Assembly: GCA_015064925.1 (NCBI GenBank)
Contig: SVRH01000003.1
Span: 1 to 41,652 of the forward strand
Reading direction: 5' to 3'
Length of the DNA stretch: 41,652 nucleotides
From: Oscillospiraceae bacterium
GTDB taxonomy: Bacteria; Bacillota; Clostridia; Oscillospirales; CAG-272
In this document: positions 1 through 41,652 of the stretch, in pieces
How the letters are laid out: the number at the start of each line of letters is the position of its first letter
How positions within the stretch are numbered: the stretch's first letter is position 1
Translations under genes and position numbers: made by a program
The notes under the pieces: model-generated
What the model was told of the DNA's origin: nothing
Seen by the model: the letters and a program-made list of their open reading frames with translations, nothing else
The model's database searches: none

Positions 1-2
1 GC

Positions 3-1796
3 TTCATTGACGGTCAGAAGATCGGTCAAGCCATTGAAAACATCCTTTCCTCCGCCGACGAGAGCGTCAACACCAAGAAGGCCATCAAGCGACTGGACGA
101 TGCCCGTGTAATGCTGCTTTACAAAAACAAAAAGGGCGGTAAGATCTACGAGCTGGAAAATGAAAAGGAAGATCTGCTTGCCCGCGCCCACCGCGCGGAA
201 GAGGACTGCCGTCTGATGGCAGAAAAGAAGAAGCTTCTTTCCGACACCAATGCAACCCTGAAAAAGAACGAGGAGCAGCTGCGCATTCTGGAGGACAAGC
301 TGGCCTACACCGATGCCAGCAGACGTCTGCAGCAGATCGAAAAATCAAAGCAAGCTGAAGAGCAGCTGCAGAACGCCACAGAAGAGCTGGACGACACCGT
401 TGCTTCCCTGCTCCACGGCGATTTTTGCCCCAACAAAGCCTACCTGCAAGCCCTTGAGCGAATGGGCAAGCAGCTCATTCAGATCTCGGAGGAAAAGAAA
501 AAGCTGTCCTCTAAGATCGAAGGCGCCCGCAACGAAGCAGACGCAGAGGAGGTGTGGGCTGACGCAGAAACCATTGCCAAGCTGCACTCCCACCGTCGCA
601 AGTCCGACAAGCTGCGGCTGTGTGCCATTCTGATGCTGCTGCCCGCCGTGATGCTTTGTGCCGTCGGCTTCTTCGCGTCCTTGCTGATCCTGACCATCCC
701 GATTCCCGTTCTGCTGCTGGCGATCTCGGGCGCACTCTTCTTCCTGCAGGCAAGAGAGAAAAAAGCGTTTGACGCCATTCTGCTGCAGCTGGGCGCCGAG
801 GATGAGGAGGCAGCCACCGAGATCATTGCCCTTTGCGCCGCCAAAAACGCCAAGATCGAGGCGGCAAAGCAATCGCTGGCAGAGCTGGAAGCCGAACGGA
901 CGGCAGTTGTACAAGCAGAGGCTGCCATGTGGAAGGACGCCATTGCCCTTGCGGCAAAATGGGGCAAAACGCTCACAGATCAGCGCAGCATGGCAGAGCT
1001 GATCCGCGAAGCGGAGCTTGCCTGCAACCGACTTGACATGGCAAGCGACGAAAAGCAGCGCTGCGAGCTGGCGTACAAGAATCTGTACACCGTCGCCTCC
1101 GAGGAAGAGGTCGCTGCTCTTTCCGAAATCTTGCAAAACGGAGGCACTGAGCTTTCGGGCGAGGACTACACCAAGGCATGTAACAATCGTAAATTCTATC
1201 GTCAGACCATCGATATGCTGCAAAAAAGGAAAAGAGAGACCGAGCATCTGCTCATCGAGCTGCGCACCAAGACTGAGATCCCCGAGGATCTGCGCCTGAA
1301 GGCCACCGAGCTTGAGGGCAAGATCCGCTCCCTGCGTCTGCGTCACGACGCATATCTGCTCGCCATTCAAAAGCTGACCGAGGCATCTGTGCTCCTTCGC
1401 TCCCGTATCACCCCTGCTCTGGCGGGACAGGCGTCCGAGTTCCTCTCGCATACCACCGAAGGTAAGTACCAAAGCGTTGGTGTTGCGGATGATTTCTCCC
1501 TCAGCTACAGCGACGGCAACGCCACAAGATCCACCGACTTTCTCAGCTGCGGCACCAAGGATCTGGCTTACCTTGGTCTGCGACTGGGGCTTTCCAAAGC
1601 ACTTTTTAAGGATGAAGAGATCCCGATGGTGTTTGACGAAAGCTTTGCACGCCTGGACGACCGCCGTCTGGCGACCGTCTTTACCTATCTTGCCGATTTC
1701 GCCGCAAAGGGCGGACAGATCCTTCTGATGACCAGCGGCAGACGGGAGCGGAAATACGCCGACGCCATCGGCAATTGCAACGTGATCCAACTGTGA
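3..1796 (+). CDS. YhaN/SbcC-like AAA-family ATPase with coiled coil and internal TM hairpin (5'-truncated by window edge)
   Basis: Frame stays open upstream of the 111 ATG to the window start (FIDGQKIGQAIENILSSADE...). Long coiled coil, hydrophobic hairpin (LCAILMLLPAVMLCAVGFF...), C-terminal ABC-like signature LSCGT and Walker B/D-loop MVFDESFARLD. Confidence 0.8.
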   Translation, partial: FIDGQKIGQAIENILSSADESVNTKKAIKRLDDARVMLLYKNKKGGKIYELENEKEDLLARAHRAEEDCRLMAEKKKLLSDTNATLKKNEEQLRILEDKLAYTDASRRLQQIEKSKQAEEQLQNATEELDDTVASLLHGDFCPNKAYLQALERMGKQLIQISEEKKKLSSKIEGARNEADAEEVWADAETIAKLHSHRRKSDKLRLCAILMLLPAVMLCAVGFFASLLILTIPIPVLLLAISGALFFLQAREKKAFDAILLQLGAEDEEAATEIIALCAAKNAKIEAAKQSLAELEAERTAVVQAEAAMWKDAIALAAKWGKTLTDQRSMAELIREAELACNRLDMASDEKQRCELAYKNLYTVASEEEVAALSEILQNGGTELSGEDYTKACNNRKFYRQTIDMLQKRKRETEHLLIELRTKTEIPEDLRLKATELEGKIRSLRLRHDAYLLAIQKLTEASVLLRSRITPALAGQASEFLSHTTEGKYQSVGVADDFSLSYSDGNATRSTDFLSCGTKDLAYLGLRLGLSKALFKDEEIPMVFDESFARLDDRRLATVFTYLADFAAKGGQILLMTSGRRERKYADAIGNCNVIQL

Positions 1797-1806
1797 GGTA
1801 AAAAAC

Positions 1807-2394
1807 ATGAAAATTTGCGTATACGGCGCTTCCAGCAACGAGATCGACCGCCGCTACCTTGACGCGGGAATGCTCCTCGGTGCCGCCATGGCAAAAAGAG
1901 GCCACGAATTGGTCTTCGGCGGCGGCAACACGGGCCTCATGGGGGCTGTGGCAAGGGGCGTACATCAAGAGGGCGGACGGGTCATCGGCATTGCCCCCCG
2001 CTTCTTCCGCGTGGACGGAGTGCTCTACCCCGACTGCGACGAGTGGATCTACACCGACACCATGCGCTCCCGCAAGGAAAAGATGGAACAGGTTTCGGAC
2101 GCCTTTCTAGTGACCCCCGGCGGCATCGGCACGCTGGACGAATTCTTTGAGATCTTCACCCTAAGACAGCTGGACCGCCACCACAAGCCCATTGCACTTC
2201 TGAACACGGGCGGCTATTTCGATCCCATTTCCCAAATGCTCGAAAGCATGGCAAAGGAACGGTTCTTGGTCGAAAGCTGCCTTGATCTGATCAAGATCAC
2301 CCCCGATCCCGAAGAAATCCTTGATTTTGTGGAGCAAAATCCCGCAGGGTCGCTGTCGGGCTCGGTACTGAAATTTTTGGAGGACGAGGTATGA
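1807..2394 (+). CDS. LOG-family (TIGR00730-like Rossmann fold) nucleotide phosphoribohydrolase
   Basis: Motifs ICVYGASS, GGGNTGLMG, MRSRK and PGGIGTLDE; GAGG RBS upstream. Confidence 0.9.
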   Translation: MKICVYGASSNEIDRRYLDAGMLLGAAMAKRGHELVFGGGNTGLMGAVARGVHQEGGRVIGIAPRFFRVDGVLYPDCDEWIYTDTMRSRKEKMEQVSDAFLVTPGGIGTLDEFFEIFTLRQLDRHHKPIALLNTGGYFDPISQMLESMAKERFLVESCLDLIKITPDPEEILDFVEQNPAGSLSGSVLKFLEDEV

Positions 2395-3149
2395 AAATAT
2401 TCGTTTCCGACTACGACGGCACCCTCAACCGCGGCGGCGGGGTCACCGAGCGTGACCTGAAGGCATTGGACGCCTGGCAGAAGGCAGGCAACCTCTTTGG
2501 CATCGCCTCGGGCAGAGATCTGCGGGGTCTTGTGAACGTATGGCAAAGGTGCCTGCCACTGAAGCCCGACTTCCTCATCGGCGGCAACGGCACCCAGCTG
2601 TACAGGGGACTTGAGGAGCGCGTGCTGCGCTTTTCTGCAAACGGCAAGGACGTGCCCCTGATCGTCGATCTGATCCTGCGGCGCGGCGGACGCATCGTGC
2701 ACATCACCGCCGAAGAGGGAAAGTACATCCTGTCCATGGACGGAAAGATCCCCGAAAATACAAAGGACTTCTACTTCACCCTCGACAATATCCCCGCCCC
2801 GAAGGAGGTCTACTCCCTCAACACCTACTTTGACACCAACAAGCTGGCAGAGGCGTTTTGCGCCGAATGCTGCACCTGCTTCCCCGCCTTTACCGCCTAT
2901 CAGAACACCGATTGCGGCGACATCGTTCCAAGGGGCACCGGCAAGGCGGAGGGCATTGCGGCGTACATAAAACACACGGGTCTGAAGCCCGAAATGGTCA
3001 TCACCGCGGGCGACTCGGGCAACGATCTGGGCATGCTGCGTGCTTACGTCGGCTGCACCCTACCAAATGCCGACGAGGAGCTGAAAACCGTGCTGGGAGA
3101 GGAAAACATCTATCCCGACATCGCGGCAATGCTCGAAAGATACCTGTAA
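2391..3149 (+). CDS. HAD-IIB (Cof-type) hydrolase
   Basis: Motif I SDYDGTL, motif II ASGR, motif III K in GTGKAEG, motif IV GDSGND; ATGA overlap with the LOG gene. Confidence 0.9.
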   Translation: MKIFVSDYDGTLNRGGGVTERDLKALDAWQKAGNLFGIASGRDLRGLVNVWQRCLPLKPDFLIGGNGTQLYRGLEERVLRFSANGKDVPLIVDLILRRGGRIVHITAEEGKYILSMDGKIPENTKDFYFTLDNIPAPKEVYSLNTYFDTNKLAEAFCAECCTCFPAFTAYQNTDCGDIVPRGTGKAEGIAAYIKHTGLKPEMVITAGDSGNDLGMLRAYVGCTLPNADEELKTVLGEENIYPDIAAMLERYL

Positions 3150-3165
3150 AAATTTCAACCATCCC

Positions 3166-3194
3166 TTTACAAAGCGGAATTTTTGTGCTATACT
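3166..3194 (+). promoter_or_regulatory. sigmaA promoter of tRNA-Arg
   Basis: TTTACA-17bp-TATACT with TGn extended -10, 11 nt before the tRNA 5' end. Confidence 0.7.
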
Positions 3195-3205
3195 CTTTGT
3201 GTTAT

Positions 3206-3282
3206 CTACCCGTGGCACAGCTGGATAGCGCGTCAGACTCCGACTCTGAAGGTCGAAGGTTCGAATCCTTTCGGGTAGGCCA
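3206..3282 (+). tRNA. tRNA-Arg (anticodon CCG)
   Basis: Acceptor stem CTACCCG/CGGGTAG, D loop AGCTGGATAG, anticodon arm TCAGA-CT-CCG-AC-TCTGA, T loop GGTTCGAATCC, encoded CCA end; 77 nt. Confidence 0.97.
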
Positions 3283-3283
3283 G

Positions 3284-3317
3284 AAAAAAGCCATTCGCAA
3301 AAGCGAATGGCTTTTTT
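3284..3317 (+). terminator. Intrinsic terminator after tRNA-Arg (potentially bidirectional)
   Basis: AAAAAA-GCCATTCGC-AAAA-GCGAATGGC-TTTTTT. Confidence 0.85.
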
Positions 3318-3319
3318 CA

Positions 3320-3504
3320 GTGAAATTCGCCTTCGGCGAGTGAAATATGGCTTCGCCATGTGAAATACTGTGCTAAAGCACGTGTGAAATATTTGCTACG
3401 CAAATGTGAGGAGGCGAATTTTATTTCACATTGCGACGAAGGAGCAATACTTCACAATTTCCAAAGGAAATTATTTCACATTCGGCAGGTGCCGAATATT
3501 TCAC
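3320..3504. repeat. Structured GTGAAAT/ATTTCAC box-and-hairpin element, copy 1 (candidate ncRNA or structured DNA site)
   Basis: GTGAAAT at 3320, 3340, 3360, 3384; ATTTCAC/ACTTCAC at 3423, 3449, 3473, 3498. Seven short hairpins lie between the boxes (e.g. TCGCC-TTC-GGCGA, ATGGC-TTC-GCCAT, ATTTGC-TAC-GCAAAT, AATTTCC-AAA-GGAAATT, ATTCGGCA-GG-TGCCGAAT). Confidence 0.9.
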
Positions 3505-3533
3505 TTGAAAAACTTACCGTGCTATGATATAAT
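3505..3533 (+). promoter_or_regulatory. sigmaA promoter abutting element copy 1, driving the four-helix-bundle gene
   Basis: TTGAAA-17bp-TATAAT with TGn extended -10; the -35 starts at the base right after the last ATTTCAC. Confidence 0.8.
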
Positions 3534-3556
3534 AACGGCAGAAAAGCGGTGTTACT

Positions 3557-3916
3557 ATGGCAGATTCAAAGCTTCGTGACCTATCCACAGATTTTGCGGT
3601 TAAAGTTATCAAAACGTGTGATGGCATAAAAGGGCATTATTCTCTTGTAAATCAGTTGGAGCGTTCCTCTACCTCAATTGGTGCCAATATTCACGAAGCG
3701 AATTATGCTCATAGCAAAGCCGACTTTGTTGCCAAGTTTCAAATTGCACTGAAGGAGTGCTACGAAACGGAATATTGGCTTGAATTATTCGTGAAATCCG
3801 AATTGCTGGATCGCGAGATTGCAAAAGAACTTTATAATCAGTGCGGAACGATTCGCAGAATGTTGATAGCCTCTATCAATACGGCGAAGGAGAACTCAAA
3901 TGACGGTAAAAAATGA
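3557..3916 (+). CDS. Four helix bundle protein (23S rRNA intervening-sequence protein/TIGR02436-like, Avd-related fold)
   Basis: Family signature QLERSSTSIGANIHEA-x4-SKADFVAKFQIALKECYETEYWLEL; 119 aa. Confidence 0.9.
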   Translation: MADSKLRDLSTDFAVKVIKTCDGIKGHYSLVNQLERSSTSIGANIHEANYAHSKADFVAKFQIALKECYETEYWLELFVKSELLDREIAKELYNQCGTIRRMLIASINTAKENSNDGKK

Positions 3917-4310
3917 TATAGTTTTGTGGGACAACGGAATAGATAAGTTTTGTTTATTAAAAGCACCAAACGAACAGCAATATAAATATATTGACGGTAT
4001 CCCTTGCATCACGTTTGGAATTTCTTATGAAAACACGAGTTTTAAGGGGTACGACACCTTTACTTTGTTTGACCATTTTTATTCTAACATAGTTAACGAG
4101 ATAGAAAGCACATATACTTCGCTAAACGGTTCTTTTCGCATCTATGACGTTGGTGCAGATACCGATGGGTATATTGAGGTTGTTATGACAAATGGGAAAC
4201 TATCTGTCAAAGGTCAGCTTGGCGCATCTTTTTCTTCACATTCGTTAATGTTTGAACTTGAAGCAGACCAAACTTTAGTAGGAAATCTGCTACAAGAGAT
4301 TACGTTTTGA
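3900..4310 (+). CDS. Hypothetical protein, possibly WapI-like immunity protein
   Basis: 136-aa AT-rich ORF overlapping the upstream gene by 17 nt. Acidic and beta-rich; C-terminus GKLSVKGQL...LMFELEADQTLV recalls WapI-family immunity proteins (from memory, unverified). Confidence 0.6.
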   Translation: MTVKNDIVLWDNGIDKFCLLKAPNEQQYKYIDGIPCITFGISYENTSFKGYDTFTLFDHFYSNIVNEIESTYTSLNGSFRIYDVGADTDGYIEVVMTNGKLSVKGQLGASFSSHSLMFELEADQTLVGNLLQEITF

Positions 4311-4399
4311 TTTTATGAGCGTAAGACTTTCACATTATCTACGCGCCTTTTTTGCCTTTGTACCTATGCTTACGCACCGTTTGCGCGCTTCTTCGCAAC

Positions 4400-4441
4400 A
4401 AAAAACGCACTTTTGTCTACCAAGACAATGTGTGCTTTTTT
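4400..4441 (+). terminator. Terminator-like hairpin preceding element copy 2
   Basis: AAAAAA-CGCAC-TT-TTGTCT-ACCA-AGACAA-TGTGTGC-TTTTTT; imperfect stem plus U tract, in the same position relative to the element as the 3284-3317 terminator. Confidence 0.6.
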
Positions 4442-4443
4442 CA

Positions 4444-4622
4444 ACGAAATTCGCCTTCGGCGAGTGAAATATGGCTTCGCCATGTGAAATACTGTGCTAA
4501 AGCACGTGTGAAATATTTGCTACGCAAATGTGATGGACGAATTTCATTTCACATTGCGACGAAGGAGCAATACTTTACTATGCCGATAGGCATAACTTCA
4601 CTACGGCTTGCCGCAACTTCGC
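4444..4622. repeat. Structured GTGAAAT/ATTTCAC box-and-hairpin element, copy 2
   Basis: 4446-4533 is identical to 3322-3409 (88 bp). Boxes at 4444 (ACGAAAT), 4464, 4484, 4508 and 4546, 4572, 4595, 4616 (ACTTCGC). The last two side hairpins differ in sequence from copy 1 but still pair. Confidence 0.9.
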
Positions 4623-4648
4623 TTTTAATGATTATACAAGGATACGCC

Positions 4649-4677
4649 TTGTTTTATTTGCAAAAGTGTAGTATAAT
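4649..4677 (+). promoter_or_regulatory. sigmaA promoter after element copy 2
   Basis: TTGTTT-17bp-TATAAT; the -35 overlaps the 3' arm of hairpin ACAAGG-ATACG-CCTTGT. Confidence 0.65.
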
Positions 4678-4698
4678 GGAACAAAGAAGAAAGGCGGG

Positions 4699-5070
4699 AT
4701 GAGTATGCCTCACGGATACAAAAGAGAATATAACGATGTTTTATATTTTAAGAAGGATCATTTTTGCCCCGAATGTAAAACAAAATTAGATAAAGTTCCT
4801 GTTTCAAGAGTTATTAATTCCGGCTCACCTGAAGCCAAGAATTTTGATTTCAGTATGCCCGGAGGGAATTTTGCTGTAGGTGATATTCAATTCATTTGGG
4901 ATGAATTTGAATGTCCAAACTGCCAAAAACACCTTACCGTAAATGAAATGAAAGCAATTGAGGGAATCCCATTACCTAAAAAACCAAGTAAATGGAGAAA
5001 AATACTGTTTTTGATATTTGGTATTCTTTTTTTAATTGCAGTAGCATTGATAAGAGAATATTTAAGTTGA
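4699..5070 (+). CDS. Hypothetical zinc-ribbon membrane protein
   Basis: CPEC and CPNC pairs, basic patch KKPSKWRK, then a C-terminal TM helix; AAGGCGG RBS; AT-rich. Confidence 0.8.
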   Translation: MSMPHGYKREYNDVLYFKKDHFCPECKTKLDKVPVSRVINSGSPEAKNFDFSMPGGNFAVGDIQFIWDEFECPNCQKHLTVNEMKAIEGIPLPKKPSKWRKILFLIFGILFLIAVALIREYLS

Positions 5071-5209
5071 CCTTTTGTTCACTTTTGCCTCAACTTTGAA
5101 CCTTATATCACGATGAAGGCAAAAAGCGCTTCACTTCCTGTTTTGCTTGCGCAGTACTTCACAGTTTTTAGGTTGATTAACACACAATTGAATGAAAGGA
5201 ATACACGAT

Positions 5210-5725
5210 ATGTATCACGGCATCCAAATCAGCCAAACGCGGCTGATAGCCAACAACATCATTTTCACCTGCTTGTTGCTTATAACCGTAGGTCTTGGAA
5301 TTTGGTATCTTATCTTTACCCACACAAGCGGCAATCTTAAAGATAGAAAGCGCATCAAAAGGCTGAAACAAAAAGCCAATCGTGACCCTTACGCAGAAAA
5401 GCAGCTGCAAAAATTAAAACGAAAGCAAAAATCGGTCAAAAAGACCAGTCTAAGCACCGATATACTGGTTTGGAGCTTACTTATCGTGCTTTTATCATTG
5501 AATCTATTTCTGGCAATCATCCCCGGCTGGACCGATTATATTAAAAAAGACTACGTAGTTTACGAAGGAAGCTTTGTGGTCGACCGATACACAAGAGGCA
5601 GTCATATAAATTTAGAAGACGGCACAAGGCTGACGGGCGCTCTTGATTTGGGCGAAGGCGAGCACACCGGCAGGATCGTATATTCCCGCCGCACCAAAAT
5701 TGCGCTCGGAAACGATATGAAATAG
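5210..5725 (+). CDS. Hypothetical membrane protein (2 TM helices, very basic linker)
   Basis: Start moved to ATG 5210 behind AAAGGA RBS. Two hydrophobic helices flank a K/R-rich loop, followed by a small beta-rich C-terminal domain. Confidence 0.75.
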   Translation: MYHGIQISQTRLIANNIIFTCLLLITVGLGIWYLIFTHTSGNLKDRKRIKRLKQKANRDPYAEKQLQKLKRKQKSVKKTSLSTDILVWSLLIVLLSLNLFLAIIPGWTDYIKKDYVVYEGSFVVDRYTRGSHINLEDGTRLTGALDLGEGEHTGRIVYSRRTKIALGNDMK

Positions 5726-5727
5726 TA

Positions 5728-5753
5728 AGAACCCGACGAAGCCGTCGGGTTCT
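5728..5753. terminator. Hairpin/terminator between convergent genes, right boundary of the islet
   Basis: AGAACCCGACG-AAGC-CGTCGGGTTCT followed by ATGTTTTTT. Confidence 0.75.
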
Positions 5754-5760
5754 ATGTTTT

Positions 5761-7992
5761 TTAGTCCTTGCGCTTGTTCATTTGGCGCTGCGCCATGACA
5801 AGGCCGTAATAAATGCCGTTTTGGCGCATCAGTTCGTCGTGAGTTCCCTGCTCCGCCACAGTGCCGCGATCCAGCACCACGATACGGGTGGCATTGCGCA
5901 GAGTGGACAAACGGTGCGCGATGGCGATGACCGTTCTTCCCTTGATCAGCTCCGCCAGCGCTTCCTGCACCTGCGCTTCGGTTTCGGTATCCAGTGCCGA
6001 GGTCGCCTCGTCCAGAATCAGGATCTTAGGATCGCGCAGCAGCGCTCTTGCGATCGCGATCCTCTGCCGCTCGCCGCCCGAAAGGGTGCAGCCCTTTTCT
6101 CCCACATAGGAATTGTAGCCGTCGGGCATCTTCACAATGAATTCGTGCGCTCTTGCCGTCATTGCCGCCGCAATGACCTCTTCCTTGGTGGCGTTTGGCT
6201 TGGCATAGGCAATGTTATCGTAAATGCTGCCGCTGAAGAGATAGGTCTCCTGCAGCACCGCGCCAATGCCCTTGCGCAGGCTTTCCTTGGGGATCTCCCG
6301 CACGTCTCTTCCGTCGATGCGGATGACGCCCTTATCGCTTTCATACATATGCATGATCAGATTGATCAGGGTGGTCTTGCCCACGCCCGAGCGCCCCACA
6401 AGTCCGATCATCTCGCCCGTACGAATGTCCAGATTGACGTTTCGCAGGACCTCCTTGTCCTCCTCGTAGGCAAAGGTGAGGTCGCGGATCTCGATGTTGC
6501 CCTCGATCTCCATTTCCTCGGTGTCGGTGCGGTCCTCCATCACGTCCTGATCCTCCAGAAGCTCGAGGATATTGGAAAAGGCGGTGGCGGTGCGCACCAA
6601 TCGGCGCGGCAGAGTGGTCATGTAACGAAGAGGACCGTACACCATGGTTACGTAGGCGGTGAACTGGGTCAGCTCTCCGTAGGTCATGCCCTTGCCGTCA
6701 AGGATCATTTTTCCTGCGTAAAACAGCAGCAAATACTGTCCGATGCCCATCAAAAAGCTGAGGATGGGCTGGATCTTTCCGAAAAAGACCTCGTTTCGGA
6801 TCTGAATGCGGCGCTCTGCATCGATGGCTTCATCGTAGCGCGCGATCTCCTTTTTTTCGGTGCCGTAGGTCTTGACCACCCGCATTCCCGAGAAAATATC
6901 GTGCAGCACCGTATTGGCACGGGCGTTCATCTTCCACTGACGGTGGTACATCCGACGGATGTAGCGGTGGAAGACCATGTACAGCAGCATGACAAGGGGA
7001 GCAGGCACCAGCACCAGCAGCGCCAGCTTCCAGTCGTATAAGAACAGCAAAACGGTGACCGAAGCCAAAATGAGGATCTGCTCGATCACGGTCGCCATTT
7101 CACGGGTGATGAAATCGCGGATGACCTCGGTGTCCGAATTGACTCTTTGCATCAATTCTCCCGTGGTACGGCGGCGGATGCAGCCGAGGGAGAGGCGATT
7201 GATCTTATCAAAGATCTGACCGCGCAGCTTGACGATGACTCCCTCGCCCATATGTATGGTGAGCAGCCCCCGCAGGATCCCCAACAGCTTAGAAAGCAGT
7301 CCTACCAAAAAGACGGTCAGCACCACCGACGCAAAGGCGACAAGGGCAGGTTTCTTATCCGCGCGGATGTAATCGTCCACCAGCACTCGGGAAACGTAGG
7401 GAGTGATCAGCTGCAGCAGCGAGCCTGCGATGAAGAGAAGGATCGAAAAGGCAAGCGTCAGGCGGAAGGGCTTGATGATCGACAAAATGCCGGCGAGCAG
7501 ATCCTTTTTACTGCGGCAGCGGGGACAGACCGACGCCCCGGGGGCAAGGGGTCTGTGGCATTTTGGACAAACGCCCCCCATTTTCTTATGCTCGTGAGCC
7601 TCATAGGCTTCGCCCTCGATCTGCGCACGAATGCGGGCAGCCGCATCGGCAAAGGCGCCTGCAGCACTGCGGTCAGAGGCGCACAGCGCGTGTTCCTCAC
7701 CGCTCTTGGTAACAAGACAGATCTGCACGCCTCCCGGTGTCTTTTCCATGCGGGCGCTCTTTAAAAGCACCAACGGATACTCACATCGGCTTCCCTCGTC
7801 ATAGGCAAGCAGGCGATCCTCCAGCAGGCATACCACGCCCTCTGCTCTGTCATATCCCCCCTCGTCCACCGAGCGGTTATAAAAGAAGCTGAAGAGAACC
7901 TGCTCCGTATTCAATTGTTCGTCATACATATGCGCCAGCTCTGTCGGCGTGCGCATCGGTTCTTTCTTCTTAGCGGCGTGTAACATATCCAA
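5761..7992 (-). CDS. ABC exporter, fused permease/ATPase, with N-terminal extension and CxxC zinc ribbon
   Basis: Walker A GRSGVGKT, LSGGERQR, ILILDEATS, IAHRLST; 6-TM domain; CPKC-x10-CPRC before the TMD. Confidence 0.92.
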   Translation of the reverse strand: MDMLHAAKKKEPMRTPTELAHMYDEQLNTEQVLFSFFYNRSVDEGGYDRAEGVVCLLEDRLLAYDEGSRCEYPLVLLKSARMEKTPGGVQICLVTKSGEEHALCASDRSAAGAFADAAARIRAQIEGEAYEAHEHKKMGGVCPKCHRPLAPGASVCPRCRSKKDLLAGILSIIKPFRLTLAFSILLFIAGSLLQLITPYVSRVLVDDYIRADKKPALVAFASVVLTVFLVGLLSKLLGILRGLLTIHMGEGVIVKLRGQIFDKINRLSLGCIRRRTTGELMQRVNSDTEVIRDFITREMATVIEQILILASVTVLLFLYDWKLALLVLVPAPLVMLLYMVFHRYIRRMYHRQWKMNARANTVLHDIFSGMRVVKTYGTEKKEIARYDEAIDAERRIQIRNEVFFGKIQPILSFLMGIGQYLLLFYAGKMILDGKGMTYGELTQFTAYVTMVYGPLRYMTTLPRRLVRTATAFSNILELLEDQDVMEDRTDTEEMEIEGNIEIRDLTFAYEEDKEVLRNVNLDIRTGEMIGLVGRSGVGKTTLINLIMHMYESDKGVIRIDGRDVREIPKESLRKGIGAVLQETYLFSGSIYDNIAYAKPNATKEEVIAAAMTARAHEFIVKMPDGYNSYVGEKGCTLSGGERQRIAIARALLRDPKILILDEATSALDTETEAQVQEALAELIKGRTVIAIAHRLSTLRNATRIVVLDRGTVAEQGTHDELMRQNGIYYGLVMAQRQMNKRKD

Positions 7993-7997
7993 ATCCT

Positions 7998-8513
7998 TTA
8001 AATGTACAGCTCTATTTTCTTATAGCTCTTTTTTTCCAGTGCTGTGACGTCCTCGATCTCAAAACGGTTACCGTCAATATCGGTCAAAATCAGTCTGCCA
8101 TCCGGCAAACGGAAGAGATTGCGGTACACGTCCTGTACGGTGAAGCAAAGGGGACCGATATCGGTCTTGACGTGGAAGGTGGTCCTGCCAAAGCGGTCCT
8201 TCACGTCATCCACCCGCAGGATCTTCGGCATGAAGTATAGCCGATCCAGCTCCTTTTTCAGCAGCTTGCGCTGCGCTTCGGGGAATTCGTTGATATCGGG
8301 GATCATCCCCACTTCCCGCTCGTCCTTTCCCGCCACCGAAATATAGCGGTATGGCTCTGCTGCGGGGAACGCGCGGCGCAGATAGACTCTGGAAAAATGC
8401 AGCTCCACGCTGTACTGCGGCGTGTTCTTTGCCTTCATGACCATCGCAGGGAAATCACCCTTTTGCGTGAAAACAGCGTTTCTTGGCGTGATCAATACGT
8501 TTTTTACGCTCAT
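7998..8513 (-). CDS. DUF1854-like protein
   Basis: RRAFP...YISV...EVGMI...ELDRLYFMPKI...VKTDIGP...LTDIDGNRFEI pattern; lies between two ABC exporters. Confidence 0.75.
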   Translation of the reverse strand: MSVKNVLITPRNAVFTQKGDFPAMVMKAKNTPQYSVELHFSRVYLRRAFPAAEPYRYISVAGKDEREVGMIPDINEFPEAQRKLLKKELDRLYFMPKILRVDDVKDRFGRTTFHVKTDIGPLCFTVQDVYRNLFRLPDGRLILTDIDGNRFEIEDVTALEKKSYKKIELYI

Positions 8514-8528
8514 ATCAGGTCCTTTCCG

Positions 8529-10850
8529 CTATTCCTCAATGCCGATACTGCGCATTGCGCTCATCTGCAATCCAAACAGCTTGTGGTAAATTCCTTTTTT
8601 CGAAAGCAGCTCAAGGTGGGTTCCCTCCTCGGCAATTCTGCCGTTTTCGATGACGATCAGTCGATCCACGTCCTTGAGCGTGGACAAACGGTGTGCGATC
8701 ATCAAAGTGGTACGCCCCTTCGACAGCGCTTCAATGGCGCCCTGCACCTTGCGCTCGGTCTCGGTATCCATGGATGCGGTGGCTTCGTCCAAGATCAGGA
8801 TCTTGGGATTGCGCAGGATGGCGCGTGCGATCGAAACGCGCTGACGCTCTCCGCCCGACAGTCCCACACCACCCTCGCCGATCTGTGTTTCGTAGCCCTG
8901 CGGCAAGCGGATGATAAAATCGTGCGCCCCTGCCGCTCTGGCAGCCGCCAGGATCTCGTCTCTGGAGGCAGTGGGTCTGGCATAGGCAATATTCTCGTAA
9001 ATCGATCCGAGGAACAGATAGGTCTCCTGCGAAACGATCGCCACGTTGCGTCTGAGTTCCTCGGGAGAAAGCGTAGAAATATCCACACCGTCAATGTAGA
9101 TCTTGCCTGCGTCCGGGTCATACAGACGCACCAGCAGGTTGGCAAGCGTGCTCTTGCCCGCGCCTGTTCTGCCCACAATTCCCAGCGACGTGCCCGCAGG
9201 CACACGGAAGGAAAGATCCTTTAAGACAGGGTGACCGCTGACGTAGGCAAAGCTGACGTCCTTGAACTCCACCTCCGCCCGACATCCCTTTTCAAAGGTA
9301 GCAGGCTCTTCGGGCAGAGGAAGGCTATCGGGAGAATCCATGATCTCAAACAGACGTCCCATGGCGTTCATGCTATCGGCAGCATGGCTGACCATATCCA
9401 CAAACATCCGAAGCGGCGCGTAGATCATGCCGGTATAGGCAACAAAGGTCATCAGCTCACCGTAGCTCAGCCCCTTGCCCCCGATCACCATCCATCCGCC
9501 AAAGCCCCACACAAGGATCTCTCCGATCCCCAGCAGGATACCGATCAGCGGATTGCAAACGGTGGCATATGTAGAGGCAGCACGGTCCGCCTTGGCTGCC
9601 GCATTGCTGCGACGGTCAAAGCGTGCGCTTTCCTTTTCCTCCTCCGAGAACGCCTTGACCGTACGGATACCGCCCAGCACGTCCGCCACAAGAGAGCTCA
9701 GGCTCTTGCGTCTGGCAAAGCGGCGGTTGTGCAGCACGTGCATTCCGGCAAAGAATCGGTAGATTCCGAATGCCACCAGCGGCACGGTGATAAGCGCAAG
9801 CGCCGCCAGCAGAGGATTGATATAGAACATGATGGCACCGATCGCGATCACCTGAATGAGATTGACCGTGAAATAAGGAATGCCGTCACAGAAAAACCAG
9901 TAGATGGTGTTGGCGTCCGAGGTGATCTGAGTCATCAGCGCACCCGTGCGCTTGCTTTGGAAGAAGGACATCCCCAGCCGTCCGATCTCGGCAAAGATCC
10001 GATTTTTCAGATCGTACACCAGATTGGCAGCGATGCGGGAGGAAACGATATTGTGAACAATGGTCAGCAGCGCCGACAAAAGCGCCGTTCCGAGGATCAT
10101 CAAAATGACCGTCAGCAGCTGCCCGTAAAAGCCGCCCTTCTCATCCAGCACCTGATCGTAGAAAAATCCGGCACCAATGTAGGGTGTGAGCACCGAAACA
10201 ACTCCTGATATCAGCATCAGAAGCAGCACCGACAGCATTTGCCAGCGATAGCGACGCAAGAAAACACCCATCCTGCGCATGATATTGCGACGATCCTGAC
10301 AGCGAGGACATCTTCCGTCCTCAGCATACAGCGTACCGCAGACAGAGCAGTAACGGGAGGACTGCTTGCCCTGCGAAAGGGTGGAAGGAAGGATTTTACC
10401 GTACTTTCGAATATCCTTCAGCATCGCGAGTGCTGCGTACGCTTCATCGCGGTAGGTGAAGGTATACGCCGCGATCGACACGTGGGTACCGTCATGATGC
10501 ACGCCTGCTAACAGCAGTCTGGAGGGTGACTCCTCAATGATAATGTCCACAAAGTCGGCAAGCACAAAGCATTCCACTGCCTCTTCGGTGAACACGTAGC
10601 CATAGCGCTTTTTTCTTCTCTTTTCACCGGTGAGCTTCTGGATCTTCATATAGCCCTGCACCATATAAAGATGGTCCTTGGTTACCAGATAATAACGGTT
10701 CGTACGTCCCAGCGAAAGATCGGTATCCGTGCGGAACGCCAGCAACACAGCATCGGGCAAAATGCCTCTGGAAACCATCACGCCATCCAGCTCCGGCGGA
10801 ATGCGGTCCGGTTTTCTGGGATCAAAATTCCACTGTACAAATCCTGCCAT
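8529..10850 (-). CDS. ABC exporter, fused permease/ATPase, with N-terminal extension and CxxC zinc ribbon
   Basis: GRTGAGKST, LSGGERQR, ILILDEAT, IAHRLST; CSVC-x9-CPRC; GGAGGTG RBS. Confidence 0.92.
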   Translation of the reverse strand: MAGFVQWNFDPRKPDRIPPELDGVMVSRGILPDAVLLAFRTDTDLSLGRTNRYYLVTKDHLYMVQGYMKIQKLTGEKRRKKRYGYVFTEEAVECFVLADFVDIIIEESPSRLLLAGVHHDGTHVSIAAYTFTYRDEAYAALAMLKDIRKYGKILPSTLSQGKQSSRYCSVCGTLYAEDGRCPRCQDRRNIMRRMGVFLRRYRWQMLSVLLLMLISGVVSVLTPYIGAGFFYDQVLDEKGGFYGQLLTVILMILGTALLSALLTIVHNIVSSRIAANLVYDLKNRIFAEIGRLGMSFFQSKRTGALMTQITSDANTIYWFFCDGIPYFTVNLIQVIAIGAIMFYINPLLAALALITVPLVAFGIYRFFAGMHVLHNRRFARRKSLSSLVADVLGGIRTVKAFSEEEKESARFDRRSNAAAKADRAASTYATVCNPLIGILLGIGEILVWGFGGWMVIGGKGLSYGELMTFVAYTGMIYAPLRMFVDMVSHAADSMNAMGRLFEIMDSPDSLPLPEEPATFEKGCRAEVEFKDVSFAYVSGHPVLKDLSFRVPAGTSLGIVGRTGAGKSTLANLLVRLYDPDAGKIYIDGVDISTLSPEELRRNVAIVSQETYLFLGSIYENIAYARPTASRDEILAAARAAGAHDFIIRLPQGYETQIGEGGVGLSGGERQRVSIARAILRNPKILILDEATASMDTETERKVQGAIEALSKGRTTLMIAHRLSTLKDVDRLIVIENGRIAEEGTHLELLSKKGIYHKLFGLQMSAMRSIGIEE

Positions 10851-10874
10851 TGTGTCACCTCCATTTCATCTTTC

Positions 10875-10904
10875 AGTATAACACACAAAGTAGCAATTTG
10901 TCAA
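10875..10904 (-). promoter_or_regulatory. sigmaA promoter of the ABC-DUF1854-ABC operon
   Basis: Minus strand TTGACA-18bp-TATACT with TGn. Confidence 0.65.
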
Positions 10905-10929
10905 CGATACCGCATACATTTCGCTATTT

Positions 10930-12024
10930 TTATCCCGAATTCCTTGCATCCGTCGCTGAAACCCCGCGTTTTTCCCGTACGACTCCCAACAGCACCGTCA
11001 CGGCAAGAGGCGCTAAGATCAATCCGGTAAAGCCAAAAAGGGAAAATCCGAAATACATGGATGCCAGCGCGTGAAAGGGGTGCAGTCCCAGCTTTTTACC
11101 GATGATCCTCGGTTCGATCGCCTGCCGCGATGCGGTGATCAGCGCCCAAAGCACAAGAAGTCCGATGGCACTTTTCATATCCCCCGAGAGCAGCCGTACG
11201 ATCGCCCAAGGGATCATGACCGTACCCGTTCCGAGAATGGGAAAAAAGTCAATGACGGCAATGATCGCTGCCAGCGTCAGACTATACGGGATGCGCAGCA
11301 GCGTAAATCCGAGGAACAGCTGCAAAAAGGTAAACACCAGCAAAATCAACGCTGCCTTGAGATACTGCCAAAGACAGTCTCCCGCGCGACGGCGCAAATA
11401 CTGCATCTCCTTGACGATACGATCGGGCAGCACAGCATACAGTCCCTTGAAGATCCGCTCTCGGTCGGTTGTCAAGTAATAGGAAGCAATCATCAGTACC
11501 ACCACAAAGAACAAAAGCAGCGGCAAGCATCCCAAAACCGACGAGAGGATCCCGGGAATGGCAGCCACCAGGCCGCTTGCCGCGCCAGACAATGCATCTC
11601 GCACCACCGCGCCAAAGCTCTTGCTGGCAAAATACTCCTTTGCCGCAGGGAACCATTCGCCAAGCTTATTCTGCAGCGTCCCCGCCAGCTGCGAGGGTCC
11701 TGTATCGGACGGGACCTCCTGTGCCAAAAACGAGCCTGCCTCCTCTACCAAGCGCAGTAAGGTCAGATAGGATAAAAGAAGAAGCCCGAAAATCAGCAAG
11801 AGCAGAAGCAAAACCGTGCAAAGACGGACAGGAATACGGAATTTGCGGTACAAAAACTGCACCACCGGACGGATCATGGATGAGAGCAGCAGCGCCAGCA
11901 AAAAGGGCAGCAGCGGCATCCAGAAAAAGCGGAAAAACAAATAAAAAAGCGCGCAGGCGATGGTTGCGTAAAAAACGACGACAAACACACGCTTGTACGG
12001 TTCTTTCGGTAAAAATTCTATCAT
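10930..12024 (-). CDS. ytvI: Sporulation integral membrane protein YtvI (AI-2E family)
   Basis: LLPFLLALLLS, IDFFPILGTGTVMIPWA and RQAIEPRIIGKKLGLHP motifs. Confidence 0.85.
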   Translation of the reverse strand: MIEFLPKEPYKRVFVVVFYATIACALFYLFFRFFWMPLLPFLLALLLSSMIRPVVQFLYRKFRIPVRLCTVLLLLLLIFGLLLLSYLTLLRLVEEAGSFLAQEVPSDTGPSQLAGTLQNKLGEWFPAAKEYFASKSFGAVVRDALSGAASGLVAAIPGILSSVLGCLPLLLFFVVVLMIASYYLTTDRERIFKGLYAVLPDRIVKEMQYLRRRAGDCLWQYLKAALILLVFTFLQLFLGFTLLRIPYSLTLAAIIAVIDFFPILGTGTVMIPWAIVRLLSGDMKSAIGLLVLWALITASRQAIEPRIIGKKLGLHPFHALASMYFGFSLFGFTGLILAPLAVTVLLGVVREKRGVSATDARNSG

Positions 12025-12095
12025 ACGATCCCCAAAATCAACGTTTTCTTGATTCTAGTATACAAAACGGGGATCAAAAATATACAAAGCTGAGA

Positions 12096-12121
12096 AAAAC
12101 AGCCCCCGTGGGGGCTGTTTT
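12096..12121 (-). terminator. Intrinsic terminator of sdaA
   Basis: AAAACAGCCCC...GGGGCTGTTTT inverted repeat directly after the stop codon. Confidence 0.8.
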
Positions 12122-12126
12122 GTACT

Positions 12127-13356
12127 TTATTGAGGAGGCTGGTCACCCAGCTGCTCGCGCACGTACACCACGGCAAGGCCACCCTTGGAGGTCTCGCGAT
12201 AGTCGGAGTGCAGGTCGCGTCCGGTTTCATACATGGTCTTAACCACGGTATCGAAGGAGATTCGACGGGTACCCGTCAGGAAGTTTGCCAGAGAAAGCGC
12301 GTTCATGGCGCGCATAGCAGCCACGGCGTTTCTCTCGATGCAGGGGATCTGCACCAGTCCGCAAATGGGGTCGCAGGTAAGCCCCAGATGGTGCTCCAGC
12401 GAAAGCTCTGCCGCGTACTCGATCTGGTCAAGTCCCATTTCAAACAGCTCCGCCAGTGCTGCTGCCGCCATGGCACAGGCTGTACCGACCTCTGCCTGAC
12501 AGCCGCATTCCGCGCCCGACACCGAAGCGTTGGTCTTGACCACGTTGCCAATGACACCCGCCACCGCCAGCGCCTTGATCATCTGCTCGTCCGTGAAGCC
12601 CTTGTCCTCCTGCATATATTTCAGCACGGAGGGAAGCACGCCGCAGGAGCCGCAGGTGGGGGCGGTCACGATGGTCTTACAGTCGGCATTCTGCTCGCTT
12701 GCCGCAAAGGCGTAAGCGCAGATGATACGGTTTTCTCTTGTCTGAGGGCGCTCGTCAATGTGACGGCGGTTATACAGACGTTGCGCCACCCTTGCCAGCT
12801 TCAATTCACCCGGCAGAATTCCCGTGCGGACAAGGCCTTCGTCGATCTCGTCCTTCATGGTCTGCCATACCGTGTATAGGAAGTCGCGGATCTCGGGGTC
12901 TTCTCTTTCAAACACGTATTCCGAAATACGCATCTTGTTTGCCTTACAATAGTCGGCAATTTCTTTGAAATTCGTTTCTTTATACACCTCCGGTGCATCC
13001 ACACCGGGATCGCCCAGCACGCGGATGTCGCCGCCGCCGATGCTCATAATGCGCTCGGTGGCATACACCTCACCGTTTTTCAGCGCAAAGAAGTCCATGG
13101 TGTTGGCGTGGGGCAGCCCCTCCTCGCGGGGATCACCAAAGATCACCTCGATCGGATGGGGAGCAAAGGTTTCAAGGATCGCAGCGTCGGTGCAGTGACC
13201 CTTACCGGTGCTGGAAAGCGATCCGTACAGCACTGCACGGTAGGCATCCGCATCCGGATACTTTTTCAAAAAGAGTTTGCTTGCCTTTTCAGGTCCCATT
13301 GTATGGGAGCTGGAAGGCCCTTTCCCGATCTTATAAAGCTCTCGTAATGATTTCAT
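12127..13356 (-). CDS. sdaA: L-serine ammonia-lyase, Fe-S dependent, single chain
   Basis: IGKGPSSSHTMGP, TAPTCGSCGVLP, SGAECGCQAEVG, HHLGLTCDP and PCIERNA motifs. Confidence 0.95.
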   Translation of the reverse strand: MKSLRELYKIGKGPSSSHTMGPEKASKLFLKKYPDADAYRAVLYGSLSSTGKGHCTDAAILETFAPHPIEVIFGDPREEGLPHANTMDFFALKNGEVYATERIMSIGGGDIRVLGDPGVDAPEVYKETNFKEIADYCKANKMRISEYVFEREDPEIRDFLYTVWQTMKDEIDEGLVRTGILPGELKLARVAQRLYNRRHIDERPQTRENRIICAYAFAASEQNADCKTIVTAPTCGSCGVLPSVLKYMQEDKGFTDEQMIKALAVAGVIGNVVKTNASVSGAECGCQAEVGTACAMAAAALAELFEMGLDQIEYAAELSLEHHLGLTCDPICGLVQIPCIERNAVAAMRAMNALSLANFLTGTRRISFDTVVKTMYETGRDLHSDYRETSKGGLAVVYVREQLGDQPPQ

Positions 13357-13395
13357 GGAATGAGGTACACCTCCCTTGAGATAATTATATTTTAA

Positions 13396-14874
13396 TCAGT
13401 GTTTTTTCTTTTTTTGATTGGGATGCATGACGTTCTTTGCTCGCACAAAGAACATGCCGATCACCATGATCACCGCAAATACAATCAGATAATAGAATAC
13501 GGGACAGGTTTTATCATCCATATACCGCTGAATTCCGTGGGAATAGATGGTTGCCGCGCCCATAAAAATGCTGGCGCAGATCGCAAAGAAGGGAATGACA
13601 AAGCGCTTGATGAAGCCCTCACCCTTGCTACGCTTCATGAACATAATAAAAATGGGAATGTAAAGAGGGTACATGGTAACGATCGGTAGCTCGGAGGAAT
13701 CAAATGCGAAGACACCAACCCAAGAGGAGGCATTGTAGGACATATTGGCAAAATAGAAATACATCAGCCACACAGCCGTTACGAACACGAAGAAAATCGC
13801 AGAGTTTGCAGGCATATTGGTCTTCTTATCCACCTGGCTGAAGGTTTCCGCCTGCGGTCCTCTGCCTCGGGAAGACATGGCATAGATGCTGCGTGTACCC
13901 GCAAGCATCAACCCATTGAGGGTTCCAAGACAGGAAATAACAACAAAAGCATCCAAGCAAAGACCCAGTGTTTTTCCGTAAATATTTGTAAATGCCACGG
14001 TTGCACCCTGTGCACGCAGTGTTTCGGTGGAAGCACCGCCGGCAACACCCACAAAGTACAGAATATATACAAGCACAATGATAACACCGCCGCAGATCAA
14101 TGCGATGGGCAGATTGCGCTTTGCATTGTTAAGCTCGGCATTGATCGAGGTTGCCACGATCCATCCCTCATAGGCAAACGCAGTGGCAATAATTGCCGCA
14201 AACAGCGGGTTGCCTGTAACATCGGACTTTACAGCATCCGAAACAGCGGTAAAGTTCTCCACCAGCATACCATCGCCGGCCACCAAGCCGTAAATCACAC
14301 CGCCGATCATAACCATAGCAATGGGGACCATCTTGATAAAGGTAGCACTTACCTGGAAATAGCCCGCAATTTTGGGAGCCAGGGCATTCATTGCAAAAAC
14401 GCCCACCAGGAACACCAGTGCCCAAGTCATGGTTTCGGGACCGGCAAGTGCACTGAAATCGGCACCGTCCGGATTGACTACGCTATAAAATCCGAAATTA
14501 GGATTGACATTTTTCATGAATACAACGAAATAACGTGCGGAAACCCTCGCCAATGTAGAAGTCATGGCGGGATAATAAATGACCGACATAAACCAACCGA
14601 TAAAATAACCGTAGCGAGGCCCCACCAAGGCTTCTGCATAATCCACAACGCCGTTGACCTTTTCATACTTGGTAGAAATGATCGCAAACGCAAGGATACA
14701 AGCCAGCATAACCAGACCCGTGATCGCCCACGCCAAAATTCCCGTTACCATGTTTCCGCCGGTCAATTTTAAAACATCCTGCGCTTTAAAAAACACACCG
14801 GATCCGATAACAGTACCAACAACCAAACAGATTGCTGTCATTAATCCATATTTCTTTTTTAATTCAGAGCTCAT
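13396..14874 (-). CDS. APC-family amino acid permease
   Basis: GTVIGSGVFFK, FAYEGW, about 12 TM helices. Start set at MSSELKK behind GGAGG. Adjacent to sdaA. Confidence 0.9.
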   Translation of the reverse strand: MSSELKKKYGLMTAICLVVGTVIGSGVFFKAQDVLKLTGGNMVTGILAWAITGLVMLACILAFAIISTKYEKVNGVVDYAEALVGPRYGYFIGWFMSVIYYPAMTSTLARVSARYFVVFMKNVNPNFGFYSVVNPDGADFSALAGPETMTWALVFLVGVFAMNALAPKIAGYFQVSATFIKMVPIAMVMIGGVIYGLVAGDGMLVENFTAVSDAVKSDVTGNPLFAAIIATAFAYEGWIVATSINAELNNAKRNLPIALICGGVIIVLVYILYFVGVAGGASTETLRAQGATVAFTNIYGKTLGLCLDAFVVISCLGTLNGLMLAGTRSIYAMSSRGRGPQAETFSQVDKKTNMPANSAIFFVFVTAVWLMYFYFANMSYNASSWVGVFAFDSSELPIVTMYPLYIPIFIMFMKRSKGEGFIKRFVIPFFAICASIFMGAATIYSHGIQRYMDDKTCPVFYYLIVFAVIMVIGMFFVRAKNVMHPNQKKKKH

Positions 14875-14902
14875 ACTGCCTCCATAGGTATTCATTTGTT
14901 AT

Positions 14903-14931
14903 ATTCTATCAAATATTTGGTTTCTTGTCAA
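14903..14931 (-). promoter_or_regulatory. sigmaA promoter of the APC permease
   Basis: Minus strand TTGACA-17bp-TAGAAT. Confidence 0.75.
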
Positions 14932-15023
14932 TCATGACTTTTATTTTTGTGAATATTGCATGATTTAAGCGCCAAAAATAGTACATATGTCACAAAAGAC
15001 CGGCTTCCTGAAAAGGTGGCTCA

Positions 15024-15052
15024 TTGACAAAACCAGTTTTTGGTGTTACAAT
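15024..15052 (+). promoter_or_regulatory. sigmaA promoter of the MATE gene
   Basis: TTGACA-17bp-TACAAT with TGn. Confidence 0.75.
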
Positions 15053-15091
15053 ATCAAGCGATCCTGCGACATTTGGAAAGGAAGCGATCAG

Positions 15092-16450
15092 TTGAAATAT
15101 TCCTCTGAAGAACAACATCGAAAAATGACGGAAACTCCTATTCCGCGTCTTGTGCTTTCGCTCGCCATACCCACGGTACTCAGCCAGCTGGTAACGGTGA
15201 TCTATAACACGGCTGACACCTTTTTCGTTTCTAAATTGGGCAACAGCGCCTCGGCATCCGTGGGTGCAGTCTTCCCCGTCATGGCGTTCATCCAAGCCTT
15301 TGGCTTCGGCATCGGCATGGGCGGCGGCAGCCTGGTCAGCCGCCATTTGGGAGCCAAGCAAAACAAAGAAGCCGAAAAGACGGCCGTCAGCGCGCTGGTC
15401 TTTGCCGTGACCCTCGGTATTCTGATGCTGCTTGGCGGTATATTTGCCATTGAACCGCTCATGGACGTACTGGGCGTCAGCAACACCATGCGTCCCTATG
15501 CCATCGATTACTGCCGCATTATCATGATGGGTGCCCCATTCATGTGTGCCTCCTTTGTGCTCAACAATCTCCTGCGTGCAGAGGGAGCCGCAGTGCTTTC
15601 CATGATCGGGCTTTGCTCCGGCGGGCTTCTCAATCTCATTCTGGACCCACTCTTCATTTTCGCGTTTGACATGGGAATCGCGGGAGCGGCGCTTGCCACG
15701 GTGATCAGCCAATTCGTGGGACTCTCCATCCTGTTTTCCGCCTTTTTCCTTGGCAAGAGCATCGTCCCCCTACGGCCAAGCGAGATCAGTCGCAGCTGGC
15801 GCGATTACGCGCTGATCCTGCGCACGGGACTTCCCACCATCGCGCGCCAAGGCATTGCCAGCCTTGCGGGGATCCTACTCAACAATCAGCTTACCCCCTA
15901 CGGGGACGCCGCCATGTCTGCCATCATCAGCATCACCAACAAGGTCTATATGCTCATGCGAAACATCGTCATCGGCATCGGTCAGGGCTTTCAGCCGGTG
16001 GCGGGCTACAATTACGGTGCAGGCAAGCATGACCGCGTAAAGGAAGCGTTCCGTTTTGCCACCATTCTCGGTACTGTTGTTTGTACCGTCAGCGCCATAC
16101 TTGTGGCGATCTTTGCTCCTACCATCGTTAAATGGTTCCGAAACGACCCGGACGTCATCCGCATCGGAGTGCGCTCTCTTCTATTCTGCTGCGCCGTGAC
16201 GCCGCTCATGGCATACTCCACCTTCGTCAATCAGCTGTTGCAAGGGCTTGGCTTTGCAAAGCAGGCAACGCTGCTTGCCATGTGCCGACAGGGCTTCTGC
16301 TATCTGCCCCTAATCCTACTTTTACCGCAGTGCATCGGACTTACGGGTGTACAACTCTCTCAACCGATCTCCGATCTGCTGACCTGTCTCATCGCACTTC
16401 CCTGCCAGATCCACTTCTTTAAAAAGCATTTGTCACAACAAACGCTGTAA
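15092..16450 (+). CDS. MATE-family efflux transporter
   Basis: IYNTADTFFVS, NLILDPLFIF...GIAGAALATVISQ and QPVAGYNYGA motifs. TTG start at 15092 behind GAAAGGA; the ORF-track start at 14987 lies upstream of the promoter. Confidence 0.9.
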   Translation: MKYSSEEQHRKMTETPIPRLVLSLAIPTVLSQLVTVIYNTADTFFVSKLGNSASASVGAVFPVMAFIQAFGFGIGMGGGSLVSRHLGAKQNKEAEKTAVSALVFAVTLGILMLLGGIFAIEPLMDVLGVSNTMRPYAIDYCRIIMMGAPFMCASFVLNNLLRAEGAAVLSMIGLCSGGLLNLILDPLFIFAFDMGIAGAALATVISQFVGLSILFSAFFLGKSIVPLRPSEISRSWRDYALILRTGLPTIARQGIASLAGILLNNQLTPYGDAAMSAIISITNKVYMLMRNIVIGIGQGFQPVAGYNYGAGKHDRVKEAFRFATILGTVVCTVSAILVAIFAPTIVKWFRNDPDVIRIGVRSLLFCCAVTPLMAYSTFVNQLLQGLGFAKQATLLAMCRQGFCYLPLILLLPQCIGLTGVQLSQPISDLLTCLIALPCQIHFFKKHLSQQTL

Positions 16451-16485
16451 AACAAAAAAGAGTCCGAAAGGACTCTTTTTTGTTT
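16451..16485. terminator. Bidirectional terminator between MATE and the sugar operon
   Basis: AACAAAAAAGAGTCC-GAAA-GGACTCTTTTTTGTT. Confidence 0.85.
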
Positions 16486-16493
16486 GTATTGTA

Positions 16494-17549
16494 TTAGCCA
16501 ACGATACCGGAACGTTCGATACCCTGTACCAGGAATCTCTGGCAGAAGAGGTAAACGATCATCAGGGGAGCCATGATCAGGATACCTGCGGTATTCTTAA
16601 CAGCAGATGTCCAGTCACCGGTCGCTTTCGTAGGCCAGCCTGCTTCGGGAGTCAGCTTGGGCGGTACCTTTACGATGTCGGGCATCAGAGTCGGCTTTTC
16701 GCTGACACCGATGTAGAACAATTCGGTATAGAAGTTATCCGTCCACTGCCAAGAGAAGGCAAACAGGAATACGGTTACCATCATAGGCACGGAAAGGGGC
16801 AGAATGATGGTGAAGAAGGTTCTGAATACGCCCGAACCGTCGATGTAAGCGGATTCCTCCAGCTCGTCGGGAACGCCCTTGAAGAACTGTCTGAGCATGA
16901 AGATGTAAAGACCGTTCTTGAATGCAATGGCACCCAAAGACATCAGGTACAGAGGAGTATTCGTGTTCAGCAGGTTGATACCGGTTTCCGCGGTCAGTCC
17001 CAGCTTATTCAGCAGAGGATAGATACCTGCGATCTCATAGGAAGCAAAGTTCTGACGCATCGAGAAACGGAGCACGCCGTGAGGCACGACCATTGTCAGG
17101 ATGACGAGCATGAACAAGAACTTGTTACCCTTGAACTTAAACTTTGCAAAGCCGTATGCAACAAGGCAACAGCTGAATGCCTGAATGAGAGCTGCAGTCA
17201 AGCTAAGGACTGTCGTATTGATCAGAGCCTTGGTAAAGTCATTCTCGAGAATGATGTACTTGTACTGGTCAAGTGTAGGATTCTTGGAGATCAGCTTTAC
17301 CGTTACGTCTGTAATATCGCTGGGGCTCATGATAGAAGCCGCAAACTTCGCGATGAAGGGATAGATAATTACATACGAGATACCGACCAAGAGTACGAGG
17401 CGGAAAAGTTTGAAAATCGACAGGCCAAGGAAACGCCATGTGAGGTACTTGAGCTTAAAGCGGTCCCAACCGGAAACACGGTCAAATTCTACACGGATCT
17501 TATTCTTGGTTTCTTTTTTGATTTTCGGAGCAGTTGTCTGTTCGTTCAT
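16494..17549 (-). CDS. Carbohydrate ABC transporter permease (MalG-like)
   Basis: EAA loop FFKGVPDELEESAYIDGSG; C-terminal QRFLVQGIERSGIVG. Confidence 0.92.
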   Translation of the reverse strand: MNEQTTAPKIKKETKNKIRVEFDRVSGWDRFKLKYLTWRFLGLSIFKLFRLVLLVGISYVIIYPFIAKFAASIMSPSDITDVTVKLISKNPTLDQYKYIILENDFTKALINTTVLSLTAALIQAFSCCLVAYGFAKFKFKGNKFLFMLVILTMVVPHGVLRFSMRQNFASYEIAGIYPLLNKLGLTAETGINLLNTNTPLYLMSLGAIAFKNGLYIFMLRQFFKGVPDELEESAYIDGSGVFRTFFTIILPLSVPMMVTVFLFAFSWQWTDNFYTELFYIGVSEKPTLMPDIVKVPPKLTPEAGWPTKATGDWTSAVKNTAGILIMAPLMIVYLFCQRFLVQGIERSGIVG

Positions 17550-17568
17550 TATTTCCTTCCTCCTTTCA

Positions 17569-18564
17569 TCAGTCTCTTCTCTGATAGAAGATGTACGCGG
17601 ACAGTACCGCCGTTACAACGCCTATGATTGCAATTACGATTGCGAAATAGATCCATCCAAGCGTGGAGCTGAATGCACGGCTACCGGAGTTTGCGAAGTC
17701 GCCACCGTTGGTAGCAATATCGTAAATCTTGTTCATCATTGCATTTCCGCTTCCCGTGAAGGAGTCGATTACCGTGTAGATCGCATTTACCAGGATCATG
17801 GGGGAGATCATCGGGAAGGTGATCTTCCAGAAGGTCTCCCATGCGGTCGCACCGTCGATCGAGCAGGATTCGTAGATTGCAGGCGAAATAGACTGCAGAC
17901 CTGCCAGGAAGATAAGCATCTGTACACCGGAACGGTTGATGATACCGTAGATCTCGTTTACAAGACCGGTTACGTATTCAACAAGTCCGGTACCGATCTG
18001 CATGGAGCTGAACAGCTTTGCAATGTCAGCTGCACCGATGATGTCAGTGGCAGAAGAGCCGGTACTACCGGTGTTCACAGATTCTTCCATGTTACTGATA
18101 ATTCCACCCTCGGTATGGTTGATCTCATCGATCAGACCGGTGGACAGAATTACGGGGATGAAGAAGATCGCACGGAACGCTGCACGTCCCAGCATCTTCT
18201 GGTTCAGCATAACTGCCATAAACAGCGAGAAAATTACGATCGCAGGAATATCCAAAAGCAGATCCTTCAAGCTGCCGGTCAGCGTCTGAATAACGCCGGA
18301 GTTGGTCAAAACCGTCTTATAGTTTTCAATACCGACCCAGGTTGCGCGGTTACCGGTGTAGGAGTTAAAGCTGTAAATGATAGAGTCCTTGATTATGGGC
18401 AGATAGACGAGCACGAATCCCAGAACGAAGGGCAGCACGAACAACCATCCGGCCTTTGCCTTCTTCTTATCGAGGGATACGCTCTTGCGTCTCTTTGTCT
18501 TGGGCGCTGCCACTGCGGCGCCGCCTTCGACGGATGCGAGGCTAACTTTTCCCTTCTTTTTCAT
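17569..18564 (-). CDS. Carbohydrate ABC transporter permease (MalF-like)
   Basis: IFLAGLQSISPAIYESCSIDGATAWETFWKITFP; WVGIENY. Confidence 0.92.
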   Translation of the reverse strand: MKKKGKVSLASVEGGAAVAAPKTKRRKSVSLDKKKAKAGWLFVLPFVLGFVLVYLPIIKDSIIYSFNSYTGNRATWVGIENYKTVLTNSGVIQTLTGSLKDLLLDIPAIVIFSLFMAVMLNQKMLGRAAFRAIFFIPVILSTGLIDEINHTEGGIISNMEESVNTGSTGSSATDIIGAADIAKLFSSMQIGTGLVEYVTGLVNEIYGIINRSGVQMLIFLAGLQSISPAIYESCSIDGATAWETFWKITFPMISPMILVNAIYTVIDSFTGSGNAMMNKIYDIATNGGDFANSGSRAFSSTLGWIYFAIVIAIIGVVTAVLSAYIFYQRRD

Positions 18565-18569
18565 CTATC

Positions 18570-21500
18570 TCACTTCCTTTCAAGTACTTCATAGCTCATT
18601 GCGCCGATGATCACAGGCTTGCCGTCTTCGTATGCGCAAACGTCAAACGTGTTATAGTTGATCAGGATCACAACGTCATTCTTGCCGTCGCCGTCCTTAT
18701 CCCATCCGCAACGAACCACCGAGTTGTCAGACATGGTGTAGTTGGTTTCATTGTATACGCCGTCTTCACCAATAAAGTCTTCGGCTCTGGGAGTATACTT
18801 GCCGTCCTTATCGAAGGAGCCGTAACCCTTATAGGTTTCTGCAGTGAACAGTGCTTCTGCCTTGTAAAGGTCTTCTACTTCGATCATGTTTGCAACGGTT
18901 TCTGCACTGACACCAAATACGTCAGCCAGATCAGCAAGCATATTCTTCAGGTCGGTCTTTACCACGTTGAGAGCTTCCTTCTTGATCACAACGTTTTCTT
19001 CGTATCTGTTCAGCGCAGTCACCTGAGTGGTGAAGCTTGCTGCCATTTCGTTGAACGCTGTCAGCTCTTCAGCGGTATTCTGCTTAGTTGCAATCTTGTT
19101 TGCGAGTGCATTGATGATATCAACAGGAGTCTTTCCGGATGCATCCTTATCAAAGAAGTATGCCTTGTACTGTTCAACCAGCGTTTCAGCATTCTTCAGA
19201 GCCAGGTCAGCAGCCTTCAGGCTCGCATACATCTCAGCGATTGCTTCCACGGTTTCGAGCTTTTCGTTTTCATACTCAACCATTCCGGGGATGCGCTCAG
19301 CATTGATGTAATCGTGAGAATTGTAGTTCGCATTCTGCAGACCGCCGATGACACCGTTGACCTCGGTGTAAACGTCGATAATATCCTGCTTCCAGTGAGA
19401 ATAGGATACTGCATAATACTTAGACAGCAGACTGTTTTCCTTCAGAGCGGACTGGTTCTGATATGCCAGAACGAAGTAAGGAGCGGAACCGTTTTCAATG
19501 ATGCGCAGGATTTCTTCGTCCATGCTGCTTGCCATGTTGGTAGGCTTGCCCGCATAGCTGATGGCTCCGTGCAGCACCATCGAGAAGAAGGGAACAGATG
19601 CACTGGTAGCCATTCTTTCACTACCGATCAAAGACATATTCAGAATATGCTTTGCATAGGGCAGTGCGTAGCTGTTACCGCCGTCTGTCATAACGTTTCC
19701 GTTATAATCTGCCTTCATCTTTTCCAGTACCTGCTGAGTAAAGAGCTTGGTATCCTCGCGGTTGTAAGGATCATTCTTGTCAAAGTCGGAATTCAGGTCG
19801 GTACCCAAAGTGGATACGGAGATGCCGGTGGAACCGAGCTTCTTATCCTGAGCGCGGAAATGACTGTAGAAATAATCGTAAACAGAGGGAGATACCGCCA
19901 GCAGACCGGTGGAGGTAAACGACTGATAGGTGGGGTTGTAGGTCTTCTTTACAATGTAACGGCTGTCGATTGCCTTAACAGCGTGGTCGCTGTCGGAGTA
20001 ACCGTCGAACCAATCGTTCTTGTGCAGATAAGCAAAGTCATAATCGGTGTAAACGCTTGCACCGCTTTCGGTTGCATACTTCACAAAGTTCTTATAGCCC
20101 TTGTTGCCGCCCAGCACTTCCTGATAAGAAATGTCGTAAGGCATGGTAGGCGTCATACCGCCGTTGACGTAACCGGTCAGACGGTAGTGGATGTTCTTGA
20201 TACCTGCTTCATTCAGCTCCTTGGTCATGGTGGTCAGGTTCTTGAAGCTGGTCAGTGCTTCATCCCTGGTAATCGGGATGCTCATGAAGGTATCCGGAAC
20301 GGTTACGGAGCCAAGGGTTTCCAGATACAGAGGCAGCTGATTGGTAGTGTTCAGCTTGCTCAGCTGCTTGGTATCGACTTCCAGATACTTGCGGTATGCC
20401 TTTGCCATACCCGCATAGGATGCTTCGAAGTCGCTGCTTTCCTGATTGGAGAGCATATAGTACTGGATACGGTAACTACCGGTATACTTACGGTCAGATA
20501 CTACGGTGAACTTCGCATCGCCGCCGGTAGCGGTCAGAGCGCCGGTCAGCTCGTAGGTATCGGAGGGACGGGGGTTAACCGTCAGAGAGATAGAGTTATA
20601 CTTGTGCAGCTTACCGCCGTGCAGAGAGGTAACGGTACAGAGAGATTCACCCTCAGTGATGATACCTACAAATCCACGGGGGTCTTCCTGCTTGTAGGTG
20701 CCTGCAGGCTGTACGGGCTTCTTAACGCCGGTGGTATCCTTGTTGAACTTAACGGTAACGTTGCAGTATGCCTTATATACTTCGTTGCCATCTTCGTCCA
20801 CCAGGCTAACGTCCACACGGGTAGTACCGCTTGCCACAGCAGTCAGCTTGCCGCCTGCCTCTACCTTTACGATGTTGGTGTTGGCAGACTTGTATACCAG
20901 CTCGTCCTCACGTCCTGCGTACTCGCCAAGACCTGTGGGAACAATTACGCCGGTGAGCAGATCGTTCTCGATACCGACCAGAGTGATAACAGGCAGAAGC
21001 TCTGCTTCCACGTTCAGCAGCATCGGGATTTCCTCGTACTTGTCGATATGACAAGCCTTACAGCTAATGCGCTGCATACCCACGGTGTACTTGGTAGCGG
21101 GATAGATAACGGTTGTGGTGTTGTTATCCCATTCGTGATAGTCGCTGGTGGTGATACGGATGTGACCGCAGCCTGCGCAACGCTCTACCTTCACACCTGC
21201 GATCTGGTTCAGACAGTCACTGTGTACAGTATACTTCTTGATCTCGGTGTATCTGTGCTTGGGGTTCTTGGATACGACCTTGGTCTCGTTAACCTTTACC
21301 AGATGATACTCATCGATCATCTTAATAACTGCTTCGTTATTATCGTAAGAGGTTTCGCCACCCTCTTCCTTGGCAGTTGCGCTGGCATTCTTATCAGATG
21401 CTTCTGCCTCGAAGGTAACGCCGGGACGGTAGTCGGTGGAAACGCTGGGAGCGCCGTCCTTCATAGGCAGCTCATCTACCTTGAAGGTGGTGTTCACGTG

Positions 21501-23801
21501 TCCGCAGTCGGTACAAACGCCGCGGTGTGTTTCGGTCAGCTCGCCGGTTTCCTTGTCGTACATGATATCAGTGATCAGCACGTACTTGTGAGTTCCCTTG
21601 AGAACGATGTGCTTTTCTTCACCGTTGACGGTGAAGACCAAACGTCCATCCTGAGGAATGAACTCGGATTTGATGATTTCCTTGCCGTTGGCATCGAATT
21701 CACCGGTGGGGGTCTTGATTTCCTTACAGTAAGGAATCAGACCGAACTTATTCAGGTATTCGATCTTAACCTTGTTGCCGTCCTTATCGACCGCATTAAA
21801 GTCGATCACGTCGTTTACAACCAGATCCATGCCTACAAGGCGAACCACTGTGTTGCAGGTGGTACAGGTGACTTCCTGATGACCGGTGCTGCAGCTGGGG
21901 GCAACCTTGGTAAGGGTCAGGGTATGACCGGTAGGCGCGACTTCAATGATGATATCGGGATACTGTGCAGGATCGTATTCCTCACGGATCACGTTGCCCT
22001 GTGCATCCTTCTTATCGGTGCCGTCTTCGTTCTTGACAGCAGGAGGAGTGTACTTGTAAACATAGCTGCCGGCGGTTCCGCAGGTGGGATCCTTGCTGCT
22101 CTCTTTATCGAGAGTATAGGTGTCCTTGCCGTCCTCGCCGCGCTTGATGGTAGTGGTAGCAGCGTGTTTGCCGCAGAGCAGACAGTCCTTATGTCCGTTT
22201 TCGTCAGCCTCGCCGTACTTGTGTGCAGTACCGAGCTCGGTACCGTAGGTGTACTGGAATTCGCCGCACTCTTCGCAGACCTCTACGTCAACGCTTACGC
22301 TGGAGCAGGTTGCCGCACGCTTCAGCACGGTTACCTTCTTGAGCTTATCGCTGGGGTGGCTTGCGGGGATGGCAGCGCCCTTAAAGTATTCACCGCAGAT
22401 TTCGCAGTGCATCTTTTCGTAACCGGGCTTACTACAGGTTGCAGCATATTCGCTGTAATCGGCATCGGCACGGTTAAGCTCTACCTTAGTGCTGGTGGTG
22501 TGTGCACAGTACTCCTTGTTGGTGCCGTCCAGATAGTAACGGTAGAAGTTTTCTACCATACCGAATACGGGATAGCGCCAAATCTCCAGCTTACCGGTGT
22601 AGGAAGCGCTGAAGGTGTGATAGGAGTTGTCGGGTCCGTACAGATCGGAACCGAAGCTGTACTCGTTCTTACCGAGAGTATCCTCGAAGCGAATGATGGT
22701 ACCGGATCCGTCGGGAACCAGAGTGTAACCGTCATACTCGGAGGAGCCTGCGCCCATGTAGGGAAGCACAGTCACGGAGAGAAGTCTGAAATAGTCTTCA
22801 TTGAAGGTGATGGAGGAAGCGGGCAGACGAACGGTAAAGCCGTCGCTGGTCAGCTTGTATTCCAGAGCCATCTTAAACACAGGCAGAATCTGATTGCTAC
22901 CTACGTATTCGGTCAGCTCATGGTCGTATTCCAGCTCTTCAAAGTTGTACTTAGGAGCATACGCACGAATCCAACCTTCGATCAGGTTCTTTTCGTAGTT
23001 GGAGATCTTTTCGTCACAGACGTAGATCGCCATGTTTTTCTTTGCGATAACAGGATACTGAGCCTTCATGTTGTCAATGGCAGCCTGGCTGACATTGGGA
23101 TCGAAGGGGTCCTTCAGCATGTAGATACCGCCCTCTTTACTCATACGCTTATATGCGTTAACATCTTCAGCTTCGAGAATGAGATTCAGAATGTTCTCTT
23201 CATAACGAGACTTTTCGATGTTCATGGGAATGAGTCGACGGTTTGTACCGGCACCCATGATATACTCAACGCAAACACCGTTCTTGATGGCGGATACAAC
23301 GATCTGGTTGTTCATAGCCGCGTCGTTGTAGCTGTTCAAAGTGGTGGTTTCGCCGGTTTCAATGGTCTGGAAGGTTACGTACAGCTGAGAAGCGAGATTC
23401 ATGAATGTATCGTCTTCATCAGACTTTTCTTCCTCGGTCTTAGTGGAATACAGATAAGTGTCACGGGGGTTACTGAACATAACCTGACCGGTTGCCTTAT
23501 TCTTGATTGCCACTTCACCGGTTTCTTCCAGTGCGTACAGCACCAGACCTTCGGTCTCGGTACCGGTTTCGATGAAGGGCTTCATGGTGTGAAGCTTTTC
23601 TTCGTCGTTACCGTACTGCTGATGGAAGTAATACCAGGCATCCATTACAGTTACAGTCTCTTCTTCTGGTTCGGTGCCTTCTTCCGTTTCGTCGTCCGCA
23701 TGGACGGTCACGCCACCGGAGACCATCAGCAATGATGTCATGGTGCCTGCAATGGTGCAAAGCGCCAGAAGAAACGCAATCAGTTTTTTCATCTTGTTCA
23801 C
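18570..23801 (-). CDS. Large secreted DUF5696-like protein with internal Cys/His-rich repeats and Big_2-like Ig domain
   Basis: Signal peptide (MKKLIAFLLA...VHA). Motifs VLPYMGAG, GYTLVPDGSGTIIRF, YAGMAKAYRKYL, GGNSYALPYA, VPFFSMVLHG. Position in the SBP-permease-NHL-Yip1 operon is typical of DUF5696 proteins. Confidence 0.8.
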   Translation of the reverse strand: MNKMKKLIAFLLALCTIAGTMTSLLMVSGGVTVHADDETEEGTEPEEETVTVMDAWYYFHQQYGNDEEKLHTMKPFIETGTETEGLVLYALEETGEVAIKNKATGQVMFSNPRDTYLYSTKTEEEKSDEDDTFMNLASQLYVTFQTIETGETTTLNSYNDAAMNNQIVVSAIKNGVCVEYIMGAGTNRRLIPMNIEKSRYEENILNLILEAEDVNAYKRMSKEGGIYMLKDPFDPNVSQAAIDNMKAQYPVIAKKNMAIYVCDEKISNYEKNLIEGWIRAYAPKYNFEELEYDHELTEYVGSNQILPVFKMALEYKLTSDGFTVRLPASSITFNEDYFRLLSVTVLPYMGAGSSEYDGYTLVPDGSGTIIRFEDTLGKNEYSFGSDLYGPDNSYHTFSASYTGKLEIWRYPVFGMVENFYRYYLDGTNKEYCAHTTSTKVELNRADADYSEYAATCSKPGYEKMHCEICGEYFKGAAIPASHPSDKLKKVTVLKRAATCSSVSVDVEVCEECGEFQYTYGTELGTAHKYGEADENGHKDCLLCGKHAATTTIKRGEDGKDTYTLDKESSKDPTCGTAGSYVYKYTPPAVKNEDGTDKKDAQGNVIREEYDPAQYPDIIIEVAPTGHTLTLTKVAPSCSTGHQEVTCTTCNTVVRLVGMDLVVNDVIDFNAVDKDGNKVKIEYLNKFGLIPYCKEIKTPTGEFDANGKEIIKSEFIPQDGRLVFTVNGEEKHIVLKGTHKYVLITDIMYDKETGELTETHRGVCTDCGHVNTTFKVDELPMKDGAPSVSTDYRPGVTFEAEASDKNASATAKEEGGETSYDNNEAVIKMIDEYHLVKVNETKVVSKNPKHRYTEIKKYTVHSDCLNQIAGVKVERCAGCGHIRITTSDYHEWDNNTTTVIYPATKYTVGMQRISCKACHIDKYEEIPMLLNVEAELLPVITLVGIENDLLTGVIVPTGLGEYAGREDELVYKSANTNIVKVEAGGKLTAVASGTTRVDVSLVDEDGNEVYKAYCNVTVKFNKDTTGVKKPVQPAGTYKQEDPRGFVGIITEGESLCTVTSLHGGKLHKYNSISLTVNPRPSDTYELTGALTATGGDAKFTVVSDRKYTGSYRIQYYMLSNQESSDFEASYAGMAKAYRKYLEVDTKQLSKLNTTNQLPLYLETLGSVTVPDTFMSIPITRDEALTSFKNLTTMTKELNEAGIKNIHYRLTGYVNGGMTPTMPYDISYQEVLGGNKGYKNFVKYATESGASVYTDYDFAYLHKNDWFDGYSDSDHAVKAIDSRYIVKKTYNPTYQSFTSTGLLAVSPSVYDYFYSHFRAQDKKLGSTGISVSTLGTDLNSDFDKNDPYNREDTKLFTQQVLEKMKADYNGNVMTDGGNSYALPYAKHILNMSLIGSERMATSASVPFFSMVLHGAISYAGKPTNMASSMDEEILRIIENGSAPYFVLAYQNQSALKENSLLSKYYAVSYSHWKQDIIDVYTEVNGVIGGLQNANYNSHDYINAERIPGMVEYENEKLETVEAIAEMYASLKAADLALKNAETLVEQYKAYFFDKDASGKTPVDIINALANKIATKQNTAEELTAFNEMAASFTTQVTALNRYEENVVIKKEALNVVKTDLKNMLADLADVFGVSAETVANMIEVEDLYKAEALFTAETYKGYGSFDKDGKYTPRAEDFIGEDGVYNETNYTMSDNSVVRCGWDKDGDGKNDVVILINYNTFDVCAYEDGKPVIIGAMSYEVLERK

Positions 23802-23819
23802 TGTTTCTATCTCCTTTCT

Positions 23820-25979
23820 TTAACTAAACGTTAGTTCTGTTATGACGTTGGATACGAAGGTTGCCATCTTGATCAGCAGACCGGAGAACAGCACTGCTAC
23901 GAACATGATAACCGCCATACCAACAACGGTAGCGATCATGGTGATGATGTTCTTGCCCATCTGGAAGTCGTGAGTTACCATCGTTCCAAAGAACAGAAGC
24001 AAGAAGAACCATACCCAAGCAAAGCCCATGGTCAGGGACACAAATCCCGACTCGGACAGGGATACAAAGTGGGTCAATGCGGTGGAGCAGATCACAAGGA
24101 AGGGCATGGGAGCGATCGCATAGCAGGTCGCAATATAGATATCCTTGAAGCTACCTTCACCTTCGAATAGGGTGGTCAGACACCAGTTTGCCAGCACCCA
24201 CAGGAACAGGGGAACGAGCACGCTGAGGGCTGTGGAGATCAGGCTGCCGGGCTTGCCGCCGGAGAACATATAGGACTTACCGACGGAGTTGTAGCAGAAT
24301 GCCACAACGGCGATTGCCAGCCAAGCGGTTGCTGCACGTACCGAGCCGCGCTTTTCATGCTTCAGATCCCAGAAGCCGTCGAACGGGTGGAACATGACGT
24401 GGTGCGCATACAGGAACTCTTCGTAGAACTTACGCTTACCGCCCTGGGTTGCCACACGCTTGTTGACCTTGCCTGCATATCCGAGATACTTACCAACGAC
24501 GATGATGAACACAACGATCACTGCTACGATCAGGAACAGATAATCGTTAACTGCGTCCTTTCTCCAGCGCTTGAACGCCTCGGAGTAGCTTTCAACGTCG
24601 GAAGCTACCTTGTAATTTTCCATTGCCTCGTTGTAGTCACCGGAGCGGTAGTACGCGTCGCCGATACCTACGTACGCTGCGTCATAGTTGTTGTTGCTCT
24701 GCAGAATCGTGTTCCAGTACTTTACTGCCTCGGTGAACTGACGGTTGTTGGTCAGCTCCAGAGCCTTCAGCAGGACCTCACCGTACTCGGTGATGTGGTA
24801 TACTGTGAATGCATTTTCCTGCTTATCCAGCACCAGCATGGTGCTTCCCTGATACACAATGGCACCGGGCTGCTGCAGGTTACCAAGCTGTGTACCCTTA
24901 TCGCCGAAGGCGTGAAGCAGGTTACCGTTCTTATCATATGTAAAGATACGGCTACGCTTGGAGTCGATAATGGACCAGGTCTCTTCGGGACCGATGGCAA
25001 CGTCTACGATGGTAGATGCACCATAGATATCCTTGGTCTTGTCTACCTGATACTCGTTACGAACGGCTACTTCACCGGAAGGCGGCCAGAAGCCGTTACG
25101 TCTCATGATCTCGTTACCCTTTGCATTCAGCTTCTTAACAGGAGCGTAGTCACCGCTCTTGCTCTTGCCGGTGATGGCAGACTGCTGAGAAGAAGGATCG
25201 ATGTTTTCGGTGGTAACGTAGATGAAGCCGTCCTTATCAATGCAGATATTGTTATAAGTAACGGATACGTTCTTCTCGGTCTTTGCCCGCTCTTCAGCCG
25301 ACTGGAAGCGTCTCCAGAACAGCTCAAATGCATTGTAGGTTACCTTCTGTGCGCCGATGAAGGATGCGAAGGAGCCATCTGCGTTCAGGGAGATGATACC
25401 GTCGATGGTGGTACTGGATACCACGTACATTCTGCCGGCAGCGTCCACCGAGAGAGCTATGGGGCTGTAAATGGCATCGCCTTCAACCACTTCCGCATCG
25501 GGAGTGTTGTGAATGGCAACACATTCCTTGGTTTCGCGGTCAAGAACAACGATACGCGCGTTGTTGGTATCCGCGATGTAGATCTTGCCGTTTGCCACAG
25601 CAACACCCGAAGCGCCCTTGAGGCGGTCGGGGTTACCGTAGGAGTTGATAAACGAGTCGATCTTATACTGATACTTGTAGTTTTCGTCCAGCACATAGAT
25701 GGCACCGGGCTGTTCATTGGTTCCCTGCTGAGGGTCAACCAGATAGATCTCGCCGGTTTCATTATCGATGTACAGGTCGCTGGGCTTGCTCAGAGCGGCA
25801 GGCAGATTCATGTAGGAAGAGTCGATCTGCTTATACGGTCTGTATGCGTCGGGAGAGCTCAGGGGCTGACCGCCGTACGAATATGTATAGGTGGTATAAG
25901 CCGCTGCGCTGGAAGCAATCGCACCGATCGCAAACACAAGCACAAATGCAAGGGCGATAATTCTGATTAATTTTTTCAT
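23820..25979 (-). CDS. NHL-repeat/TPR/Yip1 fusion membrane protein
   Basis: Signal peptide, NHL repeats (IYIADTNNARIVVLD), TPR-like segment (AYVGIGDAYYRSGDYNEAMENY), TM helix, then Yip1-like domain (HPFDGFWDLKHEKRGS, ANWCLTTLFEGEG). Confidence 0.85.
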   Translation of the reverse strand: MKKLIRIIALAFVLVFAIGAIASSAAAYTTYTYSYGGQPLSSPDAYRPYKQIDSSYMNLPAALSKPSDLYIDNETGEIYLVDPQQGTNEQPGAIYVLDENYKYQYKIDSFINSYGNPDRLKGASGVAVANGKIYIADTNNARIVVLDRETKECVAIHNTPDAEVVEGDAIYSPIALSVDAAGRMYVVSSTTIDGIISLNADGSFASFIGAQKVTYNAFELFWRRFQSAEERAKTEKNVSVTYNNICIDKDGFIYVTTENIDPSSQQSAITGKSKSGDYAPVKKLNAKGNEIMRRNGFWPPSGEVAVRNEYQVDKTKDIYGASTIVDVAIGPEETWSIIDSKRSRIFTYDKNGNLLHAFGDKGTQLGNLQQPGAIVYQGSTMLVLDKQENAFTVYHITEYGEVLLKALELTNNRQFTEAVKYWNTILQSNNNYDAAYVGIGDAYYRSGDYNEAMENYKVASDVESYSEAFKRWRKDAVNDYLFLIVAVIVVFIIVVGKYLGYAGKVNKRVATQGGKRKFYEEFLYAHHVMFHPFDGFWDLKHEKRGSVRAATAWLAIAVVAFCYNSVGKSYMFSGGKPGSLISTALSVLVPLFLWVLANWCLTTLFEGEGSFKDIYIATCYAIAPMPFLVICSTALTHFVSLSESGFVSLTMGFAWVWFFLLLFFGTMVTHDFQMGKNIITMIATVVGMAVIMFVAVLFSGLLIKMATFVSNVITELTFS

Positions 25980-25993
25980 AATGATATCCCCCT

Positions 25994-26869
25994 TTAGTCT
26001 TTCATACCGGAAGACGACATGGTTTCGATGATGTTACTCTGTGTAATAACGAATACCAGAATCGGAACCAGCATCATGATAACTACCGATGCCGCACCGG
26101 CACCCGCACGGACGACACCGCCCGCAAGGATCTGACCGATCGCGTAGTTAAACGTCTTCAACTGTTCACTGTAAATATAAATGGAAGAACCGGAGTTCCA
26201 CAGACCCTGGAAGGAGTACACGATCATAGTCAGCCACGCAGGCTTAACCATGGGCATCGCGATCACAAGGAAGGTATGGATTTCGCTGGCGCCGTCAAGA
26301 CGGGCAGACTCCAGAACCGCATCGGAAACCGAGCTTTCCATAAACTGCTTCATCAGGTAAAGACCCAGCGTGGAGCCCCATGCGGGAACGATTACCGACA
26401 GAAGGTTGTCAACCATTCCGATCTTAGACAGGATCAGGAAGGTGGTGATACCACCGACAGTGGAGTGGAACATCAGCGATTTTACAATCAAGCCGAACAT
26501 CCAGCCTCTGCCGGGGAACTTGATCTTGGACAGAACGTACGCAGCAAGCGATGCCAGGATCAGGTTACCTGCGGTACCGGTTACGGAGATCAGAACCGTG
26601 TTGAAGATATATCTGGAGAAAGGAACCCAAGAGGTATTCATCAGACGGAACAGGTCACCGTAGTTTTTAAGAGAAGGATTGTAAACCCAAAATCTGGGAG
26701 GGAATGTCCACAGCTCATCCAGGGGCTTCAGAGACTGCAACACCGTGTACAGCATCGGCAGAAACATGAAGGCGCCCAGGATCGTGAGGAAGAAGGTAAT
26801 ACCGGCGTCGCCGCCCGCAGAACGGTTCAGGACAACGGCATGTTTTCTTGTTCTAAGCTTTTTACTCAT
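25994..26869 (-). CDS. Carbohydrate ABC transporter permease (MalG-like)
   Basis: SLKPLDELWTFPPRF; VLESARLDGASE EAA loop. Confidence 0.92.
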   Translation of the reverse strand: MSKKLRTRKHAVVLNRSAGGDAGITFFLTILGAFMFLPMLYTVLQSLKPLDELWTFPPRFWVYNPSLKNYGDLFRLMNTSWVPFSRYIFNTVLISVTGTAGNLILASLAAYVLSKIKFPGRGWMFGLIVKSLMFHSTVGGITTFLILSKIGMVDNLLSVIVPAWGSTLGLYLMKQFMESSVSDAVLESARLDGASEIHTFLVIAMPMVKPAWLTMIVYSFQGLWNSGSSIYIYSEQLKTFNYAIGQILAGGVVRAGAGAASVVIMMLVPILVFVITQSNIIETMSSSGMKD

Positions 26870-26870
26870 G

Positions 26871-27842
26871 TTATTGTCCTACCTTTGATAACAATTTCTG
26901 CACTCCCACGTTTGCTGCGTACATGATGATAAACAGCACGGTAGCAATTGCGGAAGCATAACCGATTTCGTAACGGGCACCGCCGTAGTCATCCAGATGG
27001 TGGGTGATGGTGTGTGCCGCATAGTCTACAGAGGGGAAGCCTGCAAGCGCTGTAACGATACCGCCGAAGCCGAAGGAGCCGGTGATGGAAAGGATCGCAC
27101 CGAACATCATCTGAGGCTTCATGTAAGGCAGGGTGATGTACCAAAGCTCCTGCCAACGGTTCTTGATGCCGTCCACTGCACCTGCCTCGTAAAGGCTGCG
27201 GTCAACGACCTGCAGACCTGCGATAAATGACAGGAACGCGGTACCAAGGGATGTCCACAATGCAACCACGATACAAAGAGGCATTACGTAGCTTGCGTTA
27301 TTGAACCACTGAATAGGTCCGTCGATCACACCCATTTTTAAAAGCAGACCGTTTACGTAACCGTAGGAGTCACCCGAGAACATAACGCCCCAAATGGTGT
27401 ATACGGAACCGGAAATGGAGGGTGCATAGAAGATCAGAGTTACGATTGCTCTGATGCGGGGAGGAAGCTCGTTGATGAACCATGCAACAATGAAGGACAA
27501 CACGTAGGAAACGGGACCTGTGATTGCCGCAAAGATCAGGGTGTTCTGAACTGCGATAATAAAGATATCGTCGTCAAGGAAGAGGCGCAGATAGTTGTCA
27601 AATCCGACCCAGTTAGGCCACTCGAGCATGTTAAAGTCGGTAAAGCTGAGGATTGCGGACAGTACGACCGGAACGACCGTAAACACAACGAAGATCAGGT
27701 AATAAGGCGCCAGCATCAGGTAAGCCATGTAATTACGCTTGATCTCTTTCAGTGTCCAGCTGAGCTTTGACATTTCATTTCTGGAAACCGCTTTTTTGGG
27801 AGCTGCGGTTTCAGGCATTTTTGCAACTGCCGTTTCAGACAC
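26871..27842 (-). CDS. Carbohydrate ABC transporter permease (MalF-like)
   Basis: GTG start behind AAGGAG; AGLQVVDRSLYEAGAVDGI EAA loop; WVGFDNY. Confidence 0.92.
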   Translation of the reverse strand: MSETAVAKMPETAAPKKAVSRNEMSKLSWTLKEIKRNYMAYLMLAPYYLIFVVFTVVPVVLSAILSFTDFNMLEWPNWVGFDNYLRLFLDDDIFIIAVQNTLIFAAITGPVSYVLSFIVAWFINELPPRIRAIVTLIFYAPSISGSVYTIWGVMFSGDSYGYVNGLLLKMGVIDGPIQWFNNASYVMPLCIVVALWTSLGTAFLSFIAGLQVVDRSLYEAGAVDGIKNRWQELWYITLPYMKPQMMFGAILSITGSFGFGGIVTALAGFPSVDYAAHTITHHLDDYGGARYEIGYASAIATVLFIIMYAANVGVQKLLSKVGQ

Positions 27843-27874
27843 TTATATTCACTCCTTATACTGAATTTTGTTTT

Positions 27875-27898
27875 CCCGGATCGCCGGAGCGATCCGGG
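27875..27898 (-). promoter_or_regulatory. Intra-operon stem-loop after the SBP gene (probable mRNA 3' stabiliser)
   Basis: CCCGGATCGC-N4-GCGATCCGGG; no U tract follows on the transcribed (minus) strand. Confidence 0.6.
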
Positions 27899-27908
27899 CT
27901 GTTTGATT

Positions 27909-30900
27909 TTAGTCCATGTATGCCAGTCCGAACTCCTGACGCTTTCTGGAAAGCTCGGAGTTGATGGCAGTTACATACTGACGCAGAGATTCGATGGGGT
28001 CAGCGTTGTTGTTAACCACGTCGAGGAATGCAAAGTTAACGTAACGTGCAATAATATAACTTCCGGGGTACTCAGGGATACCTGCAAGATTTTCAAACTG
28101 ACTCTTCAGGCTTGCCAGCTCAGCAGAGGTCCAAGGCAGGGCCTCCAGCGCCTCGCGGTTCGCGGTGCTGTGCTTGGATTCGGTACCGAGCAGAGCGGTC
28201 AGCTCGTTTGCGTAGGAAACCTGACAGGTCTTGCCGGAGAACCACTTCATGAATTCCCAAGCATTCTTGGTCTTTTCATCGCTACGGCCGGGGCTGGTCA
28301 GCATAATGGAAGCGGAGGTACCGGAAACGGAGTCGTTGTTGATGATGGGAGTACCATCCTCTTCGTAACCAACGATCATACCGGGCATGGGAACGAATTC
28401 CCACAGACCCTTGATTTCGGTAGCATACAGAGAAAGCTGTGTATAAGTTCCGTAAGGCACGATACCGATCGGGATCTCACCGGTACGGAAACGGTTGGAG
28501 AAGTCATAAGCTACGGGGAACTTGTACTGCTGGAAGAATTCGCAAAGCATTTCGAAGGATTCCAGAGAGTTGTCAAGCTCGAAGGAGATAGTCTGACCGC
28601 CGTTGCTGTACAGGTCTCCGTTGTTCTGATACAAGAACATCTGGAAGCCACCCAGCGATGTGGGCATTGCGATCTCCATGTTGTTGGCGCTCAGCACGCC
28701 GATGATGGCATTCAGGTCATCCCAGGTCTTGGGAGGCTCAATGCCCAGTTCATTGAAGATGTCGGCACGGTAGAACATTACGTTGAAGCTCTGTTCCATG
28801 GGCAGACCCCACAGAGAGAACTTTTCATAGTATTTGCCTTCCTTCATCTCATCAGAGTCGGTTTCCTTTGCCTGGAACTTATCATACTTCTTCTTGTCAG
28901 CTTCAGACAAAGCGTTGTAGGACTCTTCGGTGATAACCTCGTGCAGAGTCAGCGGCACGGTGGCAGAGGTAGTGAACCAAGCCTTGTCGGAGTCACCCTT
29001 ATCCTCACCGCGCAGCTCAGCAATTACGTGATCGAAGCCGGTGATCTCACGTGCACCTTCGAAATCGGTCAATTCCACCAGTGCGCTACGGATCGCCCAG
29101 TTGATAACGTCCGAGCTGCCGTGTCCCAGCGAAACGTCGGGACCTACACCCGCAAGCACCGAGGGAAGCAACGAGCCACCCGCAACCAGCTTCATGTTTA
29201 CGGGGCATCCGCCTTCCTTAGCGGTAAATTCGTTGGTGATCAGGTTACGCAGGATCTGTGCACGGTCACGGTCGGTTGCGTACCAAACTTCAACCGCGCC
29301 TGCTTCCAGGGACTTCTTATCCAGAACGCCCAGAGTGTCGTAGTCGGACACGAAGCTTGCAAAGAACATCTTGATTTCATACCACAGAGTTGCAAAGAAG
29401 CCTGCGGTAGCCTCGGGCAGCACCTTCTTGGTGGCGTTACCGGAGCAAATGAGGAAATAGTCAAATTCCAAAGGAGACTCACGCGAGTCGGAAATCCAGG
29501 TACCCAGCGTACCCATGTTACTCTTCAGAGAGGTCAGGTTGCCGGCGATTTCGCTTTCATTCTTACCCATCTTCTTCAGAAGCTGGATAACCGTTTCAAG
29601 TGTTGCCACGTGGCTACCCTTGGTCTTGGTGATCGCCTTCAGATCCTTCACTACGGACTCAAGGTTACGAGCCTGCAGAGCCAGTTCCTCAACCGCATCC
29701 GGGATACGTTCGTTAAAGTTATAGTCGCGATATTCGTCAGGGTTGGTGCCAACCAGCATCAGAATCTTGGAGTATGCGCTGGTGATGTTATCCAGAGAAT
29801 CGTCTACGCGGTAGATGATGTCTGCCATCTGACCGAGGTTCGCTTCAAACTCAACATAGTTTACGCCCTTTTCCAAATATACCTTGATAGGCGTCTTACC
29901 GTCGAAGGAGAGGAAGCCGATCTGCCAGTCGTCACTGTAGCCGAAGCGCAGATAGCTTGCTTCATAGAAAGGAACGGTTGCTTCGCTTTCACCGGGAAGC
30001 TGCACACGCAGCTGACGGGACACAAAGGAACCGGCAAGCATGGTCTGAGCAAAACGGGGAGCGATGGTGTAGAAGCCGCTTTCCGGAACCTCTACCTTAT
30101 AGCGGATCCACTGTCCTACCGTGGTCCACTTCTTACTGTCGGTGGAACCGCCGCCAATCGTGTTCAGACGCTGCTTTGCAGGGTGCTGAGGACTGGTGAT
30201 GCAAGAAGTACGGTCGTTGGTGGGATACAGGGTGATATCGGAAGTGGTTTCACTGATTTCCGCTTCATATTTAATATTAGACTTAAGTTCAACGTCTTTG
30301 GCGCCGTCTGCCTGCAGATCCTTCAGGTACTGCTCGTATCTGATCGCAGTGCCGCCGCCCTTTTCGGTGTCGAACGCCCACTTGTATTCCTGCTCAACAG
30401 GATCAAAGGTCCAGTTGTTGATCACAACTGCCTCACGCTGCGCGTACAGCTTGATGGTGTGAGTACCTTCCGTCAGATAGAACTGAAGTGCCTCTACGTT
30501 GTAACCGGTGGAATCCTTAAAGGTGTAGGAGCGCTTTGCCTCAATCATCTTGGTAACAGGACGCATCTGGTTGCCGGTGATGTCCTGAGTGAACTTCACG
30601 TCTGTGCCGTCCAGTACCTTATCGTTGACAAAGTTCTTATACGCCTTGGTCATGCTGAGGTAGGTTGCTTCATAGAAAGGAATAACGCCGTCGATATAGA
30701 AGCTTCTTTCAATGGACGAATCCTTACTTTCGGGAATGCCCAGCTTGCTATCAGCAGCATCGATAATCGTGTAGTAGCTAAAGGAAGAGGTATAGAAACC
30801 CGCCTTCTCTACGTTGATCTGCCATACAACCTCACCGGTAGCGGGCAGGTACAGTGCGCCTTCGCCCAAAGCCTTGACAGCCTTTTCTGCCTTAGCTTCG

Positions 30901-31181
30901 ATCATGGCTTTTAAATTTGCATCAGCGGTATACTCGCCAAGGTTAACCTTGATCGACGCAGCCCCTGCGTTGTTGGGCTTACCGTTCTGATCAAAGGCTG
31001 CTTCTTTGTGATCCTCGTAGTAATTTCGGAAGCTGATGGTGTTCAGCACGTCCTTCAAGTTACCAACGCGATCATCGGAGCTGCTATCACTTGCGGCAGC
31101 CGTGCCAAACGAGGCGCCGCCAAACAGCATTCCGATCACGAGAATTCCGGCGAGCAACCGGATTCCAATGGACTTGCTCAT
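27909..31181 (-). CDS. Large multidomain extracellular solute-binding protein (carbohydrate ABC system)
   Basis: Signal peptide without lipobox. Two jelly-roll-like repeats (VWQINVEKAGFY; IRYKVEVPESGFY), a helical linker, and a C-terminal SBP domain (FYRADIFNELGIEPPKTWDD, AWEFMKW, PEYPGSY). GGGAGG RBS. Confidence 0.88.
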   Translation of the reverse strand: MSKSIGIRLLAGILVIGMLFGGASFGTAAASDSSSDDRVGNLKDVLNTISFRNYYEDHKEAAFDQNGKPNNAGAASIKVNLGEYTADANLKAMIEAKAEKAVKALGEGALYLPATGEVVWQINVEKAGFYTSSFSYYTIIDAADSKLGIPESKDSSIERSFYIDGVIPFYEATYLSMTKAYKNFVNDKVLDGTDVKFTQDITGNQMRPVTKMIEAKRSYTFKDSTGYNVEALQFYLTEGTHTIKLYAQREAVVINNWTFDPVEQEYKWAFDTEKGGGTAIRYEQYLKDLQADGAKDVELKSNIKYEAEISETTSDITLYPTNDRTSCITSPQHPAKQRLNTIGGGSTDSKKWTTVGQWIRYKVEVPESGFYTIAPRFAQTMLAGSFVSRQLRVQLPGESEATVPFYEASYLRFGYSDDWQIGFLSFDGKTPIKVYLEKGVNYVEFEANLGQMADIIYRVDDSLDNITSAYSKILMLVGTNPDEYRDYNFNERIPDAVEELALQARNLESVVKDLKAITKTKGSHVATLETVIQLLKKMGKNESEIAGNLTSLKSNMGTLGTWISDSRESPLEFDYFLICSGNATKKVLPEATAGFFATLWYEIKMFFASFVSDYDTLGVLDKKSLEAGAVEVWYATDRDRAQILRNLITNEFTAKEGGCPVNMKLVAGGSLLPSVLAGVGPDVSLGHGSSDVINWAIRSALVELTDFEGAREITGFDHVIAELRGEDKGDSDKAWFTTSATVPLTLHEVITEESYNALSEADKKKYDKFQAKETDSDEMKEGKYYEKFSLWGLPMEQSFNVMFYRADIFNELGIEPPKTWDDLNAIIGVLSANNMEIAMPTSLGGFQMFLYQNNGDLYSNGGQTISFELDNSLESFEMLCEFFQQYKFPVAYDFSNRFRTGEIPIGIVPYGTYTQLSLYATEIKGLWEFVPMPGMIVGYEEDGTPIINNDSVSGTSASIMLTSPGRSDEKTKNAWEFMKWFSGKTCQVSYANELTALLGTESKHSTANREALEALPWTSAELASLKSQFENLAGIPEYPGSYIIARYVNFAFLDVVNNNADPIESLRQYVTAINSELSRKRQEFGLAYMD

Positions 31182-31374
31182 AATATGTTCCTCCCATTCT
31201 ATTTTGGTCGACCGTCATACAATAAGCTGACACGGAATGGTTCCAACATACAGTGGCTTCTTCCGTTATTCACTCTGATTGCAATCCGGTCAACAAGCCG
31301 CACCGCGCGGCTTTTTAGATGACAATTCCTGCCCTCGTCAGAGCAGGAAAGGTCCTCTTTTTTTGGATGAATAT

Positions 31375-31403
31375 ATATTAACATATCGAACCGAAAAAGT
31401 CAA
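31375..31403 (-). promoter_or_regulatory. Candidate sigmaA promoter of the carbohydrate ABC operon
   Basis: Minus strand TTGACT-17bp-TAATAT with TGn; implies a 5' leader of ~190 nt. Confidence 0.55.
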
Positions 31404-31796
31404 GAAGGGGTTTTGCACCAAAATTCATAGGGAAAATCGCTTTTTAAGAAGGATTCCTAAAAAAATAATTTTGTAACCGCATTATAACTTTACACCCCTC
31501 CGTGTGTTTTAAACTGAAGTGTCATGCGTTCACCCGTGCTTGTTAATTTTGTTCACCTTTCAGTGTTGTATCTGCATCGTTTCTTCTTGTTACGCGTCTT
31601 TTTAATATTATAAAATTTGTTATGTTACACTCTGCGCCAATCTTTTTAAATCTGACGCTGTTTTTGTTCATATTTTCCCATGTGATTTTTTTGTACATTT
31701 TGCACAAATTTTTAGGTGAATTTTCTACACATTCACCGATCACATTATTTTCACATATTGTACTGTATTATCTTTTGTATTTTTCTGATTTTGCTA

Positions 31797-31825
31797 TTGC
31801 ATTTTGCGTCTCGCTGTGCTATACT
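31797..31825 (+). promoter_or_regulatory. sigmaA promoter of the small HTH gene
   Basis: TTGCAT-17bp-TATACT with TGn. Confidence 0.7.
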
Positions 31826-31832
31826 CAAAGCA

Positions 31833-31866
31833 CGAACAATTGTTCTTTTGTAAGAACATTAGTTTT
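31833..31866. promoter_or_regulatory. Tandem LexA/DinR (SOS, Cheo) boxes
   Basis: CGAAC-AATT-GTTCT (31833-31846) and AGAAC-ATTA-GTTTT (31853-31866) match the Firmicutes GAAC-N4-GTTC consensus (second box has one mismatch). They lie between the -10 and the RBS. Confidence 0.7.
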
Positions 31867-31887
31867 TTGAAAGGAAGGTACCAAACT

Positions 31888-32199
31888 ATGAACCTACTAG
31901 AATACTTTAAGCAATACCCTATTTTAGCTCAAAAAGCAGAGAAAGTTGTCGAATCAGACGCCTCAATCTACGCACTTTCCCAGATGAAAGACCTGCTTGA
32001 AAATTACGTTCCCGACGGCATCGACCGCAGAACCGAGTATCGCCTGAGCGACGAAAAGGAATTTATTCGCCTCCATTGCATCGAGGGAATCTCCGTGGAA
32101 CAGGCCGCTGAGCGTATGTGTATCAGTCGGGACACTGCCTATCGGATCCGTCGACGCCTTTGCGCCAAGGAAGTTACAGCTGTGCCGTGTGTTTCATAA
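31888..32199 (+). CDS. Small helix-turn-helix protein (sigma70 region 4-like)
   Basis: ATG 31888 behind GAAAGGAAGG; LSDEKEFIRLHCIEGISVEQAAERMCISRDTAYRIRRR; 103 aa. Confidence 0.8.
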   Translation: MNLLEYFKQYPILAQKAEKVVESDASIYALSQMKDLLENYVPDGIDRRTEYRLSDEKEFIRLHCIEGISVEQAAERMCISRDTAYRIRRRLCAKEVTAVPCVS

Positions 32200-32208
32200 T
32201 TCGTTCTC

Positions 32209-32262
32209 AAAATAAAAAACAGGACCGATTTCGTTGCGAAAATCAGTTCTGTTTTTTATTTT
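32209..32262. terminator. Bidirectional terminator between the HTH gene and thyX
   Basis: AAAATAAAAAACAGGACCGATTT...AAATCAGTTCTGTTTTTTATTTT imperfect inverted repeat. Confidence 0.65.
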
Positions 32263-33028
32263 ATTTTTCATTCATCGCACGGTGACGTGCTCTGACTTCG
32301 GATGCTTTGCCGCAGGTCATTGTCCCCTCGGAGCAAGCACCTCTCACGCAAGCGGGTCCTGCGCTTCGGAACAGAAGCGGACTAACCTTGCGCACCTGCT
32401 CCAGCATCAGCCAAGCCATCTCACAGATCTCCCACTGTGCGCGGTTGCAGCAGCGCAGCTTAAAGAAATTGTACAGCGATCTTGTATTCATGGTCATGAT
32501 GATGCGTGTATCGCAGGCGCCGGGCAACACAAATCTGGCATCCTCGTTCGCCTTCTTTTCGGCAAGCGCGCGGGCATTCTGCTCGCTCTTTCCCTGCTCC
32601 ATGAAGGTCTTTGTATGCTTTTCGATGAGAAGATTGCGAATGGCATCATAATCCTCGGCATTTCTCTGCATATTCGCAAGGTACAGCTGCTTTGCCTCGG
32701 GACAAGCTTCGATCTCGGGCGGTGTCACAAAGCGAAAGCCCGACTTGGAAACGTAGCGCTGACTTTGTACCGAAAAGGACGCAATTCTGTGGCGGGTAAG
32801 CTGCGCAAGCAACGTGCGCGAAACCCCCTCAATGCCAAAGGTAAAGCTGGCGTGCTCCACCGGGCTTTCATGTCCCAAACTCATCAGCTTGTCCAAAAAT
32901 TCCTCGGTCTTTTCGGGGGTCAAGCCGTCAAGTAGCGTATCAATATCGCTTTTGGCATAACAAAGCTTGGCAGCAGCAGCCACCAATTTATCTCCGTCCG
33001 GTGTGTAAGCAAGCAGTTCTACCTTCAT
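32261..33028 (-). CDS. thyX: FAD-dependent thymidylate synthase
   Basis: GHESPVEH, RHRIASFSVQSQRYV, EDARFVLP and AQWEI motifs; start MKVELL behind AGAGG. Confidence 0.97.
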   Translation of the reverse strand: MKVELLAYTPDGDKLVAAAAKLCYAKSDIDTLLDGLTPEKTEEFLDKLMSLGHESPVEHASFTFGIEGVSRTLLAQLTRHRIASFSVQSQRYVSKSGFRFVTPPEIEACPEAKQLYLANMQRNAEDYDAIRNLLIEKHTKTFMEQGKSEQNARALAEKKANEDARFVLPGACDTRIIMTMNTRSLYNFFKLRCCNRAQWEICEMAWLMLEQVRKVSPLLFRSAGPACVRGACSEGTMTCGKASEVRARHRAMNEK

Positions 33029-33060
33029 AATCGTTCCTCTTTTTTGCATTTATCGCTATC

Positions 33061-33089
33061 ATCATACACCACTTTTCCAAAATTGTCAA
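33061..33089 (-). promoter_or_regulatory. sigmaA promoter of thyX
   Basis: Minus strand TTGACA-17bp-TATGAT. Confidence 0.75.
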
Positions 33090-33117
33090 GATACCCATCG
33101 AATATCGCCTCACATTC

Positions 33118-33146
33118 TTGACATCCCTCTATTCTTTTGCTATAAT
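33118..33146 (+). promoter_or_regulatory. Consensus sigmaA promoter of yfbR
   Basis: TTGACA-17bp-TATAAT with TGn. Confidence 0.85.
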
Positions 33147-33173
33147 TTGTATAGATCACACAAGGAGTCCAAC

Positions 33174-33770
33174 ATGGAAAACAACAGCTTTTACGCTCTG
33201 GTCTTTCGCCAGAAATATATCCGTCGCTGGGGGCTCATGCGCAACACCATGACCGAAAATCTTTCCGAGCACGCAATGGAAACGGCGGTGCTGGCACACT
33301 CGCTGGCGCTCATCGGCAACGAGATCTTCGGTAAGCAATACGATCCCGACCGTATCGCCACCTTGGCGCTGTTTCACGACGTACCCGAGGTATTCACCGG
33401 CGACCTCCCCACCCCCGTCAAGTATTTTGACAAGAACAGCAGAGAGAGCTATCAGCACATCGAGGAGCAAGCCATTGAAAACCTGCTTTCAAAGCTACCT
33501 GAGGCACTGCGCCCCACCTATCGCTCTATTTTCGAAGGCGGCAGCCGCGAGGAGCATCTGCTGGTCAAGGCAGCCGACAAGCTCACCGCCTATATCAAGT
33601 GTGTAGAAGAGGAAAAGTGCGGCAACAGCGAATTCATTTCCGCAAAGGTCTCCACCGCACGCTCGCTGGAGAAAATGCAGTGCGAAGAGCTCTCCTATTT
33701 TATGGAGCATCTGCTTCCCGCCTTCTCCATGACCATTGATGAAATGCAGGGCGGCAAAGCCACCTCTTGA
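33174..33770 (+). CDS. yfbR: HD-domain 5'-deoxynucleotidase
   Basis: IRRWGLMRN...ENLSEH, ALFHDVPEVFTGDLPTPVKY, VKAADKL and GNSEF motifs; ATG 33174 behind AAGGAG. Confidence 0.92.
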   Translation: MENNSFYALVFRQKYIRRWGLMRNTMTENLSEHAMETAVLAHSLALIGNEIFGKQYDPDRIATLALFHDVPEVFTGDLPTPVKYFDKNSRESYQHIEEQAIENLLSKLPEALRPTYRSIFEGGSREEHLLVKAADKLTAYIKCVEEEKCGNSEFISAKVSTARSLEKMQCEELSYFMEHLLPAFSMTIDEMQGGKATS

Positions 33771-33807
33771 CTTTTGGCGTCAAATGTAGTATACTGAGTA
33801 TATCAAT

Positions 33808-34719
33808 ATGAATAAAAAGGAAATACGCGCATCCCTGTTGCTGCTTGTCTGCGCGTTCGTATGGGGATCCACCTTCGTTGCTCAAAGCAGCGCAGCCGAG
33901 CGTGTACCTACCTTCACCTTCCTGGCATCCCGTTCCTTTGTGGGTGGCGGAGCGCTGTTGCTCATCGCTCTTTGGCAGAACCGTCGCAAGCCGGGAACTC
34001 ATCTACCCAGCTTCCGACAACACCTTCTTGCAGGCGTGCTTTGCGGCAGCGCACTGTTTGTGGCATCCGCCTGCCAGCAGTACGGCATCGCTCTCGGCAC
34101 AGGCGCCGGGAAAGCCGGCTTTTTAACTGCTTTATATCTGATCTTTGTGCCGATACTCGAGCTTCTGCTTTACCGCAGAAGTCCCGGATGGATCACCGTC
34201 TGCGGCAGTATGTTTGCCCTTGTGGGTTTGTTTCTGCTTTGCGGACTCAGCACCTCGGGGCTGCACCTTGCCACAGGAGATCTGTTCACCGCCCTTTGCG
34301 GTCTTTGCTTTGCCTTTCACATTCTGATCGTAGACCGCTTTGCTCCGCAGCTTGACGGCATCAAGCTGTCCTGCATCCAGTTTCTTGTATGCGGACTGCT
34401 CAGTCTCCTTGCTGCACTTTTGTTGGAAGAAACCTCTTTTGGCGTTGTCACAAACGCCTACGGATCCATCCTCTACGCCGGTCTTTTCAGTTCGGCGCTT
34501 GGTTACACCCTGCAGATCATCGGACAAAGGGACTGTCCGCCCACCGTTGCCACCGTCCTCATGAGCCTTGAATCGGTGTTTGCACTGCTCAGCGAGACGG
34601 TCATTGCCCTATTACACAGCGAGAAACTCCCTATCAGCAGCACTGAGCTATTCGGCTGCCTGCTGATGTTTGTCGGCGTGTTGCTGGCACAAAATCCATT
34701 CAGGAGAATAACAAAATGA
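33808..34719 (+). CDS. DMT/EamA-family transporter
   Basis: VWGSTFVAQ, GKAGFLTALY, GYTLQIIGQ...MSLESVFA; about 10 TM helices. Confidence 0.92.
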   Translation: MNKKEIRASLLLLVCAFVWGSTFVAQSSAAERVPTFTFLASRSFVGGGALLLIALWQNRRKPGTHLPSFRQHLLAGVLCGSALFVASACQQYGIALGTGAGKAGFLTALYLIFVPILELLLYRRSPGWITVCGSMFALVGLFLLCGLSTSGLHLATGDLFTALCGLCFAFHILIVDRFAPQLDGIKLSCIQFLVCGLLSLLAALLLEETSFGVVTNAYGSILYAGLFSSALGYTLQIIGQRDCPPTVATVLMSLESVFALLSETVIALLHSEKLPISSTELFGCLLMFVGVLLAQNPFRRITK

Positions 34720-35711
34720 AAGTAACAGTTTACGGCACAGGAAGCTGGGGCACCGCCCTGGCGCAGGTCCTTCTCGACAACGGTCACGACGTATGGCTAT
34801 ACGGTGTAGACCCCGAGGAGATCCGCGACATCAACGAAAATCATCGCAATAGCCGCTACTTTGGCGATCTTCCCATTGCAGAAGGGCTCAAAGCCACCGA
34901 CGACATCCGTCTTGCCACCGAGGGTGCAGGTGCCATCGTCATTGCCGTACCCACTAAGTTTATTCGCTCCGCCCTTTCCAAAGGCAACCCCTACATCAGC
35001 GAAAGCGCGTTGATCATCAACGCAGCCAAGGGCTTTGACTGGGAAAAGAACTGCCGCATCACCGACACTATGCGCGAGGTGATGGCAGACCGCCCCCACC
35101 GAACCGTCGCCTCCATCATCGGACCCAGCCACGCAGAGGAGGTCATTCAGAGAATGTTGACCTGCGTTTGTGCCGTTTCGCTGGATCTGGAGGTGGCAAA
35201 CGAGGTACGTACGCTGTTTTCCAATCAATATATGCGACTGTACTCCAACACCGATGAGGTAGGTGCAGAGTACGGTGCCGCTGTCAAGAACGTCATCGCC
35301 ATTGCCTCCGGCATTTTGGTTGGGCAGGGCTACGGCGACAACGCCAAGGCAGCGCTGGTAGACAGAGGACTTCTTGAAATGGCGCGCTACGGTGTTTCCA
35401 AGGGAGGCAAGCCCGAAACCTACTACGGACTGACCGGTCTTGGCGATCTGGTGGTCACCTGCTTCAGCATCCACTCCCGCAATTACCGCGCCGGGCTTGC
35501 CATCGGCAAAGCCAATGACGCCGCCTCCTTCCTTGCAGATAACAAAACCACTGTGGAAGGCATCAACAGCTGCAAGGTCATTTACGAGGATTTGAAAAAC
35601 TGCGATTTCGAAATGCCGGTTGTGGAAGCGCTCTACCGCGTGCTCTACGAAGGCGCTCTGCCCTCCGAAGAGATCAAGACGCTGATGCTGCGTCCTCTGA
35701 AGGTGGAATAA
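34716..35711 (+). CDS. gpsA: NAD(P)H-dependent glycerol-3-phosphate dehydrogenase
   Basis: GTGSWGTALA, GPSHAEEV, KNVIAIASG and GLGDLVVTCFSIHSRN motifs. Confidence 0.96.
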   Translation: MKVTVYGTGSWGTALAQVLLDNGHDVWLYGVDPEEIRDINENHRNSRYFGDLPIAEGLKATDDIRLATEGAGAIVIAVPTKFIRSALSKGNPYISESALIINAAKGFDWEKNCRITDTMREVMADRPHRTVASIIGPSHAEEVIQRMLTCVCAVSLDLEVANEVRTLFSNQYMRLYSNTDEVGAEYGAAVKNVIAIASGILVGQGYGDNAKAALVDRGLLEMARYGVSKGGKPETYYGLTGLGDLVVTCFSIHSRNYRAGLAIGKANDAASFLADNKTTVEGINSCKVIYEDLKNCDFEMPVVEALYRVLYEGALPSEEIKTLMLRPLKVE

Positions 35712-35715
35712 ATCA

Positions 35716-35788
35716 AAAGGACTGTGCTCACGCACAGTCCTTTTTCAAATTTACATAACAAAAGCCGCAGCTGACGCTACGGCTTTTT
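35716..35788. terminator. Two adjacent terminator hairpins between convergent gpsA and msmX
   Basis: AAAAGGACTGTGC-TCAC-GCACAGTCCTTTTT and AAAAGCCGCAGC-TGAC-GCTACGGCTTTTT. Confidence 0.8.
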
Positions 35789-35797
35789 GCGTTTATC

Positions 35798-36913
35798 TTA
35801 GTGGATAATGCATCTTTCGGTGTCCTTATCGAAGATATGAACACGGGTGGTGTCGATACCAACCTTGATATCGGTATCGGGCTTAACGCTGGAACGAGAG
35901 GAAACACGGGCAACCATGTTGTACTCTTCGCCGCAGTTGAAGTAAATGTAGATTTCAGCACCCATAAGCTCGGTAACGTCTACGTGAGCGGGAATTACCA
36001 GAGAGGGATTTGCATTCAGGAATGCTTCGTCATCATGGATCAGCTCGGGACGGATACCTGCGATAACTTCCTTGCCGATGTAATCCTTCAGAGCTTCGTC
36101 ATTTGCCTTTTCTGCCGGCAGCTTCAGCTTGTTGTCAGCGAAGCACAGGCAAACGTCGCCATGATCGTCTTCCAGACGGCAGTTTACAAAGTTCATCTGA
36201 GGAGTGCCGATGAAGCCTGCTACGAAGATGTTGCAGGGCAGATCGTACAGATTCTGAGGAGTATCTACCTGCTGGATGATACCGTCCTTCATAACTACGA
36301 TACGGGTAGCCATGGTCATAGCCTCTACCTGGTCGTGAGTTACGTAAATGAAGGTGGTTTCCAGCTTCTTGTGAAGCTTGGTCAGCTCGGTTCTCATGGT
36401 TGCACGCAGCTTAGCGTCCAGGTTGGACAGAGGTTCGTCAAGCAGGAATACGGAGGGCTCACGAACGATTGCACGACCCAGCGCAACTCTCTGCTTCTGA
36501 CCACCGGACAGAGCCTTAGGACGTCTCTGCAGCAGGTGAGCGATGTCCAGAATACGAGCAGCTTCTTCAACGCGACGCTTGATCTCTTCCTTGTTTACCT
36601 TACGCAGCTTCAGACCGAATGCCATGTTGTCAAACACGGTCATGTGGGGGTACAGAGCGTAGTTCTGGAACACCATCGCGATGTCTCTGTCCTTAGGAGC
36701 CACGTCGTTAACCAGACGGTCGCCGATCCACAGTTCGCCTTCGGTGATTTCTTCCAGACCTGCGATCATACGCAGAGTGGTGGTCTTACCGCAACCGGAA
36801 GGACCTACGAAAATGATAAATTCCTTATCCTTTACGTCCAGACAGAAGTCTTTTACAGCGGTAACACCGCCGGGATATTTCTTGTAAATGTGGTTAAATT
36901 TCAAGCCAGCCAT
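35798..36913 (-). CDS. msmX: Carbohydrate ABC transporter ATP-binding protein (MsmX/MalK/UgpC family)
   Basis: [45 protein letters not shown]-like C-terminus; start MAGLKF behind AAGGAGG. Confidence 0.93.
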
Positions 36914-37105
36914 TTTTTGTATCCTCCTTAGTTCGCGGCTTTGCCGCGTATATATTTTCTTACGGTACATATTGTAGCAGAAATCCTTGCAAAATGGAAG
37001 AGGGTATTTGGCCAAAATTCTCTTCCTACTTTTGAACAATTTGCACAATAAATTCGCCTGTTTTTACAGCCTTGATCATTAAAAGCCGTTTGCAACTTTA
37101 ATTTA

Positions 37106-39256
37106 TTAAGATTTAATCTCTTTCATGGTCAGCGAGATGCGCTTTTTCACGGTGTCCACATCCAGCACCGTCACCTGCACACGGTCTCCCACCGCAAGCA
37201 CCTCACTGGGATGCTTGATGTAGCGATCACAGATGCGGGACAGATGCACAAGCCCATCCTGATGCACGCCGATGTCCACGAATGCGCCGAAGTCGGTGAC
37301 GTTTCGCACCGTTCCCTGCAGCTTCATGCCGGGCTTCAGATCGGCAATGTCCATGACCGCCGAGCGCAGCTCGGGAGGCGGCAGCTCGTCACGCACGTCA
37401 CGTCCCGGCTTTTCCAATTCCGACAGAATATCAGCAAGGGTGGGCTCACCGATGGAAAGGATCGTGCAGAGCTCTGCCGTTTCCTTCTCTGCCTTGGCAC
37501 GCAGACCCGACAGTCTGCCCGCCGCCACATCCTCCATGGAGTAGCCATAGCGGGTCAGCAGCGCCTTTGCCGCCTTGTAGGACTCGGGGTGCACGCCCGT
37601 GTTGTCAAGGATCTCGGACGAGCCCGAAACGCGTAAGAAGCCCGCCGCCTGCTCGAATGCCTTGGCGCCGATCTTGGGCACCTTCAGAAGCTGTGCGCGG
37701 TTCTTGAAGGCTCCGTTTTCATCTCTGTACTTCACGATGTTCTTTGCCGCAGTGGCATTGATTCCTGAAATGTGGGAAAGCAGACTGTGAGAAGCGGTGT
37801 TCAGATCCACACCCACGCGGTTCACGCAGTCCTCCACCACGCCGCCCAGCGCCTCGTCCAAACGCGCAGGCTTCATGTCGTGCTGGTACTGACCAACACC
37901 AATGGACTTGGGATCGATCTTCACAAGCTCCGCCAGGGGATCCTGCAGTCTTCTGGCAATAGAGACCGCCGAACGCTGGGTCACGTCAAAATCGGGGAAC
38001 TCGTCCGCGCCCAGCTTGGAGGCAGAGTACACCGAGGCGCCCGCCTCGCTGACCACCGCATAGCGCACCTTTCCGTTCCATTCGGGAAGCAGATCGGCAA
38101 TAAACATCTCGCTCTCGCCCGAGGCAGTGCCGTTGCCGATGGCGACCACGTCCACGTTATACTTCTTCACAAGGCTCTTGACCACCCTGCCGGCACCCGC
38201 AATGTCCTCACGGGGCTTGGTGGGGTAGATCACGCCGGTGTCCAGCACCTTGCCGGTGGCGTCCACCACCGCCAGCTTGCAGCCGGTACGGTAGCCGGGG
38301 TCCAGCCCCAGAACGGTCTTGCCCTTGAGAGGGGCGGACATGAGCAGATTCTTCAGATTGTCGGAAAAGACCTTGATGGCAGCCTCGCTTGCCGCGTCGG
38401 TCAGCTCAGAGCGGATCTCTCGCTCGATGGCAGGGGCGATCAGGCGGTCGTAGGAATCGATCATCGCCTTTACCACGTACTTGCGGCAGGGGCTTTCAAA
38501 ATCGGTGATCACATCGGCAAACAGATAGTTCAGCGGCAGATCCTTGGAGATCTCCACCGATACCTTCAGACAGTCTTCCTTCTCGCCGCGGTTGATGGCA
38601 AGCACTCTGTGACCCTGCAGCTTTTCGATCTCGGAGCTGAAATCATAATAGTTGCTATACACCGAGTCGCCCTCGCATGCCTGCTTGACGATCAGCTTGC
38701 CCTGCTTTCCGGTGATATAGCGGATGTCCTTGCGATACGTCGCATTGTCCGAGATCGCCTCGGCAATGATGTCCATGGCGCCCTGCAGTGCCTCTTCTGC
38801 GTTTGCGACACCCTTTTCTTCGCTTATAAATTCGCCCGCCTTCAAAACGGGTTCGGCATCCCTTGTCTGCGCCAGCAGATAGTCGGCAAGGGGAGTCAGT
38901 CCCTTTTCCTTGGCGACCGACGCGCGGGTCTTGCGCTTGGGCTTGAAGGGACGGTAGATGTCCTCCACCTCGGTCAGGATCTGTGCCGCCTCCAACGCCG
39001 CCGCGATCTCATCGGTCATCATACCAAGCTCGGTGATGGAGTGGCTGACCTCCTCCTTGCGCTTTTCCAGATTGCGCAGATAGGTCAGGCGGTCGTTGAG
39101 CTCACGCAGGACGGTATCGTCCAGCGATCCCGTCACCTCCTTGCGGTAACGGGCGATAAAGGGAATGGTGCTGCCGTCGTCGATCAGCTCCACCGTCTTC
39201 TCCACCTGCTCAAGCTTCAGTGAAAATTCATTTGCCAGTGTTTGTAAAATATCCAT
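37106..39256 (-). CDS. tex: Tex RNA-binding transcriptional accessory protein
   Basis: TIPFIARYRKEVTG, GLDPGYRTGCK, SEAGASVYSAS, DPKSIGVGQYQHD, C-terminal S1 domain. Confidence 0.96.
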   Translation of the reverse strand: MDILQTLANEFSLKLEQVEKTVELIDDGSTIPFIARYRKEVTGSLDDTVLRELNDRLTYLRNLEKRKEEVSHSITELGMMTDEIAAALEAAQILTEVEDIYRPFKPKRKTRASVAKEKGLTPLADYLLAQTRDAEPVLKAGEFISEEKGVANAEEALQGAMDIIAEAISDNATYRKDIRYITGKQGKLIVKQACEGDSVYSNYYDFSSEIEKLQGHRVLAINRGEKEDCLKVSVEISKDLPLNYLFADVITDFESPCRKYVVKAMIDSYDRLIAPAIEREIRSELTDAASEAAIKVFSDNLKNLLMSAPLKGKTVLGLDPGYRTGCKLAVVDATGKVLDTGVIYPTKPREDIAGAGRVVKSLVKKYNVDVVAIGNGTASGESEMFIADLLPEWNGKVRYAVVSEAGASVYSASKLGADEFPDFDVTQRSAVSIARRLQDPLAELVKIDPKSIGVGQYQHDMKPARLDEALGGVVEDCVNRVGVDLNTASHSLLSHISGINATAAKNIVKYRDENGAFKNRAQLLKVPKIGAKAFEQAAGFLRVSGSSEILDNTGVHPESYKAAKALLTRYGYSMEDVAAGRLSGLRAKAEKETAELCTILSIGEPTLADILSELEKPGRDVRDELPPPELRSAVMDIADLKPGMKLQGTVRNVTDFGAFVDIGVHQDGLVHLSRICDRYIKHPSEVLAVGDRVQVTVLDVDTVKKRISLTMKEIKS

Positions 39257-39273
39257 AGGTATACTCCGGTAGA

Positions 39274-39975
39274 TTATAACAGTTTTTCAATGCTTTTTTG
39301 TTCCTCTTCACCAAGATGGCGCCACTGTCCCCGTTCCAGCGCGGGATCCAGCGCGATATCCGCAAATCGGATGCGCTCGAGCGCGGTCACCTTGTTGTGC
39401 ACCGCCTCCAGCATACGCTTGATCTGATGATACTTCCCTTCGGTCAGTGTAATTTCTCCCGACTGCGGCGAATGCAGCGTCACCTTACAGGGCGCGCTTG
39501 TGAAATCGCCCAGATCCACCCCGCCCTCTAGCGTCAGCCGATCCTCCTCGGATAACGGAAAACGACTTTCAAAGCGGTAGACCTTTTCACAGTGGGTCTT
39601 GGGTGCCAGCAGTCTGTGTGCCAGCGGACCGTTGTTGGTAAGGATCATCAGTCCAAGGGTGTTCTTGTCAAGTCTGCCGCAGGGAAACAAGCCTATCTTT
39701 TGAAGCTCGGGCGGCAGCAGCGTCAGCACCGTCACGTCGTCGGGCGCTTCGGTGGCGGATACGTAGCCCGCGGGCTTGTTGAGCATGATATAGGTAAATT
39801 TGCGATACTGCACGGCACATCCGTCCAGCGTCACGGTATCCTCATCCTCATTGATATGCGAAGAGGCATCCTTGACGATACTGCCATTGACCGCGATCCG
39901 CCCTTTTTTGGCAGCCTGCGCACACTCCTTGCGGGAGAGCAGCCCCACGGAGGTAAAATATTTATCCAGTCGCAT
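39274..39975 (-). CDS. rsuA: rRNA pseudouridine synthase, RsuA family
   Basis: S4 start MRLDKY, NKPAGYVSA, catalytic GRLDKNTLGL, EGKYHQIKRM; start set at ATG 39975. Confidence 0.88.
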   Translation of the reverse strand: MRLDKYFTSVGLLSRKECAQAAKKGRIAVNGSIVKDASSHINEDEDTVTLDGCAVQYRKFTYIMLNKPAGYVSATEAPDDVTVLTLLPPELQKIGLFPCGRLDKNTLGLMILTNNGPLAHRLLAPKTHCEKVYRFESRFPLSEEDRLTLEGGVDLGDFTSAPCKVTLHSPQSGEITLTEGKYHQIKRMLEAVHNKVTALERIRFADIALDPALERGQWRHLGEEEQKSIEKLL

Positions 39976-40008
39976 AGTAAGCCCCCTTCTTCGTGAATTG
40001 ACAAAAAC

Positions 40009-40044
40009 AAAGCTGCTGCACCGTAAGACCAATGCAACAGCTTT
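40009..40044 (-). terminator. Probable terminator after pduL
   Basis: AAAGCTGTTGCA...TGCAGCAGCTTT stem on the minus strand, followed by GTTTTT. Confidence 0.55.
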
Positions 40045-40050
40045 CGATTT

Positions 40051-40620
40051 TTACTTTACGATCTCGCCGTACACTTCGCCAAAGGCGGCAGCGGCGTTCG
40101 CTTCGTCGGTATCAATGTGCATTGCCAGAGCAAACTTGGGAGAAACACGTACCACGGTATCACCGAACACGGTGCTTCTGCCATTGGTCTCCACCTTCAC
40201 GGAAACCACGTCCTTGTCCTTCAGACCCATTGCCTCTGCATCGGCAGGGGTCATGTGGATGTGACGCTTTGCGATCATCACGCCCTCAGCGATCTCGACC
40301 TCGCCGCAGGGACCGACCAGCTTCAGACCGGGAGTGCCTGCCACGTCGCCCGATTCTCTGATCGGAACGGCCTTCAGACCAAGGGTTCTGGCATCGGTAA
40401 AGGAAAGCTCAACCTGATCGGCGGGTCTGGTGGGTCCGAGGATGGACACCTTGAGGGATGCCTTGGGGCCAACCAGCTCAACCTTTTCCTCGCAGGCGTA
40501 CTGGCCGGGCTGGCTCAGATCCTTCTTATTGGTCAGCTCGTGACCTGCGCCGAAGAGAGTTTCCAGCGTTTCTTTGGTAACGTGAATATGTCTTGCGGAA
40601 GTTTCAACGATGAATTTCAT
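40051..40620 (-). CDS. pduL: Phosphate propanoyltransferase/phosphotransacylase PduL
   Basis: SARHIH, LSQPGQYA, PIRESGD, IAKRHIHM and MHIDTDEANAA motifs. Confidence 0.95.
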   Translation of the reverse strand: MKFIVETSARHIHVTKETLETLFGAGHELTNKKDLSQPGQYACEEKVELVGPKASLKVSILGPTRPADQVELSFTDARTLGLKAVPIRESGDVAGTPGLKLVGPCGEVEIAEGVMIAKRHIHMTPADAEAMGLKDKDVVSVKVETNGRSTVFGDTVVRVSPKFALAMHIDTDEANAAAAFGEVYGEIVK

Positions 40621-40676
40621 TTTATTCTTCTCCTTTTGCTCGTATATTTCAAATAATATTTTTGCATACTACGATT

Positions 40677-40705
40677 ATTATACCACTAAAACGTCCGATT
40701 GTAAA
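40677..40705 (-). promoter_or_regulatory. sigmaA promoter of pduL
   Basis: Minus strand TTTACA-17bp-TATAAT with TGn. Confidence 0.75.
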
Positions 40706-40746
40706 GAGCGTTTTCAAAAAAAGTCAAAACGGAGCGTAAGATTCAA

Positions 40747-41418
40747 ATGAAAAACGAAAACGAAAGCGAAAAGCCGCAAAGCACGCAGCAGGAGCAAATC
40801 CTGTCCCTTGGCAGCACCCTCACCGACGGGGCGGGACGGGGCATCCGCGCGGTGACGGTCATCGGGCAGATCGAGGGCCACAGCCTGCTGCCCGAGAGCC
40901 AAAAGTCCACCAAATACGAGCATCTGATCCCGCTTTTGGTGCAGGCAGAGGAAAACGAAGCCATCAGCGGCGTGCTGATCATCCTGAACACCGTGGGGGG
41001 CGACGTGGAAGCGGGGCTGGCGCTGTCCGAGCTGATCGCGGGCATGAAGACCCCCACCGTTTCGCTGGTGCTGGGAGGCGGTCACTCCATCGGCGTGCCC
41101 CTTGCGGTGTCCGCCAAGCGCTCCTTCATCGTGCCCTCCGCCACCATGACCCTACACCCCGTGCGCACGAGCGGTCTGGTGCTGGGCGCACCCCAGAGCT
41201 TTCACTACTTTGAGAGAATACAGGAGCGCATCATCCGCTTCGTCACCGAGCATTCGGGAATGAGCGCCGAGCGCATGAGAGAATTGCTCTTTCGCACCGA
41301 GGAGATCGCCACCGACATGGGAAGCATCCTCGACGGGGAGGAGGCGGTGCGCGAGGGGCTCATCGACGAGGTGGGAGGGCTTCGAAAAGCCCTGGACTGT
41401 CTGCATTCCATGATATAA
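40747..41418 (+). CDS. tepA: TepA, ClpP-like protease
   Basis: IGQIEGH...TKYEHLIP, LNTVGGDVEAGLA, VLGGGHSIGVP and LHPVR motifs. Confidence 0.9.
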   Translation: MKNENESEKPQSTQQEQILSLGSTLTDGAGRGIRAVTVIGQIEGHSLLPESQKSTKYEHLIPLLVQAEENEAISGVLIILNTVGGDVEAGLALSELIAGMKTPTVSLVLGGGHSIGVPLAVSAKRSFIVPSATMTLHPVRTSGLVLGAPQSFHYFERIQERIIRFVTEHSGMSAERMRELLFRTEEIATDMGSILDGEEAVREGLIDEVGGLRKALDCLHSMI

Positions 41419-41420
41419 AG

Positions 41421-41446
41421 CGTCCCCCAAGCCGGCTTGGGGGACG
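41421..41446. terminator. GC-rich palindrome between convergent genes
   Basis: CGTCCCCCAAGCCGGCTTGGGGGACG is a perfect 26-bp palindrome. Confidence 0.6.
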
Positions 41447-41473
41447 AATATTGGATGTTATGTTATTATATCT

Positions 41474-41650
41474 TCAATCCAGTGCCATGAGCAATCGCCA
41501 TTCAACGTCCTTACCGTTGTAATTAAATACGTAAGTTTCCATATAGCAAGTACCGGTGAGGCCATCGATTGTCAATCGTATATCGCCGCCCGGCCACTGC
41601 CCGGGATCGGAATAAATTGCCGAATACATGGCTTCCTTGGCAGCATCCAA
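41474..41650 (-). CDS. C-terminal fragment of a hypothetical protein (runs off the window end)
   Basis: Open minus frame LDAAKEAMYSAIYSDPGQWPGGDIRLTIDGLTGTCYMETYVFNYNGKDVEWRLLMALD* ending before the hairpin; not in the ORF track. Confidence 0.55.
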   Translation of the reverse strand: MDAAKEAMYSAIYSDPGQWPGGDIRLTIDGLTGTCYMETYVFNYNGKDVEWRLLMALD

Positions 41651-41652
41651 CT

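Follow-up and report, generated by a model that had tools for sequence, protein, structure and literature searches.

The tRNA-Arg(CCG) gene of Oscillospiraceae bacterium GCA_015064925.1 is directly followed by an islet of two full units and one decayed unit, in which terminators, structured elements, and outward promoters precede small, low-GC open reading frames (ORFs). The islet occupies positions 3284 to 5753 of the window, by which we mean the whole 41,652-nt stretch analyzed (SVRH01000003.1:1-41652). The module that heads its units represents a dispersed repeat family of gut Oscillospirales, typically found directly behind tRNA genes, and the signature first gene of this family belongs to PF05635. 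We read the units as three stacked, insulated expression cassettes that are probably swapped when dispersed conserved spacers recombine with one another, and give this reading about an even chance of being right.

Organization of the islet

Both full units run from terminator through structured element and outward promoter to low-GC ORFs (Table 1), with a CA dinucleotide between terminator and element. The original prediction had described this order as occurring twice, and all of the parts that it named are present, with small amendments. Terminator 1 is a perfect palindrome and should stop transcription in both directions. The −35 hexamer of promoter 1 abuts the final word of element 1, and this promoter and its GAAAGGCGGTG ribosome site are found again in copies on source-genome contigs C119, C83, and C91. 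Terminator 2 has a homolog in the terminator that follows tRNA-Val on C105. Promoter 2 is missing from our consensus promoter scan because its −35 hexamer matches only three of six consensus positions; it sits in a second conserved promoter module, with the hairpin caagg..ccttg, that also occurs on C43, C91, and C120. Elements 1 and 2 share 100 nt at 98% identity and a further 53 nt at 87%, and GTGAAATA occurs 10 times in the window versus 1.2 times expected, a count reached in 0 of 100 shuffles.

Two small ORFs per unit had been proposed, which holds for unit 1. The second ORF assigned to unit 2 (5192-5725) is better read as a third unit, because a decayed right-half remnant precedes it. As predicted, all ORFs lie on the plus strand, the islet starts directly after the tRNA gene, and the ORFs are AT-richer than the flanking genes (GC content of 0.33 to 0.43 in the ORFs and 0.35 to 0.44 in the islet versus 0.53 to 0.61 in the flanks). 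The closing terminator is common to the islet and the convergent ABC exporter gene. The unit anatomy supports the idea of modular, self-insulated expression cassettes at a tRNA 3′ end.

Table 1. Features of the islet behind tRNA-Arg(CCG), in window coordinates
Feature	Position	Strand	Evidence or remark
tRNA-Arg(CCG), islet anchor, encoded CCA end	3206-3282	+	ARAGORN; Rfam tRNA 58 bits
Terminator 1, perfect A6-hairpin-T6 palindrome	3283-3318	.	16-nt arms, 100% complementary; −25.6 kcal/mol
Structured element 1	3318-3506	.	RF01706 63.0 bits (+), 48.2 bits (−); fold z-scores −5.0 to −6.7
Promoter 1, TTGAAA-17-TATAAT	3505-3533	+	11/12 consensus positions
PF05635 four-helix-bundle gene, 119 aa	3557-3916	+	Pfam E 1.3e-25; PDB 2rld E 6.8e-23
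Cargo ORF, 136 aa, without family	3900-4310	+	98% aa identity in G111
Conserved tail, right end of unit 1	4311-4402	+	Copies C11:3106-3193 (91%), C119:700-752 (85%)
Terminator 2, imperfect A6-hairpin-T6	4400-4443	.	−13.6 kcal/mol
Structured element 2, chimera	4442-~4620	.	RF01706 62.7 bits (+), 33.4 bits (−)
Promoter 2, TTGTTT-17-TATAAT	4649-4677	+	Read directly from sequence
Cargo ORF, 123 aa, double zinc ribbon and C-terminal membrane helix	4699-5070	+	Weak Pfam zinc-ribbon matches only
Decayed third-element remnant (right half), two CTTCAC words and A-run	~5110-5170	.	5151-5167 88% to 3444-3460
Cargo ORF, 177 aa (or from ATG at 5210), two-helix membrane protein	5192-5725	+	Weak 2TM effector match, E 0.007
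Bidirectional terminator closing the islet	5728-5753	.	11-pair stem, both strands; −20 kcal/mol

The structured element

The element motif is already known: each copy is an inverted pair of Rfam Gut-1 (RF01706). The full model (positions 1 to 77) matches the left halves at 3318-3395 (+; 63.0 bits) and 4442-4519 (+; 62.7 bits) relative to a curated gathering score of 50 bits, and the opposite-strand halves fall under this cutoff (48.2 bits for 3418-3506 [−] in element 1 and 33.4 bits in element 2). The left halves match this model from end to end and share its UGAAAU words and three hairpins. Unlike Gut-1 as modeled, a 77-nt stand-alone small RNA, the motif here forms half of a ~190-nt inverted doublet with an extra closing stem; this doublet follows tRNA genes, has a terminator on one side and an outward promoter on the other, and stands at the head of gene cassettes. 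This full anatomy, with four plus four copies of a 7-nt word, covarying hairpins, and a covarying closing stem of 10 bp, is new. Element 1 carries four GTGAAAT and four (A/C)TTTCAC words with hairpins between them, and its closing stem, P1, pairs AAATTCGCC (3325-3333) with GGCGAATTT (3412-3420). The left half of element 2, also with GTGAAAT words, is 98% identical to that of element 1, and its right half has CTTCAC words, as in copies on C120 and C113.

The fold is under constraint. Across 38 aligned left halves, 94.6% of cells pair, compared with 67.6% in shuffles (0 of 500 as high), and sliding the partners by 1 to 3 columns leaves only 32 to 51% pairing. P1 is 98.1% paired in this alignment, with changes on both sides in 9 of 11 pairs; it spans at least 8 bp in 49 of 53 oriented elements and has 36 distinct sequences. 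In each of the 47 left halves listed, a T-run immediately precedes the start, the sequence there reading T-run and then C/G-A-A/G. Element ends read CAGTGAAAT...ATTTCACTTG, and no target-site duplication was seen in a by-eye look over the copies, nor were any strand-specific features of the element seen. A count of mismatches in 176 element hairpins (979 Watson-Crick, 7 G.T, and 3 A.C pairs) was dropped as a pointer to the folding strand; terminators, taken as the control, showed similarly few (391, 7, and 3, plus 6 mismatches of other kinds), and the stem finder is biased against mismatches.

Rfam lists Gut-1 as a noncoding RNA candidate from the human gut, and Weinberg et al. rated it a likely noncoding RNA in 2010 (PMC2864571); the motif is described from gut metagenome organisms only. 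In the literature searched, we found neither a function for Gut-1 nor a terminator, promoter, tRNA, or cassette context. The original prediction had recognized neither the element as Gut-1 nor the PF05635 gene as its usual partner. Taken with the gathering score and the strong covariation, the 2010 rating would suit a structured noncoding RNA, or else a passive insulator placed where highly expressed genes end, that has no role in capture, the cargo being present simply because foreign DNA generally collects downstream of tRNA genes. Many copies without cargo, cargo-free tandem arrays, and copies behind ribosomal-protein operons (L095) would fit as well. We nevertheless consider this account quite unlikely. 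The element is bracketed by a bidirectional terminator and a promoter directed away from it, and the consensus promoters in 3100-5900 all face outward from the element or run into terminator 1; because none lies on the minus strand, no element transcript is predicted. It also sits poorly with a conserved module that extends through promoter and ribosome site up to the start codon, with a cargo-bearing unit that crossed genera along with parts of the module, and with a PF05635 adjacency too regular for chance.

The PF05635 gene and cargo ORFs

The first ORF of the islet (3557-3916) scores 90.1 bits against PF05635 (23S_rRNA_IVP, Avd-like), for which the Pfam cutoff is 33.8 bits. Both PF05635 genes of the source genome (2/2) come after an element, and 18 of the 29 top PF05635 loci have an element 21 to 126 nt upstream. 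Among 121 genomes, counted without regard to relatedness, 54 carry both Gut-1 and PF05635, 11 carry PF05635 only, 14 carry Gut-1 only, and 42 carry neither. PF05635 clades track element word type: word classes need 8 changes on the PF05635 tree versus 22.6 in shuffles (0 of 200 as low). This match may be mere linkage, because the gene lies ~50 nt from the element. To our knowledge, PF05635 proteins have no known function outside diversity-generating retroelements. Unlike in an Avd-bearing retroelement of that kind, no reverse transcriptase lies beside the Avd-like gene here, and PF00078 gave 0 matches in the source genome (88% complete).

A translationally coupled ORF follows 12 of 40 PF05635 genes; these 12 ORFs represent 12 unrelated families, and the ATGA overlap is exact in 7 of them. 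In the window, the 136-aa cargo ORF begins within the 3′ end of the PF05635 gene and has that gene's AAGGAGAA as its ribosome site. It had no Pfam or PADLOC match, and a truncated second copy lies with the tail in another source-genome array, on C11. Homologs of the 123-aa zinc-ribbon protein occur in 9 other genomes of the 121 at 35 to 86% identity, the 86% value covering only a 36-aa fragment at a contig end; some lie within element islets and some adjoin RHS-toxin ends. PADLOC gave no convincing defense-system match for 10 cargo proteins.

Distribution of the module

The source genome contains 17 Gut-1 matches, equivalent to ~11 elements, and 68 of the 121 genomes of the family have at least one match. 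Of 89 elements, 34 have a tRNA 3′ end no more than 110 nt away (4/9, 14/37, and 16/43 in three sets). The proposed accumulation at tRNA 3′ ends is therefore seen family-wide, but not as accumulation of cassettes throughout, given the many cargo-free copies and arrays. A terminator flanks the element on one side only in 53 of 66 cases, and sub-modules (terminator, left half, right half, and promoter) reassort among the source-genome copies.

A plasmid search with 3283-4402 gave no match. The PF05635 gene is matched by two records titled "UNVERIFIED Bacteriophage sp."; a phage origin was rejected, as both resemble pieces of a bacterial chromosome in which tRNA, element, and gene follow in the same order. 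On viral contigs, 8 of 117 pattern loci passed our detector, and among the 3 passing loci viewed, L257 and L310 look genuine, with L310 being host flank. A HAD-protein search for close relatives returned two loci, both from metagenome contigs, and nothing from genome contigs.

Multiple copies, an inverted-doublet build like that of REPINs, and positions at T-runs raise the question of a selfish MITE- or REPIN-like repeat, moved beside terminators by a single-copy transposase acting in trans (e.g., a Y1/HUH enzyme reading DNA hairpins) with cargo as passengers. Five elements (C83, C119, C105, C55, and C43) lie near contig ends, and tandem arrays would fit repeated insertion behind the element's own terminator. 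The genome encodes one Y1 transposase (PF01797; C44:11962-12318), and the hairpin at its right end (ccacccgc..gcgggtgg, preceded by TGAAAT) is reminiscent of the one that comes first in some elements. This gene, however, looks like a typical IS200, has matched end hairpins of its own, and is unflanked by elements in the assembled DNA, the contig ending 100 nt past it. With no target-site duplication seen by eye, and with mosaic sub-modules and cargo exchange left unexplained, we regard such a repeat as a very improbable explanation.

Variable content and transfer between genera

The junction behind tRNA-Arg(CCG), which the original prediction proposed to compare, varies in content among nine relatives from none to three or more units. 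Four relatives (G001, G020, G008, and G016) have no element; in two others the element stands alone (L081, left half; G015), a further two carry it together with the four-helix-bundle gene (G009; G068, L068), and one has three or more units with different cargo (G055). Breakpoints, which the original prediction suggested mapping relative to the element, fall at module boundaries (3282/3283, 3896, 4402, 4428, and 5109), at least five different ones being seen, and contigs of two runs part ways at 5109.

Positions 3801-4402 (602 nt) are 96.7% identical to a genome of another genus (G111), where this sequence lies behind tRNA-Leu(GAG); the homology stops at the tail end, 4402. By comparison, a core 5-kb block is 68% identical in the sister species, and G111 matches only 231 nt of that block, at 67%. 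Judged from these alignments, the unit was transferred horizontally between genera. A full tRNA-Leu duplication at the G111 unit was considered as Campbell-type integration and dropped; the extra tRNA-Leu copy carries a promoter of its own, as an ordinary paralog might. At the strain level, contigs of 4 of 24 runs (X1, X7, X9, and X10) were broken at every repeat and never bridged the islet; gain or loss was not found in these contigs, all too fragmented, and an absence of 3840-4307 in X7 and X10 suggested by low cover was rejected, the contigs being broken at repeats.

Recombinases, tRNA 3′ repeats, and circles

The original prediction had seen no integrase or transposase, and searches of the source genome for tyrosine recombinase, serine recombinase, Y1 transposase, and reverse transcriptase gave no match on the window's contig. 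The genome encodes two tyrosine recombinases (PF00589 matches on C115 and C94 only), one IS200 TnpA, no reverse transcriptase, and two serine recombinases, the last in an island on C83 that has tRNA-Ser on one side and an element on the other. Because the genome is 88% complete, an enzyme may have escaped assembly. Copies of tRNA 3′ ends at borders are a signature of site-specific integrases. The predicted lack of such a copy was borne out, as the 3′ 38 nt of tRNA-Arg have none in 3283-5800 (best local alignment scores of 14 and 19, where shuffles averaged 16.6 and reached 24 at most). Circular excision junctions, which the original prediction had suggested seeking, were not found; the sole candidate joint (5109->3277, in two runs, with short sides of 33 and 42 nt) is not a circle, because it has 7 extra letters and a depth above that of its flanks, and represents another genomic arrangement.

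Elsewhere, tRNA 3′-end copies do occur at unit borders. They form direct repeats bounding units in G018 (L086), accompany tRNA-like fragments between elements in G114 (L083), and appear on C113, where 28 nt of the tRNA-Met 3′ end recur 150 nt downstream, in front of an element. These borders are consistent with site-specific capture, in which CIME- or integron-like modules would be inserted at the tRNA end or T-run by a recombinase encoded elsewhere, with the folded element as the recombination site. The strong fold constraint would suit a structure-specific enzyme, and the start of all 47 listed left halves right after a T-run, the exact stop of G111 homology at the tail end, and the C83 island point the same way. 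We still judge site-specific capture unlikely, given no tRNA 3′ repeat in the window's islet, at least five breakpoint places, mosaic elements, only two tyrosine recombinases in the genome, and a recombinase-like ORF beside only 1 of 16 array regions (L089, by ORF reading rather than a family search).

Comparison with known systems

Integrons and CALINs hold small, co-oriented genes of foreign composition separated by imperfect palindromes whose fold, not sequence, is conserved. The islet resembles them in its co-oriented small-gene arrays, structured imperfect palindromes, and content varying between relatives. Unlike integrons, it has no IntI, with PF00589 matches absent from the window's contig. 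Integron cassettes are promoterless and end in attC, whereas each unit here has its own promoter and an element upstream of its ORFs; arrays occur at many different tRNA genes, unlike in attI anchoring, and the host phylum is Bacillota. The proposed attC-like role of the element is not supported, as the element heads rather than trails cassettes that have their own promoters, no integrase is near, and no strand-specific features were seen. Unlike a tRNA-integrating island or CIME, the window's islet has no tRNA 3′-end direct repeat at its far border.

REP/BIME and REPIN-RAYT systems of proteobacteria form multi-copy palindromic clusters of alternating orientation, including inverted doublets, behind terminators at operon ends. 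Our elements are likewise multi-copy inverted doublets behind terminators. In the assembled DNA, no RAYT gene with the repeat on its flanks came to light, the sole PF01797 gene being the IS200-like one on C44, and the units are far more elaborate than REPINs, with a promoter and ties to tRNA genes, cargo genes, and the PF05635 gene.

Some of the cargo resembles immunity-type genes, in that zinc-ribbon homologs lie beside RHS-toxin ends, which is a likeness to rAID-1 arrays in gut Bacteroidales; a conserved XerD-family recombinase stands at the head of rAID-1 arrays (bioRxiv 10.1101/471110). The islet instead starts at a tRNA with a PF05635 gene as its first ORF and no XerD-family recombinase at its head, and rAID-1, as described there, has neither tRNA anchor nor PF05635 gene and differs in phylum and repeat. 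Two reports describe rRNA intervening sequences that encode PF05635 proteins, uncharacterized and Avd-like (bioRxiv 10.1101/2024.02.27.582315; PMC10053308). These 23S/16S insertions share with our islet a PF05635 gene beside a long inverted-repeat structure in or next to a stable-RNA gene and a sporadic distribution. As described there, they differ in that our gene has its own promoter and is placed beyond the RNA gene and its terminator, and in that our structure is a word-and-hairpin array rather than a simple extended stem. A search of the literature for tRNA-downstream cassette systems, limited to the sources accessible, yielded integrons only.

Proposed mechanism and significance

In our reading, a conserved junction module of ~300 bp, comprising a bidirectional terminator, the ~190-nt element, an outward sigma-70 promoter, and a ribosome site, heads each cassette, followed by variable low-GC ORFs and, in some units, a conserved tail of ~90 nt. 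The ancestral passenger of the module is the PF05635 (Avd-like) gene, the 3′ end of which serves as a docking site for further unrelated ORFs. We infer that homologous or micro-homology recombination, rather than a linked integrase, lets cassettes be acquired, duplicated, and reshuffled; the many conserved modules, repeated words, and near-identical tRNA genes could provide the substrates. The module would express any captured ORF and shield neighboring genes, and the PF05635 protein may bind the element. Pure homologous recombination leaves the strong conservation of a single-strand fold unexplained, and some process must read the folded element. Junctions as exact as the tail end and the ATGA overlap could reflect the action of a precise enzyme.

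A bolder version, possible if doubtful, is that the word-and-hairpin element and PF05635 gene form a novel gene-capture platform or selfish element of gut Clostridia, homing to the 3′ ends of stable-RNA genes, with the PF05635 protein as a specificity factor reading the 7-nt words on folded DNA. If true, this would be an integron-like platform without an integrase, spreading between genera and giving captured ORFs a terminator, promoter, and ribosome site; the same logic would explain PF05635 genes in rRNA intervening sequences, and the orphan Gut-1 motif would gain a DNA-level function.

Gut-1 has stood as an orphan motif since 2010; it is now placed in a genomic context, the anatomy of the full-length element is described, and a role is proposed that can be tested. 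The tie of PF05635 to a folded repeat with co-varying word type offers a direct binding experiment, and the module, with its terminator, spacer, promoter, and ribosome site, is a natural, compact, insulated expression cassette for these organisms. If the modules are gene-capture sites, they would represent a route of horizontal gene flow, without a linked recombinase, in abundant uncultured gut and rumen Oscillospirales, with immunity-like genes, ADP-ribosylglycohydrolase, nucleotidyltransferase, and membrane proteins as freight.

Architecture of the islet

The low-GC islet behind tRNA-Arg(CCG) is composed of units, each with a terminator, a structured element, a promoter, and one or more ORFs. 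The original observation that this order (terminator, CA, element, promoter, ORFs) occurs twice was confirmed by mapping units 1 and 2. Both are present, and the count was amended to three because a decayed right-half remnant precedes ORF 5192-5725. As also noted originally, the islet is AT-richer than its flanks (GC content, 0.35 to 0.44 versus 0.53 to 0.61). Elements 1 and 2 share two stretches, one of 100 nt (98% identical) and one of 53 nt (87% identical).

Features of the islet and its borders in the window
Feature	Position	Strand	Remarks
tRNA-Arg(CCG)	3206-3282	+	islet anchor
Terminator 1	3283-3318		perfect 16-bp A6/T6 palindrome directly after tRNA; -25.6 kcal/mol
Element 1	3318-3506		189 nt, preceded by CA
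Promoter 1, TTGAAA-17-TATAAT	3505-3533	+	11/12 consensus positions
ORF, PF05635	3557-3916	+	first gene of unit 1; overlaps next ORF
Cargo ORF, 136 aa	3900-4310	+	second gene of unit 1
Post-cargo tail	4311-4402	+	90 nt; recurs on contigs C11 and C119
Terminator 2	4400-4443		imperfect; -13.6 kcal/mol
Element 2	4442 to about 4620		left/right chimera
Promoter 2, TTGTTT-17-TATAAT	4649-4677	+	read by eye; -35 too weak for consensus scan
Cargo ORF, 123-aa zinc-ribbon protein	4699-5070	+	unit 2
Cargo ORF	5192-5725	+	preceded by decayed right-half element remnant
Bidirectional terminator	5728-5753		closes islet against convergent ABC exporter gene

The junction is a conserved module that extends to the ORF borders. 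The modules are mosaics: among copies in the same genome, the terminator type, left half, right half, promoter type, ribosome site (GAAAGGCGGTG), and tail occur in varying combinations. Of the two promoter types, one has TTGAAA abutting the last word (the repeated 7-nt motif of the element), and the other is a separate module that contains the hairpin caagg..ccttg. The tail recurs at 91% on contig C11 and at 85% on C119. Element 2 combines GTGAAAT words on the left with CTTCAC words on the right. It was missed because of this chimerism by our strict detector, which demands that the right-half word be the reverse complement of the left-half word, so that all elements it reports comply by design.

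Beyond the islet, an AI-2E transporter/ABC exporter block (5760-12130) occupies minus-strand positions 10930-12024, 8529-10850, 7998-8513, and 5761-7992. With respect to the tRNA, this block is inverted compared with sister species G001 and contig L081. One breakpoint is the far end of the islet, and the other (12024-12127) holds only a promoter and a terminator.

Element identity and fold

Each element is an inverted pair of Gut-1 (RF01706) halves. The plus-strand halves of elements 1 and 2 score 63.0 and 62.7 bits, and the minus-strand halves 48.2 and 33.4 bits (cutoff, 50). The motif is already known as Gut-1; the portion of the 2010 report available to us describes it as “human gut only” and a likely noncoding RNA, without giving a function (PMC2864571). 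The only other paper on Gut-1 that our search found is a 2026 benchmarking study, in which the motif serves as an example. Our literature search, whose coverage ended short of the supplement of the 2010 report, found no function for it.

The complete element exceeds the Rfam model: a short hairpin comes after each of its four GTGAAAT words, and then there are four ATTTCAC words, likewise with hairpins. Its 5' end pairs with its center to form the closing stem P1. The single-strand fold pairs words across the halves and the hairpins project outward, which corresponds to the “fishbone” described originally. The word differs by element type (GTGAAAT, GTGAAGT, GTGATGT/ATGATGT, GTGATAT/ATGATAT, and others).

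Pairing, covariation, and hairpin counts argue that a folded single strand (DNA or RNA, either strand) is under selection. Fold z-scores range from -5.0 to -6.7, and none of 200 shuffles folded as well. In an alignment of 38 left halves from different genomes, 94.6% of cells pair, versus 67.6% when shuffled (0/500 as high) and 32 to 51% after sliding of the 3' partners. For P1 the paired fraction is 98.1%, and both sides change in 9 of its 11 pairs. P1 reaches at least 8 bp in 49/53 oriented elements, with 36 distinct sequences, and 176 of the 223 distinct interword spacers form a hairpin. Consensus signals predict no transcription of the element: it has a bidirectional terminator on one side, the sole nearby promoter points away, and the consensus scan found no minus-strand promoter near it. 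A pure RNA or insulator role for the element seems quite unlikely.

Distribution and anchoring at tRNA ends

The genome of origin (1.77-Mb assembly, 88% complete) has 17 Gut-1 matches, equivalent to about 11 elements; five elements lie near contig ends (C83, C119, C105, C55, and C43). Gut-1 matches were found in 68 of the 121 sampled genomes of the family, with up to 35 per genome. A pattern scan of named genomes recovered true elements from Clostridia, Eubacteriales, Oscillospiraceae, Acutalibacteraceae, Ruminococcaceae, Faecousia, and Christensenellaceae (by assembly label), sourced from ruminant, horse, and human guts; 35/120 pattern loci passed the stricter detector. Of 66 unique elements, 53 have a terminator on exactly one side, 3 are flanked by two, and 10 have none on either side.

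Elements are anchored at tRNA ends. A tRNA 3' end lies within 110 nt of 4/9 elements in the genome of origin, 14/37 in Gut-1-hit loci, and 16/43 in pattern loci, and the tRNAs are of many types (>15 anticodons). In the genome of origin, 5 of 24 tRNA cluster ends are directly followed by an element. At a sixth, tRNA-Met on contig C113, the element sits behind a displaced copy of the tRNA 3' end. Here (C113:9943-10210), the last 28 nt of tRNA-Met(CAT) are repeated 150 nt downstream with a 1-nt insertion, and the copy directly precedes a terminator, a GTGAAG-type element, and a second PF05635 gene. This att-like repeat suggests later integration at the same tRNA.

Cargo-free tandem arrays also occur, and four elements follow one tRNA-Trp gene. 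In one array (L083; G114:C49, 8255-9530), GTGAAAT-type and TGATAT-type elements alternate, separated by fragments resembling a tRNA 3' half (gagttcgagt...gcccatagcca). In another (L086; G018:C28, 8700-9640), a 410-bp unit lies between copies of a tRNA-Gly 3' end.

A single genuine-looking element, lacking a terminator or tRNA, was seen inside a phage-like viral contig (L257, 5002-5177), adjoining an ORF read as a large terminase subunit. Two GenBank entries from human feces labeled “UNVERIFIED: Bacteriophage sp.” (MT835590.1 and MT835815.1) resemble bacterial chromosome fragments. The latter has the order tRNA-Arg(ACG), terminator, element, and PF05635 gene; in the former, the same terminator-element-PF05635 order stands behind an ORF, with no tRNA.

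Variable content and horizontal transfer

Comparison of the tRNA-Arg(CCG) site in nine relatives bore out the expectation of empty sites and variable cargo, with content ranging from none to at least three units. Sister species G001 has a different terminator and no element, and G020, G008, and G016 have no Gut-1. In a metagenome contig (HAD protein 83% identical), core genes come after a terminator and a lone left half. G015 has one cargo-free element, G009 and G068 (L068) each have an element with a PF05635 gene, and no fewer than three units, with different cargo, are present in G055.

The 136-aa cargo is 98% identical at the protein level in G111, which belongs to a different genus. Window positions 3801-4402 (the PF05635 3' end, ORF, and tail) match G111 at 96.7% over 602 nt. 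That copy follows a left half and a terminator downstream of tRNA-Leu(GAG), and homology stops exactly at the end of the tail. By comparison, the sister species matches a 5-kb core block at 68% identity, and G111 matches only 231 nt of it, at 67%. The difference between 96.7% for the unit and ∼67% for the core shows recent horizontal transfer of the unit to a different tRNA. In G111 (L367; G111:C42, 1177-3194), the unit and an HTH gene lie between two identical full-length tRNA-Leu(GAG) genes, the second with its own TTGACA-17-TATAAT promoter.

Cargo replacement is ORF exact. The C11 array of the genome of origin carries a second, truncated copy of the 136-aa cargo with its tail. Breakpoints had been expected to track the element. 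Further changes of context, all at module boundaries, appear at 3282/3283, 3896, 4428, and 5109 in public contigs of four runs from animal guts. None of these contigs bridged the islet, and the anticipated circular excision junction was absent from them.

At other loci, some units are bordered by copied tRNA 3' ends, which keeps in play a trans-acting site-specific enzyme that moves the units. Family searches of the genome of origin (88% complete) found no recombinase linked to the islet. Of the recombinases, transposases, and reverse transcriptases suggested as possible partners, that genome has, elsewhere, two tyrosine recombinases, two serine recombinases on a 14-kb island, one IS200 TnpA, and no reverse transcriptase. 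Overall, we regard a trans-acting site-specific enzyme as unlikely.

The 14-kb low-GC island (C83:1-14250) extends from tRNA-Ser(GCU) to a terminator and an element where the contig begins. As read from its ORFs, it carries a DNA methyltransferase and a primase-like gene along with the two large serine recombinases and a radical-SAM/TcmP-like pair. The lone IS200-type Y1 transposase (C44:11800-12499) is inserted behind a terminator, 100 nt from the contig end, and the hairpin at its right end (TGAAAT, then ccacccgc..gcgggtgg) is similar to the one that comes first in some elements.

PF05635 partner gene and cargo

The first islet ORF encodes a PF05635 four-helix-bundle protein (E value, 1.3e-25), with PDB entry 2rld, an “uncharacterized protein,” as the nearest solved structure (E value, 6.8e-23). 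The portions of the sources available to us describe the family as uncharacterized, related to Avd of diversity-generating retroelements, and encoded in rRNA insertions (bioRxiv 10.1101/2024.02.27.582315; PMC10053308). PF05635 is the usual first gene behind the element. Both PF05635 genes of the genome of origin hold this position (one behind a GTGAAAT-type and one behind a GTGAAG-type element), and the gene occurs in 65/121 family genomes. In raw counts that ignore kinship, 54 genomes have both PF05635 and Gut-1, 11 the gene only, 14 Gut-1 only, and 42 neither. Among the top PF05635 loci (30 fetched, 29 matched by the query), 18/29 have a strict element 21 to 126 nt upstream, and 3 more are too near a contig edge to judge. 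In all 6 cases in which an element has both a tRNA and a PF05635 gene next to it, the gene lies on the side away from the tRNA.

On a tree of 37 PF05635 proteins, word classes need 8 changes (minimum possible, 5) versus 22.6 when shuffled (0/200 as low), a match that may reflect coadaptation or simple linkage. For a basal clade of 7 proteins, the upstream region shows no detectable element in 6 rows and nothing but an unrelated repeat in the remaining one.

A same-strand ORF begins within 28 nt of the stop codon in 12/40 PF05635 genes, with an ATGA overlap in 7 of these. The 12 downstream proteins represent 12 unrelated families. The PF05635 3' end, with its AAGGAGAA, thus serves to dock varied cargo, of which the 136-aa ORF of the window is an example.

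The 136-, 142-, 138-, 233-, and 169-aa cargo proteins have no family match. Other cargo includes an ADP-ribosylglycohydrolase, a DUF4279 protein, a nucleotidyltransferase, a radical-SAM enzyme, and membrane proteins. Homologs of the 123-aa zinc-ribbon protein occur in another element islet behind tRNA-Gln and, in other genomes, beside RHS toxin ends and within arrays of small immunity-like genes, which hints that the protein serves polymorphic toxin systems in an immunity or accessory role. At two loci (L371, G116:C10, 196-2367; L373, G013:C52), the homologs are tandem paralogs by an RHS-type toxin C-terminal ORF and lie amid small immunity-like ORFs.

Comparison with known systems and proposed mechanism

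The cassette array works similarly to an integron, but the original attC analogy is unproven. The array departs from integrons on the defining features, as there is no integrase, the cassettes have their own promoters, and each of them is headed by the structured site. The rAID-1 arrays of Bacteroidales also work similarly, but no XerD gene, their defining feature in the portion of the preprint available to us (bioRxiv 10.1101/471110), is present here. REP/BIME and REPIN repeats are similar in build and position; no RAYT was found here, and MITE- or REPIN-type transposition is very unlikely.

The islet joins a conserved folded junction module, with terminator and promoter, to tRNA-end anchoring. 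We see about an even chance that cassettes spread by homologous or microhomology recombination between dispersed modules. Cassettes would be gained in this way with the words, recurring every 20 to 27 nt, among the recombination substrates, and nearly invariant tRNA genes could provide a portable anchor between genera. This recombination model leaves the strong fold constraint unexplained. Our literature search found no description of this architecture. The module would insulate and express whatever sits behind it, and there is a real chance that the system is a novel type of capture platform whose own factor is PF05635.

Follow-up and report, generated by a model that had tools for sequence, protein, structure and literature searches.

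A dispersed intergenic module of two inverted Gut-1 arrays and its association with PF05635 genes

Results

The 185-nt element at positions 3320–3504 of the window, by which we mean the whole 41 652 nt stretch of Oscillospiraceae DNA analysed here (contig SVRH01000003.1), was shown to be one copy of a dispersed intergenic module composed of two inverted Gut-1 arrays. The left half is already known as Rfam Gut-1; here it turns out to form half of a many-copy module tightly linked to genes of the PF05635 family.

Layout of the element in the window

The ‘fishbone’ pattern at 3320–3504 was confirmed as real and far beyond chance. Pattern search of the window located GTGAAAT boxes on the + strand at 3320, 3340, 3360 and 3384, exactly as listed in the initial annotation, and the reverse complement at 3423, 3473 and 3498; the eighth box, at 3449–3455, had been listed as a further reverse complement and reads ACTTCAC, with one mismatch. 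A partial GTGA is present at 3406. Both strands of the window together contain 15 GTGAAAT matches, as against 6.29 ± 2.27 in shuffled sequences, where 15 was reached in none of 100, and 11 of the 15 are concentrated in two clusters (3320–3504 and 4464–4552). The seven different small inverted repeats described earlier between the boxes were all found (3327–3339, 3347–3359, 3367–3383, 3391–3405, 3430–3448, 3456–3472 and 3480–3497). The region is organized as follows, all features being given on the + strand.

3206–3282, +: tRNA-Arg, anticodon CCG (ARAGORN; Rfam tRNA, 58 bits)
3284–3317, +: T0, a GC-rich hairpin (3290–3311) between an A-run and a T-run (sequence)
3320–3405, +: left array, four GTGAAAT boxes, each with a short hairpin of its own behind it (Rfam Gut-1, box search)
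3406–3422, +: centre, partial box GTGAGG and a segment complementary to 3323–3331 (sequence)
3423–3504, +: right array, four ATTTCAC boxes (ACTTCAC at 3449) with three longer hairpins between them (Gut-1-like on the − strand)
3505–3533, +: sigma-70-type promoter-like site, TTGAAA, 17 nt, TATAAT with a preceding TG (scan, 11 of 12 matches)
3557–3916, +: PF05635 gene (IVP gene), 119 aa (Pfam)
3900–4310, +: ORF of 136 aa, its first 17 nt shared with the end of the IVP gene (ORF list; no Pfam family)
4400–4441, +: second T0 hairpin with T-run (sequence)
4442–4622, +: second element copy (Gut-1 matches, sequence, comparison with G000:C120)
4699–5070, +: 123-aa ORF 3' of the second copy (zinc-ribbon-like matches, all sub-threshold)

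The module begins immediately 3' of the CCA end of tRNA-Arg(CCG). T0 resembles, by eye, an intrinsic terminator that could be used on both strands; as it was absent from the output of the terminator scan, owing to the stem or tail rules of the scan, this call is a reading of the sequence only. The seven inner hairpins have no T-runs and thus lack the combination of GC-rich hairpin and T-run that marks an intrinsic terminator, and the scan flagged that at 3480–3497 alone because the following box is T-rich. The segment 3323–3331, to which the centre is complementary, comprises the end of box 1 and the 5' arm of hairpin 1. The promoter-like site, a consensus match, directly abuts the element, so that the last box touches the −35 hexamer, and the same promoter and 5' leader were found again behind other copies. 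In the second copy, the left array and the first right hairpin are almost identical to those of the first, and the remaining right units belong to the ACTTCAC (GTGAAGT-type) subfamily, which marks this copy as a chimera. The T0 type preceding it also occurs behind tRNAs at G000:C105 and L139. The 136-aa and 123-aa ORFs are regarded as cargo.

Identity with Rfam Gut-1

The initial annotation could not match the element to anything known and named a strong Rfam match as the result that would remove its novelty. This part of its reading proved wrong, as cmscan assigned 3318–3395 on the + strand to Gut-1 (RF01706) with 63.0 bits and an E-value of 2.4e-10, above the gathering score of 50, the match spanning model positions 1–77 and hence the full model. 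The right half (3418–3506, − strand) scored 48.2 bits in the E-value mode of cmscan, below the cut-off of 50. In the second copy, the left half (4442–4519, + strand) reached 62.7 bits and the right half (4536–4603, − strand) 33.4 bits. The left array also shows the defining features of the family, i.e. three hairpins split by UGAAAU words, with stems that covary among 25 relatives. Gut-1 is filed as an RNA family in Rfam and is classed as a likely RNA with a gut-metagenome habitat in Table 1 of Weinberg et al. (2010; PMC2864571); the sequencing runs that carry the present element come from animal gut or faeces.

Folding and covariation

As had been suggested, both strands were folded, and all folds of 3283–3510 were far more stable than those of shuffled sequences, none of which equalled the observed energy: −89.8 kcal/mol for the + strand RNA (z −8.3), −90.0 kcal/mol for the − strand RNA (z −10.4) and −60.6 kcal/mol for the + strand DNA (z −10.2). 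Relatives were collected as a parsed set of 52 elements with boxes GTGA[AT][AG]T, at least two forward and then at least two reverse, other box types being identified by eye. Among unique spacers, 68% on the left and 80% on the right form at least four Watson–Crick pairs from their ends (2.7% and 4.6%, respectively, in shuffles), with 35 distinct arm sequences on the left and 42 on the right, which supports a pairing constraint on the hairpins. For covariation analysis we aligned 24 of the 28 elements of pattern +++---- together with the second copy of the window, leaving out as near-duplicates the second copies of L080 and L112 as well as L022 and L044. In this 25-sequence alignment, whose left part is poorly registered owing to differing unit numbers and in which the boxes hardly vary, 94.4% of cells were paired, as against 75.4% in shuffles (0 of 500 as high) and 36–46% in slid controls. 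The right hairpins R2 and R3 covary, and the check by covariation named earlier thus came out in favour of a structured element. Palindrome-correcting mutation is a process that could mimic covariation.

The consensus fold of the 25 elements contains a long-range helix of 11 pairs, P1, in which the first box and the first arm pair with the centre. Seven of the 11 pairs have changed on both sides, 97.4% of cells are paired, and 42 of 49 elements have a centre that agrees with the left end in at least 10 of 12 positions. P1 would form in place of hairpin 1. The ladder with four-way junctions put forward in the initial annotation held in part: its nested box-to-box pairs are present in the minimum-energy folds of the single sequence and absent from the consensus fold, in which P1 excludes the nested ladder for the left array. 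When single deviating boxes were examined by eye, one was compensated in its nested partner (L107) and five were not (window 3449, L067, L070, L119 and L163). Hairpin-less relatives form one long stem.

The boxes are spaced by 16, 18, 20, 22 or 24 nt on the left and by 24 or 25 nt on the right. Such variable spacing argues against a helically phased array bound as double-stranded DNA, which had been considered for a multimeric binding protein, and in favour of a state in which the hairpins are formed. Within an element the boxes are invariant while the hairpins drift, the hallmark of boxes that are read sequence-specifically.

Strand and transcription

Wobble pairs inside stems, counted for spacers with at least 70% Watson–Crick pairs and at least four pairs, comprised 20 G–T versus 9 A–C and favour the + strand in both halves (9 versus 5 on the left, 11 versus 4 on the right). 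Folding of individual left spacers was better on the + strand in 12 cases and on the − strand in 10, with 38 ties, and for the right spacers the corresponding numbers were 63, 13 and 30. Folds that included the box edges pointed to the + strand for the left half in 52 of 52 elements and to the − strand for the right half in 45 of 52. As the three tests disagree, no strand was assigned. The loop sequences of the two halves are mirror images. On the + strand, the hairpins of the right half have many G..A tetraloops; the loops of the strand that reads ATTTCAC are mostly G-N-A or G-N-N-A with C–G closing pairs, which we take to be an unusually stable type of DNA mini-hairpin.

A promoter scan returned nothing within the element and nothing on the minus strand. 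With a terminator-like hairpin before it and a strong promoter-like site after it, the element may be barely transcribed in the window. At 16 of 42 PF05635 loci, the last box lies 35 nt or less from the start codon, and there the array must be transcribed. Two of the 24 sequencing runs with the element were RNA, with small shares (0.10 and 0.07); in the contigs of these two libraries the coverage of the element was no different from that in DNA libraries, and contigs break at the repeats in RNA and DNA libraries alike.

Copies and genomic placement

The presence of the second copy (4442–4622) and of further loci in the genome upheld the earlier view of a real, structured and repeated object. 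The genome (1.77 Mb, 88% complete) contains 17 Gut-1 matches at 11 loci, and a box-agnostic scan added three loci to give about 14, of which five lie at contig ends. Gut-1 matches were present in 27 of 41 related genomes, with up to 58 per genome, and in only 3 of 121 genomes of a phylum-wide sample. Typically a stable-RNA gene comes first and is followed by the terminator hairpin, the left array, the centre, the right array and then a promoter or ribosome-binding site. In 26 of 47 parsed elements a co-oriented tRNA of one of 12 types ends within 90 nt upstream, and one element lies behind tmRNA. T0 travels with the arrays and not with the tRNA, the same T0 types occurring behind different tRNAs and in other genera; TTTT was found within 40 nt upstream of 38 of 48 elements, and a promoter-like motif within 70 nt downstream of only 14 of 52.

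Cassettes follow each other in tandem at a distance of about 1.1 kb in the window as well as in G000:C91 and G001:C71. At the tRNA-Arg(CCG) locus, GTGAAAT arrays are present here and no array is found in G001, a syntenic genome of the same genus; the locus has a remnant of the ATGATG type in G020 and one of the GTGAAGT type in G017. Besides the second copy of the window, L031 is chimeric, with its junction in the loop of hairpin 1. No target-site duplications were seen at the copies, the recombination points vary by case, and searches of phage and plasmid collections returned no match to the element. No integrase was seen beside the element; the two tyrosine recombinase (PF00589) matches of the genome lie on contigs C115 and C94, outside the window. 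A link with RAYT or IS200 was rejected, the sole Y1 transposase gene (PF01797; G000:C44) being IS200-like with no boxes in its flanks. A link with diversity-generating retroelements (DGR) was likewise rejected, since the 88% complete genome yielded no reverse transcriptase (PF00078) match and the neighbours are unrelated ORFs.

Association with PF05635

The product of 3557–3916 belongs to PF05635 (23S rRNA IVS protein or S23p, an Avd-like four-helix bundle), with 90.1 bits, a cut-off of 33.8 and an E-value of 1.3e-25. Its nearest solved structure is PDB chain 2rld_A (E 6.8e-23), from an entry with five chains. The gene 3' of the IVP gene differs among relatives. An array directly precedes both intact PF05635 genes of this genome, and among 48 elements sampled irrespective of protein PF05635 was the next gene in 10. 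It is the most frequent small gene behind the module. In the 41 related genomes, Gut-1 and PF05635 occurred together in 23, Gut-1 only in 4, PF05635 only in 1 and neither in 13 (Fisher p 1.6e-6; Spearman rho of the counts 0.84; kinship ignored in both).

Lineage-specific 7-nt boxes lie upstream of nearly all PF05635 genes. A 6-mer and its reverse complement occurred at least five times in the 260 nt upstream of 42 of 55 PF05635 genes, and a 6-mer occurred at least four times in the 250 nt upstream of 29 of 54 PF05635 genes, compared with 7 of 116 control ORFs. The different box words number at least 17, and wherever both arrays are present the left and right words are reverse complements. Tandem heptamers precede PF05635 genes across the phylum and also inside 23S rRNA, and a Chlorobi MAG has contiguous GTGAAAT heptamers upstream of such a gene. 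In the literature searched, the sole case of heptamers upstream of a PF05635 gene was that of Coxiella (available text of PMC4990558); neither a Gut-1–PF05635 link nor a general heptamer rule for PF05635 was met there, although the Additional files of PMC2864571 may mention some of this.

Given the physical linkage of gene and array, simple co-inheritance may account for a shared box type. GTGAAAT arrays occur in 13 genomes, six of which (G000, G001, G010, G013, G017 and G020) were found to have a PF05635 gene bearing boxes of this word. G031 is a probable seventh, with one PF05635 gene bearing mainly ATGAAAT boxes and one GTGAAAT box and another gene cut at the contig start. In G015 the second PF05635 gene is cut at the contig end. 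No GTGAAAT-boxed PF05635 gene was found in G003, where nine PF05635 genes were seen, nor in G027, G036 or G018, and G022 has the element and no PF05635 gene. With the gene found in six, probably seven, of the 13 genomes and not found in five, the idea that orphan copies strictly depend in trans on a PF05635 gene of cognate type was rejected.

Discussion

The initial annotation was thus partly supported, and the question of what the module does can be approached through its linked gene. We put forward, from the arrangement of the sequence and while stopping short of calling it probable, that the hairpins loop out and that the boxes form a multivalent platform for the PF05635 protein at cassette junctions. 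Once the sequence is single-stranded, be it as a transcript or in DNA that is unwound for a time, all of its variable parts would be taken up by the hairpins and the long-range helix, and the identical boxes alone would be left exposed and brought side by side for the adjacently encoded, presumably pentameric, Avd-like protein. Its binding would control the expression and/or the maintenance of the cassette at that junction, the target in cis being the IVP gene and those in trans being orphan copies, 4442–4622 among them. The homologous Avd forms a pentameric barrel; each of its five protomers takes part in binding a single RNA stem-loop, and flipped-out bases lie in the crevices between protomers (available text of bioRxiv 10.1101/2023.10.23.563531). 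It counts against such a platform that on one strand the left boxes read GTGAAAT and the right boxes ATTTCAC, so that a reader of single strands cannot recognize both. A wider proposal is possible but rather doubtful: PF05635 proteins would be sequence-specific readers of 7-nt arrays with lineage-own words, and protein gene and array would together be a selfish cassette system, hitherto unrecognized, whose home is within or next to genes for stable RNAs (23S rRNA, RNase P RNA, tRNA and tmRNA). Gut-1 would then be the Oscillospirales-type array, in which looped-out hairpins space the boxes, and orphan copies would be the junctions of further gene cassettes.

Two other explanations, each unlikely yet to be taken seriously, dispense with the protein as reader. 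According to one, the element is a structured ncRNA of the sense strand, i.e. Gut-1 extended to ∼185 nt, which acts without the PF05635 protein. It could stem from read-through of the tRNA or be a leader or intercistronic element, and could serve in processing, stability or insulation, for instance as a nuclease substrate like the stems of rRNA IVS. The classification of Gut-1 as a likely RNA in Rfam and in the available text of Weinberg et al. (2010; PMC2864571), the strong covariation of the hairpins and P1, the in-stem wobble pairs favouring the + strand in both halves (20 versus 9), the greater stability of the right spacers as + strand RNA (63 versus 13) with their G..A tetraloops, and the arrays that abut a ribosome-binding site, and hence are transcribed, at 16 of 42 PF05635 loci are all in keeping with such an RNA, as is the single long stem of hairpin-less relatives, which recalls IVS stems (available text of PMC4990558). 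It is difficult to reconcile with the terminator-like hairpin and T-run that lie upstream both here and at 38 of 48 elements, the promoter-like site downstream in the absence of one inside the element or on the minus strand, and the unremarkable coverage in RNA-library contigs; moreover, structure alone would permit the boxes of an element to drift, which they do not, and a single transcript needs no mirror symmetry of loops and box edges. That symmetry is natural for DNA, and according to the other explanation the module is a mobile or recombining DNA repeat (of the REP/BIME, MITE, BOX-like or cassette-junction kind) with hairpins in single-stranded DNA, mediating the insertion, exchange or loss of small cassettes beside stable-RNA genes, with PF05635 merely its commonest cargo. 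Many copies, five of 14 own-genome loci at contig ends, the tandem cassettes, the 26 of 47 elements behind tRNAs of 12 types and the one behind tmRNA, the variable tRNA-Arg(CCG) locus, the chimeric copies, and the C–G-closed G-N-A and G-N-N-A loops of the ATTTCAC strand fit this well. It is weakened by the want of a linked enzyme, as the only Y1 transposase gene is IS200-like without boxes nearby, the two tyrosine-recombinase matches lie on other contigs and no reverse transcriptase match was obtained in the genome; by target-site duplications not being seen, recombination points that differ between cases and no match in phage or plasmid collections; and it leaves unexplained the plain heptamers, free of cassettes, at PF05635 genes of distant phyla.

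On duplex DNA both arrays repeat one and the same word, the last box touches the −35 hexamer, and boxes in direct plus inverted arrangement are typically found in operators and iterons. A double-stranded operator array, on which a conventional transcription factor would occupy the 7-bp duplex boxes to control the abutting promoter, nevertheless seems very improbable, since the left spacing is unphased, a promoter-like motif follows within 70 nt in only 14 of 52 copies, and an operator would have no use for the hairpin potential, the loop bias or the long-range helix.

Several known systems resemble the module in part. REP/BIME elements and REPINs with RAYT consist of a short conserved word and a hairpin unit, in inverted arrangements and in many extragenic copies after terminators. 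Many extragenic word-plus-hairpin units in inverted pairs are found here too; however, no RAYT flanked by repeats was found, the one PF01797 match being IS200-like, the hairpins differ from unit to unit, and the linked gene encodes a non-enzymatic helical bundle. The pneumococcal BOX and Neisseria Correia repeats are modular, folding, located near promoters and able to alter the expression of neighbouring genes, and we know of no sequence relation between them and the element, nor of a 7-nt box array or a dedicated linked protein gene in either. Integron attC sites, conserved in structure more than in sequence, lie between small variable tandem cassettes. Integron cassettes are promoterless and adjacent to an IntI-type integrase, whereas the cassettes of the window have their own promoter-like sites and a terminator, are tRNA-proximal, lack the attC box layout and occur in a genome whose two PF00589 matches are on other contigs.

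With the 23S rRNA IVS and its S23p ORF the module shares the protein family (PF05635 at 3557–3916), heptamer repeats upstream of the ORF, inverted repeats able to pair and a stable-RNA gene as host site. In Coxiella burnetii the IVS has tandem 7-nt repeats of variable copy number just upstream of the ORF (available text of PMC4990558), but the boxes of the window are spaced by side hairpins. An IVS is inserted in helix 25 or 45 of 23S rRNA, and its arms flank the ORF within helix 45 and are cut by RNase III, whereas both arrays of the window lie upstream of the ORF and outside rRNA, following tRNA-Arg, often with a promoter between arrays and ORF; a true 23S-located relative exists elsewhere (L207). 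The Avd of DGRs is a homologous pentameric four-helix-bundle barrel and binds structured RNA encoded beside its own gene (available text of bioRxiv 10.1101/2023.10.23.563531), but it binds one stem-loop and not a box array, and the present genome gave no reverse transcriptase match. As for Gut-1, the left array fits the 77-position model end to end, with UGAAAU boxes and three hairpins. The Rfam entry describes a free-standing 77-nt sRNA candidate; the element of the window, in contrast, is an inverted pair with a long-range helix, present in many copies, situated between a terminator-like hairpin and a promoter-like site beside stable-RNA genes, and linked to PF05635.

The RNA motif Gut-1, known since 2010, and the protein family PF05635, known from the time when rRNA intervening sequences were first described, have both remained orphans. 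Our data connect one with the other, and the connection reaches as far as the plain heptamer repeats of other phyla. If PF05635 pentamers indeed bind their own boxes, this would explain the PF05635 genes in rRNA, in RNase P RNA and in tRNA flanks, the role of non-retroelement Avd relatives, and why MAGs of gut Clostridia break at these repeats. Should binding prove false, the element would still be a useful marker for cassette hot spots beside tRNA genes.

Identity and structure of the element

Comparison with Rfam 15 using cmscan assigned positions 3318-3395 (+ strand) to the Gut-1 family (RF01706) at 63 bits, against a cut-off of 50, and the corresponding part of the second copy (4442-4519) to the same family at 62.7 bits. 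At a looser threshold, the right halves of the two copies matched the Gut-1 model on the opposite strand (3418-3506, 48.2 bits; 4536-4603, 33.4 bits), so that the 'fishbone' consists of two Gut-1 motifs in inverted orientation. The initial annotation had been unable to match the element to a tRNA, CRISPR array, riboswitch or terminator and had named a strong Rfam hit as the result that would remove its novelty; such a hit now places it in an already described family, and as an object it is thus little new. Gut-1 is presented, in the part of Weinberg et al. 2010 (PMC2864571) consulted, as a probable non-coding RNA found in human gut metagenomes only and carrying no assigned function.

Reading of the sequence and a word search confirmed the box positions proposed earlier, as well as the seven inter-box segments as seven different short inverted repeats.

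Features of the element and the adjoining genes (window positions)
3320, 3340, 3360, 3384 (+): GTGAAAT boxes (sequence reading of 3000-3900 and word search)
3406: partial box (sequence and word search)
3423, 3473, 3498: reverse-complement boxes (word search)
3449: one-mismatch box, ACTTCAC (sequence and word search)
3505-3533 (+): promoter-like site, 11/12 consensus matches
3557-3916 (+): 23S_rRNA_IVP (PF05635) ORF, E = 1.3e-25
3900-4310 (+): 136-aa ORF with no Pfam family, overlapping the PF05635 gene end by 17 nt

The window element is a real object. GTGAAAT occurred 15 times in the window compared with 6.3 ± 2.3 times in shuffles, a count reached by none of 100 shuffles, and single-sequence folds of both RNA strands and with DNA parameters were far more stable than those of shuffled sequences (z = −8.3, −10.4 and −10.2). 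The nested box-to-box pairs of the proposed ladder of four-way junctions are present in the single-sequence folds; the ladder is missing from the RNAalifold consensus of 25 elements. Among the cases seen (by eye), a deviant single box was compensated in its nested partner once and uncompensated five times.

Order of parts and a long-range helix

Compared in one orientation, all copies show their parts in a fixed order. First comes a stable-RNA gene's 3' end, then T0 (a GC-rich hairpin with a T-run), a first and often degenerate box with hairpin 1, three or four further box-plus-hairpin units, the centre, and three hairpins with a reverse box on either side of each; very often, a promoter-like site (TTGAAA-17-TGnTATAAT) comes next, ahead of a conserved leader and the start codon. 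A promoter scan found no such site on the minus strand of the window element.

Complementarity links the centre to the end of box 1 and the 5' arm of hairpin 1, with at least 10 of 12 positions matching in 42 of 49 elements, and from the 25 elements RNAalifold selected this very pairing, a long-range helix of 11 pairs. Both partners had changed in seven of the 11 pairs, and the share of paired cells was 97.4%. For the whole consensus, comprising the long-range helix and the hairpins, 94.4% of cells were paired versus 75.4% in shuffles, none of 500 being as high, and 36-46% when partners were slid. The long-range helix encloses the left array of forward boxes, so that helix and ladder exclude each other in that array. 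The hairpins themselves are real: 68% of unique spacers on the left and 80% on the right paired from their ends (2.7% and 4.6% in shuffles), and the arms came in 35 and 42 distinct sequences. Boxes are spaced at 16, 18 or 20 nt in the left array and at 24 or 25 nt in the right one, in step with stem length and not with the DNA helical repeat.

Copies with ACTTCAC-type right boxes carry a small conserved hairpin, CAAGG...CCTTG, between array and promoter (window 4636-4652; G000:C43, C91 and C120 in the same genome; locus L032), which was flagged as terminator-like by the scan. At eight loci (L019, L021, L022, L044, L077, L089, L162 and L163) the promoter is replaced by a conserved stretch of ∼70 nt right behind the last box, holding a T-loop-like ...GAGAGTTCGAA... 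word and ...AAAATATCTTTTT..., and matching no Rfam family.

Distribution and stable-RNA neighbourhood

The element's own genome (1.77 Mb, 123 contigs, 88% complete) contains 11 loci with 17 Gut-1 matches, to which a box-agnostic scan added three; five of the 14 loci lie at contig ends, and the box words include GTGAAAT, GTGAAGT, GTGATAT, ATGATAT and TGAATTG. Its only Y1 transposase gene (G000:C44:11962-12318), considered for a link to the element, is of IS200-like type; it is flanked by hairpins of its own and shows no relation to the box arrays. Gut-1 matches were present in 27 of 41 related genomes, with a maximum of 58 per genome, and in only 3 of 121 genomes of a phylum-wide sample.

Of the 47 parsed elements whose upstream sequence was long enough, 26 had a co-oriented tRNA gene at most 90 nt upstream, 12 tRNA types being represented. 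In one case (L022, 1119-1577) the element begins 36 nt past a tmRNA gene, and thus tmRNA flanks are used besides tRNA flanks. T0 types recur with different tRNAs, which makes T0 part of the module. Relatives differ at the tRNA-Arg(CCG) locus of the window: no element is present in the syntenic genome G001 of the same genus, G017 has a truncated GTGAAGT-type array, and in G020 (L261, G020:C76) a left array of ATGATG type is fused to a PF05635 gene remnant. The second window copy is chimeric, with boxes of two subfamilies, and at L031 a junction lies inside the loop of hairpin 1.

Association with PF05635 genes

The nearest solved relative of the protein encoded at 3557-3916 is 2RLD, a five-chain entry. 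An array directly precedes both intact PF05635 genes of the genome, and at a third locus (G000:C38, ∼2600-2800, minus strand) a TGAATTG-type left array is fused to the last codons of the gene. This locus and L261 are independent remnants, with the left array joined directly to the last ∼25 PF05635 codons and the right array, promoter and most of the gene deleted.

PF05635 was the next gene in 10 of 48 elements sampled regardless of protein. Among the 41 genomes, 23 carried both Gut-1 and PF05635, four Gut-1 only (1-3 matches each), one PF05635 only and 13 neither (Fisher p = 1.6e-6; Spearman rho of the counts 0.84; kinship ignored in both). Within 260 nt upstream of 42 of 55 PF05635 genes, a 6-mer and its reverse complement occurred at least five times, and a 6-mer occurring at least four times within 250 nt preceded 29 of 54 PF05635 genes versus 7 of 116 control ORFs. 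These arrays share a common architecture with at least 17 box words, left and right words being reverse complements in every case with two arrays; at some loci, arrays without hairpins would fold as one long stem. Genomes G003 (9 matches), G018 (6), G010 and G017 (5 each) carry many PF05635 genes with a different box word for each, which suggests several parallel specificities in one cell. In relatives, the gene directly after PF05635 is tightly coupled to it, in many loci at an offset between −17 and +18 nt, and its identity varies by locus.

PF05635 genes were found in 28 of the 121 genomes of the phylum sample, usually preceded by plain tandem heptamers, some within 23S rRNA and one within an RNase P RNA gene. 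At L207, L208, L213 and L221, a PF05635 gene and its tandem heptamers adjoin 23S rRNA sequence, and the L207 gene was confirmed inside a bacterial LSU rRNA match. At L212 (G092:C1, 1229-2003) the 367-position Rfam RNase P class A model matches across 775 nt, and the PF05635 ORF and heptamers inside this match suggest an intervening sequence in the RNase P RNA gene. In a Chlorobi bacterium OLB5 MAG (L075), five contiguous GTGAAAT heptamers, with one more past a 7-nt gap and no hairpins, stand directly before a PF05635 gene (285-641, minus strand); the word is that of the window, though the phylum is distant. The Coxiella IVS has three tandem heptamers, variable in number, ahead of S23p, according to the consulted part of PMC4990558. 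Neither a general heptamer rule for PF05635 nor a Gut-1/PF05635 link was found in the literature searched.

Discussion

Boxes identical within an element, freely drifting yet always-pairing spacers and unphased spacing indicate that the boxes are read by sequence while the spacers are looped out, and hence that a single-stranded or extruded state is needed. The obvious reader would be the PF05635 protein, whose gene lies alongside. Avd, a homologue of this protein, is described, in the part of bioRxiv 10.1101/2023.10.23.563531 consulted, as a positively charged pentameric barrel whose five protomers jointly hold a single RNA stem-loop, flipped-out bases lying in the inter-protomer crevices. 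The likeliest of the readings, put forward with limited confidence, is therefore that each four- or five-box array is a multivalent platform for one PF05635 pentamer, through which the cassette at the junction in question would be controlled or maintained.

Several observations stand against such a platform. In the window, the element is preceded by a terminator-like hairpin and followed by a promoter-like site. Three strand tests gave conflicting answers, and the mirror-image halves suit DNA better than a single transcript. The last point would fit a repeat that moves or recombines as DNA and carries PF05635 as cargo, which we consider unlikely; no transposase, integrase or reverse transcriptase was linked to the element, and it had no match in the phage and plasmid collections searched. 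An array of duplex operators is highly improbable given the unphased spacing. Also against the platform, no GTGAAAT-word PF05635 gene was among those seen in G003, G027, G036 and G018 despite orphan GTGAAAT arrays, and G022 has such an array and no PF05635 gene at all. A sense-strand RNA acting without protein, as a processing or insulating element, would have no need of the mirror symmetry; we consider it as unlikely as the DNA-level repeat. In favour of the pentamer platform, 16 of 42 loci have the array directly next to the ribosome-binding site, where it must be transcribed.

The inverted-pair architecture, the long-range helix, the stable-RNA placement and the tie to the heptamer arrays of PF05635 genes appear undescribed in the literature searched. 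Gut-1 and PF05635, two orphan families, become one testable question.

What the first reader, a model, noticed from the sequence alone, without database searches (positions are those of the whole stretch)
3505..3916. Four-helix-bundle (23S-IVP/Avd-like) gene coupled directly to the structured element
Seen: the gene's -35 begins at the base after the last ATTTCAC box. Established: this family includes proteins encoded in 23S rRNA intervening sequences and is structurally related to the DGR accessory protein Avd, an oligomeric nucleic-acid-binding barrel; most members have no known function. No rRNA, reverse transcriptase or TR/VR pair is visible in the window. Inference: the protein may be the cognate binder of the repeated boxes or junctions (RNP or autoregulation), forming a two-part protein + structured nucleic acid module.
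Basis: partly seen in the sequence, partly recalled or inferred. Interest (0 to 1): 0.78.

Follow-up and report, generated by a model that had tools for sequence, protein, structure and literature searches.

The report
Repeat-reading four-helix protein and its repeats
A small four-helix-bundle gene of unknown function sits right behind a folded repeat element, and comparison of many genomes suggests that the protein reads the 7-letter words of that repeat, giving a first role to a widespread mystery protein family and to an orphan "gut RNA" motif.

Summary
Observation confirmed. ORF 3557-3916 is a PF05635/TIGR02436 four-helix-bundle protein. Its -35 hexamer starts at 3505, one base after the last ATTTCAC box. 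The "structured element" is an inverted pair of Rfam Gut-1 motifs lying between the tRNA-Arg terminator and this promoter.

In 151 genomes of the same family, I read the upstream DNA of 155 four-helix-bundle genes or fragments:
- 98 carry such a doublet of 7-nt boxes separated by hairpins.
- 37 carry the same layout with contiguous heptamers.
- 15 carry a single heptamer arm at the ribosome site.
- 5 have nothing or cannot be assessed.

A strict detector fires on 72 of 155 upstream regions, against 10 of 3869 tiles of the own genome.

Box sequence differs between loci and tracks the protein. G before the TGA core goes with Ser4+Arg7 (50 of 54). A goes with Asn/Asp4 and never Arg7 (0 of 61). 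Five of five supported independent contrasts agree. The 3' half of the box instead tracks residue 35.

Loop and wobble asymmetry says the strand reading ATTTCAC is the one that folds.

Best reading (0.7): the protein is the cognate sequence-specific binder of its repeat; binding is untested. Earlier notes of this scan found the association on other DNA.

The parts
3166..3194 (+). promoter-like site of the tRNA gene (TTTACA-17-TATACT)
   Evidence: 10 of 12 matches
3206..3282 (+). tRNA-Arg (CCG); the module starts right behind it
   Evidence: A same-strand tRNA gene lies within 450 nt upstream in 43 of 94 class-1a and 22 of 36 class-1b modules.
3283..3318 (.). 16-bp terminator hairpin flanked by an A-run and a T-run, so it looks the same from both sides
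   Evidence: sequence; fold. A hairpin in this place, of other sequence, is present in most related modules.
3318..3412 (+). gene-distal arm: boxes GTGAAAT at 3320, 3340, 3360 and 3384, each followed by a small hairpin, then a degenerate fifth box at 3406-3412
   Evidence: Rfam RF01706 at 63 bits, cut-off 50; box positions
3413..3419 (+). centre segment GGCGAAT, complementary to ATTCGCC at 3325-3331 (the 5' side of the first hairpin)
   Evidence: read. The same long-range complementarity, with other letters, was seen by eye in L027, L032 and L039. Not tested formally.
3418..3506 (-). gene-proximal arm: boxes ATTTCAC at 3423, 3473 and 3498 and ACTTCAC at 3449 on the + strand, each preceded by a hairpin
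   Evidence: Rfam RF01706 on the - strand, 48.2 bits, below the cut-off of 50; boxes
3505..3533 (+). sigma-70-type promoter of the four-helix-bundle gene (TTGAAA-17-TATAAT, extended -10)
   Evidence: A promoter-like site in the last 80 nt occurs in 60 of 96 class-1a modules against 115 of 2000 random windows.
3557..3916 (+). four-helix-bundle protein (PF05635 / TIGR02436), 119 aa, with Ser4, Arg7 and Glu35
3900..4310 (+). ORF of 136 aa overlapping the stop of the four-helix-bundle gene; no family; variable cargo, not a partner
   Evidence: no Pfam, NCBIfam or PADLOC hit. Genes downstream of the 155 four-helix-bundle hits: 143 have a next ORF, of which 105 are singletons; the largest cluster has 4.
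4405..4603 (+). second copy of the element: terminator-like hairpin, Gut-1 arm 4442-4519 (62.7 bits), degenerate inverted arm 4536-4603 (33.4 bits)
   Evidence: The left arm is identical to copy 1 over about 100 nt.
4699..5725 (+). two further low-GC cargo ORFs (123 aa with zinc-ribbon-like Cys pairs; 177 aa) behind copy 2
   Evidence: GC 0.33 and 0.43 against 0.57-0.59 in the flanking genes

Best explanation
The gene and the element form one module. It consists of an array of identical 7-nt boxes (here GTGAAAT / ATTTCAC, 4-5 per arm, two inverted arms, boxes separated by small hairpins) and, directly behind it, the gene of the protein that reads those boxes. The protein is a small four-helix bundle of the IVP/Avd family, whose solved members are pentameric rings. 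I infer that each subunit reads one box. Residues 4 and 7 at the start of helix 1 read the base 5' of the TGA core. Residue 35 in helix 2 and its neighbourhood read the 3' half of the box. The folded partner is the strand on which the boxes read ATTTCAC, so the gene-proximal arm folds on the gene's sense strand and the distal arm on the other strand. The hairpins then act as compact spacers that bring the single-stranded boxes side by side, which would make this form equivalent to the hairpin-less heptamer arrays of sister modules. Because the last box abuts the -35 hexamer, occupancy of the array most likely sets the protein's own expression (autoregulation). Solo arrays of the same box type elsewhere in the genome would be further sites for the same protein. 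Shown: family membership, architecture, association, co-variation and strand asymmetry. Inferred: binding itself, stoichiometry, autoregulation, and whether the partner is single-stranded DNA or RNA.
For: (1) Association. 149 loci hold the 150 best of 201 PF05635 matches in 151 family genomes (fetched). My own HMM finds 155 gene hits in them. Of these, 98 have the box+hairpin doublet upstream (72 by a strict algorithm, 26 more by reading, partly decayed or cut by contig ends). Another 37 have the same layout with contiguous heptamers, 15 have a single arm at the ribosome site, and 5 have none or cannot be assessed. The control gives 10 of 3869 tiles of the own genome, 8 of them known elements. 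Among the 80 best relatives from all prokaryote genomes, the detector gives 43 strict and 23 weaker calls.
(2) Only the boxes are kept alike inside an element. Pairwise identity is 0.81 for boxes and 0.34 for the adjoining hairpin arm. The arms are therefore not recent copies, and the box sequence itself is under constraint.
(3) Box types differ between loci and within one genome. The only gene regularly linked to the arrays is the four-helix-bundle gene, because the downstream genes are unrelated.
(4) Co-variation. 133 modules were tabulated, and the base before the core could be assigned as A or G in 115. With G, 50 of 54 have Ser4+Arg7. With A, 0 of 61 have Arg7 (Asn4 in 47, Asp4 in 12, gap in 2). 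A scan of all protein columns finds columns 4 (0.82) and 7 (0.73) as the best predictors of that base, and the next best column reaches 0.36. On a tree built without the first 14 residues, 5 of 5 independent pairs on supported branches go the same way, and 3 of 3 with FastTree. The 3' half of the box goes with residue 35 instead: Glu with ..AAAT in 48 of 48, Gly with G at box position 5 in 29 of 29.
(5) The rule holds outside the sample used to find it. In the hairpin-less and single-arm classes, G goes with Ser in 33 of 33 and A with Asn in 12 of 12, read by eye, with 7 rows set aside as unclear or broken. It also holds in a phage-labelled contig.
(6) Strand. In 414 hairpins, on the strand reading ATTTCAC, GNA triloops outnumber TNC 166 to 11, GNRA tetraloops outnumber TYNC 44 to 2, and G.T wobbles outnumber A.C 8 to 1.
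(7) Family precedent. Avd is a pentameric barrel that binds a dedicated RNA element in the DGR particle (passages of preprint 10.1101/2023.10.23.563531). The Xanthomonas homologue is a homopentamer, and heptamer repeats precede the S23p ORF in an rRNA intervening sequence (passages of PMC4990558).
Against: No binding experiment exists. The formal phylogenetic test cannot reach p < 0.05: 5 pairs give p = 0.0625, and the tree from about 100 columns is weakly supported. Exceptions to the rule: two rows with G have Thr/His, one has Lys/Ala and one Ser/Ser. The AGCTAAAT group (8 rows, left out of the count) has Ser4 but Leu7. The large hairpin-less group with AGTGAA boxes has Ser4 but Met7. Box register was set by a template and by hand for 7 rows, and 18 of 133 modules could not be assigned. 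In this genome 11 of 14 arrays have no adjacent four-helix-bundle gene, and types GTGATAT (2 arrays) and ATATCATC (1) have no such gene anywhere in the 88%-complete assembly, so arrays persist without a cis partner. The array lies between a terminator and a promoter, so it is unclear how it would become single-stranded or be transcribed. The strand that folds is the complement of the Rfam model's orientation.
Confidence: 0.7

Rival explanations
1. The four-helix-bundle gene is only a frequent passenger. The element would be a promoter- and terminator-carrying dispersed repeat that punctuates islands of foreign genes, and its boxes would be read by some other host factor or serve structure alone.
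For: Most arrays in this genome (11 of 14) are followed by other low-GC genes: an ADP-ribosylglycohydrolase, a radical-SAM protein and small unknown ORFs. Array types without any four-helix-bundle gene exist in the assembly. Gut-1 matches (751 in 151 genomes) outnumber PF05635 matches (201).
Against: From the gene's side the link is near-obligate (150 of 155). A generic host factor cannot explain five box types in one genome, each uniform across both arms. It also cannot explain the residue-to-base co-variation, which is confined to columns 4 and 7 for one base and tied to residue 35 for another.
Confidence: 0.12
2. The module is a mobile cassette related to ORF-bearing rRNA intervening sequences or to non-autonomous transposons. 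The arrays would be its ends or recombination sites, worked on by an enzyme encoded elsewhere, and the protein would play no part in recognising them.
For: Presence is patchy: the same-genus genome G008 has the HAD-tRNA-Arg neighbourhood (73% identity) but only a plain terminator behind the tRNA. Modules decay: the gene on C113 is cut at its 3' end, and only the last ~20 codons of one remain on C38. Many arrays sit at contig ends. About half of the modules lie behind tRNA genes of 17 identities. Cargo genes lie between direct copies of the element. Earlier notes of this scan describe transposase-less cassettes in terminator hairpins of gut Clostridia.
Against: I found no target duplication and no linked recombinase. 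The only Y1 transposase in the genome is an IS200-type gene without arrays nearby. Both arms lie upstream of the gene rather than around it. Mobility would not produce the modular residue-to-base pattern, because swapping an array together with the gene's 5' end cannot split each box into halves that follow different parts of the protein. Mobility and binding are not exclusive; only the 'no part in recognition' clause is rated here.
Confidence: 0.1
3. Each arm is a free-standing small RNA gene, as Rfam files Gut-1. The neighbouring protein would be an unrelated or merely co-regulated gene, or a general RNA chaperone without sequence specificity.
For: Two arms score above the Rfam threshold (63 and 62.7 bits). 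The hairpin stems vary while pairing is kept, and the element folds far better than shuffles (z -8.8 and -9.9). Contigs of four gut metatranscriptome runs cover the arrays, but that output states that presence in an RNA library does not show transcription.
Against: Loops and wobble pairs point to the strand opposite to the Rfam orientation. No promoter for such an RNA was found; the arms lie between a terminator and the gene's promoter. Sister modules lack hairpins altogether. Co-variation argues for specificity.
Confidence: 0.08

Closest known systems
ORF-bearing intervening sequences of 23S rRNA (S23p / 23S_rRNA_IVP ORF)
   Same: Same protein family. Tandem heptamer repeats lie directly upstream of the ORF (passage of PMC4990558), with complementary arms. 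Both are associated with stable-RNA genes: inside rRNA there, behind tRNA genes here.
   Different: This module is not inside an rRNA, as no rRNA lies in the window. Both arms lie upstream of the gene, the boxes are separated by hairpins, the module has its own sigma-70-type promoter, and solo arrays are scattered in the genome. No role of the protein in reading the repeats was stated in the passages I read.
Avd of diversity-generating retroelements (PDB 4dwl; RNP 8ub7)
   Same: Same fold (TM 0.81 and 0.79). Avd is a pentameric barrel that binds a dedicated structured RNA element (passages of 10.1101/2023.10.23.563531).
   Different: About 10% sequence identity. No reverse transcriptase was found in the genome. 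The partner here is an array of repeated boxes, not a template RNA.
Gut-1 RNA motif (Rfam RF01706; Weinberg et al. 2010, PMC2864571)
   Same: The distal arm is a full-length match above threshold. The motif's UGAAAU linkers are the boxes.
   Different: The motif was filed as a stand-alone sRNA known only from human-gut metagenomes (passages). Here it is half of an inverted doublet, occurs in 88 of 151 genomes of one family, exists in many box variants that the model scores poorly, is tied to a protein gene, and seems to fold on the opposite strand.
REP/REPIN elements with their RAYT transposase
   Same: Dispersed, hairpin-forming repeats occur as inverted doublets. Distinct repeat families coexist in one genome, and one member of a family sits next to the gene of a protein proposed to act on it.
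   Different: The linked protein is a non-enzymatic four-helix bundle, not a Y1 HUH transposase. The repeat is an array of 7-nt boxes. The comparison rests on my recall of the REPIN literature.
Repeat-reading ring or helical-repeat proteins (TRAP on GAG repeats; PUF repeats) and heptad operators of the omega repressor
   Same: One subunit or repeat per short nucleic-acid word, and a simple side-chain-to-base code. Read on the folded strand, Ser+Arg goes with C and Asn with U/T, as I recall for PUF repeats. Contiguous 7-bp heptads in direct and inverted order lie next to promoters, as for omega.
   Different: Unrelated folds, and all of this is recalled, not tested here. Words separated by hairpins are not a feature of those systems.

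Membership tests
PF05635 / TIGR02436 four-helix-bundle (23S rRNA IVP) family | profile HMM score above the curated cut-off | tested here: met
   PF05635 90.1 bits (cut-off 33.8); TIGR02436 100.4 bits (cut-off 24)
PF05635 / TIGR02436 four-helix-bundle (23S rRNA IVP) family | up-down four-helix bundle like the solved members | tested here: met
   AlphaFold model pLDDT 92 with four helices; TM 0.87 to 2rld and 0.82-0.84 to 2gsc; profile E 5.9e-51 to 2rld
PF05635 / TIGR02436 four-helix-bundle (23S rRNA IVP) family | homopentameric ring | not tested
   2rld and 2gsc each hold 5 chains, and the literature says pentamer.
DGR accessory protein Avd | encoded next to a DGR reverse transcriptase with a TR/VR pair | tested here: not met
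   No PF00078 match in the whole assembly, 88% complete. TR/VR was not searched separately.
ORF-bearing 23S rRNA intervening sequence | inserted in a 23S rRNA helix and bracketed by complementary arms | tested here: not met
   No rRNA in the window. Both arms lie upstream of the gene.
Rfam RF01706 Gut-1 | covariance-model score at or above the gathering threshold (50 bits) | tested here: met
   3318-3395 at 63 bits and 4442-4519 at 62.7 bits. The inverted arms score 48.2 and 33.4 bits, below threshold.
Rfam RF01706 Gut-1 | functions as an RNA in the orientation of the model (boxes read UGAAAU) | tested here: inconclusive
   Loop types (166:11 and 44:2) and wobble pairs (8:1) favour the complementary strand. 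Whether the folded molecule is RNA or DNA cannot be told with these tools.
REPIN-RAYT system | repeat doublets flank a Y1 (HUH) transposase gene | tested here: not met
   The single PF01797 gene (C44) is IS200-like with no arrays around it.

The most novel reading that the evidence does not exclude
IVP/Avd-like four-helix-bundle proteins would be a large family of programmable readers of tandem heptamers. A pentameric ring would read four to five single-stranded 7-nt words, with residues 4 and 7 of helix 1 and residue 35 of helix 2 specifying individual bases by a simple code. Each gene would travel with its own array, and the two would co-diversify into many orthogonal specificities within one genome. 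This single idea would explain three orphan observations at once: the Gut-1 'RNA' motif, the unexplained heptamer repeats of bacterial intergenic regions, and the ORFs inside rRNA intervening sequences. It would also offer a small protein scaffold whose nucleic-acid specificity could be read and re-written.
Probability: 0.35. Interest if true: 0.92.

Novelty: new variant of a known kind. Interest (0 to 1): 0.82.

Why it matters
PF05635/TIGR02436 proteins are common in bacteria, yet apart from Avd in retroelements they have no known function. Gut-1 has been an orphan motif since 2010. Heptamer repeats in bacterial intergenic DNA have been described without a binding protein: the passages of PMC4679880 that I read ask for one, and the words S23, 'intervening sequence' and 'four helix' do not occur in it.

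If the protein reads its neighbouring repeat, all three get a testable explanation. The residue-to-base pattern found here says exactly which mutants and oligonucleotides to make.

I found no paper that ties this family to repeat arrays. Earlier AI notes of this scan had already seen the association on other genomes, so that part is not new to the scan. The recognition pattern and the strand assignment are, as far as I could see, new.

Tried and rejected
- **Partner protein.** The overlapping ORF 3900-4310 is not a conserved partner. Downstream genes of the 155 hits are unrelated: 105 singletons among 143.
- **RNA evidence.** Contigs of four gut metatranscriptome runs were laid on 3150-4750. 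The arrays are covered at higher summed depth than the cargo genes. However, the repeat occurs in many species, contigs show neither strand nor ends, and DNA can be present in such libraries. No verdict.
- **Box-to-box pairing across the arms.** This is predicted by folding, but deviations are not compensated in nested partners, counted from the outside (12 of 126 against 46 of 566) or from the inside (13 of 146 against 45 of 546). Power is limited because all boxes of an element are alike.
- **DGR reading.** No reverse transcriptase was found.
- **RAYT reading.** The only Y1 transposase is IS200-like.
- **Defence-system reading.** There is no PADLOC hit below E 5e-4 for the protein or for 10 cargo proteins.
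- **First detectors.** An exact-word detector missed most elements of other genera because their boxes differ. It was replaced by word-agnostic detectors.
- **Top-7-mer typing of boxes.** It was too confounded by register to use.
- **Residue 46 (His/Arg in ANI.EA).** It does not follow a box base cleanly.
- **Supplement of Weinberg et al.** Only the seed alignment and a table were readable. Their written comments on Gut-1 (Additional file 1) were not available and may bear on the strand question.
Full report
**What is at the coordinates**

ORF 3557-3916 (+) encodes 119 aa that match PF05635 (E 1.3e-25) and TIGR02436 (E 6.1e-29). An AlphaFold model built on 18 relatives is a four-helix bundle (pLDDT 92). 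It superposes on the two solved family members 2rld (TM 0.87, 41% identity) and 2gsc, and on Avd of the Bordetella phage retroelement (4dwl, TM 0.81, 10% identity).

A promoter-like site, TTGAAA-17-TATAAT with an extended -10, lies at 3505-3533. The last exact box occupies 3498-3504.

**What the structured element is**

Upstream lie these features in order:
- tRNA-Arg(CCG), 3206-3282;
- a 16-bp hairpin flanked by an A-run and a T-run;
- four GTGAAAT boxes, each followed by a small hairpin;
- a short centre;
- four hairpin-plus-ATTTCAC units.

Rfam recognises the first arm as Gut-1 (RF01706, 63 bits) and the second arm as Gut-1 on the other strand (48.2 bits, just under the cut-off of 50). A second copy of the element lies at 4442-4603. 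The four-helix-bundle gene and one unrelated ORF thus sit between two copies, and two more low-GC ORFs follow.

**The element in this genome**

The assembly (1.77 Mb, 123 contigs, 88% complete) holds 17 Gut-1 matches. A word-agnostic look finds 14 arrays of five box types:

| Box type | Arrays |
|---|---|
| GTGAAAT | 7 |
| GTGAAGT | 3 |
| GTGATAT | 2 |
| ATATCATC | 1 |
| ATGAATTG | 1 |

There are only two PF05635 genes, and each lies directly behind an array. The intact one is here, with GTGAAAT boxes. The other is a 3'-truncated gene on contig C113, with GTGAAGT boxes. On C38 the last ~20 codons of a third gene survive behind half an array. The other arrays precede unrelated low-GC genes. Arrays thus outnumber genes, and modules decay.

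**The association across genomes**

In 151 genomes of the same family, Gut-1 is found in 88 (751 matches) and PF05635 in 81 (201 matches). I fetched all 150 listed PF05635 places, chosen by HMM score alone (149 loci). I located the genes with my own HMM (155 hits, some of them fragments). I then classified the 450 nt upstream by algorithm and read every non-hit.

| Class | Layout | Hits of 155 |
|---|---|---|
| 1a | inverted doublet of boxes separated by hairpins | 98 (72 by strict algorithm, 26 by eye: decayed or cut by a contig end) |
| 1b | same layout, but contiguous heptamers | 37 |
| 2 | single arm touching the ribosome-binding site, mostly right after the stop codon of a housekeeping gene | 15 |
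| - | nothing, or cannot be judged | 5 |

The strict algorithm fires on 10 of 3869 tiles of the own genome, 8 of them known elements. Among the 80 closest relatives from all prokaryote genomes, it gives 43 strict and 23 weaker calls. These relatives are mostly Clostridia MAGs labelled Oscillospiraceae, Acutalibacteraceae or Christensenellaceae, plus two Victivallaceae and one Akkermansia contig.

**Why the protein is the likely reader**

Inside one element the 8-10 boxes are alike (mean pairwise identity 0.81), while the adjoining hairpin arms are not (0.34). The arms are thus not fresh copies of each other, and it is the box sequence that is kept. Box types differ between loci and coexist in one genome, so whatever reads them must come in matching versions. 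The only gene regularly linked to the arrays is the four-helix-bundle gene, because the gene downstream of it is different almost every time (105 singletons among 143).

**The co-variation**

I tabulated 133 modules with their box consensus and protein. The base before the T[GT]A core could be assigned as A or G in 115. Eighteen were left out: 8 with AGCTAAAT boxes and 10 with other cores. Seven were assigned by hand.
- With G, 50 of 54 proteins have Ser4 and Arg7.
- With A, none of 61 has Arg7, and 59 have Asn4 or Asp4.

A scan of all protein columns shows that this base is predicted by columns 4 and 7 (0.82 and 0.73) and by no other column above 0.36. Plain shared ancestry would not give that pattern.

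On a tree built without the first 14 residues, the base changes about 16 times. The five independent pairs on supported branches all go the same way (p = 0.0625, the smallest value five pairs can give).

The rest of the box follows another part of the protein:
- Glu35 goes with ..AAAT in 48 of 48.
- Gly35 goes with G at box position 5 in 29 of 29.
- The four combinations of N-terminus and body give GTGAAAT, ATGAAAT, GTGA[AT]GT and ATGATGT.

A recombination that moved an array together with the gene's 5' end could not split every box in two, so linkage alone does not explain the pattern.

The Ser/Asn rule also held in material not used to find it (read by eye). In classes 1b and 2, G goes with Ser in 33 of 33 and A with Asn in 12 of 12. 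Seven rows were set aside as unclear or broken. It held in two neighbouring genes on one contig (L059) and in a phage-labelled faecal contig.

Arg7 is less general. The AGTGAA group of class 1b has Met there, and the AGCTAAAT group has Leu.

**Which strand, and DNA or RNA**

In 414 hairpins, on the strand where the boxes read ATTTCAC:

| Feature | Count | Opposite feature | Count |
|---|---|---|---|
| GNA triloops | 166 | TNC triloops | 11 |
| GNRA tetraloops | 44 | TYNC tetraloops | 2 |
| G.T pairs | 8 | A.C pairs | 1 |

The folded strand is therefore the complement of the orientation in which Rfam models Gut-1. The gene-proximal arm folds on the gene's sense strand and the distal arm on the other strand. 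An inverted doublet presents one functional arm whichever strand is exposed.

On that strand the variable base is C (with Ser/Arg) or T/U (with Asn). As I recall, those are the pairs used by PUF repeats.

The evidence on the nature of the partner is mixed:
- Triloops of the c-GNA-g kind are, again from recall, unusually stable in DNA, which leans towards single-stranded or extruded DNA.
- The arrays lie between a terminator and a promoter, which also leans that way.
- In a class-2 locus (L020) a promoter precedes the heptamers, so there they would be in the mRNA leader.
- Avd binds RNA.

I cannot decide between DNA and RNA.

Cross-arm pairing of boxes is predicted by folding (z -8.8 and -9.9). 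It gets no support from compensatory change.

**How it most likely works**

The hairpin-spaced (1a) and contiguous (1b, 2) arrays become equivalent if the hairpins fold away and leave the heptamers side by side. There are typically 4-5 boxes per arm, and solved relatives are pentamers. I therefore propose one subunit per box.

The last box abuts the -35 in this window. A promoter-like site follows the array in 60 of 96 class-1a modules, against 115 of 2000 random windows. Self-regulation is thus the simplest consequence of binding. What the module does for the cell or for itself remains open.

Several observations fit a selfish or at least fast-turning-over element, and this is compatible with the binding model:
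- About half the modules sit behind tRNA genes: 43 of 94 in class 1a and 22 of 36 in class 1b, spread over 17 tRNA identities.
- The module is absent from the syntenic site of a congener.
- Modules decay frequently.
- The cargo genes behind them are foreign-looking.

**Comparison with what is known**

- It is a member of the PF05635/TIGR02436 family (tested, met).
- It is not a DGR Avd, since no reverse transcriptase was found.
- It is not an rRNA intervening sequence, since there is no rRNA.
- It is not a REPIN-RAYT pair.

The nearest described object is the ORF-bearing intervening sequence, for which tandem heptamer repeats upstream of the S23p ORF have been noted (passages of PMC4990558). 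I therefore file it as a new variant of that kind. It stands free behind tRNA genes, has both arms upstream, boxes spaced by hairpins, its own promoter, and solo copies.

I found no paper linking the family to repeat arrays. A paper on TAACTGA heptamer repeats asks for a repeat-binding protein, and a term search of it found no occurrence of 'S23', 'intervening sequence' or 'four helix' (passages).

Earlier AI notes of this scan reported the association on other genomes. One of them, on Gut-1-type repeats, is marked as partly fallen on a later check, and I do not know which part fell. My counts were made independently of them.

Noticed in passing
window 3206-3318; L027, L029, L031, L034, L039-L046 and others: Modules of classes 1a and 1b sit directly behind tRNA genes far more often than chance: 43 of 94 and 22 of 36, against 0 of 15 for class 2, across 17 tRNA identities. 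They start with a terminator hairpin whose inner stem-loop is conserved in some types.
   Followed up: partly
window 3900-5725; G000 C83:337-2766, C91:22980-24469, C119:246-1881, C120:15172-15873, C43:11887-12213: Arrays punctuate short runs of low-GC genes (GC 0.32-0.43 against about 0.55-0.59). The genes include an ADP-ribosylglycohydrolase, a radical-SAM protein and several small ORFs without a family. The layout is reminiscent of a cassette array, but no recombinase was found.
   Followed up: partly
G000 C113:10461-10748 and C38:2560-2760: A second four-helix-bundle gene is cut off after about 76 family residues. Of a third, only the last ~20 codons remain behind half an array. Modules decay by deletion.
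   Followed up: yes
window 3325-3331 and 3413-3419; L027, L032, L039: The 5' side of the first hairpin is complementary to a segment in the centre of the doublet. The pair changes letters together between box types (ATTCGCC/GGCGAAT, TTTGCC/GGCAAA, and a longer pair in the GTGAAGT type). This could be an alternative pairing that closes the distal arm. Seen by eye only.
   Followed up: no
L134, L143, L152, L155 and other class-1b loci: In the hairpin-less modules the centre repeats the 3' half and T-run of the upstream terminator, and a second terminator-like hairpin follows the proximal arm before the promoter.
   Followed up: no
L258 (MT835590.1 13992-15224) and MT835815.1: Two unverified 'Bacteriophage sp.' contigs from faecal samples encode close relatives (71% and 54% identity). 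The first carries a full ATGAAAT-type array and an Asn4 protein. Whether these contigs are really phage was not checked.
   Followed up: partly
literature: PMC10910872, figure legend: A survey of CRISPR-linked genes lists '23S rRNA IVP' among domains associated with CRISPR adaptation modules. Regularly spaced box arrays next to these genes might be called as CRISPR arrays by detectors. This is a guess.
   Followed up: no
plasmid collection: 39 plasmid records encode relatives at under 60% identity, 21 of them Nostoc plasmids, often several per record. Their upstream DNA was not inspected.
   Followed up: no
G000 C44:11920-12390: A single IS200-type Y1 transposase gene sits behind a terminator hairpin, without Gut-1-type arrays.
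   Followed up: yes

Follow-up and report, generated by a model that had tools for sequence, protein, structure and literature searches.

The locus and the two-armed element

In this study, we analysed an intergenic repeat that occurs twice in a window of 41,652 nt (the whole stretch of DNA analysed) from an Oscillospiraceae bacterium. Behind a tRNA-Arg gene lie two copies of the repeat, each preceded by a two-way terminator and followed by a two-gene cassette (Table 1). The Rfam family Gut-1 (RF01706) covers the 5' 77 nt of both copies over model positions 1-77, with covariance-model scores of 63 bits at 3318-3395 and 62.7 bits at 4442-4519, the gathering score of the family being 50; once the thresholds are relaxed, minus-strand matches to this model appear in the 3' halves too, with 48.2 bits for element 1 (3418-3506) and 33.4 bits for element 2. 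As the 3' half is Gut-1 on the opposite strand, the real unit is two-armed and about 180 nt long, and we show here that 4442-4622 is the second copy of such an intergenic element, of which the published Gut-1 motif is the 5' arm only. The genome to which the window belongs (1.77 Mb in 123 contigs, 88% complete) contains 17 Gut-1 matches, almost all of them in convergent pairs about 20 nt apart, and the matches in its relatives are likewise convergent pairs. What the window copies share with the Gut-1 RNA motif is the full-length model match with its three hairpins separated by GUGAAAU; the element adds to this a mirror arm, a closing helix outside the model, a terminator, a promoter, a linkage to tRNA genes and other boxes. 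We regard the identity of the feature as secure, but not its mechanism.

Table 1. The tRNA gene, the two elements and their cassettes, in window coordinates
Feature	Position	Strand	Description
tRNA-Arg (CCG)	3206..3282	+	Island starts straight after the CCA end
Two-way terminator before element 1	3283..3317	.	A-run, 9-bp GC-rich stem, T-run; read from sequence
Element 1, 5' arm	3318..3422	+	CA; GTGAAAT boxes at 3320, 3340, 3360, 3384
Element 1, 5'-arm hairpins	3327-3339, 3347-3359, 3367-3383, 3391-3405
Element 1, centre	3406-3422		GTGA + GGCGAATTTT
Element 1, helix P1	3322-3331		Paired with the centre
Element 1, 3' arm	3423..3504	+	Boxes ATTTCAC 3423, ACTTCAC 3449, ATTTCAC 3473 and 3498
Element 1, 3'-arm hairpins	3430-3448, 3456-3472, 3480-3497
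Promoter TTGAAA-17-TATAAT with TG extension	3505..3533	+	11/12 matches; -35 abuts last box
Cassette 1 gene 1, four-helix-bundle protein, 119 aa	3557..3916	+	PF05635 / TIGR02436; S23p/Avd-like
Cassette 1 gene 2 (orf136), 136 aa, no known family	3900..4310	+	Overlaps the end of gene 1
Two-way terminator ending cassette 1, before element 2	4400..4441	.	Read from sequence
Element 2, 5' arm	4442..4545	+	CA; boxes ACGAAAT 4444, GTGAAAT 4464, 4484, 4508
Element 2, 3' arm (hybrid)	4546..4622	+	ATTTCAC 4546 and hairpin 4553-4571 as in element 1
Element 2, subfamily-B modules			ACTTTAC 4572, hairpin 4579-4594, ACTTCAC 4595, hairpin 4602-4615, ACTTCGC 4616
Remnant module, third box family	4628..4677	+	ATGATTAT + hairpin 4636-4652
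Putative promoter TTGTTT-17-TATAAT	4649-4654, 4672-4677	+	Overlaps the remnant module; read by eye, under the scan threshold
Cassette 2	4699..5725	+	123-aa zinc-ribbon/membrane protein 4699-5070; 177-aa membrane protein 5192-5725; no family
Terminator of cassette 2	5728-5753		Common to the converging ABC-transporter gene

A common plan is found in all 26 aligned elements from this genome and eight relatives. A two-way terminator is followed by CA, a first box (GTGAAAT or ACGAAAT) and four GC-rich mini-hairpins with GTGAAAT after each, the last of these boxes being partial; among elements, the 5' arm has four or five heptamer boxes. A centre that is complementary to the first box and the first hairpin strand leads into four ATTTCAC boxes with three longer hairpins in between, and then into the promoter. 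Immediately behind tRNA genes, the units occur one at a time or as a short array. At least eight box variants occur (GTGAAAT, ATGAAAT, GTGAAGT, GTGATAT, ATGATAT, GTGATGT, ATGATGT, AATGAAG and others), at least three box families being present in the window's own genome, and across the variants the 3'-arm box is always the reverse complement of the 5'-arm box. The Gut-1 model misses other box variants, for example at locus L119, which it leaves undetected. The terminator type of 3283..3317, which is absent from the listing of the terminator scan, also precedes elements behind other tRNAs, and the terminator family of 4400..4441 (loop ..ttgtctaccaagacaa..) recurs before elements in other genomes. 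Homologues of the remnant module (ATGATAT + acaaggc..gccttg) come after other elements; a conserved module of about 70 nt that follows some elements (..gagagttcgaattcata..gtagcccatagaca..) gave no family in an Rfam search.

An earlier note on this DNA, made from the sequence, had reported that the 88 nt of 3322-3409 are repeated exactly at 4446-4533, and this is correct. The similarity reaches further, 3310-3409 and 4434-4533 being 98% identical with GT/AC at 3320-3321/4444-4445 as the sole differences, and 3415-3467 and 4538-4590 being 87% identical. The 5' arm of element 2 has the same four hairpins as element 1 and a centre (4530-4545) with four differences, and the divergence between the copies starts at the second 3' box (3449/4572). 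The side hairpin differs as the note described, AATTTCC-AAA-GGAAATT (3456-3472) in element 1 standing against TATGCC-GATA-GGCATA (4579-4594) in element 2. The last hairpin differs too (ATTCGGC-AGGT-GCCGAAT at 3480-3497, TACGGC..GCCGCA at 4602-4615), but the pairing drawn for it in element 2 had to be corrected, with an A.C mismatch at the second pair and a 2-nt loop that is not feasible.

Folding, covariation and mosaic copies

The spacers between the boxes are far more palindromic than chance would give, with a mean of 4.1 consecutive end pairs in 44 distinct 5'-arm spacers as against 0.71 after shuffling (maximum 1.2 in 200 shuffles), and 5.3 in 72 distinct 3'-arm spacers as against 0.60 (maximum 0.92 in 200 shuffles). 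The alignment of 26 full elements contains four well-aligned hairpins with 19 pairs, and substitutions do not break pairing in it as often as they keep it: 98.4% of 490 cells are paired, 99 having changed on both sides and 6 on one side, and none of 500 shuffles is as high. The proposal of the earlier note that selection acts on structure is borne out to the extent that palindromes are kept while their sequence changes; its extension to RNA structure is not, because the pattern does not distinguish the two strands and the element has a terminator on one side and a promoter on the other. RNAalifold places GAAAT of the first box and the 5' strand of hairpin 1 in a helix with the centre, P1, which has 11 pairs, 99.3% paired, with 50 double-change cells, and which the 77-nt Rfam model cannot contain. 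Since the 5' strand of hairpin 1 takes part both in P1 and in its local hairpin, either local or centre pairing is possible. The outer boxes had been read correctly in the note (GTGAAAT 3320-3326/ATTTCAC 3498-3504 in element 1, ACGAAAT 4444-4450/ACTTCGC 4616-4622 in element 2), but the exchange of T-A for C-G between them does not amount to covariation: this pair is mismatched in 18 of 26 elements, U-A in seven and C-G in element 2 only, the helix is about as good as in shuffles, and the first box is instead in the helix with the centre. In the minimum-energy fold of element 1 the outer boxes pair with each other; the RNA folding z-scores are -5.7 for element 1 and -3.2 for element 2.

In both arms, the loops are C-TNC-G triloops on the strand that reads GTGAAAT and C-GNA-G or GNRA-like loops on the strand that reads ATTTCAC. 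Wobble is nearly absent, with 0 G.T and 6 A.C among 197 in the 5' arm and 9 G.T and 5 A.C among 360 in the 3' arm. The likeness of the loops and the near absence of wobble mean that the two strands read alike, and the data therefore name no strand. C-GNA-G is a very stable type of DNA mini-hairpin, and so low a wobble content is unusual for RNA families.

These results bear on the view that each arm is the gene of a free-standing, trans-acting Gut-1 sRNA, for example a sponge with single-stranded GUGAAAU linkers. Matches to RF01706 over the gathering score speak for it, as does Table 1 of Weinberg et al. (2010), which rates Gut-1 'Y' as an RNA on the basis of covariation (PMC2864571), and contigs from RNA libraries cover the elements. 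However, no promoter precedes either arm; the element is placed between a strong terminator immediately upstream and a promoter, the only strong one, that fires away from it, so that a defined RNA is not evident, and as both strands match the model, covariation cannot name the strand. Three RNA libraries and one DNA run gave the same contig depth profile over the tRNA, the elements and the PF05635 gene, the RNA-library depth over the element thus mirroring that of the DNA run; the flanking housekeeping gene was uncovered in all four runs, so the organism itself was absent from them and the RNA libraries are uninformative on transcription. With wobble at 6 of 490 cells, atypical of an RNA family, and with copies that are mosaic and partly decayed, we consider an sRNA gene very unlikely.

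The note had placed the two copies in a larger, recombining repeat family, and this proved right, as arms are shuffled and there are several breakpoints. The window's own genome contains a second subfamily with GTGAAGT/ACTTCAC boxes (on contigs C113, C120 and C105), and the last 51 nt of element 2 are identical at 44/52 positions to the distal arm on C120 and at 42/51 to that on C113, but at only 37/56 to that of element 1. The distal arm of element 2 is thus closer to this subfamily than to element 1, which makes copy 2 a recombinant between subfamilies; the comparison shows it to be a hybrid with the 5' arm, centre and first 3' hairpin of copy 1, and with last two modules that come from the sister subfamily. 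The new hairpins of element 2 are consequently not compensated mutations of those of element 1. Copy 2 is also slightly decayed, with two degenerate boxes (ACTTTAC, ACTTCGC), one broken pair and a bulge in the centre helix.

Such shuffling is general among the 26 elements. Among 325 pairs, 5'-arm identity says little about 3'-arm identity (r = 0.20): in three of them the 5' arms are at least 95% and the 3' arms at most 80% identical, four show the reverse and two are at least 95% identical in both. A single conserved crossover point is not found: 44 of the 325 pairs have one clear breakpoint, and these fall at several module borders, at alignment columns 36-58, 98-106, 120-123 (9 pairs), 138-145 (10) and 168 (8). 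Metagenome contigs with loose ends change over to other arms at box borders, the positions being 4450, 4540-4541, 4554 and 3464-3469.

This mosaicism might suggest a selfish or neutral repeat, in which gene conversion and unequal crossing-over spread intact modules and the structure itself is not selected. The covariation is almost entirely replacement of whole modules (99 double as against 6 single changes), a limited vocabulary of hairpins recurs at different positions among elements, and element 2 shows decay. However, the plan is kept across families of an order and reaches Akkermansia, the box sequence changes in step in both arms, the position relative to terminator and promoter is fixed and there is a tight link with one protein family, which leaves neutrality with little credence.

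tRNA genes, promoters and cassettes

Among 72 distinct element matches, 28 lie directly behind a tRNA gene on the same strand, typically at 30-45 nt, and so do 23 of 50 full-length elements, with at least 12 anticodons represented. Element 1 begins 36 nt behind tRNA-Arg, and in this genome, with 32 tRNAs in total, those with an element behind them are Arg-ACG, Arg-CCG, Tyr, Val and Gln. In a genome of the same genus (G001), the orthologous tRNA-Arg(CCG) is followed by an ordinary terminator, with no element and no cassettes, and the window interval 3283-5760 therefore has the character of an insertion that starts behind the CCA end. The synteny further downstream of tRNA-Arg also differs in G001.

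Within 25 nt of 39 full elements, 16 promoters were detected, and in 14 of them the first base of the -35 hexamer directly follows the last box (offset 0); the remaining 23 elements have no strong promoter within this distance. One and the same module of promoter and ribosome-binding site precedes different genes. The first gene behind the element belongs to PF05635 in 7 of 27 cases scanned; the others encode a methyltransferase, DUF3885, an XRE regulator, an ion channel, a DNA methylase, a GNAT protein, an ECF sigma factor, a DMP19-like protein, an ADP-ribosylglycohydrolase and many small membrane proteins of no family. The same DUF3885 cassette stands behind tRNA-Val in genome G020 and behind tRNA-Ala in G048, with different 3' arms (two families), and orf136 is present again on contig C11, where the terminator behind it is another one and the element that comes next belongs to a third box family.

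These observations raise the question of whether the element is a site of recombination at cassette boundaries. Small mobile cassettes that insert behind tRNAs might use it as the site at which they attach or cross over, or might carry it as their paired ends; it would act as folded single-stranded or duplex DNA, attC-like or as the ends of transposase-less cargo, with a recombinase cutting at the boxes. This would accommodate the island missing behind the tRNA-Arg of G001, the 23 of 50 full elements behind tRNAs of at least 12 anticodons, the arrays of cassettes with varied cargo, the DUF3885 cassette behind different tRNAs with different 3' arms, orf136 in two junction contexts, the shuffled arms and modules with breakpoints at module borders, the many genome contigs that end inside elements, and the C-GNA-G / C-TNC-G triloops of the DNA mini-hairpin type together with the scarcity of wobble. 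On the other hand, there is no recombinase among the 12 ORFs of 1-12000, no duplicated tRNA 3' end of at least 10 nt that could serve as att site was found in 3283-9000, nor was a target duplication, and Y1/RAYT (PF01797) transposases do not track the element, being present in 15/37 Gut-1-positive and 5/24 Gut-1-negative genomes and in none of G003, G015, G018, G039 and G048 with their 21-51 Gut-1 matches. The boxes are unlike integron core sites and the cassettes have promoters of their own, and homologous recombination between repeated modules gives the same mosaics without a dedicated enzyme. We consider a dedicated recombination site unlikely, though a serious candidate.

Several known systems resemble the element in part. 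Like integron attC sites, it keeps structure while sequence varies between inverted 7-nt boxes, punctuates arrays of accessory genes and has composite copies; unlike them, it has no integrase or attI nearby, four plus four boxes with side hairpins where attC has one imperfect stem, and cassettes with their own promoters and terminators in a different host phylum. We rejected an assignment to integron cassettes on the lack of a recombinase in 1-12000 and on the consensus promoters of the cassettes. Mosaic intergenic repeats are known as REP/BIME in E. coli, NIME (dRS3 plus RS units) in Neisseria and BOX in pneumococci. Short boxes alternate with hairpin modules in variable number and order in these as in our elements, and both are intergenic, lie beside terminators and are recombination hot spots; the box/hairpin design, the two-arm dyad, the promoter junction, the links to tRNA and PF05635 and the want of an association with RAYT set our elements apart. 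As for the criteria of a MITE, the arms are inverted at the level of the boxes, no duplication of a tRNA end was found and the copies are mosaic and not uniform. A diversity-generating retroelement was also rejected, as no reverse transcriptase (PF00078) match was found in the 88%-complete genome.

The link with PF05635 proteins and a possible mechanism

The protein encoded at 3557-3916 matches PDB entry 2rld, which has five chains, with E = 6.8e-23. Two PF05635 genes were found in the window's own genome, each with an element immediately in front of it. We compared 61 genomes of the order, which are related so that the counts are not independent: 30 have both Gut-1 and PF05635, seven Gut-1 only, four PF05635 only and 20 neither; all 14 genomes with at least ten Gut-1 matches have PF05635. 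Upstream of 29 PF05635 genes in relatives, we found by eye 18 box-plus-hairpin arrays (two- or one-armed) and 11 plain tandem heptamers, two of the 11 being weak. A 6-mer that occurs at least five times is found upstream of 22 of these 29 genes, compared with 3.4% of 3000 random windows. The arrays before the genes of relatives use ATGATGT, GTGATGT, GTGATAT, AATGAAG, ATGAAGCG, ATGAATTG and others, the box of one arm again always being the reverse complement of that of the other. PF05635 protein clades track box types, which can be explained by linkage alone. That each box family might have its own PF05635 paralogue was considered for the window's own genome, in which at least three box families face two genes in an 88%-complete assembly.

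The association extends to other phyla. Five plasmid records were chosen from as many phyla (Treponema, Nostoc, Bernardetia, Monoglobus and Chlorohelix), and in all five the annotated four-helix-bundle gene is preceded by heptamer arrays and followed by their inverted complement, as with GTCGGAR x4 and TCCGACY x4 in Nostoc, and in two of the five the gene lies inside a restriction-modification operon. Three loci of the same order as the window (L110, L112 and L130) also have heptamers upstream and inverted arrays downstream of a PF05635 gene. GTGAAAT tandem arrays in Bacteroidota (L140 and L206) were not counted, as the neighbouring ORFs of 287-712 aa are far over four-helix-bundle size; these and cyanobacterial and archaeal arrays were set aside as putatively pattern-driven matches. 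A pattern scan with one genome per species gave at least 120 stretches; among the matches listed, most come from gut Clostridia MAGs that the record labels assign to ruminants, horse, chicken and people, and Gut-1-like 5' arms are present in at least three Akkermansia loci. Gut-1 was first listed as a 'human gut only' 77-nt orphan ncRNA in the tabulated motifs of PMC2864571; given the animal-gut records and Akkermansia, it is not restricted in this way.

Among the known systems that resemble the arrangement are the intervening sequences of 23S rRNA with an S23p ORF in Coxiella and Leptospira. In the passages of PMC4990558 that deal with them, the Coxiella sequence has tandem heptamers before the S23p ORF in a number that varies between strains and a 28-bp terminal stem that is cut by RNase III in vitro, and the S23p crystal structure is homopentameric. 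Shared with our elements, as far as those passages describe them, are PF05635, tandem heptamers before the ORF, inverted arrays (a 28-bp stem there, 4 x 7 bp of box pairing here) and a location at stable-RNA genes with a patchy, mobile-looking distribution. By contrast, our element lies behind a tRNA and not in an rRNA helix (the window has no rRNA match), both arrays are upstream of the ORF, hairpins stand between the heptamers, there are a terminator and promoter of its own and most units carry other cargo. Element 1 has what the S23p arrangement calls for, a PF05635 gene with 4+4 inverted heptamer boxes, while element 2 has the arrays with a different gene behind them. Our literature search found no paper on the context of Gut-1 or on heptamers with Avd-like genes, the Coxiella paper alone mentioning heptamers.

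The heptamers could also be the operator of a promoter. Here a regulator that recognises heptads, be it PF05635 or some other protein, would read the array as double-stranded DNA and repress or activate the adjoining promoter in the manner of the omega repressor; the palindromic spacers would then be incidental or serve as the site of another binding factor. In inc18 plasmids this repressor, a ribbon-helix-helix protein, binds contiguous heptads. Both systems have 7-bp units in direct and inverted order beside promoters of Firmicutes, and the ATATCAC box resembles WATCACW; of the two, only our arrays have hairpin spacers, and we identified no gene for a ribbon-helix-helix protein. The direct contact of the last box with the -35 hexamer in 14 of the 16 promoters, boxes that are the same within an element and change together between families, and the replacement of box-plus-hairpin arrays by plain contiguous heptamers before other PF05635 genes would all be expected of an operator. 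Palindromic spacers with swapped sequences, the pairing of the centre with the first box and the conserved triloop type would be left unexplained, however, and 23 of 39 full elements are without a strong promoter within 25 nt. We therefore hold an operator array to be quite unlikely.

Our tentative best explanation, on which we would not yet rely, is that the box array may be a platform for binding or processing by PF05635 protein that gates the abutting promoter, with recombination at the boxes as a by-product. The heptamer boxes would be the functional units and would correspond to the inverted heptamer arrays that accompany PF05635 genes across many phyla and to those of 23S rRNA intervening sequences. 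On a free strand, be it read-through RNA or unwound or extruded DNA, the spacers would fold out as mini-hairpins, so that the four boxes become adjacent and could pair with the four of the other arm in a segmented stem of 4 x 7 = 28 bp. The array would thereby offer a platform to the PF05635 pentamer, the product of the gene that typically comes first in the cassette, and would gate the promoter that abuts it, and the repeated identical boxes would serve as crossover points, giving rise to mosaic copies. Binding, cleavage and the transcript belong to this inferred mechanism only. Several observations speak against it. Most elements, copy 2 among them, have no PF05635 gene behind them (for example, 20 of 27 first genes scanned), seven of 37 Gut-1-positive genomes have no PF05635, and the window's own genome, 88% complete, has at least three box families and two PF05635 genes. 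Moreover, the boxes are alike within an element, which base pairing alone does not require; element 1 (ACTTCAC at 3449) and element 2 have uncompensated differences between boxes, and their outer pair is without covariation. Finally, the Gut-1 type has both arrays upstream of the gene, whereas those of other phyla bracket it.

A wider claim, which we put forward as a possibility on the doubtful side, is that PF05635 pentamers and their cognate heptamer arrays may constitute a widespread, undescribed nucleic-acid-recognition module that has become structure-gated in gut Clostridia. If this is true, the module would underlie 23S rRNA intervening sequences, insertions in restriction-modification operons and a tRNA-linked cassette platform; heptamers separated by mini-hairpins would present the protein's site only in single-stranded or extruded DNA or RNA, and the result would be a structure-gated switch for the expression and exchange of accessory cassettes.

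Gut-1, an orphan 'structured RNA' since 2010, is now placed in a larger unit of tRNA, terminator, two arms, promoter and cassette, and now has a protein family as its partner as well as relatives in further phyla, which makes its function directly testable. Our analysis also questions whether Gut-1 is an RNA at all. Metagenome assemblies break at the elements, which mark sites of variable accessory-gene content in abundant gut Clostridia, and which also open a way into the unexplained biology of genes for S23p/four-helix-bundle proteins and of the intervening sequences in rRNA.

Arm order and a module behind one subfamily

In some elements, namely those of the related loci L129, L135 and L134 and one on contig C11 of the own genome, the order of the two arms is reversed, so that the inverted boxes lead. 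The swapped arms represent either two coexisting orders or an inversion of the whole element relative to its flanks.

Behind elements of one subfamily comes a conserved module (..gagagttcgaa[tg]tcata..gccgaaaatatctttt..gtagcccatagaca..), about 70 nt long, and then a terminator. At times this module is the sole content of the 'cassette', the next element following about 100 nt on; a comparison with Rfam gave no matching family.

Features located in the window, the own genome (contigs C) and other records (loci L)
Feature	Location	Strand
Fused ABC transporter paralogues (743 and 773 aa) either side of DUF1854 gene	window 5761-10850	minus
Reversed arm order	C11:2900-3060
Module of about 70 nt with terminator	L047:4200-4300
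Same	L097:5186-5290
Same	L105 about 4880-5000	minus
Same	L022, L062
Akkermansia-labelled array	L143:3250-3301
Same	L148:7007-7059
Same	L204:3842-3894
Insertion points of four-helix-bundle genes (listed for L263, L264)	hsdS-hsdR; helicase-methylase
Tandem duplication	L077:5020-5600 (G018:C28)
..gagcc[ct]cgagaattttgcgcagcaaaatt.. motif	C85 about 3025-3110
Same	C105 about 15620-15710	minus
Same	C113 about 10020-10110

Akkermansia, Monoglobus and Chlorohelix records

Arrays of GTGAAAT boxes plus hairpins that resemble the Gut-1 5' arm were seen in records labelled Akkermansia, where a mirror arm is not obvious. In a Monoglobus plasmid record (L263) and a Chlorohelix record (L264), restriction-modification operons are interrupted by four-helix-bundle genes with flanking inverted heptamers; the gene of L263 is not annotated in its record.

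Repeats in the window and behind tRNA genes

Elsewhere in the window, a 139-nt direct repeat (6115-6253 vs 8892-9030, 71% identity) is accounted for by a pair of fused ABC transporter genes that are paralogues.

At three plain-heptamer loci behind tRNA genes (L136, L138 and L139), the stem of the tRNA terminator has its 3' strand repeated between the direct and inverted heptamer arrays; they share with the Gut-1-type helix P1 the repetition of the first hairpin strand at the centre. In a related genome, a unit made up of a tRNA 3' end, a terminator and an ATGATAT-family element occurs as a tandem duplication, the period being 410 nt (L077).

Within the own genome, a second conserved motif (..gagcc[ct]cgagaattttgcgcagcaaaatt..) lies behind other tRNA genes, and a third (..ccctaaaatccgcaggatttt..gttttgcgc..) is found on C40 and C88, in both cases behind a tRNA-Leu gene. 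Several repeat families seem to be gathered at the tRNA 3' flanks of this genome.
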